A stretch of 64,000 nt of DNA, taken from the NCBI RefSeq assembly GCF_025526975.1, contig NW_026515690.1, positions 1 to 64,000 of the forward strand. Reading direction: 5' to 3'. Origin of the DNA: Fimicolochytrium jonesii (lineage: Eukaryota). The notes under the pieces are model-generated. The model was not told where the DNA came from. It saw only the letters and a list, made by a program, of their open reading frames with translations, and made no database searches. Positions 1 to 64,000 of the stretch are shown piece by piece (within the stretch, counting starts at the first letter, position 1; each line of letters begins with the position of its first letter). Both the position numbers and the translations under genes were made by a program.

Positions 1-3000
1 GATGGAGCTGTTCATCCCCACCAGCGAAGATCTTGTCCCCCAATGGCAAGTCATTCGAAAAGACCGCTTGATGGGGAGCCATCTGATGTCCCTCCGCAAC
101 ACCACCGGTATGCTCTCCTCCCATCGTCCACAAACCATTCGCCTGATCGCCCGCAACCAACGGATGATCGCTGTTCCCGAATTTCAAACCATCCACATGG
201 CCGCCGAACAACTGTATGACCGGATCCAACTCATCATCGGCTACCTTTGCGCCACCTGCCTGCTCTCCCCGAATGCGGCTCTCGCGGTTGCTAGGCAGCT
301 CATTGCGAATTACACTGTCGTGCCAACGTGGCCCCGCGACGTCACAAGGCTTCAGCTCCCAAGCGTGCCCATCCAGCAATCGGGTGACACGTCCAACTCC
401 GTTGACATCGCCTTCTTGACCTCCATGGCGTTGAGTGATCCGTGGGCGCAGAGCGGATCCCAGGTGCGACAATTGCTGACTGAAGGTGCAACGGCGCACC
501 GTCACCGGGAATCTGTTCGGAACCATATGGAAAGCGCTTTAGCCACGGGTGGTTATTACTTCATCATTGCTTACCCTCGATATGCTTGGGTTCCAAGTCG
601 AATCGGCTTCGGTGTGGTATCAACGTTTTTGCCTCAGAACGTTGCCGGTCACTCGGAGCTGCACCAGACCTCCAGCTCGGCTCAGTTCTTCACTCAAGTC
701 CTGATCCTTCAGCAACCCGTTGCTGGCAGAGTTAGCGGTGTCCTTATCTCTGCTCACGATCCCGCCGCTTTCTCCTTTGAAAGTGTTGCCCAAGTCCTGA
801 GGACCGCCGCGTCCACATTGATCTGGTCAGGTGCTCAACCGCGCATAACCGACCGCAACATCACCTTCACAGCACCCATCCAGTGGAGCTCTCTGCCGGT
901 CCCACTCTTCCGTTCAGATGGCGCTATGAATACCTGGACCTCGTCCAATCGCCTCGTTTCCGCCGTGCGCGCCATGCCTCCCATGGGAAATGTTGTTACG
1001 GACTCCGAGGCCCAGCGGAATGCGGCAGCACAACCCAGTCCGAGGACAGATGCCCTCGCACAAGCCCTGTCGCAGGCCTCAACCGTTATCCTGTACATCC
1101 GCGCGTCGACAATACTCCAAACGGAGGCCGGGCGAGGAGGTTTGGAACGGCAATTGGTCTCTATGGTCAACGCGATCAATGCTGTTGGATTGCCTACTCC
1201 ACCCACGCGGGCCATCATAGCCGTTGAGTACTGTTCCACCAGTCAGCATCCATGGCGCGACCGTCGTCTTTTTCCACTGGTGACCCAGAGACTCTCTCAG
1301 GCTCCGACCGCTGGTGGTACTGTCCTCATGACGGTAAACCCGGATCGCCTCACCCGCCGCGGCGATGAATTCGAAGACATCTTCAGCGACCTCGTCGATG
1401 CCAACATCACCTGGGTTACCCAAGGCGTCGTGCCCGCGACGTCAACTTGGAGACAAGGACTTCCAGCGAGTCTCGATCTGATACATCAAGTCGCGCACGG
1501 CCGGGAGCTCGCGATCCAGCATGGCTTCTACAGTCGTTCGGTAGCAGCCCAAGTCCGCGTCATCACAAGCGACCAAGACGAGAGTGTGAAGCATATCCAA
1601 GAAGGGACAACGAGTTTGCTGAAGGGGTCAAAGTGGATCGTCATAGCCATTCTCCGCATCAGCCCACCTTTGTTCGTTAATCAAGGCCCGACTCCTCCGG
1701 GGAGCCTGGACCGACAACTGACTTTCCTGCAGTCCTTCTGCATCGAGCCCATCGAACATGTGCTTCGCCTAAGTGGAGTCTCAGCCTACAACGGTACCGC
1801 TGTCGAGCAGGTCCGCCTCCGCATCGCCACACTTCCCGCCAACCCCCCTGCACTTTGCCTCGTTGCTTCCGTTGACCGCCTCCTTCGACGGTCCTCTCAA
1901 GTCCAAGTTGCCGAACAACATCTCGCAGGTCGGCACAACATTATCTCCTTCTTGTGGTCATACGAGACAGTGGAATCCCTCCTAGATACCGACGAAGGCA
2001 TGGCCTTCCTCTCGTCTGTGTGTGCAGATATACGCCCTTTCCTGGATCAGCTTGCCATGGGCAGTAACGCGCTCGCATTGCCGATCGTGTGGCCCATGCT
2101 CTGGTTCGATCACGACAACGGGCTCACAAACCCTGCCGTACTCCAAAGCGCCGGGAAGGCCGAGGACTTCTGTACGGGGTTCATAGCCTCACAGTGGCAA
2201 GGTGAGCCCAGCACCGAGTTGCCGCGGAACCTTCTCGATGTGGGTGATTCCGTCGCAAGGGGTTTCCATGACCAACGGCGCGCGGCCTGGGAATCATATG
2301 TCGAAGGAGCGCTACCCGATACCAATACGCAAATCATCAGTTTGCAAGGTACAGTACGGAATCCGTTTCCTCATGCAAACCAGAGACACGTACCATACTG
2401 ATCTTCCTCTCCTCATCTCAATCTCACCAAGGAAAACAAGCGTGGGACTGCTCCTGTCCCGCCGCATCTCGGAATCAACCGCATTCAGAGGAGTGTGTCT
2501 GTGACTGCGCCCACTGCATGGAACAGAGATCTTCATCCTGCCCATGTAGCTATGACGACATTATCCGGATCACTCCTCGGACAAAGCAGGCGTCGTTATC
2601 CCCTGCGCTTTGCAGGTGCCATGCCTTGTGCACGTGCACATGCGTGTACTGCCACAAGCCTGGAAGTCGAACGCGGAGTAAGTATCGTTCCTGTATATGT
2701 GTAACTTCGTCTTGCCAACCTTTTCGCATGTTTTCTGCTTCCCTAGCCTTGAAACGGACTCGCTCTGACCTGACGGATCCTTCAAGCCAATCACAACAAA
2801 GTCAACTGACTCAATCCGCCTCCGGTTCACAACAGCAGGAAGGTCAACTGACTCAATCTGGGTCCGGGTCGCAATTGACGCCTCTCGTGTTTGCGGAAGT
2901 GGGAGAAGACCCAGCGAGTGACGTGAGCTTGCCGCCTCCAGCGGCCTCCACTTTGACTCCAGCGACTTTGGCAGCAACTGGCTCCGTGCTGTCGAAGTCG

Positions 3001-3875
3001 AAGTCAATGGAGTCGCCAGAGCCGCTGGAGTCTGGGAGTCCATTGACTTCGCCTTCGACAGCAACTCCAGTGACTGCAGCGACTCGACCAGCGCAAGCCG
3101 TTGGCCCCGCAACTGGCCGAGTACCCTTTCAGCGCATCCCGCGCATGACGGCACCGGTCAGGGCAGTTGATCCTAGAGAGCGCATTCGTGCTCCGATACG
3201 ATCCCGGAGAGGATCCCCCCTTGCTGCAACGGTAACGACTTCTGTTCCCACCCCGCCTGCGACTCAAGCGCAGCATCCGCTGTTTAGTCTCCCGCCAACA
3301 GCAACTGGACCGGTTGGGAGCAGCACTTCCACTTCCGGATTGCTTCCTTTTGGCAGACTTCCGCCGGGAGTTCAGATGGGGGCCAGGCTTCCTCCGGGCG
3401 CCCCGCTGCCTGGGCCTGCACATAGGACGTGCGAGACACCCGGATGCTCAAATCCAGCTCCACTTGGAGGTGCCGGAGGCATGAAATGCCAACCTTGCTA
3501 CAAGAGGTCCCTCCAAGATCGGAAGGCCGCCGCGGGGGACTCGATATGTGCACGTCCTGGCTGTGATAACCGTGTCACAAACAAGAAGGTCAGATACTGC
3601 AGTACCGCTTGCTACGAGCAAACGACAGCAAACCCAAAAGAAGTGCCCCACCTGCGGCAAGGTGGTTCTCCCAGGCCTGGGAAGATTTTGTGAGGCCCAT
3701 GTTGTGCGAACCAAGAAACAGAGGAAGGAGTAGGAGCTGGTGGATTGTGCACAGTAGTGTGTTGAGGTGCTGTATATCGGGGCGGGATCAGTTTGTGAGG
3801 CCGCTTAGTGAGAATCGCGGCTTATGGGGATGCCGTCAATTTCGACGCGCCCGTCGTACCCTACATCCTACTGTA
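1..3875. mobile_element. Right part of a putative TIR-bounded element carrying the tandem serine-recombinase gene; terminus ...CATCCTACTG|TA at 3864-3875
   Basis: 3830-3858 is an exact 29-bp reverse complement of 37729-37757 inside the MITE. 3864-3873 plus TA equals the MITE terminus. The other end is not in the window. Confidence 0.6.
2..3733 (+). CDS. Large spliced protein with two tandem serine-recombinase/resolvase-like catalytic domains, a Cys-rich segment, an S/T/P-rich linker and C-terminal Cys/His zinc-finger-like motifs. May be 5'-truncated by the window edge; apparent 1-bp frameshift near 3635.
   Basis: Domain 1: VILYIRAST..Q...GLERQ...E..S...RDR...VLMTVNPDRLTRR (Ser codon 1106). 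Domain 2: IAILRISP...SLDRQ...SGVSA...CLVASVDRLLRR (Ser codon 1661). Both match the Y-x-R-x-S...L-x-x-Q...S...DRL-x-R serine recombinase pattern. Intron 2349-2431 (GT...TACTGAT...AG) joins ORF 2..2401 in frame to ORF 2518..3693. A probable 69-nt intron lies at 2678-2746. Confidence 0.8.
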
Positions 3876-3989
3876 CATATATGTAGGATACGTTGCTACA
3901 ACGGCGTAGTCAGATTGGTAGCCGAAGAGAAGGTGTAAACATCAATAGCATCTTAACGTGCATTCCGGTGTATCAACGTTGAAATTTCA

Positions 3990-4384
3990 ATGGAAAGTCC
4001 GCCGTCCCTCGTATTCACCACAACAAGCGTGTTCCCCACGAACACCTTCACTGTCACTGAAAACCGGGAGCACGGACAGTGGGACACCCAACGCTGGTCG
4101 TGCCATAGCACCGGAATTTGGTGGCGCCGAACGGGACTGTTGTATGTACTTGGAGCGGGCCCGTTGCAACCTCCAGAGGTCCCTGAACCTTCGCAGCAAA
4201 CAACAGGTCACCTTCGAAGCGTGCACCTCCACCACGGACCACCAACGTGAAGATCGTCCCTAGCGGTGAGTTGCCTGCCACGGTGAACGTGGACCTAGAG
4301 AACGTGGAACGCTCCCTCACCGTTCTGAGGAGCGAACCGAGGTGGCAGGTGCTGAAGGACCGCACCAAGTTCATTCCAGTCTAA
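3990..4384 (+). pseudogene. Possible small decayed or hypothetical gene
   Basis: ORF MESPPSLVF...WWRRTGL, a GTATGT...CAG candidate intron, and a coding-looking tail ...NVKIVPSGELPATVNVDLENVERSLTVLRSEPRWQVLKDRTKFIPV* in a shifted frame. No recognisable domain. Confidence 0.25.
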
Positions 4385-4801
4385 GTAATGGTCAACTATG
4401 TAATTGGCAGTCTGTCCACGTTAAAGCGCTTGCGAGGACGTAAGGACGTTAAAGCGCTTGCGAGAATATTATGTAAAGCGTCGTTGAAGTTGTGGATGGA
4501 AGTATTCGAGCGTGAAGCGGATGGTGGTTTCGCGTCGTTTTTAGGATAGGCTTTGAGGATTCTCAGGATGCACTAATACTACAACAACGCATGGCTCGGA
4601 TGTTGATTTGGCTCGCAGAGAGAGAATGCGGGTGATGGAGTGCGAGAATGCGAGTGAGAGAGCGAGAAAGAAAGACGGAGTTGCGAATGAGAGAGCGAGA
4701 GTGAGAGTGACAGGAATCGAGGTCGATAGCTTGGATGTGGCGAGGAGACTATAGCGAGCAATCTAAACTTATTCATAACGTCCGAAGAAATTTGTCCGAA
4801 G

Positions 4802-4934
4802 AAAAAAAAAATTGTCCCTCCGAAGAGGGGATCCACTCTAGATATGCGTGTCATCCTTGCACAGGGGCCATGCTAATCTTCTCTGTATCGAAATCCAATA
4901 TAGTAAGTGTCAGAGGGGTGTTGCCACCCTTGAC
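4802..4934 (-). ncRNA. U6: U6 spliceosomal snRNA
   Basis: Minus strand reads GUCAAGGGUG-GCAA-CACCCCUCUGAC (5' stem-loop)...CGAUACAGAGAAGAUUAGCAUGGCCCCUGUGCAAGGAUGACACGCA..., containing the ACAGAGA box, AGC triad and ISL, followed by a T10 Pol III terminator. Confidence 0.97.
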
Positions 4935-5413
4935 ATTTTATGAGATGAAGTTGGTGGGTGGCACGTTTGATTTGCAATGCCATAAACGAAGAATGGGTAC
5001 GGAATTGAGCCTGCCCTCGCCCTTCCATCTGTTTCCAACAGGAGCTGTCCCCAGCGGAGGGCGGCAATGCAAATCCGGCAGTCGATTTCACCAGGCGCTA
5101 CCCCGCAATGTTCTTTTCCGGTGTTTTTCCTGTCCGCATGGAGGTTTGAAGCGCTCGCCGCAAGCCCAGACTGACAGTATTTTAAACCTCAGGCGAGGTC
5201 TTCTTTTGACGGGATGTGACGCGTCGCGTTGGAACTTGGAAAGCGTGGGAACAATTCTGGCAAGAGGCCCCCTCCGGCAGGCGCATAAAACGAAGCTAAA
5301 CCGTCTCCTCAGGGACCCCCATAAGTCATCGTTCGAAAGCATTGTCTCACTTACAAGTCCGAGAACCAACACCCAACCCGGACAGGTCGCACAAACAAAA
5401 GCAACGTCCGGCC

Positions 5414-8400
5414 ATGACGGCTATACGCCACTCAGAAGAATGGAGAGCTACTCTGCCTTACAATATTGACGGCGATGGGGAGGCTATGCTAAGGGAGATA
5501 AAACAAGGCGTTGCAACCGCCGTAGCAGCGGCGGACTATGCTCCGGGCTGCTTCAGATGGTTCAAGAGGTTGAAGAGGTGGGTGATTGTGAGGGGAAAGG
5601 GCAGGGAGGAGGGGGGATTTTGCGGGCGTGGCGGTGATGGTGAGGGTATCGACCGGCGGTTGTCGCTAGCGGAGCCAGCAGGATTTCGTTGTGTCGGCTT
5701 GATCAAGATGGCTGCTGGCTACTGTGGATCTCAACCCACACGTTGTCTCCTCCCCACTCCCCATGAAAAATAGTTATCTGGAGCTGAAGTACCCATTGTC
5801 ACTCGACGACCGCGCCAACTTTGCGCTGATCTTGAACGAACTGATATGTATACCGGAGATGGACCTGAACGTCGTAGGGTTCTTTGCCATACTATTGGCA
5901 AAGTTGATCAAGTAAGTGGTGCCTCTGATGATGTCCACTGACCGAGAATGCCTATCGACTGACCGAGCACCTTTTCCCGATCAGGCGAAAGGAGGACATT
6001 CCATCAGATCGTATCACCCTGAAATGGCGACCGCTATACAAGCGCATCAAAGATCTATCCACGCCAAAGGACATCTCACGAGTGTCCATGGGCAGCGCCG
6101 CAGTCGCTGGCGCCGTCGCATCCGTCGTTTCGCGCGGCAACCGCTTCTTCCCTCCAGAAGCAACCCAAGAAATTCTCGAAGAGCTTCTACCACGCATCAA
6201 CGCGCACGAAACGGGATGGCTTGCGGTCGCCAAAGCTCTACTCGCAATGCTACTTCCCACCGAAAAGCCCCCTCCTCTTCCAGAGTCCCTCAAATCCACA
6301 GCCGGCGTCGCGCCATTCTTCTGGGTCCCGACCCTGTTCTCGCTATGGTCCCTCTCTCGCGGCTCAGGACCGGAGATTAGCATGTTCCTGGAGCTTCTGA
6401 GCCGACTGGTGGAAGACCAAGCGCCGTGTCCTTACAATGTTAATTTCTCTGAAGCCCAGGTTCGACAAGTCTTTGCCGCGGGATTGGGAACGCTGCAACT
6501 CCCCGTGGGAAGCGGCACAAACGCAAACACGGCTAGTGGCGGGCAGGGCGGCCGGATGGGGTCCATGATGATGAACCGCGCGAACGGCGGTGGAGCAGGT
6601 GGTGGTGCCGCGGCTGTGTTGGGGCAGAAGGCGACGGTTGATCCCTTCGCGGGCTTTGTCGTCTGGACTTTCTTTCCAAAGAATGCGCCTGGTGTTCAGT
6701 TCAACACTATGACGCATTTGAAGGAGATGATTCAGGCGATTGAGAGTTACTACCATCCGTCGAATTCGGGACAGTGGACGTATCCCCTTACAAGGATGCT
6801 TCAGATGCTCGGGTTTCAGTATCTGCGAAGATTACGCTATGGTGCGTGCGTTTGCGCTGTCAGGTTATGACCTGAAGACGTTCATGCTTACAATCTGTGC
6901 GTTTCAACAGAGGCACAGCCCGACTGCCCCGTTCCACCCGAATACCGCTTGACATCTGAAATGTCTCACGAATTTGTAACTCTCCTGCGTCCCATCGTTT
7001 TCCTCTCAATGTTTGGCAAAGACCAGCTATCTGTCCACTGCTCACATGCCGCACTCAAATACTTTGCCTGGATCCAACCTGCGGAGGTCTTGCCAGGGCT
7101 ATTGGACCGCGTCTACCCAGCCCTGGAAACAGTCACGGAAAATCATCGGACGATCAGCTGCATCGGCGCATTGACGCAAGTCGCGCTACCGCTATTGAAC
7201 AGGAAACATTATCCAGAGGGCGGTGCGCATATCCCCGCTTTGCTGGATCTGGTGTTACCCGGCATCGATCCCAACGACCATCAGAAGACGTTTGCGGCGC
7301 TGAATTTCATTCGACAGGCGCTTGTGTGCATCCCTCTCGTGGATTTGACAAAAAGCCCGGTGCCGGCAGAAGTCGCGGCGGAGCAAACCATCGAAGACGA
7401 GGAGTGTCGACTGGCCACGGCGGTGTTTGAGGACTGGGTCGTTCGGTTCCTCGACAGAGTGTTCCTGGTCTTTGAAAACTTGCCGCAGGAGCACGGCCAC
7501 ATCAAAAGCAAAAACTCGCTAGAATCCTCCATCATCCGCTTGATCAAAGTTACATGCCACCTCGTCTTTATGCAAATGTCGCCCGAGATCGAAGGCATCG
7601 CCGTGCGGAAGGTCGCCAATTTCGTCACCGAGAACGTCATTGCAAACGCCACGAAAGCCGTCGGCTCCCTTTGTGGGATGACCGGTACGCCCAAAACACG
7701 GTTGGCGACCTTCGTCCCGCTCTGCCACAAGCAAATCATGACTGAGCTGGAACACGGCGCGAGTTCGGATAGCGTCACGCGGTCGTCGTCGTTCCCGTTC
7801 GGGTTTGCGGCCATGTCGGACGCCCGCCTGCATTGGCATCAGTGTATCCTGTTCAACGTAGTTGCGCAGAGCGGCGCGGAGGTTCTGAATTGGAAGAAGG
7901 AGATCATGGAGGTCGCTGTGGCGAGTATCAAGGCGTGTAAAAGCCAGAGAGGGTGGAAGTGGGCGGGGAAATTGATCCGGCTGGTGGTCAGCAGTTCGTC
8001 TTCGACATATCCACTTGAGATGAGGAGCTTTGGGAGCACGGCGTGGAAAAACGAGGCGTTCGTTGCCGCGAGCCACATGCACTGGGGCGAACCCTCCGAC
8101 CAGAAGAACTTGGATATCGACTGGCACTCCCCGAACGATGAGGAAAAGAAGCTTGCACTGGAAGTGGTGGATGAGCTTGTTCCGCAGGCGTTAGGGGAGC
8201 TGAAGCGGTTGTTGGGAGAAGTGCAGGATGGGACGCGGGTTGGCGATAAACGGGTGCATAGCAATGAGATTCAGAAGTGGACGTCGGTTCTGCATAACTG
8301 TCTGAGGGGGATGACGAACCTTATTGGACCGGAGGCTCCGCAATCAGAAGTGCACGGGCATTCATCCACTGCGAAGAGCACTGACGTCATGGAAATCGAC

Positions 8401-11400
8401 CCACCACCGGGCGAAGAAGGCTCACACGACGTCGAAGCCGCGGATGAGGAGGAAGAGCGCATGCGAGATCCCCTATCCTGCCGCCTCCCGGTCGCCGCCG
8501 GCTACTGTTTCGAACCCGGCACCCCCCAACACGCCCGCGTCCAAGCCCTCCGCGACGAAATAACCCTCTACCTCGAACAAGCATCCCAGACTTTCCGAAC
8601 CCACTCCGAAGACGACATCGAATCCACCATCCTCCTCATCCGCTGCACCATCACCCTCCTCAGCAACCGCGGGGTCCCACGCACCGTCTACGAGAGCCTT
8701 GTCCACGTGTACGCCTATCTGCGCATGATGCTGACGGAAGGCAAGGATGTACCGGACAAGATCGTCCCCCGGTACGTGCGCGTGTCGAAAGCCACGTTGC
8801 TGCATCTCGTGAGACTGGAGTATAACGCGGGCTGCGGGCCGGTTGTGGCGTCGCAGAAGCGGCTGGTGAGGGAGTTGGCGGAGTGGTGTGTATCGCGGTA
8901 TGCGGTGGTGAGGAAGGAGGCGCAGAGGGCGGTTTCGACGGTGTTGCGGTGTTTTCCGGCGTCGGTGAGGAGGGCGGTGTTGAATGGCGCGGTTACGATT
9001 GTTGCGTCCGAGGGGAAGCAGAGGGGATGGCTGCCCGCGCCTGCCGCCAATTTAGCAGAGGGGTTGGATGCGAAACATGTGGCGGATATCGAGGCGGATC
9101 GGCTGAAAGGCGCGTTGTACCTCCTCAAAGCATCTGCGATGGTCGGGATGGCCGTCAAAGATTATCAACCGCTCAGGAAGGTCCTCGTCGCGCTCGCAAA
9201 AGCCTATACATCCGACAAAAAGTCGATCCAAAAACGCTGGGTGGTTCTGTCGAAAGAAATTCTGGGCAGGTATCAAGAAATCGCCATCGGGCTCCCCATC
9301 TCGGACGACGCGGTGGCCGCCTCTCGGAAGCTCGTGGACGTCAGTACCGTGGATCAAGGCCTCATAACGAGCAGCACAACACGCGCCAAATCACACGCGG
9401 AGAAGAACAGGGATGCGTACAATGGCATGATTGTAGATCTGATCCATATCCTGGAACGCCCGGGGATCCCGATCACGTACCGTTCGGTCCTCGTCAGCTG
9501 TGTCGAACTCGTGTTGCGGGAAGACGCACCCGTCCCCGGCGATGTTACGAAGTTTGCGTTGGAGAAGATCAACTCGGACGAGTTGTCGTTGAGGCAGGTC
9601 TCGATGCGGCTGTTGCATAAGGTCATGTACATCATCAAGCATCGGTCGAAGGTGTACAGCCCGGAGACATGCCCGGCTGTGCTGTGTACGACACACGAGA
9701 TGGTGGATCCCCAGGCGGTGCTCAATGGCCCGGCGAAGCGGATCCAAAGTGCGGAGGAGTGGCGCACGACGGTATTTGTGGACGACATGAAACCAGGGTG
9801 GCTCTGCTGGCCTGCGAAGGTCAAAGTTCGGCGCGGTTACTCAGGAGCGGTTGCGTCTGATAGTTTCCAATTCAACGACCCGGAGTCGAGCGAGAGTATC
9901 CAGCACCTCACGACGCAGCTCACATCGAACGACTTCTGGACGTTATACTTTAAGTTCCGCTCGCTGGAGAATGCGGGAGGCGGCGGAGGAGCTGAGGCTG
10001 CCACCGCGGTAGGGAGCGCACCCGCCGAACGCTTCCAGAAATCTGCCGCTGCCGTCTACGCGTATGCATGCACCATCATCGGACCACGTGTACTTGAATC
10101 CGTGAAACCGTTCGTCACGCAACTCTCCGAGGCGCCAGTTACAGACAAAGCCGCGCAGCGGGCGATTATGGAGGTCGTCGCCGGCTGCCTGGCCGGGTCC
10201 AAGTACTGGCGGTTCGAGGACGTGCAGACGTGGGTGTGGACGTGGGCTACGGAGATTGTGCAGAAGGGCTTACAGATTGCGGACACGGAGACGTTCGCGC
10301 TGTGGGCCCCTGTGCTGCGATACGGATTGGCGCAACGAGATCCTAGCCGACATCTTCCGTTGATCACCAGCCTGCTCTCGCAAACCTTGGATCCGACATC
10401 GCAGTCGTTTTTCACGGAGTCGAAGAAATTGACTACTGCTCGCATGATACTTACGACTTACAACTGGCGGATTGTATCGCCGTCGGCGTCGACGTCGATG
10501 GTCACTGAGTCGCATGTAACGCTGCCATTACCATTGGGCGAGCTGCTGAAAACGTATCTGGCTGCCTTGGGACATCCGTACGAGCAAGTCCGTCAGAACC
10601 TCGGCGCGAATATTTCCGCTGCCGTTAGCGCCGCGTGGGCCATTCGGGCAAAGGACGTGGCGGCCGTATTTGATCTTTCTAGACCGCAAGTCACGGGAGC
10701 GAGTGGGCAAGCGTTCATGCCCACCGAGCTGGATGCGGTTAGCCGACCAGTTGTTGGAGACCTGGTTAGGCAGCTGGTCACGCTTCGAGAGAGACTAGCC
10801 ACGAGTGGCGAGAAGGAGGGAACTAGTGAACAGGGTTTGGAGTATAAGAACGCTGGGATGACGGGTAAGCAGAAATTTCTTCTTCCAGGTGGCATCGATC
10901 CTTTCTAACTTCCCAACTCCATTACTGTAGTTCTATCCTGGCTCTCGAACTCCCTGATGTCACCAACAGTCGCCAGTCACTATGCCTACATTCCGCACCT
11001 GATGCCGGAAGTCCTGCAGATGCAAGTCTGGGGCGACCAAGACCTGCAACGTAGTGCTCAACTCATGTCGCAGCTGTACGTCAATCTTCCTCACCCCGAC
11101 ACGATGGTACCGGCAGCGCTGGATATGCTGCTCCGCACCAGCAGTCTGAATGCGCCAGCACCCGCGGACTCGACAATGGTGTTGAGTCCATCGCCAAGTC
11201 CTCTCGTACGATGGCAGCTCAGGTGGCGAGTCCTTCCACTGCTCCAAATCTTTTATTTCCGGCACTTGTTCTACATTCAATCCGATGTCGCCCTTCGGGT
11301 CGTGGAAGGCGTCGTAGATCTCCTGCTAGCCGACCCACATGTGGAAGTCCGCCAGCTGGCGTCAGTGACCCTCGCCGGTCTCATTCGATGTTCGCATCGA

Positions 11401-11878
11401 GACGCCGTGATGCGTTTGAAGAAGAAATTCGAGAAGCTCCTGAAGAGCGCGCCGTTGCCCTCCCGCCGTCGACGATCAGATGCATCGTCTCCAACGTCTC
11501 CTGAAGCCTCGGAAACGTATCAGCAGACTTTGCAAAGGCGCCATGCTGCTGTTCTTGGTCTGAACGCCCTGGTACAGGCCTTCCCTTATGAGGTTCCGCG
11601 GGATTGGATGCCCGACGTGCTGGTCACGTTGTCTATGTGCGTGGGAGACCCTGTTCCCGTTGGATCTGCCGTTCAGAAACTGTTTGCCGAGTTCAAGCGA
11701 ACGCATCAGGATAAGTACGGATTCCTGCTCGTTTTACGTACTGCGTCCTGTCGTCCGCGTATTCTAACTGCTTCCCTCTTCCTACTTTATCAGCTGGCAT
11801 GAAGATCTGGAAGCATTTGATGAAGATCAGAGGGAGCGCTTGGCTGATTTGTTGATTTCCCCTAGTTACTATGCTTGA
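5414..11878 (+). CDS. BLM10: Proteasome activator PA200/Blm10 (multi-exon)
   Basis: N-terminal LPY...; IESYYHPSNSGQW; LPGIDPND..KT; RHAAVLGL.ALV.AFPY.VP.WMP; EFKRTHQD.W; C-terminal HbYX motif PSYYA* (stop 11876-11878). ORFs 5342, 5724, 6082, 6949 and 10957 are linked by GT-AG introns. Confidence 0.95.
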
Positions 11879-12266
11879 TTTTGGATGTAGCCGCTTTCTC
11901 CCCTCTCAAATAGTCCGCTCGCCAGTGGAAACTCCCTGCCGATAGATGTGCATACCTTGTATCTTATGAGCTAGACCAAATATCTGTGACTTAGCATTTG
12001 AGTTAGACGTGCCTAATTTCGCGCTGGGGTCCCCGTTTGATTTGCCTGCCAAAGTCTGGTTCTGCTACAGTGGACTGCGAATGGAGGTACATGTGTGTCG
12101 ACATTGGGATGTCCGCTTCAAAAGAAAAATATGTATTCACGGGCGTTGACAACCGAGCACAAGATATCAAGTACATGGCGAGTGAGACCTCTTCCATTTC
12201 ATGATCTAAGCTATCTTCCACGAGATTCATTGAGACTATATATGAGGATTCACCCATCAAGTCCGT

Positions 12267-12941
12267 CTACTGGAAGATGTGTACGCCGCTAGATGGTTTG
12301 CACTGGCCCAGATCAAACGAGGCCTTCCTTCCCGACTCATAAGTCACTTCAAACCTAGCTCCCGGAACAAAAAGCGGCCGGCCGCCGCTGTTGAACTGGA
12401 ACCAAGCGCCGTTGGCCCACGTTCCTGCTACGCCGGCGAGGGTAGCTGATTTGGGAATTTCGGTGCCTGTGTTGAGCACCCCCAAGCTGTAATAGTACGG
12501 CGACCCACCGCCGCTGTTCGGGCGGGTATAGCACACGGGCCCGGCGCCCGCCAGCGGGTTCCTGCCTGACAGCTTGACCGAGCAATCAGCGACACCAGGC
12601 GGCTTCCCACCCGTCGCCGTCTTCCACGTCCTAGCGATCAAATCCACTCCACACGAGTCACTGCCCAGATTACAGGTGGATGCGATGACCGCGTCAACCG
12701 ATTGACCGCCGCATTGGATCGTCAGCACTTTGCCGCACAGCCCGGGGCGGTAGATCAGCCCGCCGAGATCGCGGGATTGGCCGAGGGCCACGGCGTCGGG
12801 GATCGTGTAGGTGCCTTCGGGGACTTGACATCCGCCGCCGTCGGATTGGGTGGACCAGTAGGTGCCTCTAACGGCGGAGGCGGGACGGATGGTAGCGAGG
12901 GCGAAGAGGGCGAGGGCCGACAAATTGAGAGAGGCAAACAT
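12267..12941 (-). CDS. Secreted expansin-like protein (DPBB/RlpA-like domain plus a probable CBM63-like domain), intronless
   Basis: Signal peptide MFASLNLSALALFALATIRPASA; GGC..P, AVAL, CGKVLTIQC, TC...CGVDL DPBB pattern; aromatic-rich second domain (YYYSLGVLN..., W..GAWFQF). Confidence 0.7.
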   Translation of the reverse strand: MFASLNLSALALFALATIRPASAVRGTYWSTQSDGGGCQVPEGTYTIPDAVALGQSRDLGGLIYRPGLCGKVLTIQCGGQSVDAVIASTCNLGSDSCGVDLIARTWKTATGGKPPGVADCSVKLSGRNPLAGAGPVCYTRPNSGGGSPYYYSLGVLNTGTEIPKSATLAGVAGTWANGAWFQFNSGGRPLFVPGARFEVTYESGRKASFDLGQCKPSSGVHIFQ

Positions 12942-13123
12942 GTTGATGAGGGGTTGATCTGATGGGCCTTCGTTAAACTTGGTTTGATTCTACAATATGC
13001 GATGTATCAGGTAATGACAAGACCTGCGTGTGCCTTTGACCGAATAGCTAACGACGGACAGATGGACGGATAACGTAGATATCATTAATGGAAAATATCG
13101 GTGAACATTCCACCGCTCACCGC

Positions 13124-13130
13124 TTTTATA
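13124..13130 (-). promoter_or_regulatory. Candidate TATA box of the expansin-like gene
   Basis: TATAAAA on the minus strand about 180 nt upstream of ATG 12941. Confidence 0.35.
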
Positions 13131-13802
13131 ACCCCGCTGGTGGCGTCGACGGTCGCCCTCTTGGAAGTCCAAAAACGCTGTCAAGTGCTTTGTGATCTCG
13201 ACACCCGGTGAAGTACCTTTGTTGCAGGTTCTTCCCACATCTAGCACTACCATTTTGCAGTATGTGTAGGCCCCCACATGGCCCGTGGGACCAATCCCAA
13301 GCTCCGTCTACGGTGAAGAACAACGGTAGTGGTCCAAATGTCGAAACCCACGCGCGTACTGTCAGGACGGTGGGCGTCGGCGACCGATGATCCCATGTTG
13401 TCGGGACCCTCGCGTGCGTCGCGCTGTCGAAACTCGTTATATTCCAATACTGAACAGAAGGCTCCGCGCAATTGTTTCGACAGCAATCGTTTATGAGGTG
13501 AAAAAAAAGCGGCGTATACAAAAGCACTATTAGGTAAATACTCCAGGATTAGACCGGGTGGGAATGTAGGCAAAAAACAAAGCACAAGAAGGGTTCAGAG
13601 GAAAAATGAATATACATGAGCATGTCTAAAAGGCGGGAAATGCAAAAGTGGTCGATGAAAAACGTATGTGGAGTGGAAACGGGAAGAGGTGCATCCGGGG
13701 AAGGGAAAGTAAGCCTGGGACGGTGATAGGCGATGATGGAGGGGGCATATACGTCGCGAGTAGAGCGGAAGATACGCGAGCACGTCCTGATATGGGCGTT
13801 CT

Positions 13803-16347
13803 TTACATGATAGTGCATCCCTTGCCCTTCTTCTTTTTGTCTTTGGGCGCTTTGCCGGGTTTCTTTCCCTTCGCAGGTTCTGGGGCCGGAACGGGGGCGG
13901 CGACGGTATCGGGTTCCGCTGCGGGTGCGACAGGCGTGGGTTGTGGTGGTGCAGTGACGGCGGCGGCGACCGCGGCACTGTCGGCTGGTGTGAGGGAGGT
14001 GCTGGTTTTCGGTGACCGGCTGAACCGCTTGTTCTTTTTGGCGGTCGACGTGGACGCCCGTGGTGTATATGCTGGATCTCCGTTTGCGAGTTGTATTGCG
14101 GCAACCTTCTCAGCGAGTTCTTTTACTTTTCCTTTGGCTTTCTCGTCACCCGCCGCCGCGGCACGTTCGTACCATTGTAGCGCAATCGGGATGTCGACAT
14201 GTCGCGATGGAGCTGGGTCGGTACTCCTCTGTTGTTCATGCTCTGCGGAACCTTCGGGGAGGTCAGCCTTGTGTGCGTCTCCTTGTTGCTGCCGTTGTTG
14301 TTCTTCGGCCGGATATGTATCGCGGCCTATCCCCATTTCGCAAAAGTATCCCATCGCAAACATGGCCTTTGGCAGACCACCTTCCGCGGCGAGCGAAACC
14401 CATCGGTAGGCTTCGGCATCCGACTGTACGAGGGTGAAAGCTGTTGCTGGATCGGATACACCAGTGAGATACCAGCCTCCCAGCTCAAACATCGCCTGAT
14501 TGATAGCAAAAGGAAACACTCGTAAGGAAGCTGTTCACGTTAACAAACCGGCAATCCAACAAACATACCTCCAGATTGCCATTCGCAGCTGCCAAACTGT
14601 AGTAGTAAACACTGCGTCCGGGGTCCACATTCACCGAGTAATAACCATACTCATAAGCCTCTCCCAACTTGAACTGGCACCCGCCATGTCCTAAAGCGGC
14701 ACCCTGTGTCAACAGCTCCACCAGGTAGTCGTGATCTTGCCACACCACATTGTGAACGCCGCGATCGTGCAGGATGGCAAGCTCGTAGAGGGCTTGGGGG
14801 TATTTCTCGGTGGCGTACTTGGCGGCCAGCTTGAGCCACTTGACACCGTCACGAGGGTTTTTCGACTGGTTGAGTTCGCCGCGGAGGAGACACATGCCGA
14901 GACGGAACATTGCACCGGGGTGGTTACTGGAAATCAAAACAGGGACATGTTTAGTCACCAGCAAAGTTATGTCAATCACTTCCAGAATGTGATATGCTTA
15001 CCTGACAGCGGCCTTGCGATAGTTGTGCAAGGCGCGGTTATTGCTCTGTCCCACTCCAGCTCCTTGCTCATAGCACAATCCAACGTGAAACAAAGCCTCA
15101 GGGTGGTCCTTCTTTGCTGCGGACAAGTACAACTGGAACGCTTTTGAGTAGTCGGCCTTGTGCTTTTCTTGGAAACCAGGGATACCGCTGATGTACAGGT
15201 TGGCGAGGAGATACTGGGAATCCACCAGGCCTGCAATTGAAAGCTTCTTCAACGTCTTGATGGCGAGTTCACATGTCAGCTTCTGCTCCTCCTTATCGAT
15301 GAACTGCACATTGTCAACTATGAAACGAGCAGCCTCGAACGATTGTGCTTTGTCTTTCGATTTCTTTGCCTTCAGTTTCATGTACTCCATACGCTGAGGC
15401 AGGGAAGCGTTCGCGAAACCGCGCGAGATCTCTGACCCGATATCGGACTCAGCATCGGAGCTGGTACCGTCCACTACGCTGGAGTCGCCGATGGACATGC
15501 GACCGGGGTTTTCCGAGCCACTGTCGTCGCCGGAGAATAACGAAGGGACCAGGGACTGCCGACCCGTTGCGAGGAGTCTTCGAGGCGGGATGGCATCGGA
15601 GGACTCGACGCTAGATACAGATTCGGCATAATCGTCACCGCCTAGCATCTGGCGACCGTTCTCAACAGGGCTGTCACACATAGTATCCGATTGTGCGAGA
15701 ATCTTTTGGCTCGACGGGGCAACTCTGCTTAATGCTTCGGAGGAGCTTTTCGCGCCAACTTTCTTCTGCGGTACAGAGAGCGGGGCCGGAGGCAGGGGGA
15801 CCGAGAGGGGCTGCGGTAGGTTGCGATGTTCCGGAGCTGGATTTTCTACTCCCGCCACATGTGCTGTCAAACTCTGAGCCAAAGTTCCGGTGGGTACTGG
15901 AGTATCGATCGTTGGCGACCGTTCATGTTGGGATACGGGGTTTTGGCGTCCGTTCTGTGATGAGGAGGTGGTCGTACTCGGTATGCTAACCGTCTTGTCG
16001 GCCAGGGACGCATTGGACTGTGCTCCATCTCTTGACGAAGAGGTAAGCTGAATTTGACCATTCCTCACTTCAAGCAACAGTGGATTGGCGGACGTCGGTG
16101 AGGGAATAGGGCCGTTGGATGTCTGAGTGGCCGACCGCGGTCGAGGCGACACGAACTCGCTTTCCTGGCGAACTTCAGGATTGACGTCTCCATTTTCCGT
16201 TCGCACTTGGCTCTCCGGCGAACGGTTGTTACCGGATTCGTCACCGTCGAGAAGCGGCGTTTCCCTTAGCCACTTCTCCACGACCAATTTCGACTTTGTA
16301 GTCCTGGACCCTGTCGCTATTGGGACTGGGACAGCAGCTGCCGGCAT
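13803..16347 (-). CDS. Sel1-repeat protein with C-terminal CaaX; chitin synthase activator Chs4/Skt5-like (multi-exon; start uncertain)
   Basis: Multiple Sel1 repeats (ALFHVGLCYEQGAGV, AMFRLGMCLLRGE, AMFELGGWYLTG, AMFAMGYFCEMGIG); polybasic C-terminus KKKKGKG-CTIM*; disordered N-terminus. Confidence 0.85.
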
Positions 16348-17917
16348 TCTGACAAAGACTTTGTCGGTGAGGTATAGAGTTGTTTGACGCGGACTTTCGG
16401 CACAGAGAGCCTACGCGGTTCGGAAGGTTGGGAAAGGTTTTTCGAAGGTCTATCCAGGGAGTGTAAACACAACAGGGCAGCTCGTGCTTCCTAGGCGAAA
16501 TTGAACTGGCGTCGGGCTTCTTTACTATGGCGACAAAGACGCAAAGCGAACGTCAGTACTTGCGAGCAGTAGCAATGCGAACTTGAAGGCCACAGCCTCG
16601 GCCGGCGATCCCTCACCTGCACAGTCGCAAGGTTTTCGACGTTACCTGAGAGAAGTCTCAAAGCCCAGTTGCTGGCGATGTGGCGTTTGGAGTTTGACGT
16701 GACAGAGAGGTATTAGGCTGGTGGTGGGAGTACCTCGGTTGACGGTATTTCATACACGGCTCAAAGGTAGCCGGATAGTGAATGGGTCTGGAGCGTAATT
16801 GAAGTGAAAGGACAGGAGGATAGCAGCCTGGCAAAGTTTTGTGTGCGGTGGTGAGTGGTGGGTTTTTTGCCGTTGCAAGTGGGAAAGAAGCGGGAAGCGA
16901 GTTCAATTCAAGCGACAGCAGGAAGAATTGCGCGACTCCCGTCTCGCTTTTCACAAGGCCCTTTGGCCGACAGCCGGGCGTCCTTCCACTTCATACTACA
17001 ACATACGGATCCTCCTAATGAAAATCATACTGACGGGAGAGAGCCAGAACACATCATATCCGATAATATCGATATAGACACAGGCCGTTTCTGAGGTTCC
17101 CTGTCGTTGACGGTGGCCGTCGCCACGTTGTTGTTAATTGCCAACTGCGAGCTTCTGTTCAAAAACGCCAGCGAGCAAGAGAAGGAAAGAAGGCTGACGT
17201 GACGGCGGGTGCAAAAAGGGATTTGGCTGTCAGGGGCTACCTGGTTCCAGGCTTATTACACCAAGCAAGCACAGCAAGCAAGCACGTTTTGGCCTTTCCC
17301 TTTGTGAAGTAAGGGCTTAGGGCACATGGTTTGCATACCCATTATTCGGAGGTCGGAATGATGACCAAGCCCCGTTTCGACACGGCGACACGTCATAATC
17401 CGTCATTGTATACCACGATGTCTCACATTCCGACGGCGATCCTCGTTTGCTCTCCTTGTTCAAGTTGCCCCAGCTTGCGTGCCCGTCTCCGCGCATTCAT
17501 GTTCACATGAAATCAAATGTCACTCTGCCCGCCAATCCACGGGCATTCAAAGGACATATGCCAGGAAGTGCGTGCAGCACATGCTCGCAGTGGTCCGTGA
17601 TAAAATGCATGGGCTGGAGGAGCGTAACGTTAGAGTACGAAGGATGCAGACCTTACCTTTAGAGCGTTGACATACAGTATTTCGCCGCTTGGTCCGCAGC
17701 ATCCTCGTGAATCCATCCTCGCTGATCTACTGCGTCGGCAACATCACCGTTTTCAAGAGGGAGGCGAGATGGTTCACTATTAGCCATCCTCCAAATCCAT
17801 CCGCGTCCACATAACGAGCGCAAGGTATCGAAACTCGAAGGCCCCCAGATTCGGTATGATGATTTGGTTATATTACGGTAAAGCTTTCTCTGTGCTCAAT
17901 TCGGTCGCTGGTCGCAT

Positions 17918-18651
17918 CTACTTCTTGTTCTTCAACTCAGCCTCACGGTCGTGAATGTATCGGTTCTCAGACGCAGCTTCCCTCTTGCTGTGAGTAGATA
18001 AATCATATTAGCGAACACCCAACGAGATCGAGCATCTCAAATTGACAATGTACTCACGACAAAGCATCGGTTCCACTAGCACCAGTACCATAGACGTTCT
18101 TGTTGTCCTTGAGCTCCTTGTGGAACTCCGGGTCAACGTGAGGCGCGGCATCGAGCTTCTTCTTGGCCTCAGTTTCCTTCAGAGCCAGTTGCTCGCGCAA
18201 CTTCTTGATGGTCGCTTTTTCTTGCTCCCATGCGTAACCTGGGACAGAGGAATAAGATCAGGATCAGGTTGGCTTTTATTGGTAGTGAGGGTGCGCAGAA
18301 ATAAGGCATTTGATTGGCCCCGGTATCGGAACTCCTAAGACGCCGGCCATCGTCCCAACCATCGGCGATTCTCTACTCAGAACCCACTACATGGCACACT
18401 CGCCATCATCCATCGCCCTCCTCCTTCCCCCCGACGCCCGGTAAACCTACGTTCTTCCTACAAGACATAAACAAAATGTCAGGACCCAATCATTCAACCG
18501 TCAACTAAAAGCATAAGGGAAGATCACCAACCTCAGTAATTTCACGCTTAGCGAAACCGCCTCCTGCTGCCCTGACAGACATAGCGCGGACAGGTGTAGC
18601 GAGGTGGATAGCCAGCGGGGTGCGGAGAGTTGCGATGCGAGAGAAGGACAT
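17918..18651 (-). CDS. Mitochondrial ATP synthase inhibitor IF1/Inh1-like protein with two inhibitor motifs (4 exons including a 7-nt microexon at 18451-18457)
   Basis: Spliced translation: MSFSRIATLRTPLAIHLATPVRAMSVRAAGGGFAKREITE|EER|YAWEQEKATIKKLREQL...VYGTGASGTDALS|KREAASENRYIHDREAELKNKK*. It has a presequence and the IF1 motif GGxFxKRE..EE.RY. Not in the ORF track because the exons are short. Confidence 0.85.
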
Positions 18652-19159
18652 AATTATGGTTTGTGTTTTCTTGTTTGTGTGTGATGAGGTAGCTGGAGGT
18701 TTTGGCTGAGTTGCGTCGAACGGTCGTTCAAACGCAGGTCAAACGTCACCTCGGAGCTGCGTTCATTAAAAGAGCACGTGACACGGACCGCATGTTACCA
18801 TGTTACAGTACCTCGCAAAAGGCTGTGCACCCGTGAAATAAATCAGCGACTACCGTAACGCCACATTCAAGTGAGGACCGCGACATTGATTTCAATTAGA
18901 GGGGGTGCACAGCTTTTTGCTAACTGACTGCACTGTACATATTTCGACTTGGACAAGCTCGACAAACTCTGGACGTCGCTTTTGGACATTGGGATTCCGT
19001 CGTAAGAGGTGGAGTGAAGCGGACCCTCGGTACACGGACGACGCTTCAACTGCTTGAACAGAACGCCCTCGAAACGAACCCCGTTGAAAACCTACGAGCA
19101 TACTCACCGCATACCGCAGAATCTACGCAAAGCCCCTCGTGTCAGGAAAGAATTTGAAG

Positions 19160-20255
19160 ATGGCGATTTCGGACACAACAACACGGCTGTTTATACAAGC
19201 CTACTTGCGGCACCGAATACTACCCGAGACGGCGGTAAAGGCGCTGCATGCGAAGGTCTGCGCCCTCAGTGAAGGTATCCTTCAGCATAGTCGCCTTTGC
19301 TTTGGCCACGAACTTAACCAAACTCCACCATGCAGACCAAGATGCCCTCGAAGACTTCCCGAGTTTCATAGGAGAACTCAACCGACGGGTGGATACATTT
19401 AACATGGAACTGCGGCGGGGGCATGAGGCGAGCACGGGAAAGCAATTCTACGCGCTGGTGAACACGAATGGGGACGAGCTAGCGCAACAGGCGACGGAGT
19501 GCTCGCCGGCGGAGATTGCGTATTTTAAGCATTTGGTAAGGAGGGTGCAGAGATGTTCAGCGGCTGAAGACTTCGGAGGGGAGCCGAGTGAGGAGGTGTA
19601 TAGCCAGGTTGCTGACCCTGGGTATAAACCCGTAGGTGGATGTGATAATCAACGCCGACGACGACGTCTACGAACTGTCCTCCACAGCAGCACTGTCAGA
19701 AGCAAGCCAGATGACACCAGCAATGACGAAACGGGATGCGCAGGCCCTTATCGACCGCCTGATCGACAACCAGTGGCTGGTGAATAGGAATGGACTCTTG
19801 TCCCTGAGCTTACGGACGACGCTCGAGCTGCAGACGTATCTGAAGGAGGAATACCAGGACCGGATTCATGAGTGTACTATGTGCATGGAGATGGTGACGA
19901 GTGATGTAAGTGACAGATTTGAACGTCATGCGAACGATTTCGTTAGGACCCCGCCCATGCCTCCATTGGGCTAACCTCTCCCCGGCAGTACGAACGATGC
20001 ACAGTAGCAAACTGCAAAGCCCGCCTACACGCCTACTGCTCACGAGTCTACTTTACGCGGCAAAAAGTCAAAAAATGCCCAACGTGCAAGTCACCGTGGC
20101 ATGGTGATGCGTTGGGGACGGGCAGGCCCAGACCCAGCGGCAGCAGCACCAAGAGTGGACGACAGGCAACGAACGGGATCAAGAGGGACAGGGATGCGCT
20201 TGATGAGGAGGAGGGCGAGGAAGAAGAAGAGGGTGACGAGGATGCGATGGAGTGA
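19160..20255 (+). CDS. NSE1: SMC5/6 complex non-SMC element 1 (winged helix plus RING)
   Basis: RLFIQA..., YALVNTNGDELAQQATE.S.AEIAYFK, L..RT.LEL..YL, RING C..C...C..C..RLH.YC...CPTC..W, acidic tail; three introns. Confidence 0.9.
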
Positions 20256-20698
20256 AGTGCATGATACGGCGTGCGAGGGTTTGCATTCTAGACGGGGCAC
20301 ATGTGCTTGTAGATTTAAGCGTATTCTGTATATACGGCGTAGCCAGGCTTTCAGCCTGTCGACTCAATCGGTTGAATGGTAAATATCATATTACGATAAC
20401 TACCATGAATTTCCGAGTCAGTGAGTGAGCAAATGGGTCATACTTGCAGGGCGCCTGCATGGATGTTCGTATTCACGAAAACGATTAGAAGCGATCAACC
20501 CGACCGGCAGTAAAACACATAGCTTCTAACGGGAGCTTCCGAGGCGAAACGAAGCAAGTGGCAAAAGGGTTAGGGAATGGGACAAATTCCAAAAATGAGA
20601 TGTGGTGGGCCAGGATTCGATGTACAGTACGCCATGTCGACTCGTTTCCACAGCCAAATGTTGCCCTGTATGCAGAAACCTGAGGCAATCCCTTCAAA

Positions 20699-21464
20699 TC
20701 AATCGCCATGATCGCCGGATGACTTGATGAGATCTACTCGCAGTGAGCCTATCTCGTTTCTGATTTGTAATGGAACAATGCGATTAGCGGTGGGCGTATA
20801 TGTTTGGGCTGCCAGGGTGAGGTCACGAAGCAGTCAGGCGTACCTCTCCACAGCAATCTTCCGCCGGATCTCTTGCAGCTCCCGTCTCAATTGAGTTTCC
20901 GGCACGCTAACCCCCGGCAAAGCTTTCACTAGCTCATGCGCATCCTTGATCTTCTCCTTCAGAGTCCGTATCTGCCAGTGGAAAGGAACAACCCTCGGTC
21001 AAATCCCATCTCTGTCGTTTCGCAGGCGTCAGAGCTCCAAGTCAACGCACCAGTCTTTCCACCCGCGCAACCGAATCCCCTCCCGCCGCCGCCCCTTGCT
21101 GCCCGCCGTTCGCCAGCAACCCACGATGCATCTCCCGCATGGCCTGCACCACCATCGTCTCGAAATCGAACGCGTGTGGGTCGACCCCGGCGTGATGGGA
21201 CGACGCCTCACTCTCGTCGCCCGATGTGTATTCCGACCCGCTATCTGATCCACCCGCGTCTTCCTCCGCCGTGTGTTTAGTTTTGGCCGTGGGAGTATCA
21301 CCATACGCCCCTCCTGCTATCCTCGGTGACTGCACAGTCCCATTCGCGTTCGTTATTGATGGTGTGTTGGCCATCGGTGCTGGTGGTGGCGGAGGTGCGG
21401 GGAACCTGTATCCGACGACGTTGGTAGCTTGGGGTTCCTCCCCTTGCCCTGCTGGTTCGGGCAT
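20699..21464 (-). CDS. MED9: Probable Mediator subunit Med9/Cse2 (3 exons)
   Basis: Exon 2 reads IRTLKEKIKDAHELVKALPGVSVPETQLRRELQEIRRKIAVER, the Med9 LK.K...A...V..LPG.....Q coiled-coil pattern. Alternative start at 21500. Confidence 0.55.
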
Positions 21465-21813
21465 TCTATGAAGAGAGCGAGTAGCGCCGTGGCCGAGCAT
21501 CCAAGCGGGGGATTCGTCCGGGCTATCTGTGACGGAAGAGCATAGGTGGCGGAGGCCAACGGAAACGGCAATGCGTGGCAGGAAAGGTCACCCGAGCCTT
21601 CCGAATTCCCCAGAACGTTGAACTCGTTGAATGCTTTCGTTTCGCTCTGAAGGGGAATGGACGAAAGTCTCGAAAGTTCTTGGAGGTGTTGGCGCAGGTT
21701 GGCGCGTCCTTAAGCCTTGAGGAGCTTGAGGCTTTCCCTGGACTATAGATTCGTGACCGGCCAGCGTTGAACAGCTTGAACCTCCTCCTGGCATCGCCGC
21801 TAACCCTACAGTC

Positions 21814-22372
21814 ATGGTCCGCTTCAAGAACCGCTACCTTCTCGTCCAAATCCACTTCGACGACCAGCCGCAAACAAGCTGGTCCAACGCCAAAACAGCC
21901 GACACTTCCTTTGACGGGCGAACACTCCACTACGCCCTGAAAGACAGCCTCCTAACGAATTTCGGCGACCACGGCGCAGGAAAGACAGCAGCCTCCACCA
22001 ACGTAAAATACTACTCGCCGCATACCACCACCGGGATCGTGCGGTGCGCTCGTGATGATCTAAGTTTTGTCTGGGCTGCGTTAACGTTGATGTCGAAAGT
22101 GAAGGGGCCTGGGAATAAGACCTATAGTGTTACTGTTAGGGTTATGCATGTTTCGGGGACTATCAAGTCTGCGCAGACAAAGGCTATCAAGTTTGATACG
22201 GAGCTGATAAGGGATATGGTGACCACGGGTGTTCTGCCAGGTACGTTCGTCAAATCTGCTCGGAATATATGAAAGGATTGCGTTTTGACTCTGCTTCGTC
22301 TATCCAACAGTGGCAGAGTCGCAGGAGCTGATGACGAGGGTGAAAAAGGAAATCGAGGCTTTGGAAATGTAG
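21814..22372 (+). CDS. POP5: RNase P/MRP subunit Pop5 (Rpp14/Pop5 family)
   Basis: MVRFKNRYLL..., NFGD.GAG, VKYYSP.T.TGIVRCARD, V.HVSGTIK; intron from 22241; last exon VAESQELMTRVKKEIEALEM*. Confidence 0.93.
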
Positions 22373-23241
22373 GCGCCAAAATAGTCGGCGTAGATTTCCA
22401 TCATCGAGATCGCACGTATGAGGGTACGAACAAGGATGCCCAAAGTTGCGTTTCCATCGAAGGAGCGGCTGTCCTCGTTCCCATTCACGCTGAAGTCGAA
22501 TAGACCCCGGGCACTCTAGTGCTAGAAACGAGGGGACGCGCTCCCACACACGACGGATGACGGACGACCGTTTCGGTGGTTATCGCTAGATTTCGCGTCC
22601 GTATGCCTTTCCTACGATTTTGGAACGAACGGGGCCCACCGGGTGGGAGCCACGTCTCCCAACCCCGTACAGGTGGAGGATTCGGATCGCAGTTTCGCCA
22701 GAAACTCCTCGGCGCGCGATGGCTTCGACTGGATGATTGGAGCCCTTGACCATTCTAGGTAGCGTGACAGGGAACTATCTGCATCCTCTCGCAAGTTCGA
22801 GCGAACGGAGCGTTGGGCATATTGCAGCTCGCCAGGCAAAGACCCCACTGGGCTATGCGAGAAGTGAGTGAAGCCTCAGCCATTTGCGAAACCGGTAAAC
22901 CACAGTAGAGCAGTCGCATATCCCGTCCGCGCGCACCGGAATGCGACTCCCATAGAGTATATACATGATAGTGATTCAAACCCAATCTCGCCGTAAATAC
23001 ATGCATCGATACATGCAGATCCATATGTACAAAAACGTAAAGGCTTCTCAACTCTCTTCGTAGTGACAGGATGCCCTTTCAGTAGTGGGATGGGCTTTCT
23101 CACCCTCCTCTCCCGTCAGACAAACTAGATAAATTAGCCCAAAATCTACATGCATGGACGGGCGCCCGGCCTCGCAGGATCGCGGTCCGTACGTCGAAAA
23201 AAGGTCGGAGTCCGGATCGACAAGAGACGCGGCGCGGTAGC

Positions 23242-26200
23242 TCAAAGCATCGGACTCCCTCCATCCCCACTGCCCAGCATCGGGGTCTCCGGCAACGCAC
23301 TCAAATCATACAACGACGAAAGCGGCGTCCCCGAATCCATCGTCATCGCCGAATCCGGCGCAAAATCCGAGTCCATCAGCGGCAATGAACTCAATGTCGA
23401 TGTCGGGTCAGCCGCAACGGGCGGTGCGTTGTCGTCCACGTCATCCAAGTCGACGTCCCCACTTAAAAGTTTCAGGAGCTTCATCTTGATAGCTACCTTC
23501 TTCAGTTGCGCGTCGATAAGGGCTTTGACGAGTATGGAGATCTCGTCGTTCTCATATTTCGCGTAATCTTTTGCTCGTCGGCGGGCCGTGTCATGCATGC
23601 GTTGGACGGTTTTGGGGGATGGGGTATATGCATGTGAGGTGGAGGCTGGTGCGGGATTTCCTTCCACTTTTTCCACCTTGAGCACGTCTGTTCCGTTACT
23701 TTCGGCCGTCTTCACTACTTTTTCCGCTGAAATCTCCTCTCCAATTTCCCGCAGCACCATATGTGCACAGTCAGCAGCAATCCCAGGCGAAACGACGCTC
23801 GTCGTCGCAGCCAAGAACGCCATCACAGGATTCGCAGGGGTATGTTCAAAAACACGTCGCGCTTCCTCCCTTTGCTCCTCAGCGGACGCAGCCCCGCATT
23901 TAAGGAACTGTACGACGCACTCCTCCACCGGCCGTTTAAGATTCGCCGCGACGGCCGCCCACTTTGTTTCCGTGACGAGCTCGGAATGCGTGGAGAGGTG
24001 GTTGAGAAGCAGTAGGGATTCTTCCTGCGTCCAGGGCGTGCTTGGGGGATGCCGTGGGGATGGGCGATATCTCCGCCTGCCATCATCTTCTAGTCGCGCG
24101 GTGACATATGCTTCGGGTCGCCCCACGTTGTCAAACCCACCTCCGTCGAAGCAGCCATCGTCATCATCGTCTACGAGGGTGAAGTGGTCGCTGGGGAGAT
24201 CGGAGGGGAATCGGCCGGTGAGGAAGCAGTCGACGCAAAGGGTGATATGTGGTCGGGCTTTTTGAACATAATGATAGGAAGGTTTTATGGGTTCATGGCA
24301 GGTTTCGCAACGCTGATCTGATGATGCCTTCCGGGTTTCTTCATCTTCCGTTTCGACCTCAGTAGCTTTACCGGGTATCGGAAAGAAGGTGTAAACAAAA
24401 TCGGCGCTGACGCCGCCGTCAGTGTCATTGCGATCTTCTCCCCGTAGATAGCTTGCGTACACGGATCGCACGCCGGTGGGCGGCGACTCGGTCGTCTGAA
24501 GATTGATCAAACCCCAGTGTTCCAGAAACCGATGGACCGTGGACACATCTTCGATTGGTGCGGTGTGAAGGTGCCGAGCACATTCCATTATCGATAAATA
24601 TTTCGAGGGATTCCTCCGATAGGCTATGATGATGCTATTTCGAAGGTACATATATGTTGTGTCGTCACGAACGTACTTGGATGGCGATTCGGAGTCCGAG
24701 TCAAGCCCGGACTCCCGCGTAGATCGTGACCACGGTTTGCCAGAGAAAAGTTCAAACAGGTTTGTGCGTTCGACCTCATGTATCGAGTCCAGTGAGAACC
24801 ATGTGGCCTGATTGGGGTATCGCGAATCGTCAAACTCCGGTAGCGATTCTCCATTTATGTGAGGAGTCGAGTTTGCGATCGTATTTATTCGTGACACTGT
24901 AGATATACCGTTGGCGCCATCGCCCGAGGGCGTTGATGTTACGTCGACGTCCATATTAGTGAGGCTCTCGGCCTTCAAATGGGCGGGGTCTTGATCTGAT
25001 TCCTCCACGTCCCCGTTGGCTGTTTGCGTTGGTTGTTCCTCCTCTTTCACCTCTTCCTCCACCCAAAACGACCATCGCTCCGCTTCTGAGAAATTGCCTT
25101 CGATCGACTGAGCAGTTCCACGCAACATCGGCATACACATGGTGTGCGATATGTTGTGTATCACACCTCCCACGTGTGGCCGATACTCGTACTTCTTCGC
25201 CCTGACCCCTTTCTGGTCCAGATCAAGTACATGCACATGTGGCACGGGAGCCGGCCCGAGATTCGTTCGCCATTCCGACCCCGTCACAGACATGAGATCG
25301 TCATCCTCATCAATATCGACCAAGTCTCCACCTATAGTGCTGGCGGCCGGTTCGGGGCTCCCAAGATAGGATCTCGATTTGAAGCTTTTGATGTCCTCAT
25401 CAACGTCTTCTGATGCGTAGTCGTCGTTCCCATCCTCAGCTTCCCCGTCTACAGACTCCCCAGATAGATCATCTGCACCGGCGACGGGCTCATCCGCGGG
25501 CTCAGGATGCTCCGCTTCGTAGTCTTCTTCATTCTGGAGAGAGGCCGGGGACCGGCACGTTGAGAAACTGGAAACGTGATTGCAGAAGCATTGGTATATA
25601 ATGACTCACCATCCACTCATTGTTTTCGTAGCTATCTCGTAACCATCGAACGGAAAGATGCCATGGCCCTTCGTGTTGTGGTGCTGGCTGCGCTTTCGGT
25701 CGTCAACACATGAAGAGCGCTGAAGGATCTCCGCAACGTGAGCCACTCACCTCTGGTTCTAGGTACTCTCCAGTGTCTGGAACCCAAACATCTGCAGAAT
25801 CTGGCTTATACCTGTTGTGCAGCAACTATGTTACAATCCATGTGTCGGATCACAAACTTATAGGTCCATCGCTGGCTTCCAGAGAGCCATCAGACATCCA
25901 GCCGTACCAGTAATGGAGGAGGACGTGATCGTTCCGTTTGTCAAGGGTTCGGTACCATTCTTGCTCGGTGCTGTGTTGACTGCTTTGTCCACCCTCGTGC
26001 TCTCCAGCGTGCTGAAGTATATGAGTGACCTTGGAGGTCAGATGTGGTACCACTTTGGCTGGTGGGAAAATGTCAGATCGCCGGTCATATACTGTGCTCT
26101 TGCGCAAGGGGAATTCCAACCTTTGAGCGCGACAGCCAGCTCTTGAAGTTCAGCTCTTTCCTCGTCCTCTATTTTGCTGCTGAACGCAATAACTGGGTCT

Positions 26201-26625
26201 TTGAGCCACCCTTCCTTCCGCAGGGCGTCTACAATTGCAGCTATACAGCCCAGATGCAAGGCTTTTTTTGCCACGTTATCAAAGTCCCATTTCTTCATCT
26301 CGTGATCATGTTTGAAGTCATAAGCCGTCCTCAGCATCAGATAGAGGGGCCCGTCCGCAGCGTAGTTCTTGAACAAGCGAGCAGGAATCCGTGGGAAAAC
26401 AGCTGCATCTTGGCCAGCAGCCCCGAGGGGCGGGGCCCGGCCGAGATGTGCCCGTTGGAACTGCTGCAGCTTGTTCACGCATTTAGCGAGGTCCTTTGTA
26501 GCGGGGGTGATGGACTGCCTGAGGACCTTTGCGAGTTGGGAGTGGATGCGGTCGAATAGCGAGTGGGTTGAAGCTTTGAAAGAAGCTCTGCTGCTGCTGC
26601 TTGAAGAAGTCTTTGTTGAAGCCAT
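23242..26625 (-). CDS. SWI/SNF subunit SMARCC/Swi3/Rsc8 family (N-terminal MarR-like/BRCT/chromo module, SWIRM, ZZ, SANT, coiled coil)
   Basis: SWIRM (WFSLDSIHEVER..., YMYLRN..., HRFLEHWGLIN), ZZ (CETC...LCVDCF..GRFP), SANT (WTQEE.LLLL) and NPVM. N-terminal exons read LQQFQ...LG, EWYRTL....VLLHYWYKPDS.D.W and PWHLSVRWLRDS..NNEWMNEEDYE. Confidence 0.9.
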
Positions 26626-27150
26626 GCTCCCTTTCGGCCCGCACACACAGGTCCGTATTGCTTGTCCGTGTCGCGAGAGGGCCCTCTCAGTCCAGTCCCC
26701 ACTGACTGACTGAGGGCGAGACCATAATGGCCGCGCATATGTATGCACAAGCCATCCTGCGCCTCTGCTGCGCCACGGGTTGGATTGAGTCAAGGACTTC
26801 GCGGTTCGCAGCTTCGTAAGGAGTCGTAAGGTGCATCCTGGGAAAGTCACTGAATCCAGCGACCATCTCTTGCGCGATTTTACCAATTTCCCACGCTGGA
26901 TCCACAACGCCTTTCCACTGTGAGGGGCCTTATCTCTCTGTCCTGTATATTGGCAGTGAGCGCTGCACTATTTTTTGATACACTTTGGCTGGTCGGTCTC
27001 GCTGGGCTTTGGAACAAAAAAGGGGAGCTTGGTCCCCTTCCTTCCTGCCTTGTCGAGATCGGCGCCACAAACCACATACACTGCGCTTCGTTGGTAGCCA
27101 GAGGGCTCAGCGTCGCGTTCGCTCTTATACGAAGAGCCGTTTTGGTCGCT

Positions 27151-29330
27151 ATGGAAAATAGCAAGATGGCTCTTGCAGCGCCTGAGGTAGTCTCCCATCC
27201 AAAAAAATCCCATCTTAAAACCTCTCTACAAAGTTCTGACACAAACCCTTCTTGCACCGAATCTCCTGCGGCATCGTCACATTCTTGCGATTCATGCAAC
27301 TCTTCCAGTTCGCCGCCGAATAACACGGATGAGACTACCGGAAGCGATCACTATGACGAGTCCGCAGAGTCCGGGACTGATTCTGAGTCTTATGCGAACG
27401 TGACGGCGGCCCAAACGGTTCAATCGGTCGATTGGGCGACAAATGCCAGCCCAAGGCAGTTGAGGACGCCGGTAAGTGCCTGCTACTCGCCAGTTCTATC
27501 AAAGCCTGAAGGGGCCTGGTCATCCCTGTTTTCCTGGGAGGATAAGTTCTTTTCTGACTCGCTTTCTGCCGGTTCTCACATTTACAGTCTCCGGCCATTT
27601 ACTACCCGGAAGCGGTGTCCTGTAACTCATCACTGCCCATGAACGATGGTGCGCCGCGGTCACAAGAACAGAATGGGAAGCAGACCTCGCCAACTGCTAC
27701 TTCCATGCCCAGTCCGAACCGAAGTTCAACATTTTATACCTCTGAAGACGCAAACATACCATCGTCCCGGACCTTTTTGCCATCGCCCGATCGCACCGTA
27801 CCGCCTTCGGTGGCATCAAGTCCTCAGTACATCGAAGACTTCATAATGGCCGAGTTCAAAACTCCGGAAAGTGACGCTGCGCCGCTAAATGTGGATCTCC
27901 TTGATCTGGTGACCGTATGTCAACCAACCGAAGTCAACCCATACTCGGAAACAGCCGAGCGGCCAGATCCCGACAACCAACTGATCTCACAGTTCTCCAT
28001 GCTGGATCCCCAGCAAACTACAGAAGCGCTCGACTATCTGCAGTCGCTTTGGCTCGTTGAGACCTCCGATAACGCCCAATCATTCGAGGTAGCAGGTTCT
28101 TCTGCAGGAAATGGCTCGCGAGATTCTCCTGAGGGACCGAGTTCAGTCGACCTAGACGGAGTTTTGGCGGATCTGAACCCCTTTTTTGAAGAAGATGCAA
28201 TGGCTACCGACCCCGACCCAAATCATTTATCCATGGCAGATGGCTGGCCTTGTGGTCAAGAAAGTCCTAGCTCGGAGTCTCGAACACGATCGACATATAT
28301 GCACTCCCCTTCAGGGTCTACCTCGACGTACCCAGATTCGCCTGGGCAAACAGCGGCGTGCGCCTCAGCATCGTCTCCGCTTGGACCGCCCACACCCACG
28401 CCACCGACGAGCATGTCGATTATTTCTGACGATGAGTTGTCGGCCCTTTTCTCAGACAACGATCCTCTCTTTGAACCTTCCGTGTCGATGCCGTCTCCTC
28501 CGTCGGCCGCGCCCCGCCCTCCGGTTGGACAAGCTTATGATGTAGCTGGAAGAGTCTCGGGTTCCGTCCGCCCAAGTCACCCGACTTCGGTGATACCATT
28601 GTCGTCGTCAAATGGGCCGGCTTCCAATCCGACTTTCAACCCGTCGCCCTCCGCAAGAATCGGTATTCCCATGTCCGGTTCACTTGACGCGACCGCCTAT
28701 TTGAACCAAAGCACAACGGTTCCCTCAAGCCCGTCTGTCGCATCTGCCGCATCTGTGCGGCTTCATCCGTATGCCCAAACCTTTGGCCAAGATCGCCGCG
28801 GAAGAGTCCGTATCCACCCTGAAATCACGAGATTGTTTTACCACCGCTTAAGGACGGCCGTGGTCGACCCTGATACTGGCCGAGTCTGTTGCCCGTACCC
28901 TACCTGCGACTCCACATTCAAAAATGTGCATTGTTTGCGAAGCCACTACAAAGCTCAGCATTTGGAGGTTCCCCCTGTGCTGGCCTGTACGAAATGCCCT
29001 GCCACGTTCACACTGATTGCGGGATTGCAGCGTCACGTTGAGAATGTACACCCCTCCCCTGACGTGGTCCAACTGGCGGCTCAATGCAAGATGTTATTCA
29101 ACAGACTGACGCAGCTGAACGCGAGCAAACGAACCAGGGAGCTTGTAAGTCACACGGGACGACCGGACATGAGATTGGCTACGCCTTCAAGTAGACCCCC
29201 TTTGGCAGCTCCACTTATACCCGATGCCCAAATGCACAACACGGCTGTCGTGCCTCAGCGACACGATAATCCCCTGTCGATTAGTTCGAACAGAACTACC
29301 AGACCGCTGATACAGCTTGCCCCACGTTAG
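27151..29330 (+). CDS. C2H2 zinc-finger transcription factor (intron from about 27472; both ends approximate)
   Basis: Two fingers, CPYPTCDSTFKNVHCLRSHYKAQH and CTKCPATFTLIAGLQRHVENVH, after an acidic and S/P-rich region. Confidence 0.75.
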
Positions 29331-29592
29331 AGCAGATCGCTTCTGTATCCGATGTAGTTGTCATCCCTGTTCCCGGCGGAGGTGCTGTCTCACTGCTGTA
29401 TATATTTGGATTTTTCTTGTATATAAAAGATCTTCGAGCCTTGAACCTTAGGCCCGCTAACCATGGACACTCTATGCTGGGTGGCCTAAGCCTTCCGCGC
29501 TACTACGCCATGGGTTACCGCTTTTGGGAGTTTCACTGTAGATATACAGTACTGTACGTGACTTTCTTGACGGAACCGGGCGATGAACATCC

Positions 29593-29730
29593 AACCTACA
29601 ACATGCCTTGGGGCGCTCTATACTGGTCCGAAGCCCCACGTCTCCCGACTTGACAAACAGGGCAGAGAAAACCAAACCTACGACATGCCTTGGGGCGCTC
29701 TGGTCCGAGCCCCACGTCTCCCGACTTGAC
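29593..29730. repeat. Imperfect direct repeat of about 60 bp, two copies (29593-29654 and 29675-29730)
   Basis: AACCTAC(A/G)ACATGCCTTGGGGCGCTCT...GGTCCGA.GCCCCACGTCTCCCGACTTGAC occurs twice. Confidence 0.9.
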
Positions 29731-29896
29731 TCCAACTTGACTGAAGTTGACGCGTTGTAGTCAAACTTTTCGCGTCGTAGCCGGCTACGTAACATTCTAA
29801 CAGACACAACGACCGACCACAACCAAAAAAAAGCTCAACTTTGCAAAAATTGTAGACTGTCCGGCCTACTACACAAACAGACACCTAGAAAAACTT

Positions 29897-29979
29897 TGAC
29901 GAGAGTGGGATTTGAACCCACGCCTCCGGAGAGATCAGGGCCTTAACCTGACGCCTTAGACCAACTCGGCCATCTCGCC
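29897..29979 (-). tRNA. tRNA-Leu(AAG)
   Basis: GGCGAGATGGCCGAGTTGGTCTAAGGCGTCAGG-TTAAGGC-CCTGATCTCTCCGGAGGCGTGGGTTCAAATCCCACTCTCGTCA: cloverleaf, long variable arm, A and B boxes, downstream T5. Confidence 0.96.
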
Positions 29980-30119
29980 TTGATGAAATACCTAATCCAA
30001 CAATCAAATTGCACCCTTTTTATGGCAAGTCCCCGAGCCTAATGCTTTAGATAAGGCGGCCATTATAGTCTATATTCCTGGATGTGGCAACACCCGCCTG
30101 ATTCGTGTTTGAACGTTGA

Positions 30120-31606
30120 CCTACAAGGTCCGGCGGGCAGAGCGCTTGAGACTTCGTCCGACGTTCTCTATCGCGATGCTTGTTCGTCGTGTGGCGCTGT
30201 AGATTGCGACGCAAACTCTGCTTCTGGCATTCCCACCTGGTCCGAAGCTTTTTGTCCCGCTATGGGACTCACAAAAAATCAAAAGGCAACGGCAGTGATC
30301 GAACACGGGGTGCCCTTCTAAGTCGTGTCATCCCCCGGGCTGTCCGCAAAGGCGCAGAAGGACGTGCTCCACGGAGACTTACTCGTTCAATGTCCAGTTT
30401 TTGGTGCTTTGCGGAGATGCGCTGGAGGCGGAGGCGGACGGTCAGATGATTGCGGCGGTGTCCGCTGTTGCACTTGCAGCCTTGGCAGCGTCGGCGGCAT
30501 CGTTCATATCGGTGCCTAGGTTGGCTGCCGGAGACGCTGCCGAGATTGCATCAACAGACGACACCGGCGCTCGGCGTTGTCGACAGATGCGCCCCATGGG
30601 AGTCTGTGGCAAGGGAACGACCGGCTTGGCAGGCTTACATGTGGCCGGGCCATGGGATCATTGTCTCCCGTCGCCGCCTAGCGTCTCCGCCGCCACAGCC
30701 TTCGTCACCGCAGGCTTCGCTCTCTTACCGCCTCTTTGGCCGTGCCTTCGGCGAAGCAGCATGCTGGAGCATGCTTGCTTCGTTTGCGCGCCTTGATCTT
30801 CTTCTCAACCTCCGCACCTTCTGCCGTTGTGGTCTAGCTGCCAAGCCTTGCAGGCATGCATTGGCGTCATGAAACTCCTTCCATGACTGGCGGCGTCCCG
30901 GCTACCCTTCTCAGGGACGTGAGCCTCCGCTGGAGATGAGAGTGGGATTCCTTGAGCTTCCTCTGTCTGCGCGAGCAACCGATGGCTTCCTGACAGGCAT
31001 GCATATCTTTGTACCCTCAATGGGCATGGGCACACCCAGCCTTGCTCACCGAGTCTTCGACCGCTCACTAACCTCAGCGAAGAGGATGTGCCGAGTTGAT
31101 CAATGGCCGCGTTTTTAGCACTTCGATGTTGCTAAAGCGCCGGGCTCCTGCTCCCTCTTCAATCCATCCCTTGCATAAGCCCGCAGAGGAAACTCCTGGG
31201 GATTCGTGGAAAGATGTGCCCGGCAAGGGCAGCACAGTGCCTAGGCTTGCTCAGAGAGCTGGTCTAGACCTCCGCGTCGTTCAAGAGGCAAAGGTCCTCC
31301 ATCTGCCATATTGCCGTCCTGGGTCCATCCGGCACTAATCCAACTGAAGCTCGTAGGTGGAGGATGTTGGCCGAACCTGCTGAAGAAGAATGCCCAAGAG
31401 AGTATACGGACGTTTGGAGGAAGCGGAAAACAGGTTTTCCCACGTACCTAGCGCCTTTTCTCCCGATGAAGTACGCCGTCATTATTGTCAACTTCCCCAC
31501 CTCCAATGCCGATCACCGCGGCGGCTGCCTGATTTCAGTTTCAATGAATGTTTTTCGGACCTGACGTCTTGAAGGCGTTGCCTGACACGGACTCATACTT
31601 GGCCAT
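30120..31606 (-). pseudogene. Possible decayed gene remnant
   Basis: GC-rich, coding-like Ala/Pro/Lys fragments on the minus strand interrupted by stops and frameshifts; no identifiable domain. Confidence 0.25.
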
Positions 31607-31662
31607 CTTCTCTCAGCCCAACCGGAACCTGAACATGAATCTAAAAGTTGGAAAAAAAAAGG

Positions 31663-31712
31663 ACGCGTAGATTCTCGGACGACGCGTCTGCTGATGTAAT
31701 CGCCTGACGCGT
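31663..31712. promoter_or_regulatory. Cluster of three ACGCGT (MCB-like) elements upstream of the kinase gene
   Basis: ACGCGT at 31663, 31682 and 31707, next to a poly(A) tract and 200-250 bp before ATG 31919. Confidence 0.5.
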
Positions 31713-31918
31713 TGGGTTAAAAGGAGCGAAGGGACTTGGTTGTTGCGGATCTTCTTAACATATCCCGAAATAGCCATCGCTATAGACCTTAAACACTGGT
31801 TGTCTTACCAGAAGTTAAATGAGCTAGCCGGTGCACTTTACCATATGCTCAAGGTTGACCCAGCGTTCACCCAGGAATTTCGTCTGCTCTCAGATTTCAC
31901 CAATCACCGCTATACAGG

Positions 31919-34173
31919 ATGCCACCAAAACAGGATGCGCTAGCCGTGAATACCACCCGCGCACGACCCCGCTCCGCCTCTCCCCGCTCAGGTCTGGGCA
32001 GCGCAAGCCATCGTCGTCTGACGGAGCTCATCCCACAAGCGTTTTCCAAAAACACCGAGGAGAGAGGCAGCGAGCGAATGCTAGGCGAGGTCCTCGAACA
32101 ACTGTCGCCTGTCCTCGCACCGTCCTCCGGCCCATCTTCACCATCCCGAAGCAACACCCCAGTTCTGAAGAGCAGGAGCAGCGAGGAATGGGATGCGGCG
32201 TTGGGGGAGTACCGCATCCTGAGAACCATTGGAGAAGGCAGTTTTGGGAAAGTGAAGCTTGGTATCCACCGCGCGACGGGTGCATATGTCGCCATCAAAG
32301 TACTGCCGAATCTGTCTGTTCCCGGTGCATCCGCCAGCTCCAAGCCGCTATCGCAACAGGAACGAGACGCCAACACTCCGACGGAGACTGACCGCATCCT
32401 CCGCGAAATCCTGATCTTGTCGCATTTATCGCATCCGAATATATCGCGCTTGCTGCAGGTCGTTGCGGCGCCGGATGCGATCTTTCTGGTGCTGGAGTAT
32501 GAGAGCGGAGGCGAGCTGTTCGATTATATCTGCAAGCAACCATCGGGGCGTTTACAGGAGACGGAAGCTCGGGGTTTCTTTAGGGAGTTATTGGGTGCGA
32601 TACAGTATTGCCATGCAAACGGGATCGTACATAGGGATTTGAAGCCGGAAAACAGTAAGCTTTGTCACACATCATATGTAGTCGCAGCCGTTCAACACCA
32701 AAGCATTCTTTTGTAGTGCTATTATCGGAATCAGGGCATCTAAAACTGATAGACTATGGATTCACAAACGTCATCCGCCCCGATGGCCTATTGGAAACAT
32801 TCTGCGGCTCCGTCTCCTACGCTGCGCCGGAGATGATCGCGCGAAAAAAATACACCGGCGCGGAGGCAGACGTCTGGTCTCTGGGGGTGATTCTATATGT
32901 GATGGTGTGCGGGGTAATGCCGTTCGACGACCGGCATATGGGAAGGATGTTTACGGCCATCATGAGTGGGAAATACAGAGCGCCCGAGGGGATCAGTGAA
33001 GGTAGTGTTGGTGCATCGCTTACGTTTTCACTGGGACCTATATGACTAAACATACGGCTTTTTCCAGAATGCAAAGATGTGATCAAAAAGATCCTGCAAG
33101 TGAAGCCCGCAGACCGGGCGACTCTCGCTGCTATTCGGGACCATCCCTGGACCACTGCGGACGGAACACTCCCGCCTATCCACTTCTACGCACCCCAGAC
33201 CGCGAAAGGCGAGATTGGACCATACCAGTTCGAACAGAACTTGGATGCGAGTGTTATGCAGGAAATGGAGAAGTTGGGATACGAGGAGGAAGATGTGAGG
33301 GATGCGGTGGACAGTGGCGAGCCCGGCAGCATCTATGCGTGTTATTGGCTTTTGAAGCAACTGAATGCACGGGAAGGAACGAATGCAAAGCAGCAACAGA
33401 GCGCTGGCGTGAAAGGGGCGACGTCGCAAAATCAGATACCGGACGGAGAGGCCAATAGGCCTCTGCAGCTCGTGATTCCTGAGAGTCATAGTCCAACGTT
33501 CGCAATGACCCCGACGGCAGATGGCGCGTTGAAGGATGGCGGTCAGCGCCTCGAGTCTGCCGTACCCAATCCCTTCACCCCACGTACGGCGCAAGCCTTC
33601 TCCCTTTCCCCAGCAGAGGCCCTCTTCTCCCCTCCTTCCGCCGCCCCTACAACCTTCACAACCTCCTTTCAATCCTCCCTTCTCCCTCGCGCTGCCAAAT
33701 ACAACTACGACTCCCATCACGGTGGTGCTCCGTCCACGACCTCGTCCTCGTTGCTGTCACGGATACGGCAGCAGCCGCACGTCCAGCCACCCTCACGCAC
33801 GACGCAGTCCCCAAGCGTCAGGGCCTCCGAGCCGCGGACCCTCCTCCTCCCAATCCGCATCCTCACGCAACTACGCAACAACCCCGCGATCACCATCGAC
33901 CGACGATCGCCTACGGTGTATACCTGCACCGTTTCCCCAACGAATCAGAAGAGGGCGTCGGTGGGCAGCCCGCTGGATGCCGCGACGCCGGAGTTGGCGA
34001 TGGATATGATTTTGGGCAATCTGGTGGCGGACGAGCTTGCAAAGGAAGACGCGGGGAGGAGGTTCGATGTGGAGATTGTCGACGAGCAGTGGTTGAAATG
34101 TAGGGAGGATAGTGGGGACTTGGACGGGAGAGGAGACTTTGAGGCGTTTTTGAATCTCTTGGTCGAGACATAG
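31919..34173 (+). CDS. AMPK/SNF1-MARK-related Ser/Thr kinase with UBA-like region (3 exons)
   Basis: GEGSFGKV, VAIK, HRDLKPEN, DYG, TFCGS..YAAPE, DVWSLGVILY; helical segment VMQEMEKLGY....V.....A.YWLL. Confidence 0.92.
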
Positions 34174-34210
34174 CGGACTTCCAAAAAAGAGATACTGCTG
34201 GTTTCTTCGG

Positions 34211-35150
34211 CTAGGACACAGTTGGTATCGGTTGACCATCTTCTTGATCAAATTTCCGCCGTTTGGGGCAATGATTGGCGTAATGGCCTTTGTCACCACA
34301 CTACGAACCAGATAGCAAGGAAATTAGACTTATTTATACTTTCCCTTACGTTCCACCCGCCGGCCATGCAGCACATACCTTGAAACAAGTGACCTGATCC
34401 AGCGGCCGGAACGGGCGGTTGCCATCAGCGGCGAGCGTCTGGTTCATCTGCTGCGTCTGCTCCGTTTGGGCTCCCGCGCCAGCGCTGTTGTAGTTGGGAG
34501 GGTCAAATTTCGGATGACCGAGGTTGCATTCTGGGCCCCTCGGACAGAATCCGGTTAAGTAGTTTTGACATATGGCTTTCCGTACATGTTTCCCTTTGCA
34601 AGCAGGTCCTAAAATGCATATCCGAACCCAGTCAGATCCGTCCCAAACGTCATGTGATCTGATATCGAACCATACCTAGTTTGCAGAAACCCGACACATA
34701 GAACGGACAGTCCTTCAACTTTGTCTTTGGGTCGATGTGAAGGTACATGCATTCCGGATTGCTGCATTCACCATATTTGGCGTAAAACCAGCATTCCGGC
34801 ATTTTTTTCAAATTGTACTCGTGCAGAAACTCACACAAATCCCCCTTCTTGCACAACCCCCGGAGCCAATGCTTGCACACGACCGTCTTTTCATTCCGCG
34901 AATGACGAAACTGGCATCCGGCGCCCTTGTGGCAGTGGCCCTTTGTGAAGTACTTGCAGATATCGGAGGAGGAAGAGGCTTTGTCGCGCGAAACGTCGAG
35001 GTTGAGATCAGATTTGAGAAAGGGTTCGAAATCGAAAACGATGTCTGCGGGGAGGTTGACAAAAGCGGTGAAGGGCAGCGGGTTGATGTCCTTTGGGGGG
35101 ATCACTGCCGGGCCCGCCGGGTCGGACTCGATGCTTGCCGTTGCTGCCAT
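34211..35150 (-). CDS. YTH1: Cleavage and polyadenylation factor CPSF30/Yth1 (5 CCCH fingers plus CCHC knuckle; 3 exons)
   Basis: VCKHWLRGLCKKGDLCEFLHEYNLKKMPEC; last exons give VTCFK|CGDKGHYANHC; stop at 34211-34213. Confidence 0.95.
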
Positions 35151-35527
35151 GTTGGACAAAATTCTGCCACCTTCGCCGACGGAGGGGCCGGGTCGAAACA
35201 ATTCGCAAGCAGAACAGTAAACCTGACAGTAAACTACGCTGCAAAGAAGAGGACGCTAAGCACTGAGAATCGTACTGTCTGCGACTCCGTCTGCTTGCAT
35301 TTTTATGCGACTAGCGCTGGAATAGATCCGTTGTCAAAGAGGTGCGACCGACATCAAAGACGAATCAGTCACCGTCCAGTACAAATATAAGCGGAACTTG
35401 CCCGCCTGTCTGCCGTTCTGGGCCTTCCCCCAAAGCGTGCGGGGGTTGCGTGTAGAAACAAGGCTGGCCTGGGCGGCGTTGCCACTTCCATGTCCAGAAA
35501 AGACTTCAGACGCGCGGCCCACTAACT

Positions 35528-35754
35528 GGCAATCACTGCAACACCTGTACTGATGGCCAATCTGACCTCGACGCATTCACTGTGTTGAATCAGGTAACAA
35601 CCGCAATTCCTCACCGTTCCCATTCATTACCACAGCACTGACGTGAGTTCTTTGACACACAGCTATCACGGCAATCACCTGCAACACCTGTACACACACC
35701 AGTTATCTCGGGTGGGCAATCTGACCTCAACGCATCCACTGTGGTTGAATCAGG
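35528..35754. repeat. Imperfect direct repeat (35528-35595 and 35670-35754)
   Basis: GGCAATCAC(C)TGCAACACCTGTAC...CAATCTGACCTC(G/A)ACGCAT(T/C)CACTGTG(G)TTGAATCAGGT occurs twice. Confidence 0.85.
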
Positions 35755-36016
35755 TTGTTCTGCTAGAGTGGTCCTCAACCGACATCATCTCTAGCAGGCA
35801 CGCAAAAGCCACACGCCCAGATCGGTACCCACTCATCAACATCAACACTTGACCATTCTACCGTCACGATGGCGTTCCAGTCAGAATGAGGTTGTCTGCA
35901 GCGAGTGTGTAACCGCACAGAAAGGTATCTTTTGCCACTATTACATGAATGTGTGGGGACTCAGTCACTCACATCAAACCTTCTCGGAATTGCCACATCG
36001 CTGTGGTCTGAAAGCG

Positions 36017-36077
36017 CTTGTGCCTCGAAACAGCCCTTGTGCCTCGAAACGGCCCTTGTGCCTGGGAGCGGCCCTTG
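36017..36077. repeat. 19-bp minisatellite, about 3.2 copies
   Basis: CTTGTGCCTCGAAACAGCC, CTTGTGCCTCGAAACGGCC, CTTGTGCCTGGGAGCGGCC, CTTG. Confidence 0.9.
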
Positions 36078-36395
36078 CTTGGTGCATGCGGGACTTTTTC
36101 TGAGAAGGAAGCGCCTTTGGCAGTGCAGAGAATGCAAGCTACTCAGCACTCCTTCCCCAAGACCCACAGCCATTCTTGAGCTTGAAATTGCGTTGGGAAT
36201 GCCTCACCATGGTGAAAGGAATGGTGGTAAGGCAAGCACCGCAGCGTCCGAGAGAGCGTCCGAGAGCGTGCGAAGCATTCCATCACGTGACTCAAACAAG
36301 TCTGATGACTTTCCAGCCGCGCCCTGTTTCTCGATATTTCTTTCGTGCTGCGTACTGCCAAAAAAATCCCACCGTCAAGAAACCACCGTCACCCG

Positions 36396-37697
36396 ATGTC
36401 TCACCTCGTCTCTCAGGGACAGCCGCTTAGGGTGGCTTGGTCGGGTCCGGTTGCGACGCTTCCGCTGGAATTGCAGTCGGTCAGCCAGTGGACCAGCCTC
36501 TACAGCAACGCCCTTCACCACAATTGCTTTGGCGACGCTCCAATTGCACAGTGTGTCCCACAGGAGCACGTACCGTCTCCCCAAGGTATAGCTTCGTAAT
36601 ATACTTGGCTGTTTGAACTTTGGGAATTCATTGCTTCCTGCAACAGAAATTTCCTCCAGCAACCCAGTGTTTTTTCAATTGGACGTTGACGCGTCCGAGA
36701 CTGGGAGCACGACGATCTCGATAGTCCGTACACCGCAAGTATATCTGCCGCAAAGAAGAGCGCCGCTGCCAGCTTTTACGAGCAGCTCCATACCGTCTTG
36801 CTGCGAGGGAGTCAGACCTCGCTCACAAGCACTGGCAGCGCGCGTTCTGATGTCTCTCACACAACGGAAGAGGTTAAGGCGGAAAACGCCTCCGAGACGC
36901 TGCTCAAACTGTTGATTGCTTTGTTCGTGCACGAAGAAAAGCAGGATTCGATCGATGGGCGCTTAGTCTTCAAGCTGCGGTAATTCGCCGTTGCCGTCGA
37001 TTGGCTTTGCCTGGCTGCTCAGGAAGCTCACCGATTTCTTTTCCAGGGACGATCGACTGAGCGGAAACGTCTCTTTTTCCGGAAGGTCAGCTGCAGTGAT
37101 CAACAACGGATACATCAATCTTCGGCGGCAGCGACATACTCGGAAATTCTACGATGTCGGGGGCCTGATCGTTGCCTTTCTTGAGGTTCGTACTTACTGC
37201 TGTAAGCGTCGTGCGCGGCTGTTGGTAAATGTCCAGCGGCGGTTCATCAGGCCAAGCGTCTGGAGCATAGGATGACGGAAGAACGGTTGTTTGCCCAACT
37301 TACTGGAGAAAGTCTGTGGACGGCGCAGGAAAACTTTACTGGGAATCGAAATCGAGGCGACCAGGAGGTATAATTATATTCAGATAAATAAACTCATTTT
37401 TGAAGTTTTCATTGACGAAACATTTGTTCGAAGGTTTTCGGCCTCGGAATTCACCACCGACACGCCCACATTACCCACGCTTTCTACCCGGCGCAATATC
37501 TGGAGAACGTACTAAATAACCAACCGTTGGGAGCACAGCAGGTCGAACTCAGGAAGAGTATCGGCTTCGACCTGGCAATTCCCCGCGAGCGACTTGAATA
37601 TGTCCGTCAAGTTATCGGCATTCTCCGTTATGTTGGCAGTGGGCTTTCCTTTGTTGGAAAGATGAGGAACGACTCTCTGGTTGAGCATCTGATTTGA
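36396..37697 (+). pseudogene. Five-exon PD-(D/E)xK restriction-endonuclease-fold protein, apparently frameshifted near 36698
   Basis: Spliced translation ...AAVINNGYINL...LIVAFLE|AKRLEHRMTEERLFAQLTGESL..AQ.N....DQE|VFGLGIHH...FYPAQYL...SIGFDL....R..Y...IGILRY. It contains E-x-K followed by the AQ..GE helix. Introns include 36586-36646 and 37186-37250. Confidence 0.6.
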
Positions 37698-37705
37698 ACC
37701 AGTTA

Positions 37706-37904
37706 CAGTAGGATGCCAAAACGGACGTTACGACGGGCGCGTCGAAATTGACGGCATTTGGGCTACTACCTAGGTTAGTAGTCGCGGCTGGCCGGCCCCC
37801 GGTCAACCACGCAATGGCTAGACGGCAGCCGGTGACTTCTGCTGGCCACAAAGATTTATTGACCGCGTCCATGCCGTCGTAACGTCCGTTTTGGCATCCT
37901 ACTG
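37706..37904. mobile_element. 199-bp MITE with perfect 31-bp TIRs and flanking TA dinucleotides
   Basis: TA|CAGTAGGATGCCAAAACGGACGTTACGACGG (37706-37736) ... CCGTCGTAACGTCCGTTTTGGCATCCTACTG|TA (37874-37904); no coding capacity. Confidence 0.93.
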
Positions 37905-38489
37905 TACTTTATCGTCGCATAGCTTGTCATTGCATGTATAGCAGCGCCAGTTCGCCCAGGCGTATGAAGTGCATCAAAACCTATTCCTGCATCTTAAAGC
38001 TCTTATATGGCTTTTACGGTCTGCGTCGGCGGATTGCATTATTAAATGATTCGGCTCGATCTCAACAGGCGGTCATCAGAGAAGCGCTTCCCCCTGGACG
38101 CAGGTAAAAATCTCTGTGGCTCTCACGATAAACTGGCGGCGTAGCCGGACAGTGCTGCCACGCGGTGGCATCGTCGGTTCATTGAATGGATTAAGTCGAT
38201 GGTTGCAAGGATTTTAACTGCGTCCAGGGAGAAGCAGTGGATGATGTGGATGAGGGAGTTATGGAATTTGTCAAGGTAGCGTGCCTTGAGGAGTTTGCCG
38301 GCGTCGGAGGTGTCGGGTCCCCAGAGCTTTGACGAGTGTTATCTGGTGACGCCTGGGACGCTTTCTCGCGGTGCAGGGCAGGGTGCAGGGATTGAGAGCT
38401 GGATTGAGAGGATTGTGGGGATGTGGCAGTGTTGGGCGGTATCACAGTGCACCCCCCTCGAAGCCAGACGACACTTCGTGTGATGTAAC

Positions 38490-39150
38490 CCGGATGCTCT
38501 TTGATACCCCCAGTTCTTGTTCGTACCACGGGGTACTGAACGAAGTCCCGCAACAAGCCGTCAATCTTGACATCCTCAAACAGTACCACATCGCGGCCAT
38601 CAAGCCCCAGATAGATCTCAAGTTTGACAAGAGTGCCAACCTTCCTTACACTCGGGTGAGCGGTACACCCGATCTCAGTGTTTACGAGAGGAGGCTAACT
38701 TTTTGCTCCTTCCACCGTCTTCTCAAGGACAGGTGACGCAAGAAATCTCGATGCCACGAGGATCCGAAGCAGGATCCGAAGCAACTATTATAAGTGTCTA
38801 TGTACTGTAGACTAATCACGGGGAACCGTGAGAATTTCGAAATATTTGTATGCATGTGCCTACAGGGAGGCCGTGTATGCTGGCCATCATTCTGGTCTAC
38901 TGTAAGGGAGGATACGCCTATGCCATCGATACCGATGAGAAAGTGTGGAGAGAACCGCGGCTGGCGTCTGTGCGAGGGCGATCTTACTTTCGCGAAGACG
39001 GCTACAATCGGCACATTCGCAGATGAGGCGACCTTCCGCAGCGTACGTGGTGGTCTCCCAGAATATGATGAGTTTCCTCGGATTTCTGCAACAATGTTTC
39101 CCGCAACCAAACTCTTCCCTATTCGGGCGAGATTCGTTGCCGCATAAGTT
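38490..39150 (+). pseudogene. Possible decayed multi-exon gene fragment
   Basis: Coding-like segments separated by GTGAGC...GCTAAC...CAG and GTATGC...CAG intron-like signals; no continuous frame recoverable. Confidence 0.25.
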
Positions 39151-39452
39151 TCCTGCTCTAATTCCTAGCCTGCTTGTGGGTTTCGCCGGCCGCCATCTTC
39201 CGCGCCGTCGTTACTGAAACCGCTCAGAATCAAATTCGCGTCCTGTCCTTCTGACTGTGCTTGGAAGCCCTTCATACGTTCATCGCCTGGTGAACTACCT
39301 CTGGGTTGGCGTCGCAGGGCCACACCAACTCGTCGTGGCGAGCGTCCGGTGGTCGGTTGAGCGAGAATGACGGCTACGAAGTTGGTCCCGAGTGGCGAAA
39401 CTGTCGTCCACAAATCTTGATTCTGCGACTAACGCGCTGCGGTAAAGTGACC

Positions 39453-42362
39453 TCACAGTAGAATTGCAGCTCCCTCGATTGCTCGTGCATCTCCCATGAA
39501 GGAGTCCCTCTGCTCTGTCATAAACTCCTGGGTAGTGCTCAAAACTGAGGCCGCCAGCTGCCTCGTTTCAGCTTTCGGTTCCGTTGCTAGGATATCTGGG
39601 GGGGACATTTAGCTCTAATCTCGAAAACACCTGCCACGAAAGCAGCACGAGGCGAGACATACCTAACAACCACCGCTGAACTTGCATGATTTCGGAAACG
39701 ACGCCTTCGGTGCCATATCCGGCTCCTTCCCCGGCGTTCCCAAACTCGTCTCGAATCAAGAACGAAGGCAGGCTCACAAACAGCACCGACACGCCAAACA
39801 GGATTGCTTGGTGCAAACTGTCCGTGTTTCGCTTGGTATTCGCGAACTGATGTTGTTGCCCCGCTGCTGCTGCTATTTGCAACGGCGCATCAAGCAGCCT
39901 CAATGGCCAGAGGAAATTGAAAAACTGACGGGCTAAAGATCGCGAGTCGATGCTGTTGGCAGCGCTGTGCAGGATAATGCCTGCAGTGGTGATAAGCCTT
40001 GCGAGGAGTAAGCGGCCATGCGCGCCGCCGAATATGACGGCGGTACGAGTCGAGGAGTCGAATTTGCCTATCAGCGGGGAAAGGAAGTGAGCTGCGTGTG
40101 GTGCGAATGCGTTTTGCTTGGCGTGTGCCTTGGCTGTACGCGGGGCGGATCTCCGCGTGACGGTCCCGACTGTGGTCGATGGTTGGATCGGAAGCTCGTG
40201 TGTGCTGGCAGCCGGTAACATAGAAGCCGTGCCGCTGAAAGTAGAGAGTCCAACAGTTCCGAGCCCACTTAGCCGCATTGCGCCCATACAAATGCTGTTG
40301 AGTATGTCCATGCGATGTCTGAAACCGGTTGATTTCTCGTAGAACTTATCGATCAGATACGCCGCGCAAACTCTCGGTTGCCGGGAAATCAATGCAGCGA
40401 TTGCAGCAATCTGAGTTTTCTCAAAATCCTTCGTATCGTAGTTATTTTGCAGGAAGAGCAGGCACGATAGTAAATCGATAGCGATCTCGTCAATTGCAGA
40501 TTGGTGCGAGGTAGTGATGAGCGATTCAGCAGTGGCAAGGGACATCTCGAGTTTGTCGGGGTCCTCGTGGGAACGAAGACCCGCGAGGCATTCATGGATG
40601 TAAGCGGGCGGCCGAGCCTTTGGAGGATGGTCCGGATGGCGATTTGGGTCTGTTTCCTCCAGATTCAGCGGTACAAGGTCGTCGTCATCGTCTGAATCGC
40701 CAGATCCGGCGTCGGAGCTGTCGCCTGAGAGCTCAGTTATCCGTTCTTCCATAGACATCGACCGCAACGCTTCAATATTCGAAACGCCCGCGTTTTCAGT
40801 GCCGTGCACATCTTCAGCCTTCATTTCACCCTCTCCTCCGTCGACGAGTCCTCTCAGGAACCGGACCTCATCATCCACTTCCAGTTCAAAATCCAGTTTC
40901 GCCGAGCTACCCATCTTCTTTGAGAACTGCTCCGCCGTGATCATGCCCAAACATCGCACCCTTGGGTCCGTGCTCTCCAAATAGATTTGCATCCCCGGCA
41001 AGAACAGAGATACTAGATCCTGCTCGCTGATGTCATCCGCGGTTAATATGCCAAGGCACATGAGAATCACAGATGTGAGGCCTTTGTGCTGCTCGTAAGT
41101 GGCGTATTTGATGTAGGTTGGGTCTACCCACGTTTCAATCAACCAGCGGGAGGCGACCGGGACGGAAAGTGATGATGGGACGTGAAAACGTGCAATCATT
41201 CTGACTAGTATCCGAGAAACAGATATATCATAGTGCGAGTCGAGTAGGAGTTTGCGAAAGATTGCGAGGAAATGATCATTTTGCTCAATCGTTGCCTGTC
41301 CGATCCAGTCCAGTAACACTTTGCTTGCCTTTTCGCTGTTGCTTTTCAGTAGATTCCGCTCTGAAAGCCGTTGCAGACCCGCAATGAGGAGGTGTTCGCT
41401 TTCTGAATGAGAAAGTTGTGCGAACATGCGGTTCCATGCACGGCGCTCGGCGGGTTTTGCCAGCATTGGGATGATGGCCGGTAGCCAAATCTCGACTAGT
41501 GTTGCGGAGTACCCCAACCGGACCATCTTCGCTATCAGCAGTGCGAGGTACGATACGGTGCGCTCAAAATGTTCTGCATCCAGTTTCGCACACGCCGAGA
41601 AAGCAGCGATGAGATCTTTTCCCAAGCGGCCCATTAGTCGGCTGAGATTCGACATGTGAAGTGATATGTATTAAGCTTCCAGACATGCGAATCGGAGAGA
41701 AACATTGCTAAATGACATCTAACATACGTTCCAACGAAGAAATCCGGCGTTTTCTGGCCAAGGGCATTAGCCATCCTATCCGGTAAGAAACACACCGTCG
41801 CAACATATTGCTGCCAGTCTGCGCTCTGCGCTGCGGCGCTAGCCGGTCCCGTTGCCGTACATCGACCACAGATATTGAAGCAAAAATCCCAGACGGCCAC
41901 GGCGGTCAGAAGCTTTTGTAACAGCCCCGTGGCCGTTTTCAGCACGTTTGTGTGCTCTTTCCAAGAGACCGCATCCGAAAGGAAACAGAGCGACGATAGG
42001 ATAATCACTCTCACATCCGGATTCTGCAGTTGCTGTCCCGGGACAAAGTATGCGTCGAACAAGTCCTTCCTCTCACTCTTCGAAATTCGTCCCAAGAAAT
42101 TCGGCGCAACGATCTTGAGGAGGAACTCATAGTGCTCGTTCAACAATTTCGTCACAAATATCTTTCGGTACTCCGGCAGCTCATCTTCACTGATACCACT
42201 GAGAAAACGGAATGTGTTGGGGCTACCCACTTCGCGTGGGAGGAGGAAAAGAGTGAAAGGTTCTTTGAGCGCCGATTTGACTTCTTCAGTGCTGTCGCTT
42301 CCTTGAACGAAAGAGTGTAGGGCCTCCAGTTGGCCCTTGAGCTTGCTCTTTATGCTTGCCAT
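39453..42362 (-). CDS. TEL2: Telomere length regulation protein Tel2 (TTT complex; 3 exons)
   Basis: YLES.DPRVRCLGMITAE; acidic DSDDDD.LVP (PIH1-binding DSDD-type motif); P.YIHECL.GL; E.A.DL...LL.LQNNY...FE; R.DIL. Confidence 0.9.
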
Positions 42363-42594
42363 TCCTGTTTCTAAGGAAGGCTCCTTTGTGCCTTTGGGAT
42401 TACCGCCGAGGTCATTGTCATTATGGACGCGACAAGGGTGGACCCGACTTGGACCGAGAGTTGGACCGACAGTCCCCCTTTTTACACTACATTTTGAGGC
42501 CCAGCGCGGACGTTTCGTCATGATTCATTCAGCACTACGGTACATAGATGCAGCAGCCGTACTATAAATATGCCTTTCGAAATACTATAAAAGC

Positions 42595-43209
42595 CTAATT
42601 CGACTTCTTCGTTGCGCGCTGCCCTGTTGAGTCTGTGTCAGCCCTGGCTCTCTTCAAGGACGACGATGACGATGAAGATGCCCCAGCTCCTGAAGATGAG
42701 CCCTTAGACGGGCTACCCGTATTCGCGCCCGACTTCGACAGTGGTTTGCCAGATCTCAGACCAAGCACCATATCCTCGCCACCTCCCGACTCCTGGGCCT
42801 CTTCTAGCAGTTCCTGCACTTCTCCCGCAATCTCATCTGCATCCAACTCTTCCTTATCTCCTTCCTCGTCATCACCATCCTCCTGCTGCTCGTCTTCATT
42901 CTTGTTGATGTTGGTAAAAGCCGCCTGCTTCCCGTTGGCTACAGCAGAACCAGAAGCCGTGCGCGGCGGCGCATCTTCGCCATCCTCGGAATCGTACACA
43001 ATGTTATCGTCGGAATCCTCGCCTTCGTCATCATCTGATGCGTAGTCGTCATCTTCCTCATCGTCGTCGTCGCCAAAATCACCGTATAGCAGGGCAAGCG
43101 TATTGTCCTGATCTTCGTCAGGGTCTTCCACACTAGGCGCCTCGGCTATCCTTTTGCCTTTGTCCGCTTTACCCTCAGGGCTGGGGGGTGATACGGATTT
43201 GGAGGACAT
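42595..43209 (-). CDS. Acidic, disordered hypothetical protein (204 aa), probably nuclear
   Basis: Intronless ORF with D/E tracts, one short helix (DEIAGEVQELLEEA), an LRSGK motif and a bipartite-NLS-like end KRAR...TKK. Confidence 0.7.
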   Translation of the reverse strand: MSSKSVSPPSPEGKADKGKRIAEAPSVEDPDEDQDNTLALLYGDFGDDDDEEDDDYASDDDEGEDSDDNIVYDSEDGEDAPPRTASGSAVANGKQAAFTNINKNEDEQQEDGDDEEGDKEELDADEIAGEVQELLEEAQESGGGEDMVLGLRSGKPLSKSGANTGSPSKGSSSGAGASSSSSSSLKRARADTDSTGQRATKKSN

Positions 43210-43843
43210 GCTTTCTGATAACTTTCGTGCTTCGAGGAAGCCGTGTGCGTTGTTGTGCTCGGGTCGGCCACAAATCTAGGGCACGCTGCAAGAATCTGGA
43301 CCAGAACTGATCGCACTTGTCAGGCTCTGAGTGCGGAGAGGACTTTGAGATACGTTTATAGTCGTTGGGTGGCCGCTGTCCGAGGCTGCTGTGGGTTCTC
43401 AAATCTGGTCGCGGTTCCCCAATACAGATGGCCAGATCATCTGATCAGTGCGCAACTTGCCGTGGTCTCTCAGCGAGTTCTTGGAGTTCTGTTGCGCGAA
43501 CAGGCGAACGCGTTACACGCTCTGACGCTCCGCAAGGTGTCAAAAAGTGTGGAGAGCCGCCGCTCAACATCTTTGAAAGGTTTCGATTTCAAACACAAGG
43601 TTTGGTTTTTTTATAAGTTGCGAGAATACATTCAATCAGGGGAGTTGATCGAAGAATAGACGAATCTCCGAATATGCTTTGAGAGCGTCAAACTGGAAAG
43701 TGACTGTAAGAATCGATTGACGGGTGTCGAGGCATGTTAACGAACTTGCACGAGAAAGACTGATCTGTGCTTTCAATGATCAAAAGCCCTGAGGCCATTC
43801 TGGACGAGCCATTTGGACCGATAACGAAGACGTTCAAGCCGGG

Positions 43844-44707
43844 ATGCCGGATTTAAAGTCAAACCGTGAGTGCAGCAGATGTTGAGCGGACGGCGAGAGT
43901 TGGAAATATGGGCCGACCTAGTGTGTTGCAAAGTAGAGGGTGATCACTAACGTTAGACGCACATCTGCAGCCACCGCAATCAAAATCGGGGATGTGGACT
44001 ACAGACTTGATTTTTCCCGCTTTCCATACTTCCAAGCGTTCGCCAGGTTCCAAAGCCAGGCTCAACCCGGTGCGGAGCTCGTGCACCCACCAATCCCCTT
44101 CTTCGATGTGGCTTTGAGAGGCATGCAGGACGGCTATCGACATTGCTTTCGCGCTATGCCTGTCGACTGTGAGCAGTTGCAACTTCTATGCCAGACGCTC
44201 AGCGTTTTGGGGGTATTTTCGAACGACCATGGGCTCGACATTGTGGAGGAGTTGAACACAGGCATCCTGGACTATGTGCTCAGAATTTGCGACAAGTCGA
44301 TGGCACGAGATGCGGCCTTCAAGCTCTTTTATCACCTGCTCTTGGGGGATTTCTCGGAAGAGAGCAAGGTCAAAGACAAAGTCTGCAACGCTGTATCCAT
44401 CGTCATCAAGTACCAACCTGAGGTGTTCAGCATGAAGGCCAAAAGAATGGTATGCGCGGCATATGAGCGGCGATATGTGCGCACAATCACCGAGCGTGCA
44501 GCTCTATACGAATGGGAGAAAGATGGGAATCAGTCCTCCTCCTTGGATAAAGATGAGGTGACGACAGACGAGGAAGAGATTCCATCTCTTCCGACGAAGA
44601 ATAAATGGCAGACAAAGAGGAGGAGGAATAGTCCCAATCCTGAAAACAAGAAAAAACTGAGGAATAACAGAGGAGAAGGCGCGCTCGTTCCCAAAAAGGA
44701 GCCATGA
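43844..44707 (+). CDS. Conserved fungal hypothetical protein (start and first exon uncertain)
   Basis: Globular ORF 43940-44707 (PYF.AF.RFQ...LVH.PIPFFDVAL.G...GYRHCFR; ARDAAFKL.Y..LLG.F). A candidate upstream exon starts at ATG 43844, with a GTGAGT donor and CTAAC branch point. Confidence 0.6.
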
Positions 44708-44928
44708 CGGGGAGAAGAGATGAGCTCTATGGGGAAAGGATCAAGGAGTAGGAATGAAGGAATGTTCTCTGGCATCCTGGGCGCAGGCGTATCGAATTCG
44801 CCATGTTCCTGTGCTACGTCACACTAGATAGCTAGTCTTGTGCAGATTATTTCATCCACCTACTAGAATGGCAGAACCAGTCGAAGATCCTACCTTCTCC
44901 TTCTGACCTTTATCTCGGTGTAACTGCC

Positions 44929-47900
44929 ATGCCATTACAAAAGCAGAATCGTCGCCGTGGCAGAAGTACCTGAATTTGAGCACAAGTCATATCTTCTGCT
45001 GAAGCGATGCGCCTTGGTCACTTGGACTTGTGTTGGCGGGATCGGGATGTCCTGTCGTAATGAACGCTTGAACTAACAGTGAAGATTTTGACACTTGGAG
45101 GGTGACACGTCACCATGGTCTCGGACTGAGCGTTTTTGCCCTTGGCCCTTGGCCTTGACGAATTTCGTCCCTTCCATTGAAAGGCGACAGAGTGAAGATC
45201 ACAGGGCTTGCTATTCCAACCACGAAGCTTCGGTACGTTCGAAAGGCCGCAAGGATCGAGTGCACGAGCTCGCATAGCGACGGTAAAACATGGTCGCCGC
45301 CATGTCAACAAGCGAGGTACCAAGACGGACGCTCAGAAGTTCGTTGTGCCCTCATATCCGACTCGAACTTATGGAACTTTTCTTTTGCAGCAGTCGGTTT
45401 CTGTCGGCGAAAATATACCCGGAAGCGTGTCTATTGTCTGTGTCGGCCAGCTTGCAAACCGAACCTTCGAGTTCATTGACCGGCTGGCACCGACGGTGAA
45501 GGCCACGCCACATACTTCCTCCTGTAAGTGAAGATCATAACTCTGTTGGACTCGCAGGATGAATTTCCTTAACCTAAACATTTGCAATAGTGCGCACGAG
45601 ACCAAGAGTAGAGCTCGAGTTGCCGCAGCGTCAGGGCCACGTGCAGCTACACTTTATAAACGACGCAGATATCAGACATAATGGGGACAGCCCTGCTTTT
45701 GTGGAAGACTGGCCGGATATGGACGGTCGAATACTATGTTACGATGTTTCGAATCGGTCGTCGTTTTTGGACATGCTGGATCTGCTAGGTGAGACATGGA
45801 GAACTGTTTCGAATTCTCCTGTGCATTTGCGAAGGAATACTCACGTCCATTCGTTACCCTCGCAGCTGGTGACGATCAAACTCCTGCGGCTTTGGTTGGA
45901 TGGGACTTTGAACGGCAACCACGTCAAGTGGAGCGAGAACTTGGGATCAAGCTGGCAAATGTCTTCCAATGCCTTTTCATCGAAAGAACGTGGAGGGAGG
46001 TCACAGCGGAGGATTTCATGTTCATCTTCAATCACTTGCGCAAGAGCTCTGCGAAGCAAGGTAGGACGTATTGAGTTACGAAGTTCTCACCATTTCTAGA
46101 GAGTGCGTCTAGATGCTGACATAACGGACAATGCTAGGTCCAAAAGATGATTCTGCGCCTGGGGAGCCCATCTATATGCACCTGAAGTCACAGCTTGCGC
46201 AAATGCGAGGGTCATCAACGTCGCTGCCTCTGAAAGTAGCTCAGGACTTTGGCGCGGCATCGGGCGAGTTCGGAGTATACCCAATGCCGCGACTGCAGAT
46301 GCAGGAAGCGGAAGATAGCTCGCTCCTGAATGAGAATGGCGAAGACTCCAACAAAGGTGAGATGCGCTTTCAATTGTTCGTTTTCCGCTGGCGGTCTCTG
46401 ACACGAAACGTCACCCGTAGAAACTATATCGCCCTCAGCGTCAAGCGAATCGATTGCTACCCGTGAGAATGCCGGGCATACCACGGAAAACTCTACATAC
46501 CATTCGGTTTCAGAATCGGACGCGGAAGAGCGTAGGGAGTCCAGTACGCGGGACATACTGGATTTGCCGAGCGACAGCAGAGCGAGTGGAGCTCTTGGCG
46601 AGTCATTTGACGTATATAGTCCAGTGGATTGGCAAGCATTACGGTCTCCATCAGATGATGGTCAAGCAAGGTAAGTCTCTCATCACTTGTTAGTCAGGTT
46701 TCATCTAGAGTGGAGACTCACTATTGCTCTCTCTGTAGCGTAATCTCCAATGCGTCAACATCTAATGAACGCTTAGGTTTCACCATGGATGAGTTGATCG
46801 AGAGACTGGCGTCACCAACCGCACACGATATGGAGTTCACCAAGGTGTTTCTGATGCTGTACCGGAAGTTCCTAAGGCCCAGTGAGCTTCTTGACAGGCT
46901 TATGGATCGGTTTGATGCTTATGAGAACAAAGATACGGATGGGAATGCGAGAGGAGCGCCTATCAATGCAGTCCAATTACGGTACGCAAACTGGGGCTCC
47001 ATATCCGCTCACCTCGAGAAAGCCCAAAACTGAGGACCTTCTGATTGCAGCGTTTGTAATATCCTTGTTCACTGGTGCGCGGAGTATTGGTGCGACTTTC
47101 ATTCCGATATCATGCGCTTCACAATGCACGTGTTTCTTGAGATATGCTCCACCCGACCAGCTTATGCTGCAATCTGTCAGAAGCTGGGGAGCCTTGTGTT
47201 TCGAGACCCGCCCTCCGAAGCAGAAATGGAAGCACTGGATTGGGGACTACCCGACTTCAGCGATGACGAGGTTGACGAAAACAGCTCGGTCGCGCCTGCT
47301 TCGCTATCCGCAAATGATGTATCAGAGTTGAGAAATCAGAATCGAGACTCTACGCAGACGCAACTTTCGGATAGTGGGACGGATTACGGGCAAAGCAGTT
47401 CCTCGAATATCACAAGACGAGCCACATTTGGCAATGGAGGGGCTGGCCCTGACATTGCGCCTGCTGCAGATGGAGGAGCCGCCGGCGGCTTCGCTTCGGG
47501 CAGGACGGTCGATCGCCATTCTGCTGCATCCAATCACTCTGGAACATCTGATGGTTCGAGCGGATCGAGGAGGCGTGTGCATTCAGACCCACGGTTGGCA
47601 GATCCAAGGGGGATGCCGAGCACCACTACATCCAGCATGACGTTCCTGGAGCTGGATAATGAAGCCATCGCTCAGCAGCTGAACGTGTTGGAGAGTGAGA
47701 TCTTCAGGAGGATCAAGGTGAGTCGCCGGACTCCCTTGTTCATTTGACTGGCTTGGTTACACTTTCTAGGAGATACTGATGTAGTTTTGTATCCCGCAGC
47801 CACGAGACCTTCTCCAACATATCTGGAGTCGAAGGTATAAAGGACGACACGCTCCCTCTGTCGCGGCCAGCATTGGGCATTTCAATTTTATCTCCTCATG

Positions 47901-48677
47901 GTTTGTGTCTCCTGTCGGCTGTACGCAATCCTGCTCAGAAAGGCCGTCTCACACTTCGCGTTTTAGGGTGACAACGCGAATCCTCTCCCAACGAAAGCTG
48001 AAAATCCGAGCGCAGGTTCTTGGCAAGTTCATGAAGATCGCGCAGGTGAATATACACCGTCTGCTTATGCAGCCATCTCAGTCTGGTCCCAGCAAAAAGG
48101 TCTAACCCGTCTTTTGAACTCGTTAGGCTCTCCGAAATAGTAACAACTACAACACGCTGATGGCTGTCTTGGCTGGCATCAACAGTGGTGCTATCCTCCG
48201 ACTGGTGCACACGCGTAAGCTCCTGAAAGGCCGCCAATCATATCGCAACTATCAAGCGTTGGAGAAGCTGATGAGCTCGGAGCACGCGTTTGCTGCATAC
48301 CGACAAGCGTTGAAGTATAGCGAGCTCCCGTGCATTCCATACCTGTAAGTCGCACGTTCGCTGAAATCTTGTCGTGCGATGACTCATGACTCATTTCACG
48401 TCACAGAGGCGTCTTCCTTCGCGATATGCTCTACATCGACGAAAGCAAAGACAAGCGCGCCGACGGAACAATCAACCTTCCCAAGTTCCTCCACATGGGC
48501 GACGTCATCCTCATGATCCAGAACTACCAGTCGAGAACCTACCACGTCCCACCGGATCCGTACATCACAACTCTGATCTTGAGTCAGCCTGTCATGACGG
48601 AAGAGCTGGCGTATGAACGGTCGTTCGAATTGGAGCCGAGAGTGAGCTCGTCCTCGCCCAAACGATCGTCCAAGTGA
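44929..48677 (+). CDS. Ras guanine-nucleotide exchange factor (REM plus CDC25 domain) with a degenerate Ras-like domain at the N-terminus (multi-exon; start uncertain)
   Basis: REM: T.DELIERL...FTKVFLMLYRKF..P.ELL..L..RF. CDC25: IAQQL..LE..IF..I.P, FN..S.WV...IL, NNYNTLMAVLAGINS..I.RL..T, PCIPYLGVFLRD. Confidence 0.88.
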
Positions 48678-49912
48678 AGCGATGGGGTTGAAATCATGTA
48701 CGTAGGCTAGATAGCGGAGACTCCAGCACAAGTTTAGCCGTATTTTCTGTGTTTTTGTCCTTTTTTTGGTTGTGCTTCCCTTTCGTCGTCGGCCCTTACG
48801 GCCTTCATGTTATCGTCGTGGAACGGACTGGCTCCAGAGGCGACGGAGATCAGCTTTTGCTTGGAATACCCGACCATTTTTTTCATGGCCATTTATTCTT
48901 CTTTGATGTACATCCCTTGACTTTCCCTCGTACATCTTTGGAGTGGTTAGACGAACTCACCTTCAGTGCCTGCCCTGATCAACAATTTTTTTTCGGAGAT
49001 TACCATGACATCACTTCTTTAGGCCTTCTAAGGTAAATCAGTTATAGTGGTTACAACTCCAAGTGAAACTCTGGAGTCTGGGCAAATACAGGATAGCACG
49101 GGCAAAGGTGGAACCTCACAACCGAGCATCCCGAATTTTACTACGATGAATGGAGACCCTGACTCAAGAGCCAGCTAAGGCCAGAGCAGTTGACGGATGT
49201 GACACTTCTTTGGGCTTCCGCGTCAGTCCAGCGAATAGCAGGACCAGGAACCAGAAAATGACAGCCATTTGACGGAGGGCAGATCACGCATCCCTGCGTG
49301 GCTTTTCGCGCCCGCCGACGGCCAACTCGTAAAGTTCTCCCGAGTTCATGGCCGCACACGCACGGTCTCGAAGAAGGCTGAGAAGGTGTGGACGGGCTCA
49401 GGGAGTGTACAATACGTACTGTACAGTACTGTACAGTATGAGAGAACATGATAATAAAGCGAAGGGTATTACCGGGGACCGACAGCCTGTTGAGCAGATT
49501 CCCCAAAGTGAGGCTTGGCCCGCGATTGAAGTTGTGTTCTGCGTGTCGCCCCTCTCGCTTGTCTTGGCCAACTTCCGCCCGCAAGGGACCGCCTAGCCCT
49601 CGTTATTCCTTACGACCAAGGAGGCAACCGCCAGCCGTCTCCTTTATTCTTTTCACGAAGGCACAGCCAGGCGAGATACCGTTCGGCAGGTCAACACCTC
49701 TGGTTCATAAGCTTGCATGCAACCTGTCAGACTCTCCGAAGCGCATTTCACACTTCCGCCTCCAGCCTTCTTCGGAGTGTTCCCCGTTGGGCAACCACTA
49801 CCATCGATATTCAACCATTACATTGCAGACTACCTTATCCCGCACATAGCTTCATTTTTTGAGAGAAGAACAGATAACAACGTCTTGGAAGCACGGAGAC
49901 CGCTGATCTAGT

Positions 49913-52900
49913 ATGAACCCTCCAGCGACTTTCGGGGAAGGTCGGCCCTCGCAGGATTTCAATGGGTATGAACGACCTCTACCCACCTTACCTCAAAACC
50001 AGTACCGGCCTTCACCACCAGGGAGCCCGATGCCGATACACTTTCCTGTTCCACCACCTCATATGCGCTTGCCCAACCCGAACGCCTCAACAAGCAAACC
50101 TCTGGCACCTCACGAAATGATTGCTTTGGCGAACACGAAGAATGCAAAGTCTGGGGGTGGCGGCTGGTTGAAGAAGGTCGTGGTCGGGTTTGGAAAGAAA
50201 GGGAAGCTGCAGGATGCTTTGGGCGGCGGAAGTGATACCGGCTCAAAGCCGACTGGAAACGCCCGAGCCTCGCCTTTGAGCTTGGCAAACTACCAGAACA
50301 TGCCCGCGGCATCGAAACCCAGTACAGATCCACCCCCTCGCTCACGGCAGTCATTAGCATCAGATTTGAACGAGAGGTCTAGTTCGTCTTTGCGACCAAC
50401 GATTGGATCTAGTGAAAGCAGTGGATTGGAGAATGTGCAAGGGGGGTTCCATTTGGCCACCGCCGCGGAGGACGTCCATGCACCTGCCACGTCCAGGGGA
50501 ACCCCATCTTCCAATCCGTCTCATGTTCGGGACATTTCCTCATCTTCTGGCTCGACACCAGCGCTCGCAAAGAATCAGCCTCGGCCGCAGGGTCCGCGGC
50601 CATTAAGCGAAGCCCCTCTCCAGATGGTCGAAGCTGGTCCCCCAACTCGCCCAATTCCTGGAACGGCCAACACTACATCCCAGCACCCACCGCGGCACAC
50701 AGGGCAATCACTGTCAGGAGGAAGCGGAATACCCACGCCAGTCTCAGGCGTTGATGGCGCGCATGTTCTGCAGTCCGGCGGTCCCATACCACCATTCCCT
50801 AGCCCGCCACTGGAGCTTGACGGACGGCAGCCTGCTGGGAGGCGGCATCCCAATTTACCACCCTTTGAATCTTTGAATGTGCAGGACGCAACCGGTGAAA
50901 CTCCACCACGTTCACCAGACTTGCGAAAGGGAGGACTGCCACATCACGTAGATAATCGCCCCCCTTCACGCTTCAGTGACGAATCCGGACGCCGGCTGGT
51001 ATCACGCGCAAGCTTGCCATCGCTTCAGAGCAGAGGAAGTGGATCGACGGGTTACCCGAAAAGCGACGTCTCCTCCTCGTCAGGGCCCGCCGAAGTTTCG
51101 CGAAATAGCGGGACATTTTGGACCGTGAAGCGATCTCCAGGATCCAGTGCTCCGCAATTGGCCGTAAAGGATTCGGACATTCTGTGCCCGAACTCGTTGA
51201 TCAGCGAGTTGGCGCCTTGGGAAGCCTCGGAGATCTCGAAGGAGGAGTCGCTGGAGCACTCCATCCTTCAAGAAGTGTCCAACACGACTGCAGGAGACAC
51301 TGGAGGAGGTGTTGGGGACGTTGGCGATGGCACAAAGAAGGTAGCACGGAACACAGGGAGCCCCCCAATACCGGCGAAGGACCGGGCCCCCGGAGGAGCA
51401 AGTCTTCCTGCAAGTATCCCACCTCGACGAACGGCGCAGCCTTTCGGCACCCCGACGGATAACTCAGTGGGCAGAGAACATGTGTCTCTCGCTGGCCCTC
51501 TAAATTCTGGCCCAAGTACCTACTCTCTCCCCGCCGACCGAGGTATCTCCAATCTCAATCACAAAGGTGACCCGTCGCTCGTCTCGCTCCCCAACATGCA
51601 TACCGGAGGTCAACGAAGGATGAAGTCACCACCTCGCTGGGAAAGTTTGCTGGATGAACAAGCTGGAGAGCCCCTGGCGAATATGACGAGGACAGGCGCG
51701 AGCACAGAGAGAAGAGAGAGTACTGGAACGCCAGCGGAGCAGACGGAAACACTGCTGACTGCGCCAACGCCTGAGGTGCAAAACCGAAACAGCGTTCAAG
51801 CTCCAGAACCGAGGAATTCGCCGGCTGCCCACCAGCCTGCTGCAATTGCCTCACCTGCAACTGTTTCGGATGCTGAGCCAGACTTGAATAGGTCCGGTTC
51901 CGAGATTTCAGAATCTACCGCACCGCACTCCGAGATCGTCATGCAGCAGGTCACCGAACAAGGCCCCGTCACCACCGCTTCCTCCGTCTTGTCCAAGGTC
52001 GGCGCTGCGGCTGGAACCGTCATCGGAGCCGTTGCTGGCGGCGTCGTCGCTGCTACACAGGTTGCCACCGACGTTGCCTCGCTTGCCGTTGGCCGCCCTC
52101 ACGAGCACAATACCCTCCCCGCCGAAGACCGCGGCGAAGAGGAAGCCCACAGCATTCCGCGATCTGACACCGCTGCACAGATATCCAAACCGAAGCCTGA
52201 CATTGTTGCTGGAGATGATGTGGCACTGCCGCCGCGAGGAGACTCGTTGCGACCAGCCCCACTGGAATCATCCTTTCTCTCGTCCTCGTCGATGACGGGA
52301 AGCCCCTCGGAAGCCGCTCCGACAACCTCTGCGATAGAGGATAGCTTGGTTACTGCAGCTTCTGTCACTTCTCCGCAGCTCGGGTACAGCCCAGGGATTC
52401 CACACCGTGATGGCACCTTTGGCCAACAGGTTGGGTCCGCTCAGGCACCGATTGCGGAAGGGCATCTTCTTTCTGTCTCGGCCACACCAAACTTGCTTTC
52501 AGAGTCCCCAGAACTTGAGACTCCCATCTTGAGCCCCACAAGTCCCTTCTCGGCTATCTCCGATGGAACCACAGTCTTCGGTCATGACTCACTACATCGA
52601 GCGGCGGATTCCCTCGGAAGAAGCTCCCTTGCGAGTACCGAAAGTACAGCGGCAACCGACGCTCCATCTAGGGCTGGATTGTTTTCTGACCACGATCAAA
52701 CGCCATCTCCAGTATCGCCTTTTGAGGAGACCTTATCGCCACCGGAGTTTGCTGGAGCCGAAATTTCAACAGATTTGGGCTTCTTGAACCCGACAGGTTC
52801 TACCGGCGCAAACAGCCAAAGCTCGGAGACTCTGGCAGTACCTGCTGTACCGCTTCTTTTCAGGGCCATGGAAACCCCGCAGGCGACACCTCCAACTCCC

Positions 52901-55900
52901 TCCCCTGCGTCTTCGTCACACGAAGACGAACAAGCGCTTCCGGGAGCGGCCGGTTTGAGACCTAGCGCCACTGCACGATTACGGGACCGCGTCAAGAACG
53001 TCATGGCCAAGCATCGTCCATCGTTAGACGGGCAAAGGCCGAGTGCCGCGGATTTGAATGGAGTCAATGGGCCGTCTGTTGCCGCTGCTCCCCGGTCGGC
53101 ACCGATTCTGGGCGTGGATGATACCAAACCTGCCACAGGCCAAACTCTCCGGAATATTGCATCGAATGAATCCATTGGGGACAAGCGACGATCCTGGGGA
53201 CACCCGAAACTAAGCATTGTCACTCAAGGTCTACTTCAACCCTCACTGATCCATCACCAACAAGATCCGCATGTTATTCAGCATGCGCAACCCGACAAGC
53301 GCGCTTCTTATAGAAGCGGGAGCACAGCGTCCATATCCTCCGCGTCATCCACGACAGCCAGACAGTCAGTCCGCCCCGCCGCACCTACCCGCACCGTATC
53401 CCAAGCCCCTAGTCACGGTTCTTCGGACGGACCGTCAGAGACGAATGTATACCCAGCTCGAGGCGCTAGCCTTCAAACGTCCGTGGTACGGCTCCTGCCC
53501 ATTGTCGACACGACCTTACCGTCACCTCCTGTTCACGTGTATAGCGATATGACCGATGCGTACGCAGATGATGGAGACGTTTCACCAGAGACCATGGCGC
53601 CGCGTCGAGTAGTGCAGTCACCCGTGAACGAAGGCGGCGCGGAATCGGAGTTCTTCATTTCACCAACCGGTGGCTCTTACTCATCCGCGCCCGTCGTTCT
53701 GCCTGCTACGCCCATTGAGCCAACCTTCCCAGTCGAGGACTATGCGGCCCAGCCGTCTCCATCCACCAGTGCTGACGGACCCTCCACTCCGCGATCACTC
53801 ACAGCAAGCGTGGAGGCGGTTGAGAACGGAGCCTTCGTACCGAACAGAAGGTCGTTGCAGGTCAATGGAGCTATTCAACATGCGTACCAGAGGGTCTTGA
53901 GGAAGTATGCCAGTTTTTCGATTCCCGCGCATGCCAATCCAAGTCTGGCTTCGATCATAGAACAGAATGAGGCGGAAGCTGCGAAGGACGGCCCCGGCGA
54001 CGAGCAGTGGAGGCCAAGAGATGGCTCGATGAACGGACACTTGATGGTTGAAACTGTCAGTGGTAGAGCTGAGCACTCTTTGAACGGCATGGCCCGCGAG
54101 ACCCACTTTGACGAGGAGCAAGAAGCAACCGAGCAGGACCGCATCAGTGATGGTTCCCTGCATTCGTTTCAAGACTCAATCTCCGGAGATACGATCTCTG
54201 GGTTGGACAGTCCTGCGGAAACAGGAAATGCTGATCGCCGAAGTATCGGAGAAGGAGATTGCTTGCAACATCAGCATATTGGAGCTGAAGCTGAAGAGGA
54301 CCCACTGCCTCCGCGAACAACGTCGCAATTGGCGTTGAACGCGCCGCCCGTCAATGGCCACCACTTTGACGGACCAAGCGAAGTGAACCTTACTGACGCT
54401 AGGGCAAATCGAGGGCCTTACAAGGCGCATTCGTCTATCAACCTCGGGGCTGCGTACAGGGGAGCTCAACAAGAACCCCCGCAACAAGATCTGGACAAAA
54501 ACCGTCACCTGCAACACTCTATTTCTATGCTCGATATGCAAAGTAGCAGCAGCCCACGGGATCTTGACATTCCGATGGACGTCCCTTCTTCGGCTGCTCA
54601 GGCATTCTTTGACAGGTTGGCCCTTTCGAGAAATCAGCAGCAGCAATCACATCAATCTGGTCACGGCAACGCCTCTTCGTCCGGATTCTTGGCGCCGGGA
54701 CCCATGCGCCAACCGCATTCGCCGTCTCCAAGTTCCCCAGCATCTAATCAACGCTGGGAGTTGGAACCTCCTGCCGTATCATCGGATCCGGACGTTACGT
54801 ACGCGGACTCGGATGATGGCCACGGCCAGGATGTGAACTCAAGCCCGCAGATTCCGGACAGGCCCGGGTCGCCGTACTCGTTTGTGTCCGGTGCTTCCAT
54901 CAGGTTGACCAGGAATCATCCCCGGTTTGCGAACCGTCCGGGTGGAGCTGGTTCAGTGACGGCGGGGGGTGTTGGAAGGAAGTCTGTGGAGGCTTTGGCT
55001 AATGCGCGATCAAGGGACAATATGAAAGGCATGAGGCCGTCACCACAGCCTGAGCAGCCGCAGCAGCCGCAGCAACAACAGCAGCAGCAGCAGCAGCGGG
55101 ATAGGCGCGAATCGGCAGCTTCGGGCGCATCGACGACTCCGTCCGCACCATCTGGGGCAGCACCACATGCCCCTTCCTCGTCGACCTCCTCCGTGCAGCT
55201 GCATGGCAAGCAATCCGGCAAGGATGGTTCAACCCAGCAACTTGACCAGGCGTTACCTCCGCGCCGGGACTCCGCGGACGTGAGGGGAGGTCAAATGGCA
55301 CCACCACATGCTTATCACCAGCAACACCGTCAGCTACATCCGGCACACGGCCCAGCGGGATCTCATGCGTCACTACTCTTCGATCCAAGTCTTCATGCTC
55401 CCCATCATCACTACCCAACCTATTACGACCCGCACGTCGTCGGCCCAGACGGTCGAAGCTCGTACCTCGGCCACCCGCACTACCCTTACGGCCCGCACGC
55501 CTCGGCTTACCTTGCGCCAGCTGCTGGACCGCCACCACCGGGCTTATACGCTGGCCAGCCAATGGTACCCACAGGTTACGGTCCTGATGGATATGCCACA
55601 TTCGATTACAACTATACGTATCCGCAAGTAATGCCGCCACCCCAGCCAGGATACCGTGTCCCACAATTGCAGCATCACGCGTCCATGAGCATGATGCGAC
55701 CCGTTGGGACACCACCCTCAGGAATGATGTACGGCCAACACCCACCCTCTTCGCCTCATAGCGTGCATCGCCATTCTGAAGGCTACGATCGTGCTTCAGG
55801 CGCTGCGTTTGCGTGGCCGCCACCGCCGCATCTCATGGCAGGTGGGACGCTGAACCGATCCCCAGGAGGACAGAGGGGCATGGCCCAGCCGGCGCCATTG

Positions 55901-56131
55901 GCAGGCGCAAATGGCCAGTCCGTCGCACAGCCGCACCCAGGGACCGTGATGGCACCGAACGGACTCCGGAACCCGAACGCGATGGAGCTGTCGCCTGCCG
56001 GAACAAAAGCGACCCCGTCAACGCAGAAGCAAGGAAAAGGTGGCCAGTCTCCACCAAACGGGAAGGCGGACGGGGATAAGGACAAGGAGAAGGACAAGAA
56101 GAAGGGTGGCTGGAAGGGCATATTCAGATAG
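49913..56131 (+). CDS. Very large intronless low-complexity (S/P/A/Q-rich) hypothetical protein, 2072 aa
   Basis: 6.2-kb uninterrupted ORF with a polyQ tract near 55050-55097, a P/Y/H-rich segment and a basic C-terminus KKKGGWKGIFR. Confidence 0.8.
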   Translation: MNPPATFGEGRPSQDFNGYERPLPTLPQNQYRPSPPGSPMPIHFPVPPPHMRLPNPNASTSKPLAPHEMIALANTKNAKSGGGGWLKKVVVGFGKKGKLQDALGGGSDTGSKPTGNARASPLSLANYQNMPAASKPSTDPPPRSRQSLASDLNERSSSSLRPTIGSSESSGLENVQGGFHLATAAEDVHAPATSRGTPSSNPSHVRDISSSSGSTPALAKNQPRPQGPRPLSEAPLQMVEAGPPTRPIPGTANTTSQHPPRHTGQSLSGGSGIPTPVSGVDGAHVLQSGGPIPPFPSPPLELDGRQPAGRRHPNLPPFESLNVQDATGETPPRSPDLRKGGLPHHVDNRPPSRFSDESGRRLVSRASLPSLQSRGSGSTGYPKSDVSSSSGPAEVSRNSGTFWTVKRSPGSSAPQLAVKDSDILCPNSLISELAPWEASEISKEESLEHSILQEVSNTTAGDTGGGVGDVGDGTKKVARNTGSPPIPAKDRAPGGASLPASIPPRRTAQPFGTPTDNSVGREHVSLAGPLNSGPSTYSLPADRGISNLNHKGDPSLVSLPNMHTGGQRRMKSPPRWESLLDEQAGEPLANMTRTGASTERRESTGTPAEQTETLLTAPTPEVQNRNSVQAPEPRNSPAAHQPAAIASPATVSDAEPDLNRSGSEISESTAPHSEIVMQQVTEQGPVTTASSVLSKVGAAAGTVIGAVAGGVVAATQVATDVASLAVGRPHEHNTLPAEDRGEEEAHSIPRSDTAAQISKPKPDIVAGDDVALPPRGDSLRPAPLESSFLSSSSMTGSPSEAAPTTSAIEDSLVTAASVTSPQLGYSPGIPHRDGTFGQQVGSAQAPIAEGHLLSVSATPNLLSESPELETPILSPTSPFSAISDGTTVFGHDSLHRAADSLGRSSLASTESTAATDAPSRAGLFSDHDQTPSPVSPFEETLSPPEFAGAEISTDLGFLNPTGSTGANSQSSETLAVPAVPLLFRAMETPQATPPTPSPASSSHEDEQALPGAAGLRPSATARLRDRVKNVMAKHRPSLDGQRPSAADLNGVNGPSVAAAPRSAPILGVDDTKPATGQTLRNIASNESIGDKRRSWGHPKLSIVTQGLLQPSLIHHQQDPHVIQHAQPDKRASYRSGSTASISSASSTTARQSVRPAAPTRTVSQAPSHGSSDGPSETNVYPARGASLQTSVVRLLPIVDTTLPSPPVHVYSDMTDAYADDGDVSPETMAPRRVVQSPVNEGGAESEFFISPTGGSYSSAPVVLPATPIEPTFPVEDYAAQPSPSTSADGPSTPRSLTASVEAVENGAFVPNRRSLQVNGAIQHAYQRVLRKYASFSIPAHANPSLASIIEQNEAEAAKDGPGDEQWRPRDGSMNGHLMVETVSGRAEHSLNGMARETHFDEEQEATEQDRISDGSLHSFQDSISGDTISGLDSPAETGNADRRSIGEGDCLQHQHIGAEAEEDPLPPRTTSQLALNAPPVNGHHFDGPSEVNLTDARANRGPYKAHSSINLGAAYRGAQQEPPQQDLDKNRHLQHSISMLDMQSSSSPRDLDIPMDVPSSAAQAFFDRLALSRNQQQQSHQSGHGNASSSGFLAPGPMRQPHSPSPSSPASNQRWELEPPAVSSDPDVTYADSDDGHGQDVNSSPQIPDRPGSPYSFVSGASIRLTRNHPRFANRPGGAGSVTAGGVGRKSVEALANARSRDNMKGMRPSPQPEQPQQPQQQQQQQQQRDRRESAASGASTTPSAPSGAAPHAPSSSTSSVQLHGKQSGKDGSTQQLDQALPPRRDSADVRGGQMAPPHAYHQQHRQLHPAHGPAGSHASLLFDPSLHAPHHHYPTYYDPHVVGPDGRSSYLGHPHYPYGPHASAYLAPAAGPPPPGLYAGQPMVPTGYGPDGYATFDYNYTYPQVMPPPQPGYRVPQLQHHASMSMMRPVGTPPSGMMYGQHPPSSPHSVHRHSEGYDRASGAAFAWPPPPHLMAGGTLNRSPGGQRGMAQPAPLAGANGQSVAQPHPGTVMAPNGLRNPNAMELSPAGTKATPSTQKQGKGGQSPPNGKADGDKDKEKDKKKGGWKGIFR

Positions 56132-56565
56132 ACTTTTCTTCACTTCAAGTTTTGTTAGCAGCAGCAGCGAGTTGGACTTTTAGAGCGCGGTTCTAACATT
56201 TTTGCTGAACGTTTATTTTTGAGATCGTCGTACATAGAGGATTCAAGGACTGTTGGACAACATTGTAGTTATGGATGGTTTTACATTCGTCTTGTTTTAT
56301 ATATCTCTGTGTCCAGTTTTGTTATTCATTTCTCGAGTGGACTTTTTCCTAGTACAGTATAAGGTGTTGTTCAAGCTCAAGCCACAGGGGACTACGGGGG
56401 ATTTGAAGTGCGAAAACGCGGTCGCCGACAAAGTCGACTAGAGAACAGACCGGGAAGGGGGGAACGCAACACAGCACTCGAGTTCACCTTCCAGCGAAGA
56501 GCAGAGATCACCCCCCTCGTCATCTCAACCTCACACAACCACACCCGCCACCGCCCTCCGAAGCA

Positions 56566-57676
56566 ATGCCTGGACGTGTGATACGATGGCGGGTACGTTT
56601 TGTGACTTGCCGTCGGCTTGTTCGTGGTCATGTCGCTCGATCACAGAGCGTATTCTGCCCAGTGGGTCCCCAATTCCGCCACTGATGTCGTCTTCTACAG
56701 GTTAAGGACCCTTTTGACCCTAACCGGGCGCTTATCCGCATGTCCTGGAACAAATACAACCTCTACGCACTCGCCACACGCAACCGCCCCGAAGACTTGA
56801 CCCGCAAATCAGTGTACCAGCAGAAATGGACCGCCAAGCGAGAATTGCGTGCCTACCACGTCCCGAACATCACAGAGAGGCAGCTGATTCAGCGCCACTG
56901 GTCTGCACGGCTGCCGCTGCAACAGCTGACGCAGGCGGAGAAGGATGCTCTGCCGCCTGTGCAAGCGCTCGCTTTTGCGGAGACTGAGAGGAGACTGGAC
57001 GTGGTGGTGTTTAGGAGTCACTTTGCGAGCAGCATTTGGAATGCGAGGACTGCTGTTGTGCAAGGGCATGTGAAGGTCAATGGGGTACCGGTAAGCTTTT
57101 ACTTCGGTCTGGTCTTTGGAATGGGGCTGCGGCCTTCCGGGACCGTATCTTTCTCACACACTTACGCACCTCCCCCTAAAAAAGTGCGCTTACCCAGCCC
57201 GCCGCCTGGAAGATGGAGATCTTATCACAGTATCCCCACGAGTGATCCCAACCTTGACCGGGCCAGTAAAAGAAACCCGAGAGTTCAAACGGAAGGAGTA
57301 CATGGCACCATGGATGTTCATCCCATCCTACCTCGAGGTCGACTACAACACCTGCTCGACCGTATTCCTCCGCACACCGTTACCACAACCCAACGAAGTC
57401 GAGATCCCATCCCCGTTCCCTCCAGCCTGGCATCAACTAGTCTACGAGTGGTATTCTTCCATCTATAAGAAGAAGGAGAGCATTCGCACGAAGGAAACGC
57501 TGAAGAAGCCCGTCGTGGTGGAAGGGCAGACGGTCAGGTTGAAGAAAAAGTTTGCTCAGCTGAGGAGGAAGGATGACCAGGAGAGGATCGCGGAGAAGAA
57601 GAAGTTGAAGGAGGCGAGGGGATTGAGGGAACGGGAGGGCCAGGAGCAGGAGAGAAGGGAGGCTGCGCCTCTGTAG
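56566..57676 (+). CDS. NAM9: Mitochondrial small-subunit ribosomal protein uS4m (Nam9-like; 3 exons)
   Basis: RMSWNKYNLY, YQQKWTAKRELRAYH...ITERQ, ERRLDVVVFR..FASS...AR..V..G.V.VNG (S4 domain), F..K.YM.P..FIP.YLEV..NTC...LR.P, EIPSPF...YEWY. Confidence 0.92.
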
Positions 57677-58098
57677 TTCATGGGACTGGTAGAATCTTCT
57701 GGGGGTGCACGGGTACATCATAGGATCTAATGTACATAGTACTGCATTTTCTCACCGCACCTTCTTTAAAGAATATTTATAGATCATATGAGGCATTAAA
57801 ATGCACATTGTTGCGAACTTTTGAGTGGCGCTCAATTGGGCACGGGCGCGAACTCTCGTTTCCACCAAATCATGAAGGAAATTTGCGGCAGCCAACGACT
57901 TCAGTTGATCATCAATACGTTGCGATTGCTTAATTTGTCACGGCATGTTGACGAGGCAGGCGCCCGTTTATCAGTGCAAACCATTGCAGGATATCCAAAT
58001 CATGAATCGATACGATTATACGAATTAGATATTATTCCAGCGAAAAAAACGCCCAGAATCGTGATTACATCCGGGCTCAAAAGCCCCTCATCCAAAAG

Positions 58099-60902
58099 TC
58101 AAGCCAATCCATTCAAACTCGAAATGACATCCCACAACTCATCCTCAAATTCCCCTTCCACTGCCCGGTGCCCTTCAATCACTCCACCGCCGCCTTCTCC
58201 ACCCCGTGGGCCACAGTTCCCGCCACTCCCACTCCCCGCAACCTTAGCCACCCGTCTTCTACCAGTTTTCTTCCCCTTCCTTTCAGCTGATTTATCCGAA
58301 TGGTGAGACGTGTCGGTCGAGTTGGCTTCGATGTCGGAGAGGACGTCGACGAGGGATTTAATCATGGAGGTATCGTTAGGGAAGAGGAGGGAGGCGTCGG
58401 GTTGGTTTGCTGGTGCGGATAGGGGGCGGGAGAAAGGGGGTGCGGGCGGATTTGCAGGGTAAGGGACGGGAGGAGAATGTGTTGTCTGCTGCTGGGGGGG
58501 TGGTGGAGGATGGGGCGAGAACTGGGGCGCCTGCTGGGTTGACACTGGCGGCGTTTGGGCTTGGTCGGACTGCATGAATGAAACCGTTGGCTGCGTCCGC
58601 GTCTGGGTCTGATATGCATCAGGTTGGGCGGCTTGTTGTGCTGGTGCTGCGCGTAGATCGGTCCTTTGTGGCGATATCTGCGTCGCCTGTGAAAGGGTCC
58701 GCGGCTGGGGAGGGCATAGCGGACATACTGGCACTGGATGTGTGCTATTGCTTCGTTGGTTGGGAGAACAGAGTGGACAGATGGTTGAAACCTTGGGTGC
58801 TGGTGGGTCTACGTTGGAGCGGATATAGGTGTGAGGGTAATGTGGCCATGATTGAGAGAAGGAGGCTGGCTGCGGTGCGGTGGACTGCGGGTGTGGTATA
58901 GGCGCAAAAGCCGGTGCATTGCGCTGCCCCGACGACCCATGAGGGGCCGCAGGAGGTGCCTGTCGAGGGTTTATGTGTGGCACGGAAGTTGACCGTGGGG
59001 CGTTCATCTGGTGATCAAAAGTCCCCGGCCGCCATCTCTGAGGGGGCGATTCAGGCCGTGGTGGTGGATCCGGCGACCGCGTGGTATATCCGTCAGCACC
59101 CACATTGCTCGAATAACCAGACGCGTAATACGACGTGTCCCGAGAAATCTGCAGGGATTGTGATTGGGACAGCGAGGCATCCTGGGATATTTGCAAGGAT
59201 TGCGAATGGGATATAGAGGATGGTGCCATTGACGTTGAAGAGTCGTTCTGGAGCGGTATGGAGATGCGCACGAATTCGGCTGGGCTCGATGATGTTGACA
59301 GATACGCAGAAGACTGATTGGACGGAATGTCCCGCGCGTGGACGTCCTCACTCAGTCGTGGAGGAGGTGCATAGGTCGTTCTGGATGTGGTGAAGGGTAT
59401 AGGGGACGTTGCCCGATCCGTCACTTTGATGACAACGCGGGTGGGATGGTTATGACTGTGCGTGGGGTGATGGCTCTTCTGATGGGGCATCCTACTCAGT
59501 TCGGGTTCGTTGGATTTGCCCGAGGACCGTCTGTGCGCAGCGGAATCTGCTGCATTATGGCTTTTTGTTTCCGCTGACGGCTCGAAACGCACACTAGAGC
59601 TTGGTGCTGCCTGAGCGCTCAGAAAACGCTCTAACGCCTCCGCCATATCCACTGCAGCTTTCTCCTGTGTCGGGACTTTCTGAGGTTGTGGAATTGGTCG
59701 GGTGTTTTCATTTGCCTCTCTCGTTCTTTCACTCGCTCTATTTCCAGTTAGTGATCGTTCTTTTCGAACCTTCCCATGGGGTCTTGGTGGCTTTGCGTTT
59801 GCGACAGTCGCGATAGAGGGGTGCGGTATCCAGGGTTCGGTTTGTGAATGGGAATTCATACTGGCGTTGCTGGGTCGATCATCGCCCACCGTGATGTTCG
59901 TCTCCACCAAAGAGCACGTTGATAGAGATCCAGAGGAGTTCAGCGGCATAGAGCCCAATCCAGAATCACGTTGCTCAGTATCATGTTCCCTTCTGGCATT
60001 GTGTGCGGAAGTGACATTGAAGCGTTGTACCGGACCTTCTGCAGTCGCCGGGCCTTTGAAGACATGTTGAGTAGCTGTTGTTGCATTTGGTGCTTCAGTA
60101 AGCATCCGAGTGAGTTTCGCAACTTCGCCCTGTTCGCAATGAGAGATACTTCATTAGTTACGATGACGCCGGTCCTCCTCCCAGACATCGACTTTCATGG
60201 ACAACGCACGTGGAGTTTTTGGAGCACTTCCAGCTCCAAATGGGAAGCAGAACGATCCGAGCTCTCCCCACTAGCGCTCGGCTTCTGCAGTCCTATTACT
60301 TCGGCTCTCGTGTGATCGATCTGCACTTCATACTGTCGCAACAATTCCTCCGCCTTCTGCAGCCTCTTCGCTATCGACCTGTTTTTCTTCACAACGTCCA
60401 GCTTCTCAGCCTCTGTTTTTGCCAGTTCGTCTTTGCAAGCATCCAAACCGTCTCGCACTTGCTCTACTTCGTTCTCGAGTTGCGCCTTCTGGTCTTCCGC
60501 GATGGCTAACTGCGTGACAAGCGTAGCGAGCTTTAGACGGTCCTCCTCACAAAGCGCCGACAGCGTGGCACCGCCACGTTGGAGCTGCGGAGGTAGGAAT
60601 ACGCCAGCGCTTGGTTTGCTGTTGTCTGGTTGTTGATACTGTAGCGGCTTTCGTATATGATGTGATCTTGTCGGCTGCGGTGCCTTACGCGTCCGCGCAG
60701 GAGGACCTGGAGGTTGCACTATTTCTTTTGGCGGAGGCTGGAAGAAGGTGTTTGTCGGGAGCTGCTCCCAGTGCGGTGCGGCGACTACTGGATGGCACTC
60801 GCACTGATGTAAAGGCCTGTGGCATCCAGAGAATTTACCCTTCAAAGTAAGTCCGGTGCCTAATGTTCCTCCCCTTTGCTGACGACTCCTCGCGGCCGTC
60901 AT
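58099..60902 (-). CDS. KIAA1328/hinderin-like coiled-coil protein (2 exons)
   Basis: TLSALCEEDRLKLATLVTQLA followed by a coiled coil ending ELLRQYE resembles the conserved KIAA1328 L..LC.ED...A.L...LA segment as I recall it; long disordered tail. Confidence 0.55.
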
Positions 60903-61501
60903 CGTACTGCAGTCACCCCGATGACACGCCCCTTGCCCGCGATCTCGCCTATGCAGCTGTCGCTCCCTGGACTATTCAGCTGCCCAAAAGCTCGTCTGCT
61001 ATGCCCACAGGGGCTGGTGGGATCTTTAAACAGCGTTGTAGGAAACTTCCTCACGTTTTGAGACCCATCTTTTGGCTCAGATTTCACGCGCCTGCACATG
61101 CATGCATCACGCGTCAGCTTTAGAGCAATGGAGAGCTGGATGTGAGAGTTGGAACTTGTGGACACTGGACACACTCCCGACTCTGAACCCTGATGGGCAT
61201 TTCACAGCAACGACGCTATATTCGCTACCATGTGCGGTCGCAGAACACATCTCGGGAATGTGGAAGATGCATCCATGGTGAGCTGGGCCCCAGTGTGAAG
61301 GTGATTTCTTGTTCCAAGAGACGGAACGCGTGAAGTTTAAGTCCCCGCACGTGACAGCCACCCGCCGCATTACAATCTCTGGCATCACTCGCGGGCGGTG
61401 TCGGGTCGACTTCGTCGTCGTCGGCAAAGCACTTGTAACCACTTGCCTCTTCGTTTTTCCCCAACGCTCACCCACGTACCTTATCTTGAAGCGACACGAC
61501 G

Positions 61502-63223
61502 ATGGCGTCCAGGCTCTCTAACGTTGCTCGGCTCGTGGCCGCTCGCAGGACTACCTCTGTGGCGGCAAAGGTAAGCAGCGCAGCTCGTACAAAAGTTTCC
61601 CGCCAGGTCTGCATGAATTGAGCGGAATACGACACGGGTGAAAACGAAGCCTGGGGGTTGCAAACGCTTCTGGTAGAGCGGCCACTTCCGGAATAGTGGT
61701 ACTCATAGATAAAGGAATCGGGACTATACCGACGAAATAGGACGACGACAGGATTACTGTCTGTCTCCAGGGTCGTGCGCGACCTGCTCGATCGCGCATG
61801 TGAATGGAAGGGTGTGGGAGAACGGGCTACGGTGGTAGTTACTCTCAACCAAGAAGCTAGGCCGACCTAGGTCTTGTGAGACTCCACCGACTGATGGAGA
61901 TAGTTGACCTCACGATGATGGGCCCTTGAGAAGACGGAAGTGATGTGCCACGACTGCGTCTAACGCAACGAATTTTTCCTCATCAAAAGCCTGTGGCAAC
62001 TGCTACCCCGATCGCGCACGGTCACTCTTTGGTCGTTCCATACGTGCACAACCCCCTCACGGATTTCAAGAACGGCGTGCCTGAATCACAAGTTCGGGAG
62101 CTGAGGCCACAGGAGAAGAAATGGGACTTCTGGACGACCTCGGAAGCTTTCCTGGAGAACAAGCCCAAGTTTGGCGTACGTACTATTTCCCGACGTGATG
62201 AGGGATTTTTCTAGTTTTTGTTCGTCTTCGATTTGGCTAACCGATGCTGGAAACGCACAACAGGGTCTCAGCTGGGTTCCTGCCGGTGACATCTGGGTCA
62301 TTTCGCGTGCTGGAAAGTACCACAAGACTTGTGAAGCTGGAACACACTTCCTGATCCCTGGACTGGACAAGATCAAGGCGGTCAAGTCTGCTCACCCAAT
62401 CGCCATGGGAGTTGTGACACCTGGTGCCGCCACTAAGGGTGAGGAATTGCTGTGTATATGGAATATCTGCTGAGAAAAGCATTCTTATGATTCACGATTT
62501 AATAGGAGGAAAGCAGGTTGACGCTTACGCCGTTGTGTACCTTAAGGTCACCAACCCCGCTGCCGTAAGTGCTTGTAACGCAAACTTGGATTTATCTCGC
62601 CAGCACCCAACGATTGACTTGCGCTTGCCCACCCTTACAGTCTGCTTTCTACGTCGATACTGAGAGCAACACCTTCGACTCGGAGCGCGCCGCCGCCAAG
62701 GTTGTTCGCCGCGTTCTGGAAAGGGAAATTGCCAACGCCCAGGTTGGCTCCGACGGCGAACTGTCAGCATCCGACAAGTCCAACATCATCAACAAAATCA
62801 CCGCCACGCTGAACGCGCAAAGCGACGATTTCGGTCTTGAGGTTGTGCGTGCTGAGGTCCGCGGCGCCTTCCCCACCGACGCCAACATCCCCGACAAGCT
62901 TCGCGCTCTAGACCCCCCGATTCGTGACGCCGACGAGGTCGGTCACGGCCTCAGCGCCGACTACTGGTCCGAGGTCTTGACACCACCCTTCTTCGAGAAG
63001 CGCACTTTCGGAAGCAACAAGGAGATCCGTACCCCCGCCACTGTTTCTCTGGAATGGTGTATCCCATCTCCTCCCGACTACCATCACTTCAACGAGGTAT
63101 GCCAGGTGTTCCGTGTTTCCCTTCCCACATTCAAGATGAATTCGCTAATCAAATTTGTCTCCATTCAATCAGCCCGCGAGGATGGTCGCTTCCGCTCCGG
63201 GAGCCCCTGCGAAAGCGCACTAA
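61502..63223 (+). CDS. Mitochondrial SPFH/band-7 (stomatin-like) protein with a C-terminal Cox1-C-terminus-like motif (6 exons)
   Basis: Presequence MASRLSNVARLVAARRTTSVAAK; SPFH pattern VP....WVI.R.GKYH.T...G.HFLIP.LD.I, TK.G..V....VVY.KV.NP..S.Y.V, FGLEV.R.EV; tail YW....PPFF...SLEWCIPSPPDYHHFNE|P. Confidence 0.8.
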
Positions 63224-63772
63224 AGATAACCGAAAACTATTGTTTAACCGGAACAGAGGAGGGAAAGACATTGACCATCGTGAAGAAGACGGGGGCCGCA
63301 TACCCAGAGATTTAGACGTGATGTGTCGGGTCTCTCCAGCTTTTTTTCCCTTGTCCATGCAGAAAATATACACTCATATTGACTCTTATGCGATGTCAGA
63401 ATCATGACTTCATGTGATGGATTTGGCGAACGGACATACCTTCTCTCCGGGGTAATATGGAGTGGGATTGTTTTCTGGAGGGGCGGAGCAGCGATGTCGA
63501 GATGTCCGCGGGCCGCTGTCAACACGGCGCCAACTGTCAGTCACGTCTCCCGCTCAACATGTTTTTGCATATTATCTGACATATCTGGCGTGTATTGCAC
63601 AAGACATGTCCTTGCCTGCGGCAAAACCCCCAGTCGCTGAAAAGATTATATAGGACGGAACGGGTTGCAAATTTCCTGCTGCGATTATAGCCCGCAAAGG
63701 TCCGCGTAGAAAGCTAGCGGTGAAAGGCTACCGCGAACATTCCCTAACGTCTGTCCGACGAACACAGAAAGA

Positions 63773-64000
63773 ATGTCTCAACAAGCTCAAGAAGAAACCT
63801 TCCTCGTTCGCAACGGCAGCCTGCGCATCGCCGCCAAGCGTTGGGGTCCGGCAAACGGCTACCCTATCCTTGCATTGCACGGGGTAATTGTCTCGCCTCA
63901 GTCGCGGTGCCCTCCGTGGCTTACGTCTCACCTCATTACTCACTTGTCGTCGCTTTTTCTAGTGGCTGGATAATGCGAACACATGGGACGAACTGGTTCC
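63773..64000 (+). CDS. Alpha/beta hydrolase, serine hydrolase-like (SERHL family); 3'-truncated by the window edge
   Basis: IAAKRWG...G.PILALHG|WLDNANTWDELVP across a GT-AG intron. Confidence 0.85.

Follow-up and report, generated by a model that had tools for sequence, protein, structure and literature searches.

A single gene at the left edge of a 64,000-nt stretch of Fimicolochytrium jonesii DNA (the window) raises the question of whether a fungal protein can carry two serine-recombinase domains in one chain and, if so, what such a protein does. An initial annotation of the sequence had reported two sets of resolvase-type motifs in one polypeptide, and both were recovered where it had placed them, in an open reading frame at 2..2401 on the forward strand. 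Here we describe the gene, the family to which it belongs, the likely arrangement of its two domains on DNA, and the case for and against its being part of a mobile element.

Gene Structure and Genomic Setting

The recombinase gene is truncated by the left edge of the window, with its start lying outside, and the residue numbering used here is provisional. The coding exon that is open at this edge (2..2348, +) encodes an N-terminal domain, two recombinase domains and an arm, and the product is 42% identical over 806 columns to the closest relative, P0002 (KAI9101923.1), a 1035-aa hypothetical protein of the chytrid Phlyctochytrium arcticum with 45% identity over the searched region. The N-terminal domain (2..1039, +), which begins beyond the window edge, is of unknown fold; it had zero matches to Pfam, PHROG, NCBIfam and PADLOC profiles and contains R-x-D-R-x-x-G-S, L-R-L and F-R-x-D-G motifs kept across the family. 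An assignment of this domain as an N6-methyltransferase was discarded, its score of 0.84 falling below the tool's 0.9 mark with no support from profiles. Catalytic domain 1 (aa 359-476; 1076..1429, +) and catalytic domain 2 (aa 547-653; 1640..1960, +) were both delimited by profile, alignment and structural matches. In domain 1 the predicted helix E covers aa 491-522 (1472..1567, +), with R501, Y510, R512 and R519 conserved. That of domain 2 (aa 711-730), placed with its arm at 2132..2348 (+) from the model and the alignment, is preceded by a family-specific insertion and followed by the arm with conserved Q-G and R-G.

The annotated stretch had been described as an intron-containing gene. Homology to P0002 alone places two introns, both 3′ of the catalytic domains, and none falls inside 1085-1960, the stretch that had been annotated. 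Intron 1 (2349-2431, +; 83 nt, GT..AG) changes the frame and was the top of 25 open-frame donor/acceptor pairs compared against P0002 (score 241, runner-up 224). Intron 2 (2678-2746, +; 69 nt, GTAAGT..CTAG) is in frame and scores 222 against P0002 when spliced versus 194 when retained. The exon between them (2432..2677, +) encodes a cluster of 14 cysteines of the C-x-C-x-x-C type that likely binds zinc, and the last exon (2747..3733, +) encodes a Ser/Thr/Pro-rich linker followed by C4-type fingers. The spliced frame comprises at least 1179 aa and is 46% identical to P0002 over 960 aligned positions. A one-base frameshift near 3636-3642 leaves the last zinc finger out of frame in the F. jonesii copy; from about nt 3638 homology to four relatives moves to the next frame, with the stop as read at 3691-3693 and the homology-based stop at 3731-3733. 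Either a mutation or a sequencing error may account for it.

Genes found downstream of the recombinase gene in the window include a U6 snRNA gene (4802-4925, −), whose snRNA match occupies 4821-4925, with a CCCTC-TTCG-GAGGG hairpin and then a run of ten T at its 3′ end, and a Blm10/PA200 proteasome-activator gene (5932-11799, +) with PSME4 HEAT repeats in 6871-10905. Both place the locus in a fungal nuclear genome.

The window also contains several short repeats. A likely short degenerate miniature inverted-repeat element (MITE) lies just past the recombinase gene (3752-3875), and its right end has stretches of 29 bp and 12 bp that recur exactly at the left end of a 203-bp MITE-like element (37704-37906) that has perfect 33-bp inverted ends beginning TA-CAGTAGG, a TA-CAGT start which we take to resemble Tc1/mariner ends. 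A second small inverted-repeat element (38086-38235) has 24-nt arms, 92% complementary and 102 nt apart. Two 46-nt direct repeats, 82 bp apart, occur near an 83-nt tRNA gene (−) within 29574-29979. We considered the TA-flanked inverted-repeat end at 3830-3875 as an end of the recombinase gene's own element, but its partner end at 3752 (an 11/15 match, with 3 such in 59,900 positions elsewhere) makes a separate short MITE more likely. The match of a possible second end, head-to-head at 3876-3925, was insignificant (92/2000 shuffles). Targeting of U6 was rejected, Rfam having matched none of 4 related loci.

Two Serine-Recombinase Domains in One Chain

By itself, the F. jonesii protein scores poorly against the resolvase profile PF00239, on which the initial annotation had proposed to check its two segments: domain 1 has an E value of 0.0077 and 16.8 bits, below the 23.3 cut-off, and domain 2 has no match. 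Close relatives (P0002, P0003, P0004, P0006 and P0008) exceed the cut-off, some of them with two stretches, P0003 (48.8 bits) among these. A PDB sequence search with the family profile gave Bxb1 integrase as the best match, on domain 2 (E 2e-4), followed more weakly, at E 0.11-0.79, by Sin (on domain 1, E 0.11), TP901-1 and Tn552. The domain 1 and domain 2 profiles match one another with 97% probability and 19% identity.

Structural comparison used an alignment-based model of aa 347-782 (pLDDT 93.6, pTM 0.89); a single-sequence fold gave pLDDT 39. Serine recombinases were the top 26 among the best 50 rows (Z 6.3-9.7), the first unrelated fold appearing at Z 5.3. The solved serine recombinases align per domain, to model residues 14-157 or 199-385, and matches for each domain separately reach Z 9.0-9.7. 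A second structural search, independent of Foldseek, also returned serine recombinases as its top 13. Foldseek, the comparison proposed at the outset, returned nothing from the PDB at E<=0.001 when given the two-domain model, although Sin chains were ranked with probability 1.00. Together, the relatives that pass PF00239 and the per-domain matches of the model confirm that one fungal chain holds two tandem serine-recombinase catalytic domains, the fold of each being predicted from the model.

Catalytic Residues

In Tn3 resolvase, Y6, R8, S10, D36, R68 and R71 are reported to be crucial and R45 less so, and mutation of D36 or Y6 nearly abolishes cleavage (PMC2794168). Domain 1 has equivalents of all six crucial residues. 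In the F. jonesii copy it contains Y365, R367 (nt 1100), S369 (nt 1106), Q384, E409, S412 and R421, with D448, R449 and R452 forming the D-R-x-x-R motif; domain 2 contains R552 (nt 1655), S554 (nt 1661), Q572 and S594, and its D-R-x-x-R motif comprises D625, R626 and R629. Among family rows covering domain 1, the serine is kept in 45/46, the R8 equivalent in 46/47, the R45 equivalent in 48/49, and the R68 and R71 equivalents in 50/50 each, while the Y6 position is aromatic in 39/47 and the D36 position is E or D in 50/50. For domain 2 the figures are 51/56 for the serine, 53/56 for each of the R8 and Q19 equivalents, 52/53 for the S39 equivalent, 47/52 for each of the D67 and R68 equivalents, and 49/52 for the R71 equivalent. 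The serine and the R8, R68 and R71 equivalents are thus conserved in 90-100% of covering rows in both domains, bearing out the expectation that the catalytic Ser/Arg motifs are shared by homologues. The exact R-S-D-R-R set is intact in 40/46 rows for domain 1, in 38/52 for domain 2, and in both domains in 25 of the 42 rows that cover both.

Conserved equivalents of Y6, D36 and R45 were not found in the domain 2 alignment and, judged by these residues, the two domains are not equivalent. In the alignment with the family profile, Bxb1 integrase likewise carries a residue other than Tyr at the Y6 position. The family is very probably one of active recombinases.

Distribution and Origin of the Family

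A phmmer search of 1.84 billion representative proteins (E<=0.001) returned 86 matches, 40 of them at 1e-10. By domain profiles derived from 56 aligned rows, 50 of the 86 contain domain 1 followed by domain 2, 20 domain 1 only, 14 domain 2 only and 2 neither, a count biased toward tandems because the query had both domains, with profiles that favour tandems too. Both domains are present in 31 of the 32 matches of at least 650 aa, and the exception, P0029, is a repeat artefact that was excluded from the alignments. Fifteen of the 20 domain-1-only matches stop within 60 residues past the domain, many near the position of an intron in four metagenome loci (L001-L004, described below), and the other five extend 73-179 residues beyond it. 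Of 22 matches looked up, 11 carry a species name and all 11 are fungal, belonging to Phlyctochytrium, Dissophora, Podila (two), Elasticomyces, Aureobasidium (two), Daldinia, Pseudocercospora, Zymoseptoria and Violaceomyces, hosts that we take to span the Chytridiomycota, Mortierellomycota, Ascomycota and Basidiomycota.

A tree was built on 121 columns from 24 members together with 23 bacterial domains that had been selected by similarity. Sequences of each domain type cluster together in it with strong support (99/97 and 100/99); the tandem therefore arose once, long ago. Comparison of internal duplication with fusion of two recombinases as its origin gave a p-AU of 0.55.

One motif pattern each, run on viral contigs (12 stretches) and prokaryote genomes (6 stretches), turned up no relative, and tblastn found none in plasmids (query P0003) or phages (query P0008). 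Profile searches of bacterial genomes matched 16/401 and 30/301, with only two or three candidates scored per genome, and most matches are single domains within frames of integrase length. No two-domain frame was present in the 28 bacterial loci examined, in which several long frames are cut by locus ends; one weak bacterial match (G597, 15 bits), outside these 28 loci, spans both parts of the profile.

A motif search for giant-virus resolvases gave 14 matches, all due to chance. In BFVD, several resolvases of giant viruses, 286-337 aa long, are among the high-ranking matches to the structure model. One of these, the 328-aa Pithovirus resolvase A0A481Z649, aligns over its whole length (362 columns, rmsd 19.9) and, on this structural match, may be a tandem form; 307-aa Bacillota clusters score 0.92. 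These proteins could give the tandem a precedent.

Mobile Element or Host Gene

We consider it quite possible that the protein is the integrase or transposase of an undescribed, low-copy fungal mobile element, its chain likely bridging two DNA duplexes. The broader statement, that the gene belongs to an element that is or recently was mobile, is somewhat probable. The main rival, which we regard as rather unlikely, is a domesticated host enzyme, encoded by a fungal gene of long standing that is vertically inherited and often lost, and acting in site-specific inversion or resolution, or in DNA relaxation, at fixed host sites. The named members group by host lineage, which fits vertical descent. 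The 22 clusters looked up have 1-4 members each and Elasticomyces holds two 99.6% identical sequences under five accessions, the pattern expected of a fixed single-copy gene; a site-specific element, however, would also be single-copy. The housekeeping neighbours of the F. jonesii gene, U6 snRNA and Blm10/PA200, also speak for a host function. Members from two Podila species, by contrast, share only 29% identity (those from two Aureobasidium species are 52-53% identical), and a yield of just 86 matches among 1.84 billion representatives sits poorly with a host gene, as does the tail frameshift in the F. jonesii copy.

Metagenome loci bear on both readings. Broken copies occur at 4/4 of them, representing two independent cases (L001, and L002-L004), and this decay in both independent cases argues against a domesticated enzyme. 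The L001 member (L001:1307-5775) is broken by a stop and a frameshift. It contains 95 bp repeated perfectly in inverted orientation (1307-1401 / 2102-2196) and, at about 1880-1990, a fragment of a second N-terminal paralogue, and its Cys-rich exon lies on the opposite strand, a layout that looks like repeated inversion at the locus or misassembly. The other three loci (L002:9600-11100, L003 and L004) are near-identical contigs with a decayed family remnant between two host-type genes. In both L001 and L002-L004 an intron interrupts helix E1 at one shared G|R position, which favours the domesticated host enzyme. The presence of introns as such does not tell a host gene from a transposon, because 75% of fungal Glomhopper (CryptonA) elements are reported to carry introns (PMC13465315). 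Neither element ends, a target site, an empty allele nor a second copy was seen within the 64-kb window, which lacks the gene's 5′ flank.

Arrangement of the Two Domains on DNA

As described in PMC4058570 and PMC6007550, a serine-recombinase tetramer can be divided either into cutting dimers, each on one duplex, or into rotating dimers, each spanning two duplexes and held together by antiparallel E helices. Strand exchange requires one half of the tetramer to turn relative to the other, and subunits that share a duplex sit on opposite sides of the swivel (PMC4058570; PMC6007550). A tether within a cutting dimer would be expected to hinder rotation because its subunits flank the swivel, and a tether within a rotating dimer would not cross it.

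Both fungal domains align, including helix E, to subunits of activated tetramers with rmsd 2.3-3.1, among them Sin 3pkz_G (Z 8.7, rmsd 2.3, 108 aligned) and the gamma-delta chimaera 2gm4_B (Z 8.8, rmsd 2.7, 120 aligned). With 1gdt, 5cy1 and 5cy2, which are inactive dimers on DNA, only the core aligns, and two wild-type dimer chains, 2rsl_A and 3g13_B, also align through helix E with rmsd of about 4.2. The IS607-type structure 3lhk_A, with its helix E folded back, covers model residues 13-375, from domain 1 to helix E2 (Z 7.2, rmsd 6.7). In the model, helix E1 is joined to domain 2 by a linker of about 23 residues, most of which form one helix. These fold matches lean weakly toward a rotating over a cutting pairing, and a rotating-dimer geometry, in which one chain would bridge two duplexes, is on this model-based evidence modestly probable.

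The initial annotation had proposed instead that one chain cuts both strands of a single asymmetric site, that is, that its two domains form a cutting dimer, whether of a mobile element or of a host recombinase. This proposal was not established and we consider it improbable. Each domain is flanked by its own candidate DNA-binding region, which would suit two different half-sites, and the model predicts a defined packing of the domains (pTM 0.89); set against this, the tether would cross the rotation interface, the linker of about 23 residues is mostly one helix, and the DNA-bound dimers are matched by core only. More improbable still is that domain 1 alone cuts and domain 2 is regulatory or scaffolding, making the protein a nickase, topoisomerase or one-sided recombinase, for although domain 2 has longer branches and more motif losses than domain 1 and is without equivalents of residues on which Tn3 cleavage largely depends, it keeps its serine together with equivalents of R8, Q19, S39, D67, R68 and R71, and Bxb1 too is without the tyrosine.

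With a rotating dimer in each chain, two chains would form a complex of four active sites, each chain likely bridging two duplexes. We favour, with modest confidence, an arrangement in which the two copies of domain 1 would share one duplex and the two copies of domain 2 the other, which would suit recombination of two unlike sites such as an element's circle junction and a target. Following the pattern of other serine recombinases, we predict that the element would be excised as a circle and re-integrated through a 2-bp crossover, with domains 1 and 2 specialised for unlike partner sites, the element junction and the target, and that these sites would be read by the N-terminal domain and the putative zinc-binding tail. 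The boldest form of this proposal, an undescribed superfamily of eukaryotic DNA transposons in four fungal phyla, a serine counterpart of the Cryptons whose single-chain rotating dimer cuts the element junction with one domain and the target with the other, is doubtful.

Comparison with Known Systems and Significance

Small serine recombinases have one catalytic domain per chain of about 200 aa and a C-terminal helix-turn-helix (HTH). Both fungal domains have in common with members such as gamma-delta/Tn3 resolvase, Sin and Hin/Gin the R-x-S and D-R-x-x-R motifs and, in the model, a catalytic fold that includes helix E. Unlike these resolvases and invertases, the fungal protein has two domains, more than 1100 aa and a Cys-rich tail, and no HTH profile match was obtained in the F. 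jonesii protein. Of the large serine integrases (Bxb1, TP901-1 and phiC31), Bxb1 is the best PDB sequence match of the fungal profile. In these integrases a Recombinase domain and a zinc ribbon with coiled coil follow a single catalytic domain. The fungal family differs from them in its tandem catalytic domains and spliced eukaryotic gene, and sequence profiles found neither the Recombinase domain of large serine integrases (PF07508) nor a zinc-ribbon Pfam domain in the window protein, P0002, P0003 or 65 further matches.

IS607 TnpA and the eukaryotic IS607EU/Fanzor2 elements offer another case of a serine recombinase in eukaryotes. A rotating dimer with antiparallel E helices is proposed to pre-form in IS607 (PMC4058570), the same geometry as that suggested here for the fungal chain. 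IS607 ORFA is described as a single resolvase domain behind an N-terminal MerR-type HTH, partnered by TnpB (PMC3673617). The fungal protein instead has two catalytic domains and, ahead of them, a far larger N-terminal domain; in full-length relatives 300-490 residues precede domain 1, with no HTH match there, and just 1 of 29 members matches the IS607 model (E 0.0027). An adjacent TnpB/Fanzor2 gene and GG termini are further marks of IS607 and IS607EU elements, and the genes identified downstream of the F. jonesii recombinase gene are those for U6 and Blm10. The fungal Crypton and Starship transposons probably have a similar way of life, based on a recombinase, and recombinase-based fungal elements are reported to have introns and poorly conserved terminal repeats (PMC13465315). 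This is analogy and not kinship, as the Crypton and Starship enzyme is a tyrosine recombinase unrelated to the fungal tandem serine recombinase.

According to a 2026 review (PMC13565253), IS607EU stands alone among known DNA transposons of eukaryotes in using a serine recombinase, the eukaryotic cases described in three further papers are of the IS607 type only (PMC3627910; PMC3673617; PMC2715888), and the word "serine" does not appear in PMC13728883. No paper describing a tandem two-domain serine recombinase in fungi was found in the full-text literature searched, most of it outside subscription journals, and within that literature the initial annotation's view that no such family had been described holds. 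The family is real, conserved and apparently undescribed, with a known enzyme class in a new architecture and a new family.

If mobile, the family would constitute a second, unrelated, intron-bearing lineage of serine recombinases across fungi and hence an added class of eukaryotic mobile DNA; if domesticated, it would represent a recombinase with a host role not yet known. In either case the subunit-rotation mechanism could be probed in a new way with a natural two-domain chain, since separate removal of each serine would show which pair cuts which duplex. An enzyme at work on eukaryotic chromatin that treats two partner sites differently would, if this proves true, also interest genome engineers.

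Follow-up and report, generated by a model that had tools for sequence, protein, structure and literature searches.

The 44-bp transposon end behind a fungal tandem serine-recombinase gene may well be a damaged solo MITE terminus

Introduction

Tc1-like elements have been described with termini of the form CAGT...ACTG and a TA dinucleotide at the flanks (PMC4054914; PMC13469147). Among elements of this kind, TACAGTA and TACTGTA are the canonical excision footprints of Sleeping Beauty (10.1101/659086; PMC5224488), TACATA and TATGTA are the two footprints of Tc1 (PMC12632400; see also PMC7913693), and single-ended products are known for mariner and Sleeping Beauty (PMC5224488). Excision by serine recombinases (SRs) is described as resealing the host or donor DNA through a circle (PMC4058570). 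In its accessible part, PMC2715888 covers only yeast SR genes of the IS607 type, and PMC6431247, likewise as far as accessible, mentions SRs only for bacterial ICEs.

Here, we analysed a window of 64 kb, by which we mean the whole stretch of DNA under study. In this window an SR gene with two tandem catalytic domains is followed by a 44-bp piece that matches the end of a MITE located 34 kb away in the same window. A preliminary description had put the gene and the MITE forward as a candidate autonomous/non-autonomous pair and had offered the recombinase either as a possible mobiliser of the MITE family or as cargo of a pogo-like element.

Results

The tandem serine-recombinase gene

The gene and its two catalytic domains were located as follows.

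2..3733, plus strand: tandem SR gene, traced by tblastn with the homolog P0001, which shares its architecture in four pieces
1082..1411 (approximate), plus strand: SR domain 1 with R367, S369, Q384, D448, R449 and R452 (Pfam PF00239 E 0.053, conservation, fold Z 8-9)
1637..1966 (approximate), plus strand: SR domain 2 with R552, S554, Q572, D625, R626 and R629 (conservation, fold)

The encoded protein consists of an N-terminal domain, two SR domains, a Cys cluster, a linker and C-terminal zinc fingers. Introns are predicted at 2349-2431 (83 bp, before the Cys cluster) and at 2678-2746 (69 bp, before the linker). The stop codon of the predicted spliced gene, TAG at 3731-3733, lies 96 bp before the piece at 3830-3873, and the uninterrupted recombinase ORF already ends at 2401. 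The earlier placement of the piece about 100 bp after the stop codon therefore holds for the predicted spliced, frame-changed gene but not for the uninterrupted ORF. Relative to P0001, a +1 frame change near 3640-3652, either a mutation or an assembly error, removes the last zinc finger of the protein. Because homologs extend further at the N-terminus (P0001 by 29 residues, other members further still), the 5' end of the gene is probably cut by the window edge.

The RxS nucleophile motif, the Q and the DRxxR motif are present in both SR domains, with a residue numbering of the catalytic motifs that we take by analogy to gamma-delta. A model of the 444-residue core reached a pLDDT of 92.6 and a pTM of 0.88, and each half of this predicted structure matched SR structures with Z 8-9.6 (rmsd 2.4-3.9 over 103-159 residues), SR domain 2 matching Sin and gamma-delta resolvase at Z 8.7-9.0. 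Foldseek alone gave no match at E <= 0.001 with the core model, and a profile search matched the protein to the serine integrase 9iu2 (E 7e-4). That the gene upstream of the piece encodes a real tandem serine recombinase, as had been stated from first sight of the sequence, is borne out by the catalytic residues and the SR fold retained in both domains. Pfam detected no HTH, recombinase or zinc-ribbon domain of known type in the protein. Atlas look-ups, used as leads only, scored 0.90-0.92 for the core and at most 0.86 for the N-terminal part. The N-terminal 340 residues (window 2-1030), which have no Pfam match and no Atlas score above 0.86 in this family, are conserved among homologs and carry a W-x(3-4)-R-x-D-R-x(2)-G-S-like motif. 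The Ser/Thr/Pro-rich linker region of the gene contains a 28-bp inverted repeat (93%) at 2987-3063.

Relatives of the recombinase in other genomes

The closest homolog, from the chytrid Phlyctochytrium arcticum, shares 46% identity over the core. A search of 1.84 billion representatives returned a family of 91 hits, each a cluster at 50% identity, and its named members (22 looked up, plus an added search) belong to chytrids, Mortierellomycota and, within the Ascomycota, Dothideomycetes and one Sordariomycete. It is an old family with diverse members throughout the fungi. In conservation counts over 90 hits, with P0046 left out as a repetitive false match, the catalytic serine of the first domain is kept in 65/65 and that of the second in 59/72 rows with a residue at the respective column; both serines are kept in 35 of the 40 homologs that cover both sites. 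No DDE domain was present in the 64 of 91 family representatives scanned, and a search of the 1860-5000 aa range yielded no longer homologs.

Two copies in P. arcticum, P0001 and P0006, are 84% alike and lie on different contigs, copies from two Zymoseptoria strains are 63% alike, and A. pullulans has two lineages at 28%. Such paralogs within species, together with long branches, suggest from sequence comparison that the family is mobile.

Pattern scans for the SR protein confirmed none of the candidates from viral contigs (0/24 and 0/12) or prokaryote genomes (0/6) and four of 13 from metagenomes, the loci L001 to L004. L002-L004 come from three close assemblies and correspond to a single orthologous site, where a decayed SR copy lies between ordinary genes. 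The fourth, L001, is a 5.8-kb contig with a broken SR copy and signs of scrambling. A TA-anchored TIR pair enclosing the SR gene was found in 0/4 loci, of which two are independent and neither is intact, and TACAGTAGG was absent from all four. L001 also contains a perfect 95-bp inverted repeat (1307-1401 / 2102-2196) in coding-like sequence upstream of the SR homolog, and each end of this contig carries Cys-rich pieces on the opposite strand; several copies may have been collapsed into one during its assembly.

The MITE at 37.7 kb

37706-37904 (37704..37906 with the TA flanks), plus strand: MITE of 199 bp forming a strong hairpin (DNA fold -67.1 kcal/mol)

This short non-coding element has perfect 31-bp TIRs with a TA on each side and termini reading CAGT...ACTG, and a scan of the 64-kb window revealed it as the sole TA-anchored perfect TIR element. 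The reading of such ends as a Tc1/mariner signature, made at the outset, agrees with what PMC4054914 and PMC13469147 give for these elements. The terminal 10 bp of the TIR occur in three exact copies in the window, namely at both MITE ends and at 3864..3873. No DDE transposase was encountered among the long ORFs of the window and the 73 of its 140 mid-size ORFs that were scanned, and exact DNA-pattern scans for the end gave 0 matches in the viral, metagenome and prokaryote collections. A second small inverted-repeat element of 150 bp (38086-38235; 24-bp arms, 92% complementary, no TA flanks) sits 180 bp from the MITE.

A 44-bp copy of the left MITE end

The piece behind the recombinase gene and its flank resolve into the following parts.

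3830..3858, minus strand: left end of the MITE, subterminal portion (its positions 24-52), reverse-complementary to 37729-37757 at 29/29 bases
3859..3863, minus strand: 5-bp spacer where the MITE has 13 bp, with a CGTA match on one side and a CAT match on the other
3864..3873, minus strand: terminal 10 bp of the TIR, CAGTAGGATG on this strand, exact match
3874..3885, no strand: TA target dinucleotide, opening the 12-bp palindrome TACATATATGTA
3881..3892, plus strand: flank segment, inverted counterpart of the altered spacer region (11/12 match to 3855-3866)

The likeness to the MITE that the preliminary description had noticed stood up at every base. The match of the 29-bp part to 37729-37757 has a BLASTn E of 1e-9, with about 4e-8 such pairs expected in 64 kb, and positions 3864-3875 (CATCCTACTG plus TA) equal the MITE terminus and its flank at 37895-37906. 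The two sequences differ in the spacer, as had been said, and outside it the piece is identical to positions 1-10 and 24-52 of the MITE left end in 39/39 bases plus the TA. We conclude that it is a genuine end of the MITE's family. The shared sequence extends 21 bp beyond the TIR into a stretch that is present only at the left end of the MITE. Precisely at the last GACGGCAT motif the homology ends; this motif is also found at the other MITE end.

A partner end was not found in positions 1-3830, the best candidates matching at 16/31 and 8/10; a left end could lie just outside the window, which begins at the ATG of the gene. A second, back-to-back MITE end after the TA was rejected, as 398 of 4975 random 60-mers score equally well, and so was a near-match at 14417 that falls within Sel1 coding sequence.

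Altered spacer and inverted flank

Read in inverted orientation, the flank at 3881-3892 agrees with 3855-3866 at 11/12 positions. All five altered bases fall inside this inverted copy, framed by 4-bp and 3-bp matches to the intact end. A dyad of this strength was reached by 4 of 39,838 random 25-mers/flanks in a test that was picked after the sequence had been seen; a coarser test with 60-mers gave 63/4975. Matches of the intact MITE end are at background level, with 8/12 for the same flank and 8 and 7 of 12 for its own flanks. Snap-back templated repair shows such a pattern in the accessible text of PMC2943611, and the spacer is likely a templated repair insertion; judged from the sequence, it resembles a scar of local repair more than a subfamily end. 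One snap-back templated repair event accounts for both the spacer and the dyad. The templating could also have run the opposite way, a variant end serving as template for the flank.

The palindrome at 3874-3885 reads TACATA+TATGTA. Perfect 12-bp palindromes begin at five of the 2018 TA sites in the window, the other four being of the TACAGTACTGTA type. In view of the Tc1 footprints cited above, the two halves at 3874-3885 are possible older footprints of Tc1 type. Neither the inverted match between 3855-3866 and 3881-3892 nor the palindrome TACATATATGTA figured in the earlier reading; both were found here.

Footprint-like heptamers across the window

TACAGTA/TACTGTA occurs 19 times in the window, compared with 1.59 in shuffles, and 0/100 shuffles reached 19. 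No other 7-mer is as over-represented relative to an order-2 Markov model, which predicts 2.8 occurrences of this one; the excess is smaller under a maximal-order Markov model (19 vs 11.2), and the next TA-NNN-TA class has five occurrences. Seventeen of the 19 lie outside a rough list of long ORFs, vs 53% of all TAs. Three are element ends; the remaining 16 form 12 stand-alone sites, two of which (at 29545 and 49417) are stacked runs.

2350, 10923, 17673, 18804, 20623, 29545-29556: stand-alone TACAGTA/TACTGTA sites, candidate Tc1/mariner excision footprints
32601, 38803, 38898, 49417-49438, 56353, 60637: stand-alone TACAGTA/TACTGTA sites, candidate Tc1/mariner excision footprints

The unrelated locus L002 has two such heptamers where about two are expected. 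The site at 2350 falls at the very start of the first predicted intron of the SR gene. The sites in the window may have originated as footprints. With SR excision being clean, their excess makes it likely, as far as sequence can tell, that CAG-ended TA elements in this genome move by DDE cut-and-paste. The heptamer could alternatively be a regulatory motif, a slippage motif or the trace of another CAG-ended family.

Genomic neighbourhood

A Blm10/PSME4 gene lies at 6-12 kb, and the window contains spliceosomal introns. A U6 snRNA gene (4821-4925) is situated 0.9 kb from the piece. Together these features mark the window as fungal, and with a chytrid as the source of the closest recombinase homolog, the host is probably an early-diverging fungus. 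The U6 gene is on the minus strand (window 4770-4925). Its 3' end points toward the SR gene, and beyond it come short, imperfect repeats of the final bases of U6; no larger U6 duplication was found in the region. Targeting of U6 was considered and rejected, given that there is no duplicated piece and no RNA gene near L001-L004. The sequence between the piece and U6 (3960-4600) is coding-like, interrupted by stops and without Pfam match, possibly a pseudogene. An open frame of 2,074 codons at 49907-56131 likewise has no Pfam match.

Discussion

The reading that we favour, with somewhat better than even confidence, takes the 44-bp piece at 3830-3873 for what a Tc1/mariner-type MITE left behind as a damaged solo end, with the SR gene as its neighbour. 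From the MITE identity of the piece, the dyad, the footprint-like excess and the lack of a partner end within the window we infer three steps: insertion, loss of the remainder and repair. A member of the MITE family would have inserted at the TA at 3874-3875 behind the recombinase gene. A break at this TA, through failed excision or the hairpin of the element, would then have lost the rest, or only 52 bp would have been copied back, and microhomology-mediated repair would have put 5 bp of flank-derived sequence in place of 13 bp of the TIR. As a bystander, the recombinase gene would belong to a separate, probably mobile, fungal family. A stray MITE fragment, which the preliminary description had named only as an outcome that would overturn its proposal, thus fits best. 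The pairing of gene and end as autonomous and non-autonomous partners is not supported and more likely coincidental: the end looks damaged in place, and no TA-flanked TIRs were found at the four related loci, which count as weak evidence.

Next in standing, and doubtful though worth serious consideration, is that the SR gene is cargo of a larger DDE-moved element with these ends, whose second end lies upstream of the window and whose right end was damaged by repair. The piece does point outward behind the SR stop, at a distance of 96 bp, and the shared sequence ends at a motif boundary; a homology that stops at GACGGCAT is what would be expected of two different elements with just the functional end in common, and it speaks for a larger element. 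Precedents are fungal TA/TIR elements with non-transposase ORFs, such as SPu-1 with Fanzor1 (PMC3627910; PMC10432273), and the Dici elements, which carry three CDS (PMC13469147), and the footprint enrichment would fit cargo equally well. Against this, a TA-TIR pair surrounds the SR gene in 0/4 related loci, a weak objection, the 64 of 91 family representatives scanned lack a DDE domain, and capture by one MITE family would be a local event in a family as old and widespread among fungi as this one.

We consider it improbable that the tandem SR is itself the transposase of the TIR family, cutting at the TA core, excising a circle and moving the MITE in trans. The mechanism is allowed, in that the joint of such a circle would be a perfect palindrome around one TA; both catalytic serines persist in 35/40 homologs covering both sites, and the family behaves like mobile DNA, with its 84% P. 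arcticum copies, 63% Zymoseptoria copies and 28% A. pullulans lineages. Yet the excess of TACAGTA/TACTGTA implies imprecise DDE excision of CAG-ended elements, and known SR transposons, as described in the accessible part of PMC3627910, are without TIRs and TSDs. Moreover, the piece is damaged inside the TIR, neither TACAGTAGG nor a TA-TIR pair is present at the four related loci, and nothing positive links the enzyme to these ends. The earlier suggestion that the recombinase mobilises this TIR family is not supported in view of the TA-CAG-TA/TA-CTG-TA enrichment, the damaged end and the four loci at which no TA-TIRs were found.

Least probable of all is that the dyad at 3855-3892 is an att-like SR crossover site centred on G3873-T3874, with the MITE likeness secondary: its 12-bp arms match at 11 positions symmetrically about 3873/3874, but the inner 6 bp per side agree at only one position, the 39 bases identical to the MITE are unneeded by an att site, the MITE's own junctions show no such dyad, and a single repair event accounts for spacer and dyad.

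If the damaged solo MITE end is the correct reading, the terminus is ordinary transposon debris and is not usable to define the ends of a recombinase element. The contrary case, to which we give little credence, would be a class of eukaryotic transposons whose single-chain, two-domain SR recognises TIRs, carries out strand exchange at a TA core and moves MITEs that until now have been filed as Tc1/mariner from nothing but their ends. Were it true, the ends of TA-flanked TIR elements would no longer suffice to assign them to DDE transposases, and fungi would possess a class of SR transposons whose enzyme is a fused pseudo-dimer, of interest for mechanism and for genome engineering. Whatever the origin of the end, the tandem-SR family with both active sites kept is the more interesting object than the terminus. 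The MITE and its end belong to a known element type; for the tandem-SR family we found no description in the literature searched, which covered few subscription papers.

Compared with known systems, the MITE family is closest to Tc1/mariner (ITm) elements and their MITEs, including PpTc1/PpTc2 (PMC4054914), Dici1/2 (PMC13469147) and Sleeping Beauty, with which it shares the TA flanks and the CAGT start. A TIR of about 30 bp, the short non-coding derivative and the TACAGTA/TACTGTA footprint-like sites nearby add to this likeness. It differs in that no transposase was found in the window ORFs scanned, which leaves its placement at the level of ITm elements in general rather than of a subfamily (Tc1, pogo, mariner), and in that the piece at 3830-3873 is an altered end standing by itself.

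SPu-1 and the ghost Fanzor1 elements of Spizellomyces punctatus (PMC3627910; PMC10432273) are likewise fungal, with TIRs of about 30 bp and TA flanks as here. According to the same sources, they contain a non-DDE ORF and have ORF-less partners with similar but distinct TIRs. SPu-1 has both ends and many copies, whereas no Fanzor/TnpB ORF was detected here. Elements of the SPu-1 type have CATA immediately outside the left TIR (PMC10432273), which was seen at 0/3 of our ends, the outside 4-mers being GTTA, AGTA and TGTA; with neither CATA nor the ORF, Fanzor/ghost identity was rejected.

The IS607 family, including eukaryotic Fanzor2 and the SR genes of Lachancea (Saccharomyces) kluyveri, resembles the gene in placing an SR domain in a eukaryote on likely mobile DNA (PMC4058570; PMC3627910; PMC2715888). 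IS607 TnpA, at about 200 aa, has a DNA-binding domain at its N-terminus followed by a single SR domain, and the elements lack TIRs and TSD and have a TnpB partner. The SR protein, in contrast, has about 1,100 aa, two tandem SR domains, a Cys cluster and zinc fingers, and its gene has introns; the ORFs scanned downstream within the window gave no Pfam match to TnpB/Fanzor2. With the PF00239 proteins (gamma-delta resolvase, Sin, and the TP901-1 and Bxb1 integrases) both SR domains have in common the fold and the RxS, Q and DRxxR motifs. Unlike any of these, the tandem SR unites two catalytic domains in one chain.

Follow-up and report, generated by a model that had tools for sequence, protein, structure and literature searches.

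A nuclear gene of the chytrid Fimicolochytrium jonesii joins an SPFH domain to a homologue of the Cox1 C-terminal tail, which is absent from chytrid mitochondrial cox1

Why should a nuclear gene of a chytrid fungus, encoding a stomatin-like protein with an SPFH domain, end in the motif that closes mitochondrial cytochrome c oxidase subunit 1 (Cox1), and what has happened to the mitochondrial copy of that motif? A nucleus-encoded C-terminal piece of Cox1 is known from protists as Cox1-c or Cox1C (Gawryluk and Gray 2010, as described in the available portions of PMC5664110, PMC5374615, PMC12699882, and PMC13632651), and two reviews state, in the portions available, that split cox1 has not been found in fungi. 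With the protist splits already known, what appears to be new in Fimicolochytrium jonesii is a fungal case and an SPFH carrier. The original prediction knew of no description of this fusion, and our literature search, with subscription journals mostly outside its range, returned no account of it or of cox1 truncation in chytrids; nor does either appear in the accessible parts of PMC7050145, PMC10884005, and bioRxiv 10.1101/2024.05.25.595893.

The gene occupies positions 61502-63223 (+) of the window (the whole 64,000-nucleotide stretch that was analysed) and has six exons with canonical splice sites. Its 331-aa product has the sequence of P0001, an 'uncharacterized' protein of F. jonesii at NCBI. 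The parts of the gene are as follows.

61502..61570 (+), exon 1, aa 1-23: first stretch of the predicted presequence; aa 1-34 hold five R/K and no D/E
61990..62175 (+), exon 2, aa 24-85: end of the presequence, then a conserved family-specific segment, aa 35-85
62264..62438 (+), exon 3: start of the SPFH/Band 7 domain
62506..62564 (+), exon 4: SPFH domain; the gene model is that of P0001
62641..62880 (+), exon 5, aa 164-243: end of the SPFH domain, with no coiled coil or Band_7_C after it
62881..62940 (+), exon 5, aa 244-263: linker, conserved in part (majority fraction 0.61)
62941..63096 (+), exon 5, aa 264-315: homologue of the Cox1 C-terminal tail
63046-63096 (+), within exon 5: tail core, SLEW..SPP..H.F
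63082-63084 (+), His311: opposite the His of the Cox1 PPPxH motif in the alignment
63097..63172 (+), intron 5 (GT..AG): splits the motif between Glu315 and Pro316, in agreement with P0001
63173..63223 (+), exon 6, aa 316-331 and TAA stop: Pro316 completes the Cox1 motif; the remainder is variable

The motif peptide quoted in the original prediction lies in frame +3 at 62959-63096, and exon 5 as a whole spans 62641-63096. One contig of X1, a single RNA-like run that covers only intron 1 of this gene, has intron 1 spliced out between exons 1 and 2.

The protein belongs to the SPFH/Band 7 superfamily by both sequence and fold. The Pfam Band_7 match covers aa 90-237 (E 3.9e-14) and ends at position 143 of the 176 in the model, with no Band_7_C following. 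In the AlphaFold2 model, the SPFH part has a pLDDT of about 88-97 and the fold SPFH1+SPFH2, and the best Foldseek matches to this part are all SPFH structures (E 6e-10); the free tail has a pLDDT below 50, and ESM Atlas matches to it all fall below 0.9. The N-terminus looks like a mitochondrial presequence, and targeting to mitochondria is predicted: judged by composition only, aa 1-34 contain 4-7 R/K and no D/E in all 24 full-length orthologues checked, as anticipated for a stomatin-like carrier that supplies a presequence. None of six family proteins checked has a stretch of transmembrane grade. Between presequence and SPFH domain, the segment at aa 35-85 (62023-62175) is conserved to a degree similar to that of the SPFH domain (majority fraction 0.67), with W68, W71, T72, and S74 invariant in 35 sequences. 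It has no Pfam match, and its ESM Atlas matches all fall below 0.9; the segment could provide another site of contact with complex IV or with the membrane.

That a nuclear SPFH protein ends in the Cox1 C-terminal motif was the central claim of the original prediction, and profile comparisons bear it out in an intron-containing gene. A hidden Markov model of 26 Cox1 tails, searched against 2218 six-frame segments of the window, selects exon 5 at E 8.8e-10, the next segment scoring E 1.6. Because those 26 sequences had been chosen as tail-bearing, the search was repeated with an unselected set of C-termini from 67 of 68 non-chytrid Cox1 proteins, and exon 5 again stands apart (E 3.4e-8; next, 3.2). 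Profile-profile alignment of the fusion tail with the Cox1 tail by hhalign yields a probability of 96.1 (E 2.8e-9), and a search of the PDB with a profile built from 23 of 37 fusion tails places Cox1 C-termini in the top 11 of 14 matches (best E 0.016).

Two results would fit a chance or convergent likeness with no relation to complex IV. Searched as a single sequence, the tail has only a weak match in the PDB (E 1.2), although all four matches are Cox1; and the fusion-tail profile recovers no Cox1 at E 0.001 from a library of 1.84 billion proteins, because the motif is short. Profile matches in both directions at E 1e-8 to 1e-9, together with a distribution of the fusion that mirrors the loss of the tail from mitochondrial DNA, make such a coincidence very hard to credit.

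The tail is also the most conserved part of the protein. Among 53 sequences, the tail core forms the top block, with a mean majority fraction of 0.82 versus 0.58 for the SPFH domain, and all 53 retain the His of the Cox1 motif; loss of the motif from orthologues, named beforehand as one of two outcomes that would count against the fusion, was not what we found. The tail is a homologue of the Cox1 C-terminal motif, the conserved His included. The W..P.FF element of the pattern originally given for Cox1 tails occurs in fungal and some other Cox1 proteins and is missing from bovine Cox1.

If the tail is encoded in the nucleus, the mitochondrial gene may lack it, as the original prediction implied for this organism. 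Chytrid mitochondrial DNA is read with code table 16, in which TAG specifies Leu (PMC6131824, available portion), and a scan for cox1 patterns with TAG read as Leu yielded eight loci, three of them chytrid type. The other five were set aside as tail-bearing, green-alga-like cox1, a label that reflects our reading of the sequences. One locus, L007, holds a full cox1 with a TAA stop about 20 residues past helix XII, and no tail is present in any frame within 1021 bases around and after this stop. The L007 protein as a query retrieved 120 Cox1 sequences, 58 of which bear a tail. In a tree of the Cox1 core, 52 of the retrieved sequences together with L007 form one clade that contains every named chytrid and Harpochytrium (support, 1.0 in FastTree; SH-aLRT of 83 in an IQ-TREE subset of 38 of 121 rows). 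A tail occurs in 0 of the 53 members of this clade, several of whose 47 unnamed sequences are partial or possibly stopped early at TAG and not all of which are independent. The six named members, all relatives of F. jonesii, are without exception tail-less: Spizellomyces 'palustris', S. punctatus, Synchytrium microbalum, Blyttiomyces helicus (whose Cox1 C-terminus is irregular in appearance), Rhizophydium sp. 136, and Harpochytrium JEL94. A full tail in mitochondrial Cox1, the other outcome named beforehand as counting against the fusion, was thus not seen in these relatives either. The fungal sister clade (Allomyces, Blastocladiella, Capillidium, Turbinellus, and six unnamed sequences) has the tail in 10 of 10 members. 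In run X1, contigs matched only short internal patches of a related chytrid cox1 locus and stopped short of its 3' end.

In many truncated chytrid Cox1 proteins, a Trp lies within a few residues of the C-terminal end (L007:1480-1516; P0040, P0041, and P0042), close to where the intact LANNYW motif has its Trp, and the two halves of Cox1 may overlap at the break point. Ten tail-less Cox1 proteins among the 120 fall outside the fungi. Eight non-fungal sequences of about 495 aa without a tail (P0119, P0120, P0131, P0133, P0135, P0138, P0141, and P0152) probably come from protist lineages with split cox1. Scans of viral contigs produced one non-chytrid cox1 contig and one short match; the contig listed as L001 and L010 (an IMG/VR contig filed among giant-virus bins) has cox2 and cox1 open under table 4 and is most likely mitochondrial contamination.

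The range of the fusion matches that of the truncation. Searches returned 37 and later 51 homologues, every named one of which is a chytrid; they cover the Spizellomycetales, Rhizophlyctidales, Rhizophydiales, Chytridiales, Cladochytriales, Synchytriales, Polychytriales, and Lobulomycetales. A tail profile added Gorgonomyces and two members of the Monoblepharidomycetes, Hyaloraphidium and Gonapodya, each with an SPFH domain; both fusion and Cox1 truncation extend to that class. Three species have both halves on record (fusion and truncated Cox1, respectively), namely, S. 'palustris' (P0003/P0040), S. microbalum (P0007/P0041), and B. helicus (P0025/P0050). Among named matches there is none from Batrachochytrium or the Neocallimastigomycota, many matches being without a species name, and the lack of Neocallimastigomycota was given no weight. 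In a tree of SPFH domains rooted on three SLP-2 sequences, the monoblepharids branch first and groups for Spizellomycetales and Synchytrium are recovered, with weak deep support, a pattern as expected under vertical descent.

Which SPFH protein supplied the carrier is suggested by profile scores. The fusion profile assigns 48-71 bits to chytrid SLP-2 proteins, 46 to QmcA, 25 to stomatin, and 15 to prohibitin, which, by score, places the domain closest to the SLP-2/paraslipin group (SLP-2/STOML2, paraslipin, and QmcA-like proteins). The alignment of the fusion protein with chytrid SLP-2 breaks where the SLP-2 coiled coil starts, and the Cox1 tail sits there in place of both coiled coil and Band_7_C, as had been noted for the position of the coiled coil in stomatins. 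The fusion protein is therefore a derived paralogue and not an SLP-2. Like SLP-2, it has the SPFH1+SPFH2 fold, a predicted presequence, and no transmembrane helix; unlike SLP-2, to which it is only about 25% identical, it carries the Cox1 tail, has the extra conserved N-terminal segment, and evolves faster. Canonical SLP-2 is retained as a separate gene in addition to the fusion.

Three database proteins of 611-648 aa (P0011, P0012, and P0224), from Siphonaria, Phlyctochytrium planicorne, and Polyrhizophydium, which represent two chytrid orders, consist of a complete SLP-2 followed by a complete fusion protein. We interpret them as tandem genes, SLP-2 directly upstream, that annotation has joined into one model, and they therefore point to an origin by tandem duplication of SLP-2. 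P0224 is misnamed 'Synaptotagmin-like protein 2' in NCBI. In F. jonesii, no SLP-2 gene is present in the 64-kb window, so that the two are not adjacent here.

The source of the tail is indicated by its nearest Cox1 counterparts. When the fusion-tail profile is compared with the 58 mitochondrial Cox1 tails, the best three all belong to the Allomyces/Blastocladiella clade (31.6, 30.1, and 29.9 bits), the best outside it reaching 28.1 bits. Only in the five members of this clade does the match extend back to profile position 3-4, where LANNYW..P.FF stands opposite L..DYW....P.FF of the fusion tail. The last roughly 45 residues of the intact Allomyces and Blastocladiella Cox1 match the nuclear tail along its length; in contrast to the chytrid fusion, their tail is encoded in mitochondrial DNA and is contiguous with the 12-helix core. 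These matches favour a transfer from a fungal mitochondrial DNA and make it likely that the chytrid split is independent of protist Cox1-c.

Alternatively, the tail could descend from an ancient nuclear cox1-c of early eukaryotes that was kept in the fungal line and fused only later, an option that concerns the origin of the tail alone and that we regard as rather unlikely. Reviews leave a single early transfer possible (PMC5664110, available portion), the upstream half of the tail, taken by itself, has no significant score against any Cox1 tail (best, 3.9 bits), and our comparison was with mitochondrial Cox1 tails, a search of the PDB with a Cox1-tail profile having found no separate Cox1-c subunit. 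An ancient origin is at odds, however, with the position of both the top three scores and the longest match in the Allomyces/Blastocladiella clade, and among non-chytrid fungi, for which few matches are named, no free nuclear tail protein was recognised. Transfer from fungal mitochondrial DNA, the origin that we favour, still leaves clear likenesses to protist Cox1-c, namely, an SPPxxH motif on a nuclear gene, a truncated mitochondrial cox1, and an N-terminus resembling an import signal. The chytrid case differs in its host lineage, the fungi, and in its SPFH carrier, of which the available portions of the cited accounts make no mention; the greater similarity of its tail to fungal mitochondrial tails suggests a separate origin.

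What, then, would the protein do? It brings together three parts, namely, an N-terminus resembling a presequence, an SPFH domain of SLP-2 type that lacks the coiled coil, and a Cox1 tail, and we consider it likely that it enters the matrix and completes complex IV in trans. In intact Cox1, the C-terminus lies on the matrix side, and its His has been proposed to control proton entry (PMC5664110, available portion). From the sequence comparisons, we infer that the ancestor shared by Chytridiomycetes and Monoblepharidomycetes transferred the 3' end of cox1 to its nuclear genome, where this piece took the place of the coiled coil in a tandem SLP-2 duplicate, which would have provided expression and targeting for the tail; the mitochondrial tail would have been lost afterwards, once. 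The fusion protein would be imported via the presequence route and its presequence removed, and the tail would pack against the matrix face of truncated Cox1, bringing back the conserved His proposed for the proton entrance. The SPFH domain, unable to build its usual cage, would remain on the matrix face of the inner membrane, physically tethered to complex IV as an extra domain. Import, processing, and membership in complex IV are predictions of this reading. The stronger proposition, that this is the first split cox1 in opisthokonts, arose by an independent transfer from fungal mitochondrial DNA, and made an SPFH domain a fixed complex IV subunit through the Cox1 tail, is in our estimate evenly balanced. 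A complex prediction for S. 'palustris' Cox1 with its own fusion tail, in which alignments were unused, scored 0.00 and was counted neither way.

The compartment deserves attention. Mammalian SLP-2 is located in the matrix. According to a plant review, SLP resides mostly in the intermembrane space (PMC3986555, available portion), a location that would not suit a tail acting on the matrix side. As to the tail itself, Diplonema has a tail-less Cox1 for which no Cox1C was retrieved (PMC12699882, available portion), and the tail may therefore not always be needed.

A different role would be that of a transient assembly factor, whose tail binds truncated Cox1 during assembly while its SPFH domain serves as a scaffold in the manner of SLP-2 or prohibitin, with the protein absent from mature complex IV. 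Band-7 proteins have been discussed as scaffolds for respiratory-chain assembly, and prohibitin makes transient contacts to cytochrome c oxidase subunits (PMC3986555, available portion); conservation of the SPFH fold and of the N-terminal segment would also agree with such a role. Yet the tail of an intact Cox1 belongs permanently to the enzyme, COX1C of Acanthamoeba migrates together with complex IV and has been confirmed by immunoprecipitation-mass spectrometry (PMC13632651, available portion), and the fusion protein lacks the coiled coil with which SPFH scaffolds are built. We therefore hold an assembly factor to be improbable and retain a lasting place in complex IV as the preferred reading.

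The SPFH domain might instead have been a carrier only, which gave the tail a promoter and a presequence and is now cut off or idle while the tail alone works; this option also takes Cox1 to be split and departs from the preferred reading in the role given to the SPFH domain. Across three species pairs, identity is 47-64% for the fusion SPFH domain, 71-82% for SLP-2, and 64-78% for the tail. The SPFH domain thus evolves faster than SLP-2 and has long branches in the SPFH tree, so its role may be minor; in Gonapodya, it is degenerate. The domain is nevertheless present in every full-length orthologue found, those from Monoblepharidomycetes included, it still folds confidently at the pLDDT values given above, and both linker and N-terminal segment are conserved. 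Nor was any protein consisting of a presequence and then a tail recognised among 31 tail matches, which remained after two of 33 (P0266 and P0267) were set aside as unrelated repeat proteins. A mere carrier is accordingly the less plausible option, though a good deal less remote than an assembly factor, and an SPFH domain attached to a respiratory complex is what the preferred reading predicts.

A fungal split would correct published statements that neither fungi nor the relatives of animals have a split cox1, and close intact outgroups are available for asking whether the split was one ancient event or recurred at the same point. Capture by a duplicated mitochondrial gene would be a route for piecewise gene transfer. 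The His proposed for the proton entrance of Cox1 would be encoded in the nucleus and so open to mutation in a free-living chytrid, and fusion and truncation together would, if true, be a synapomorphy of Chytridiomycetes plus Monoblepharidomycetes.

Elsewhere in the window, a 2074-aa open frame at 49907-56131 (+) is without a Pfam match, and a coiled-coil-like gene at 58099-60971 (-), upstream of the fusion gene, has a weak ATG16 match only. The remaining large frames are ordinary genes (PSME4, SWIRM, Tel2, and Sel1).
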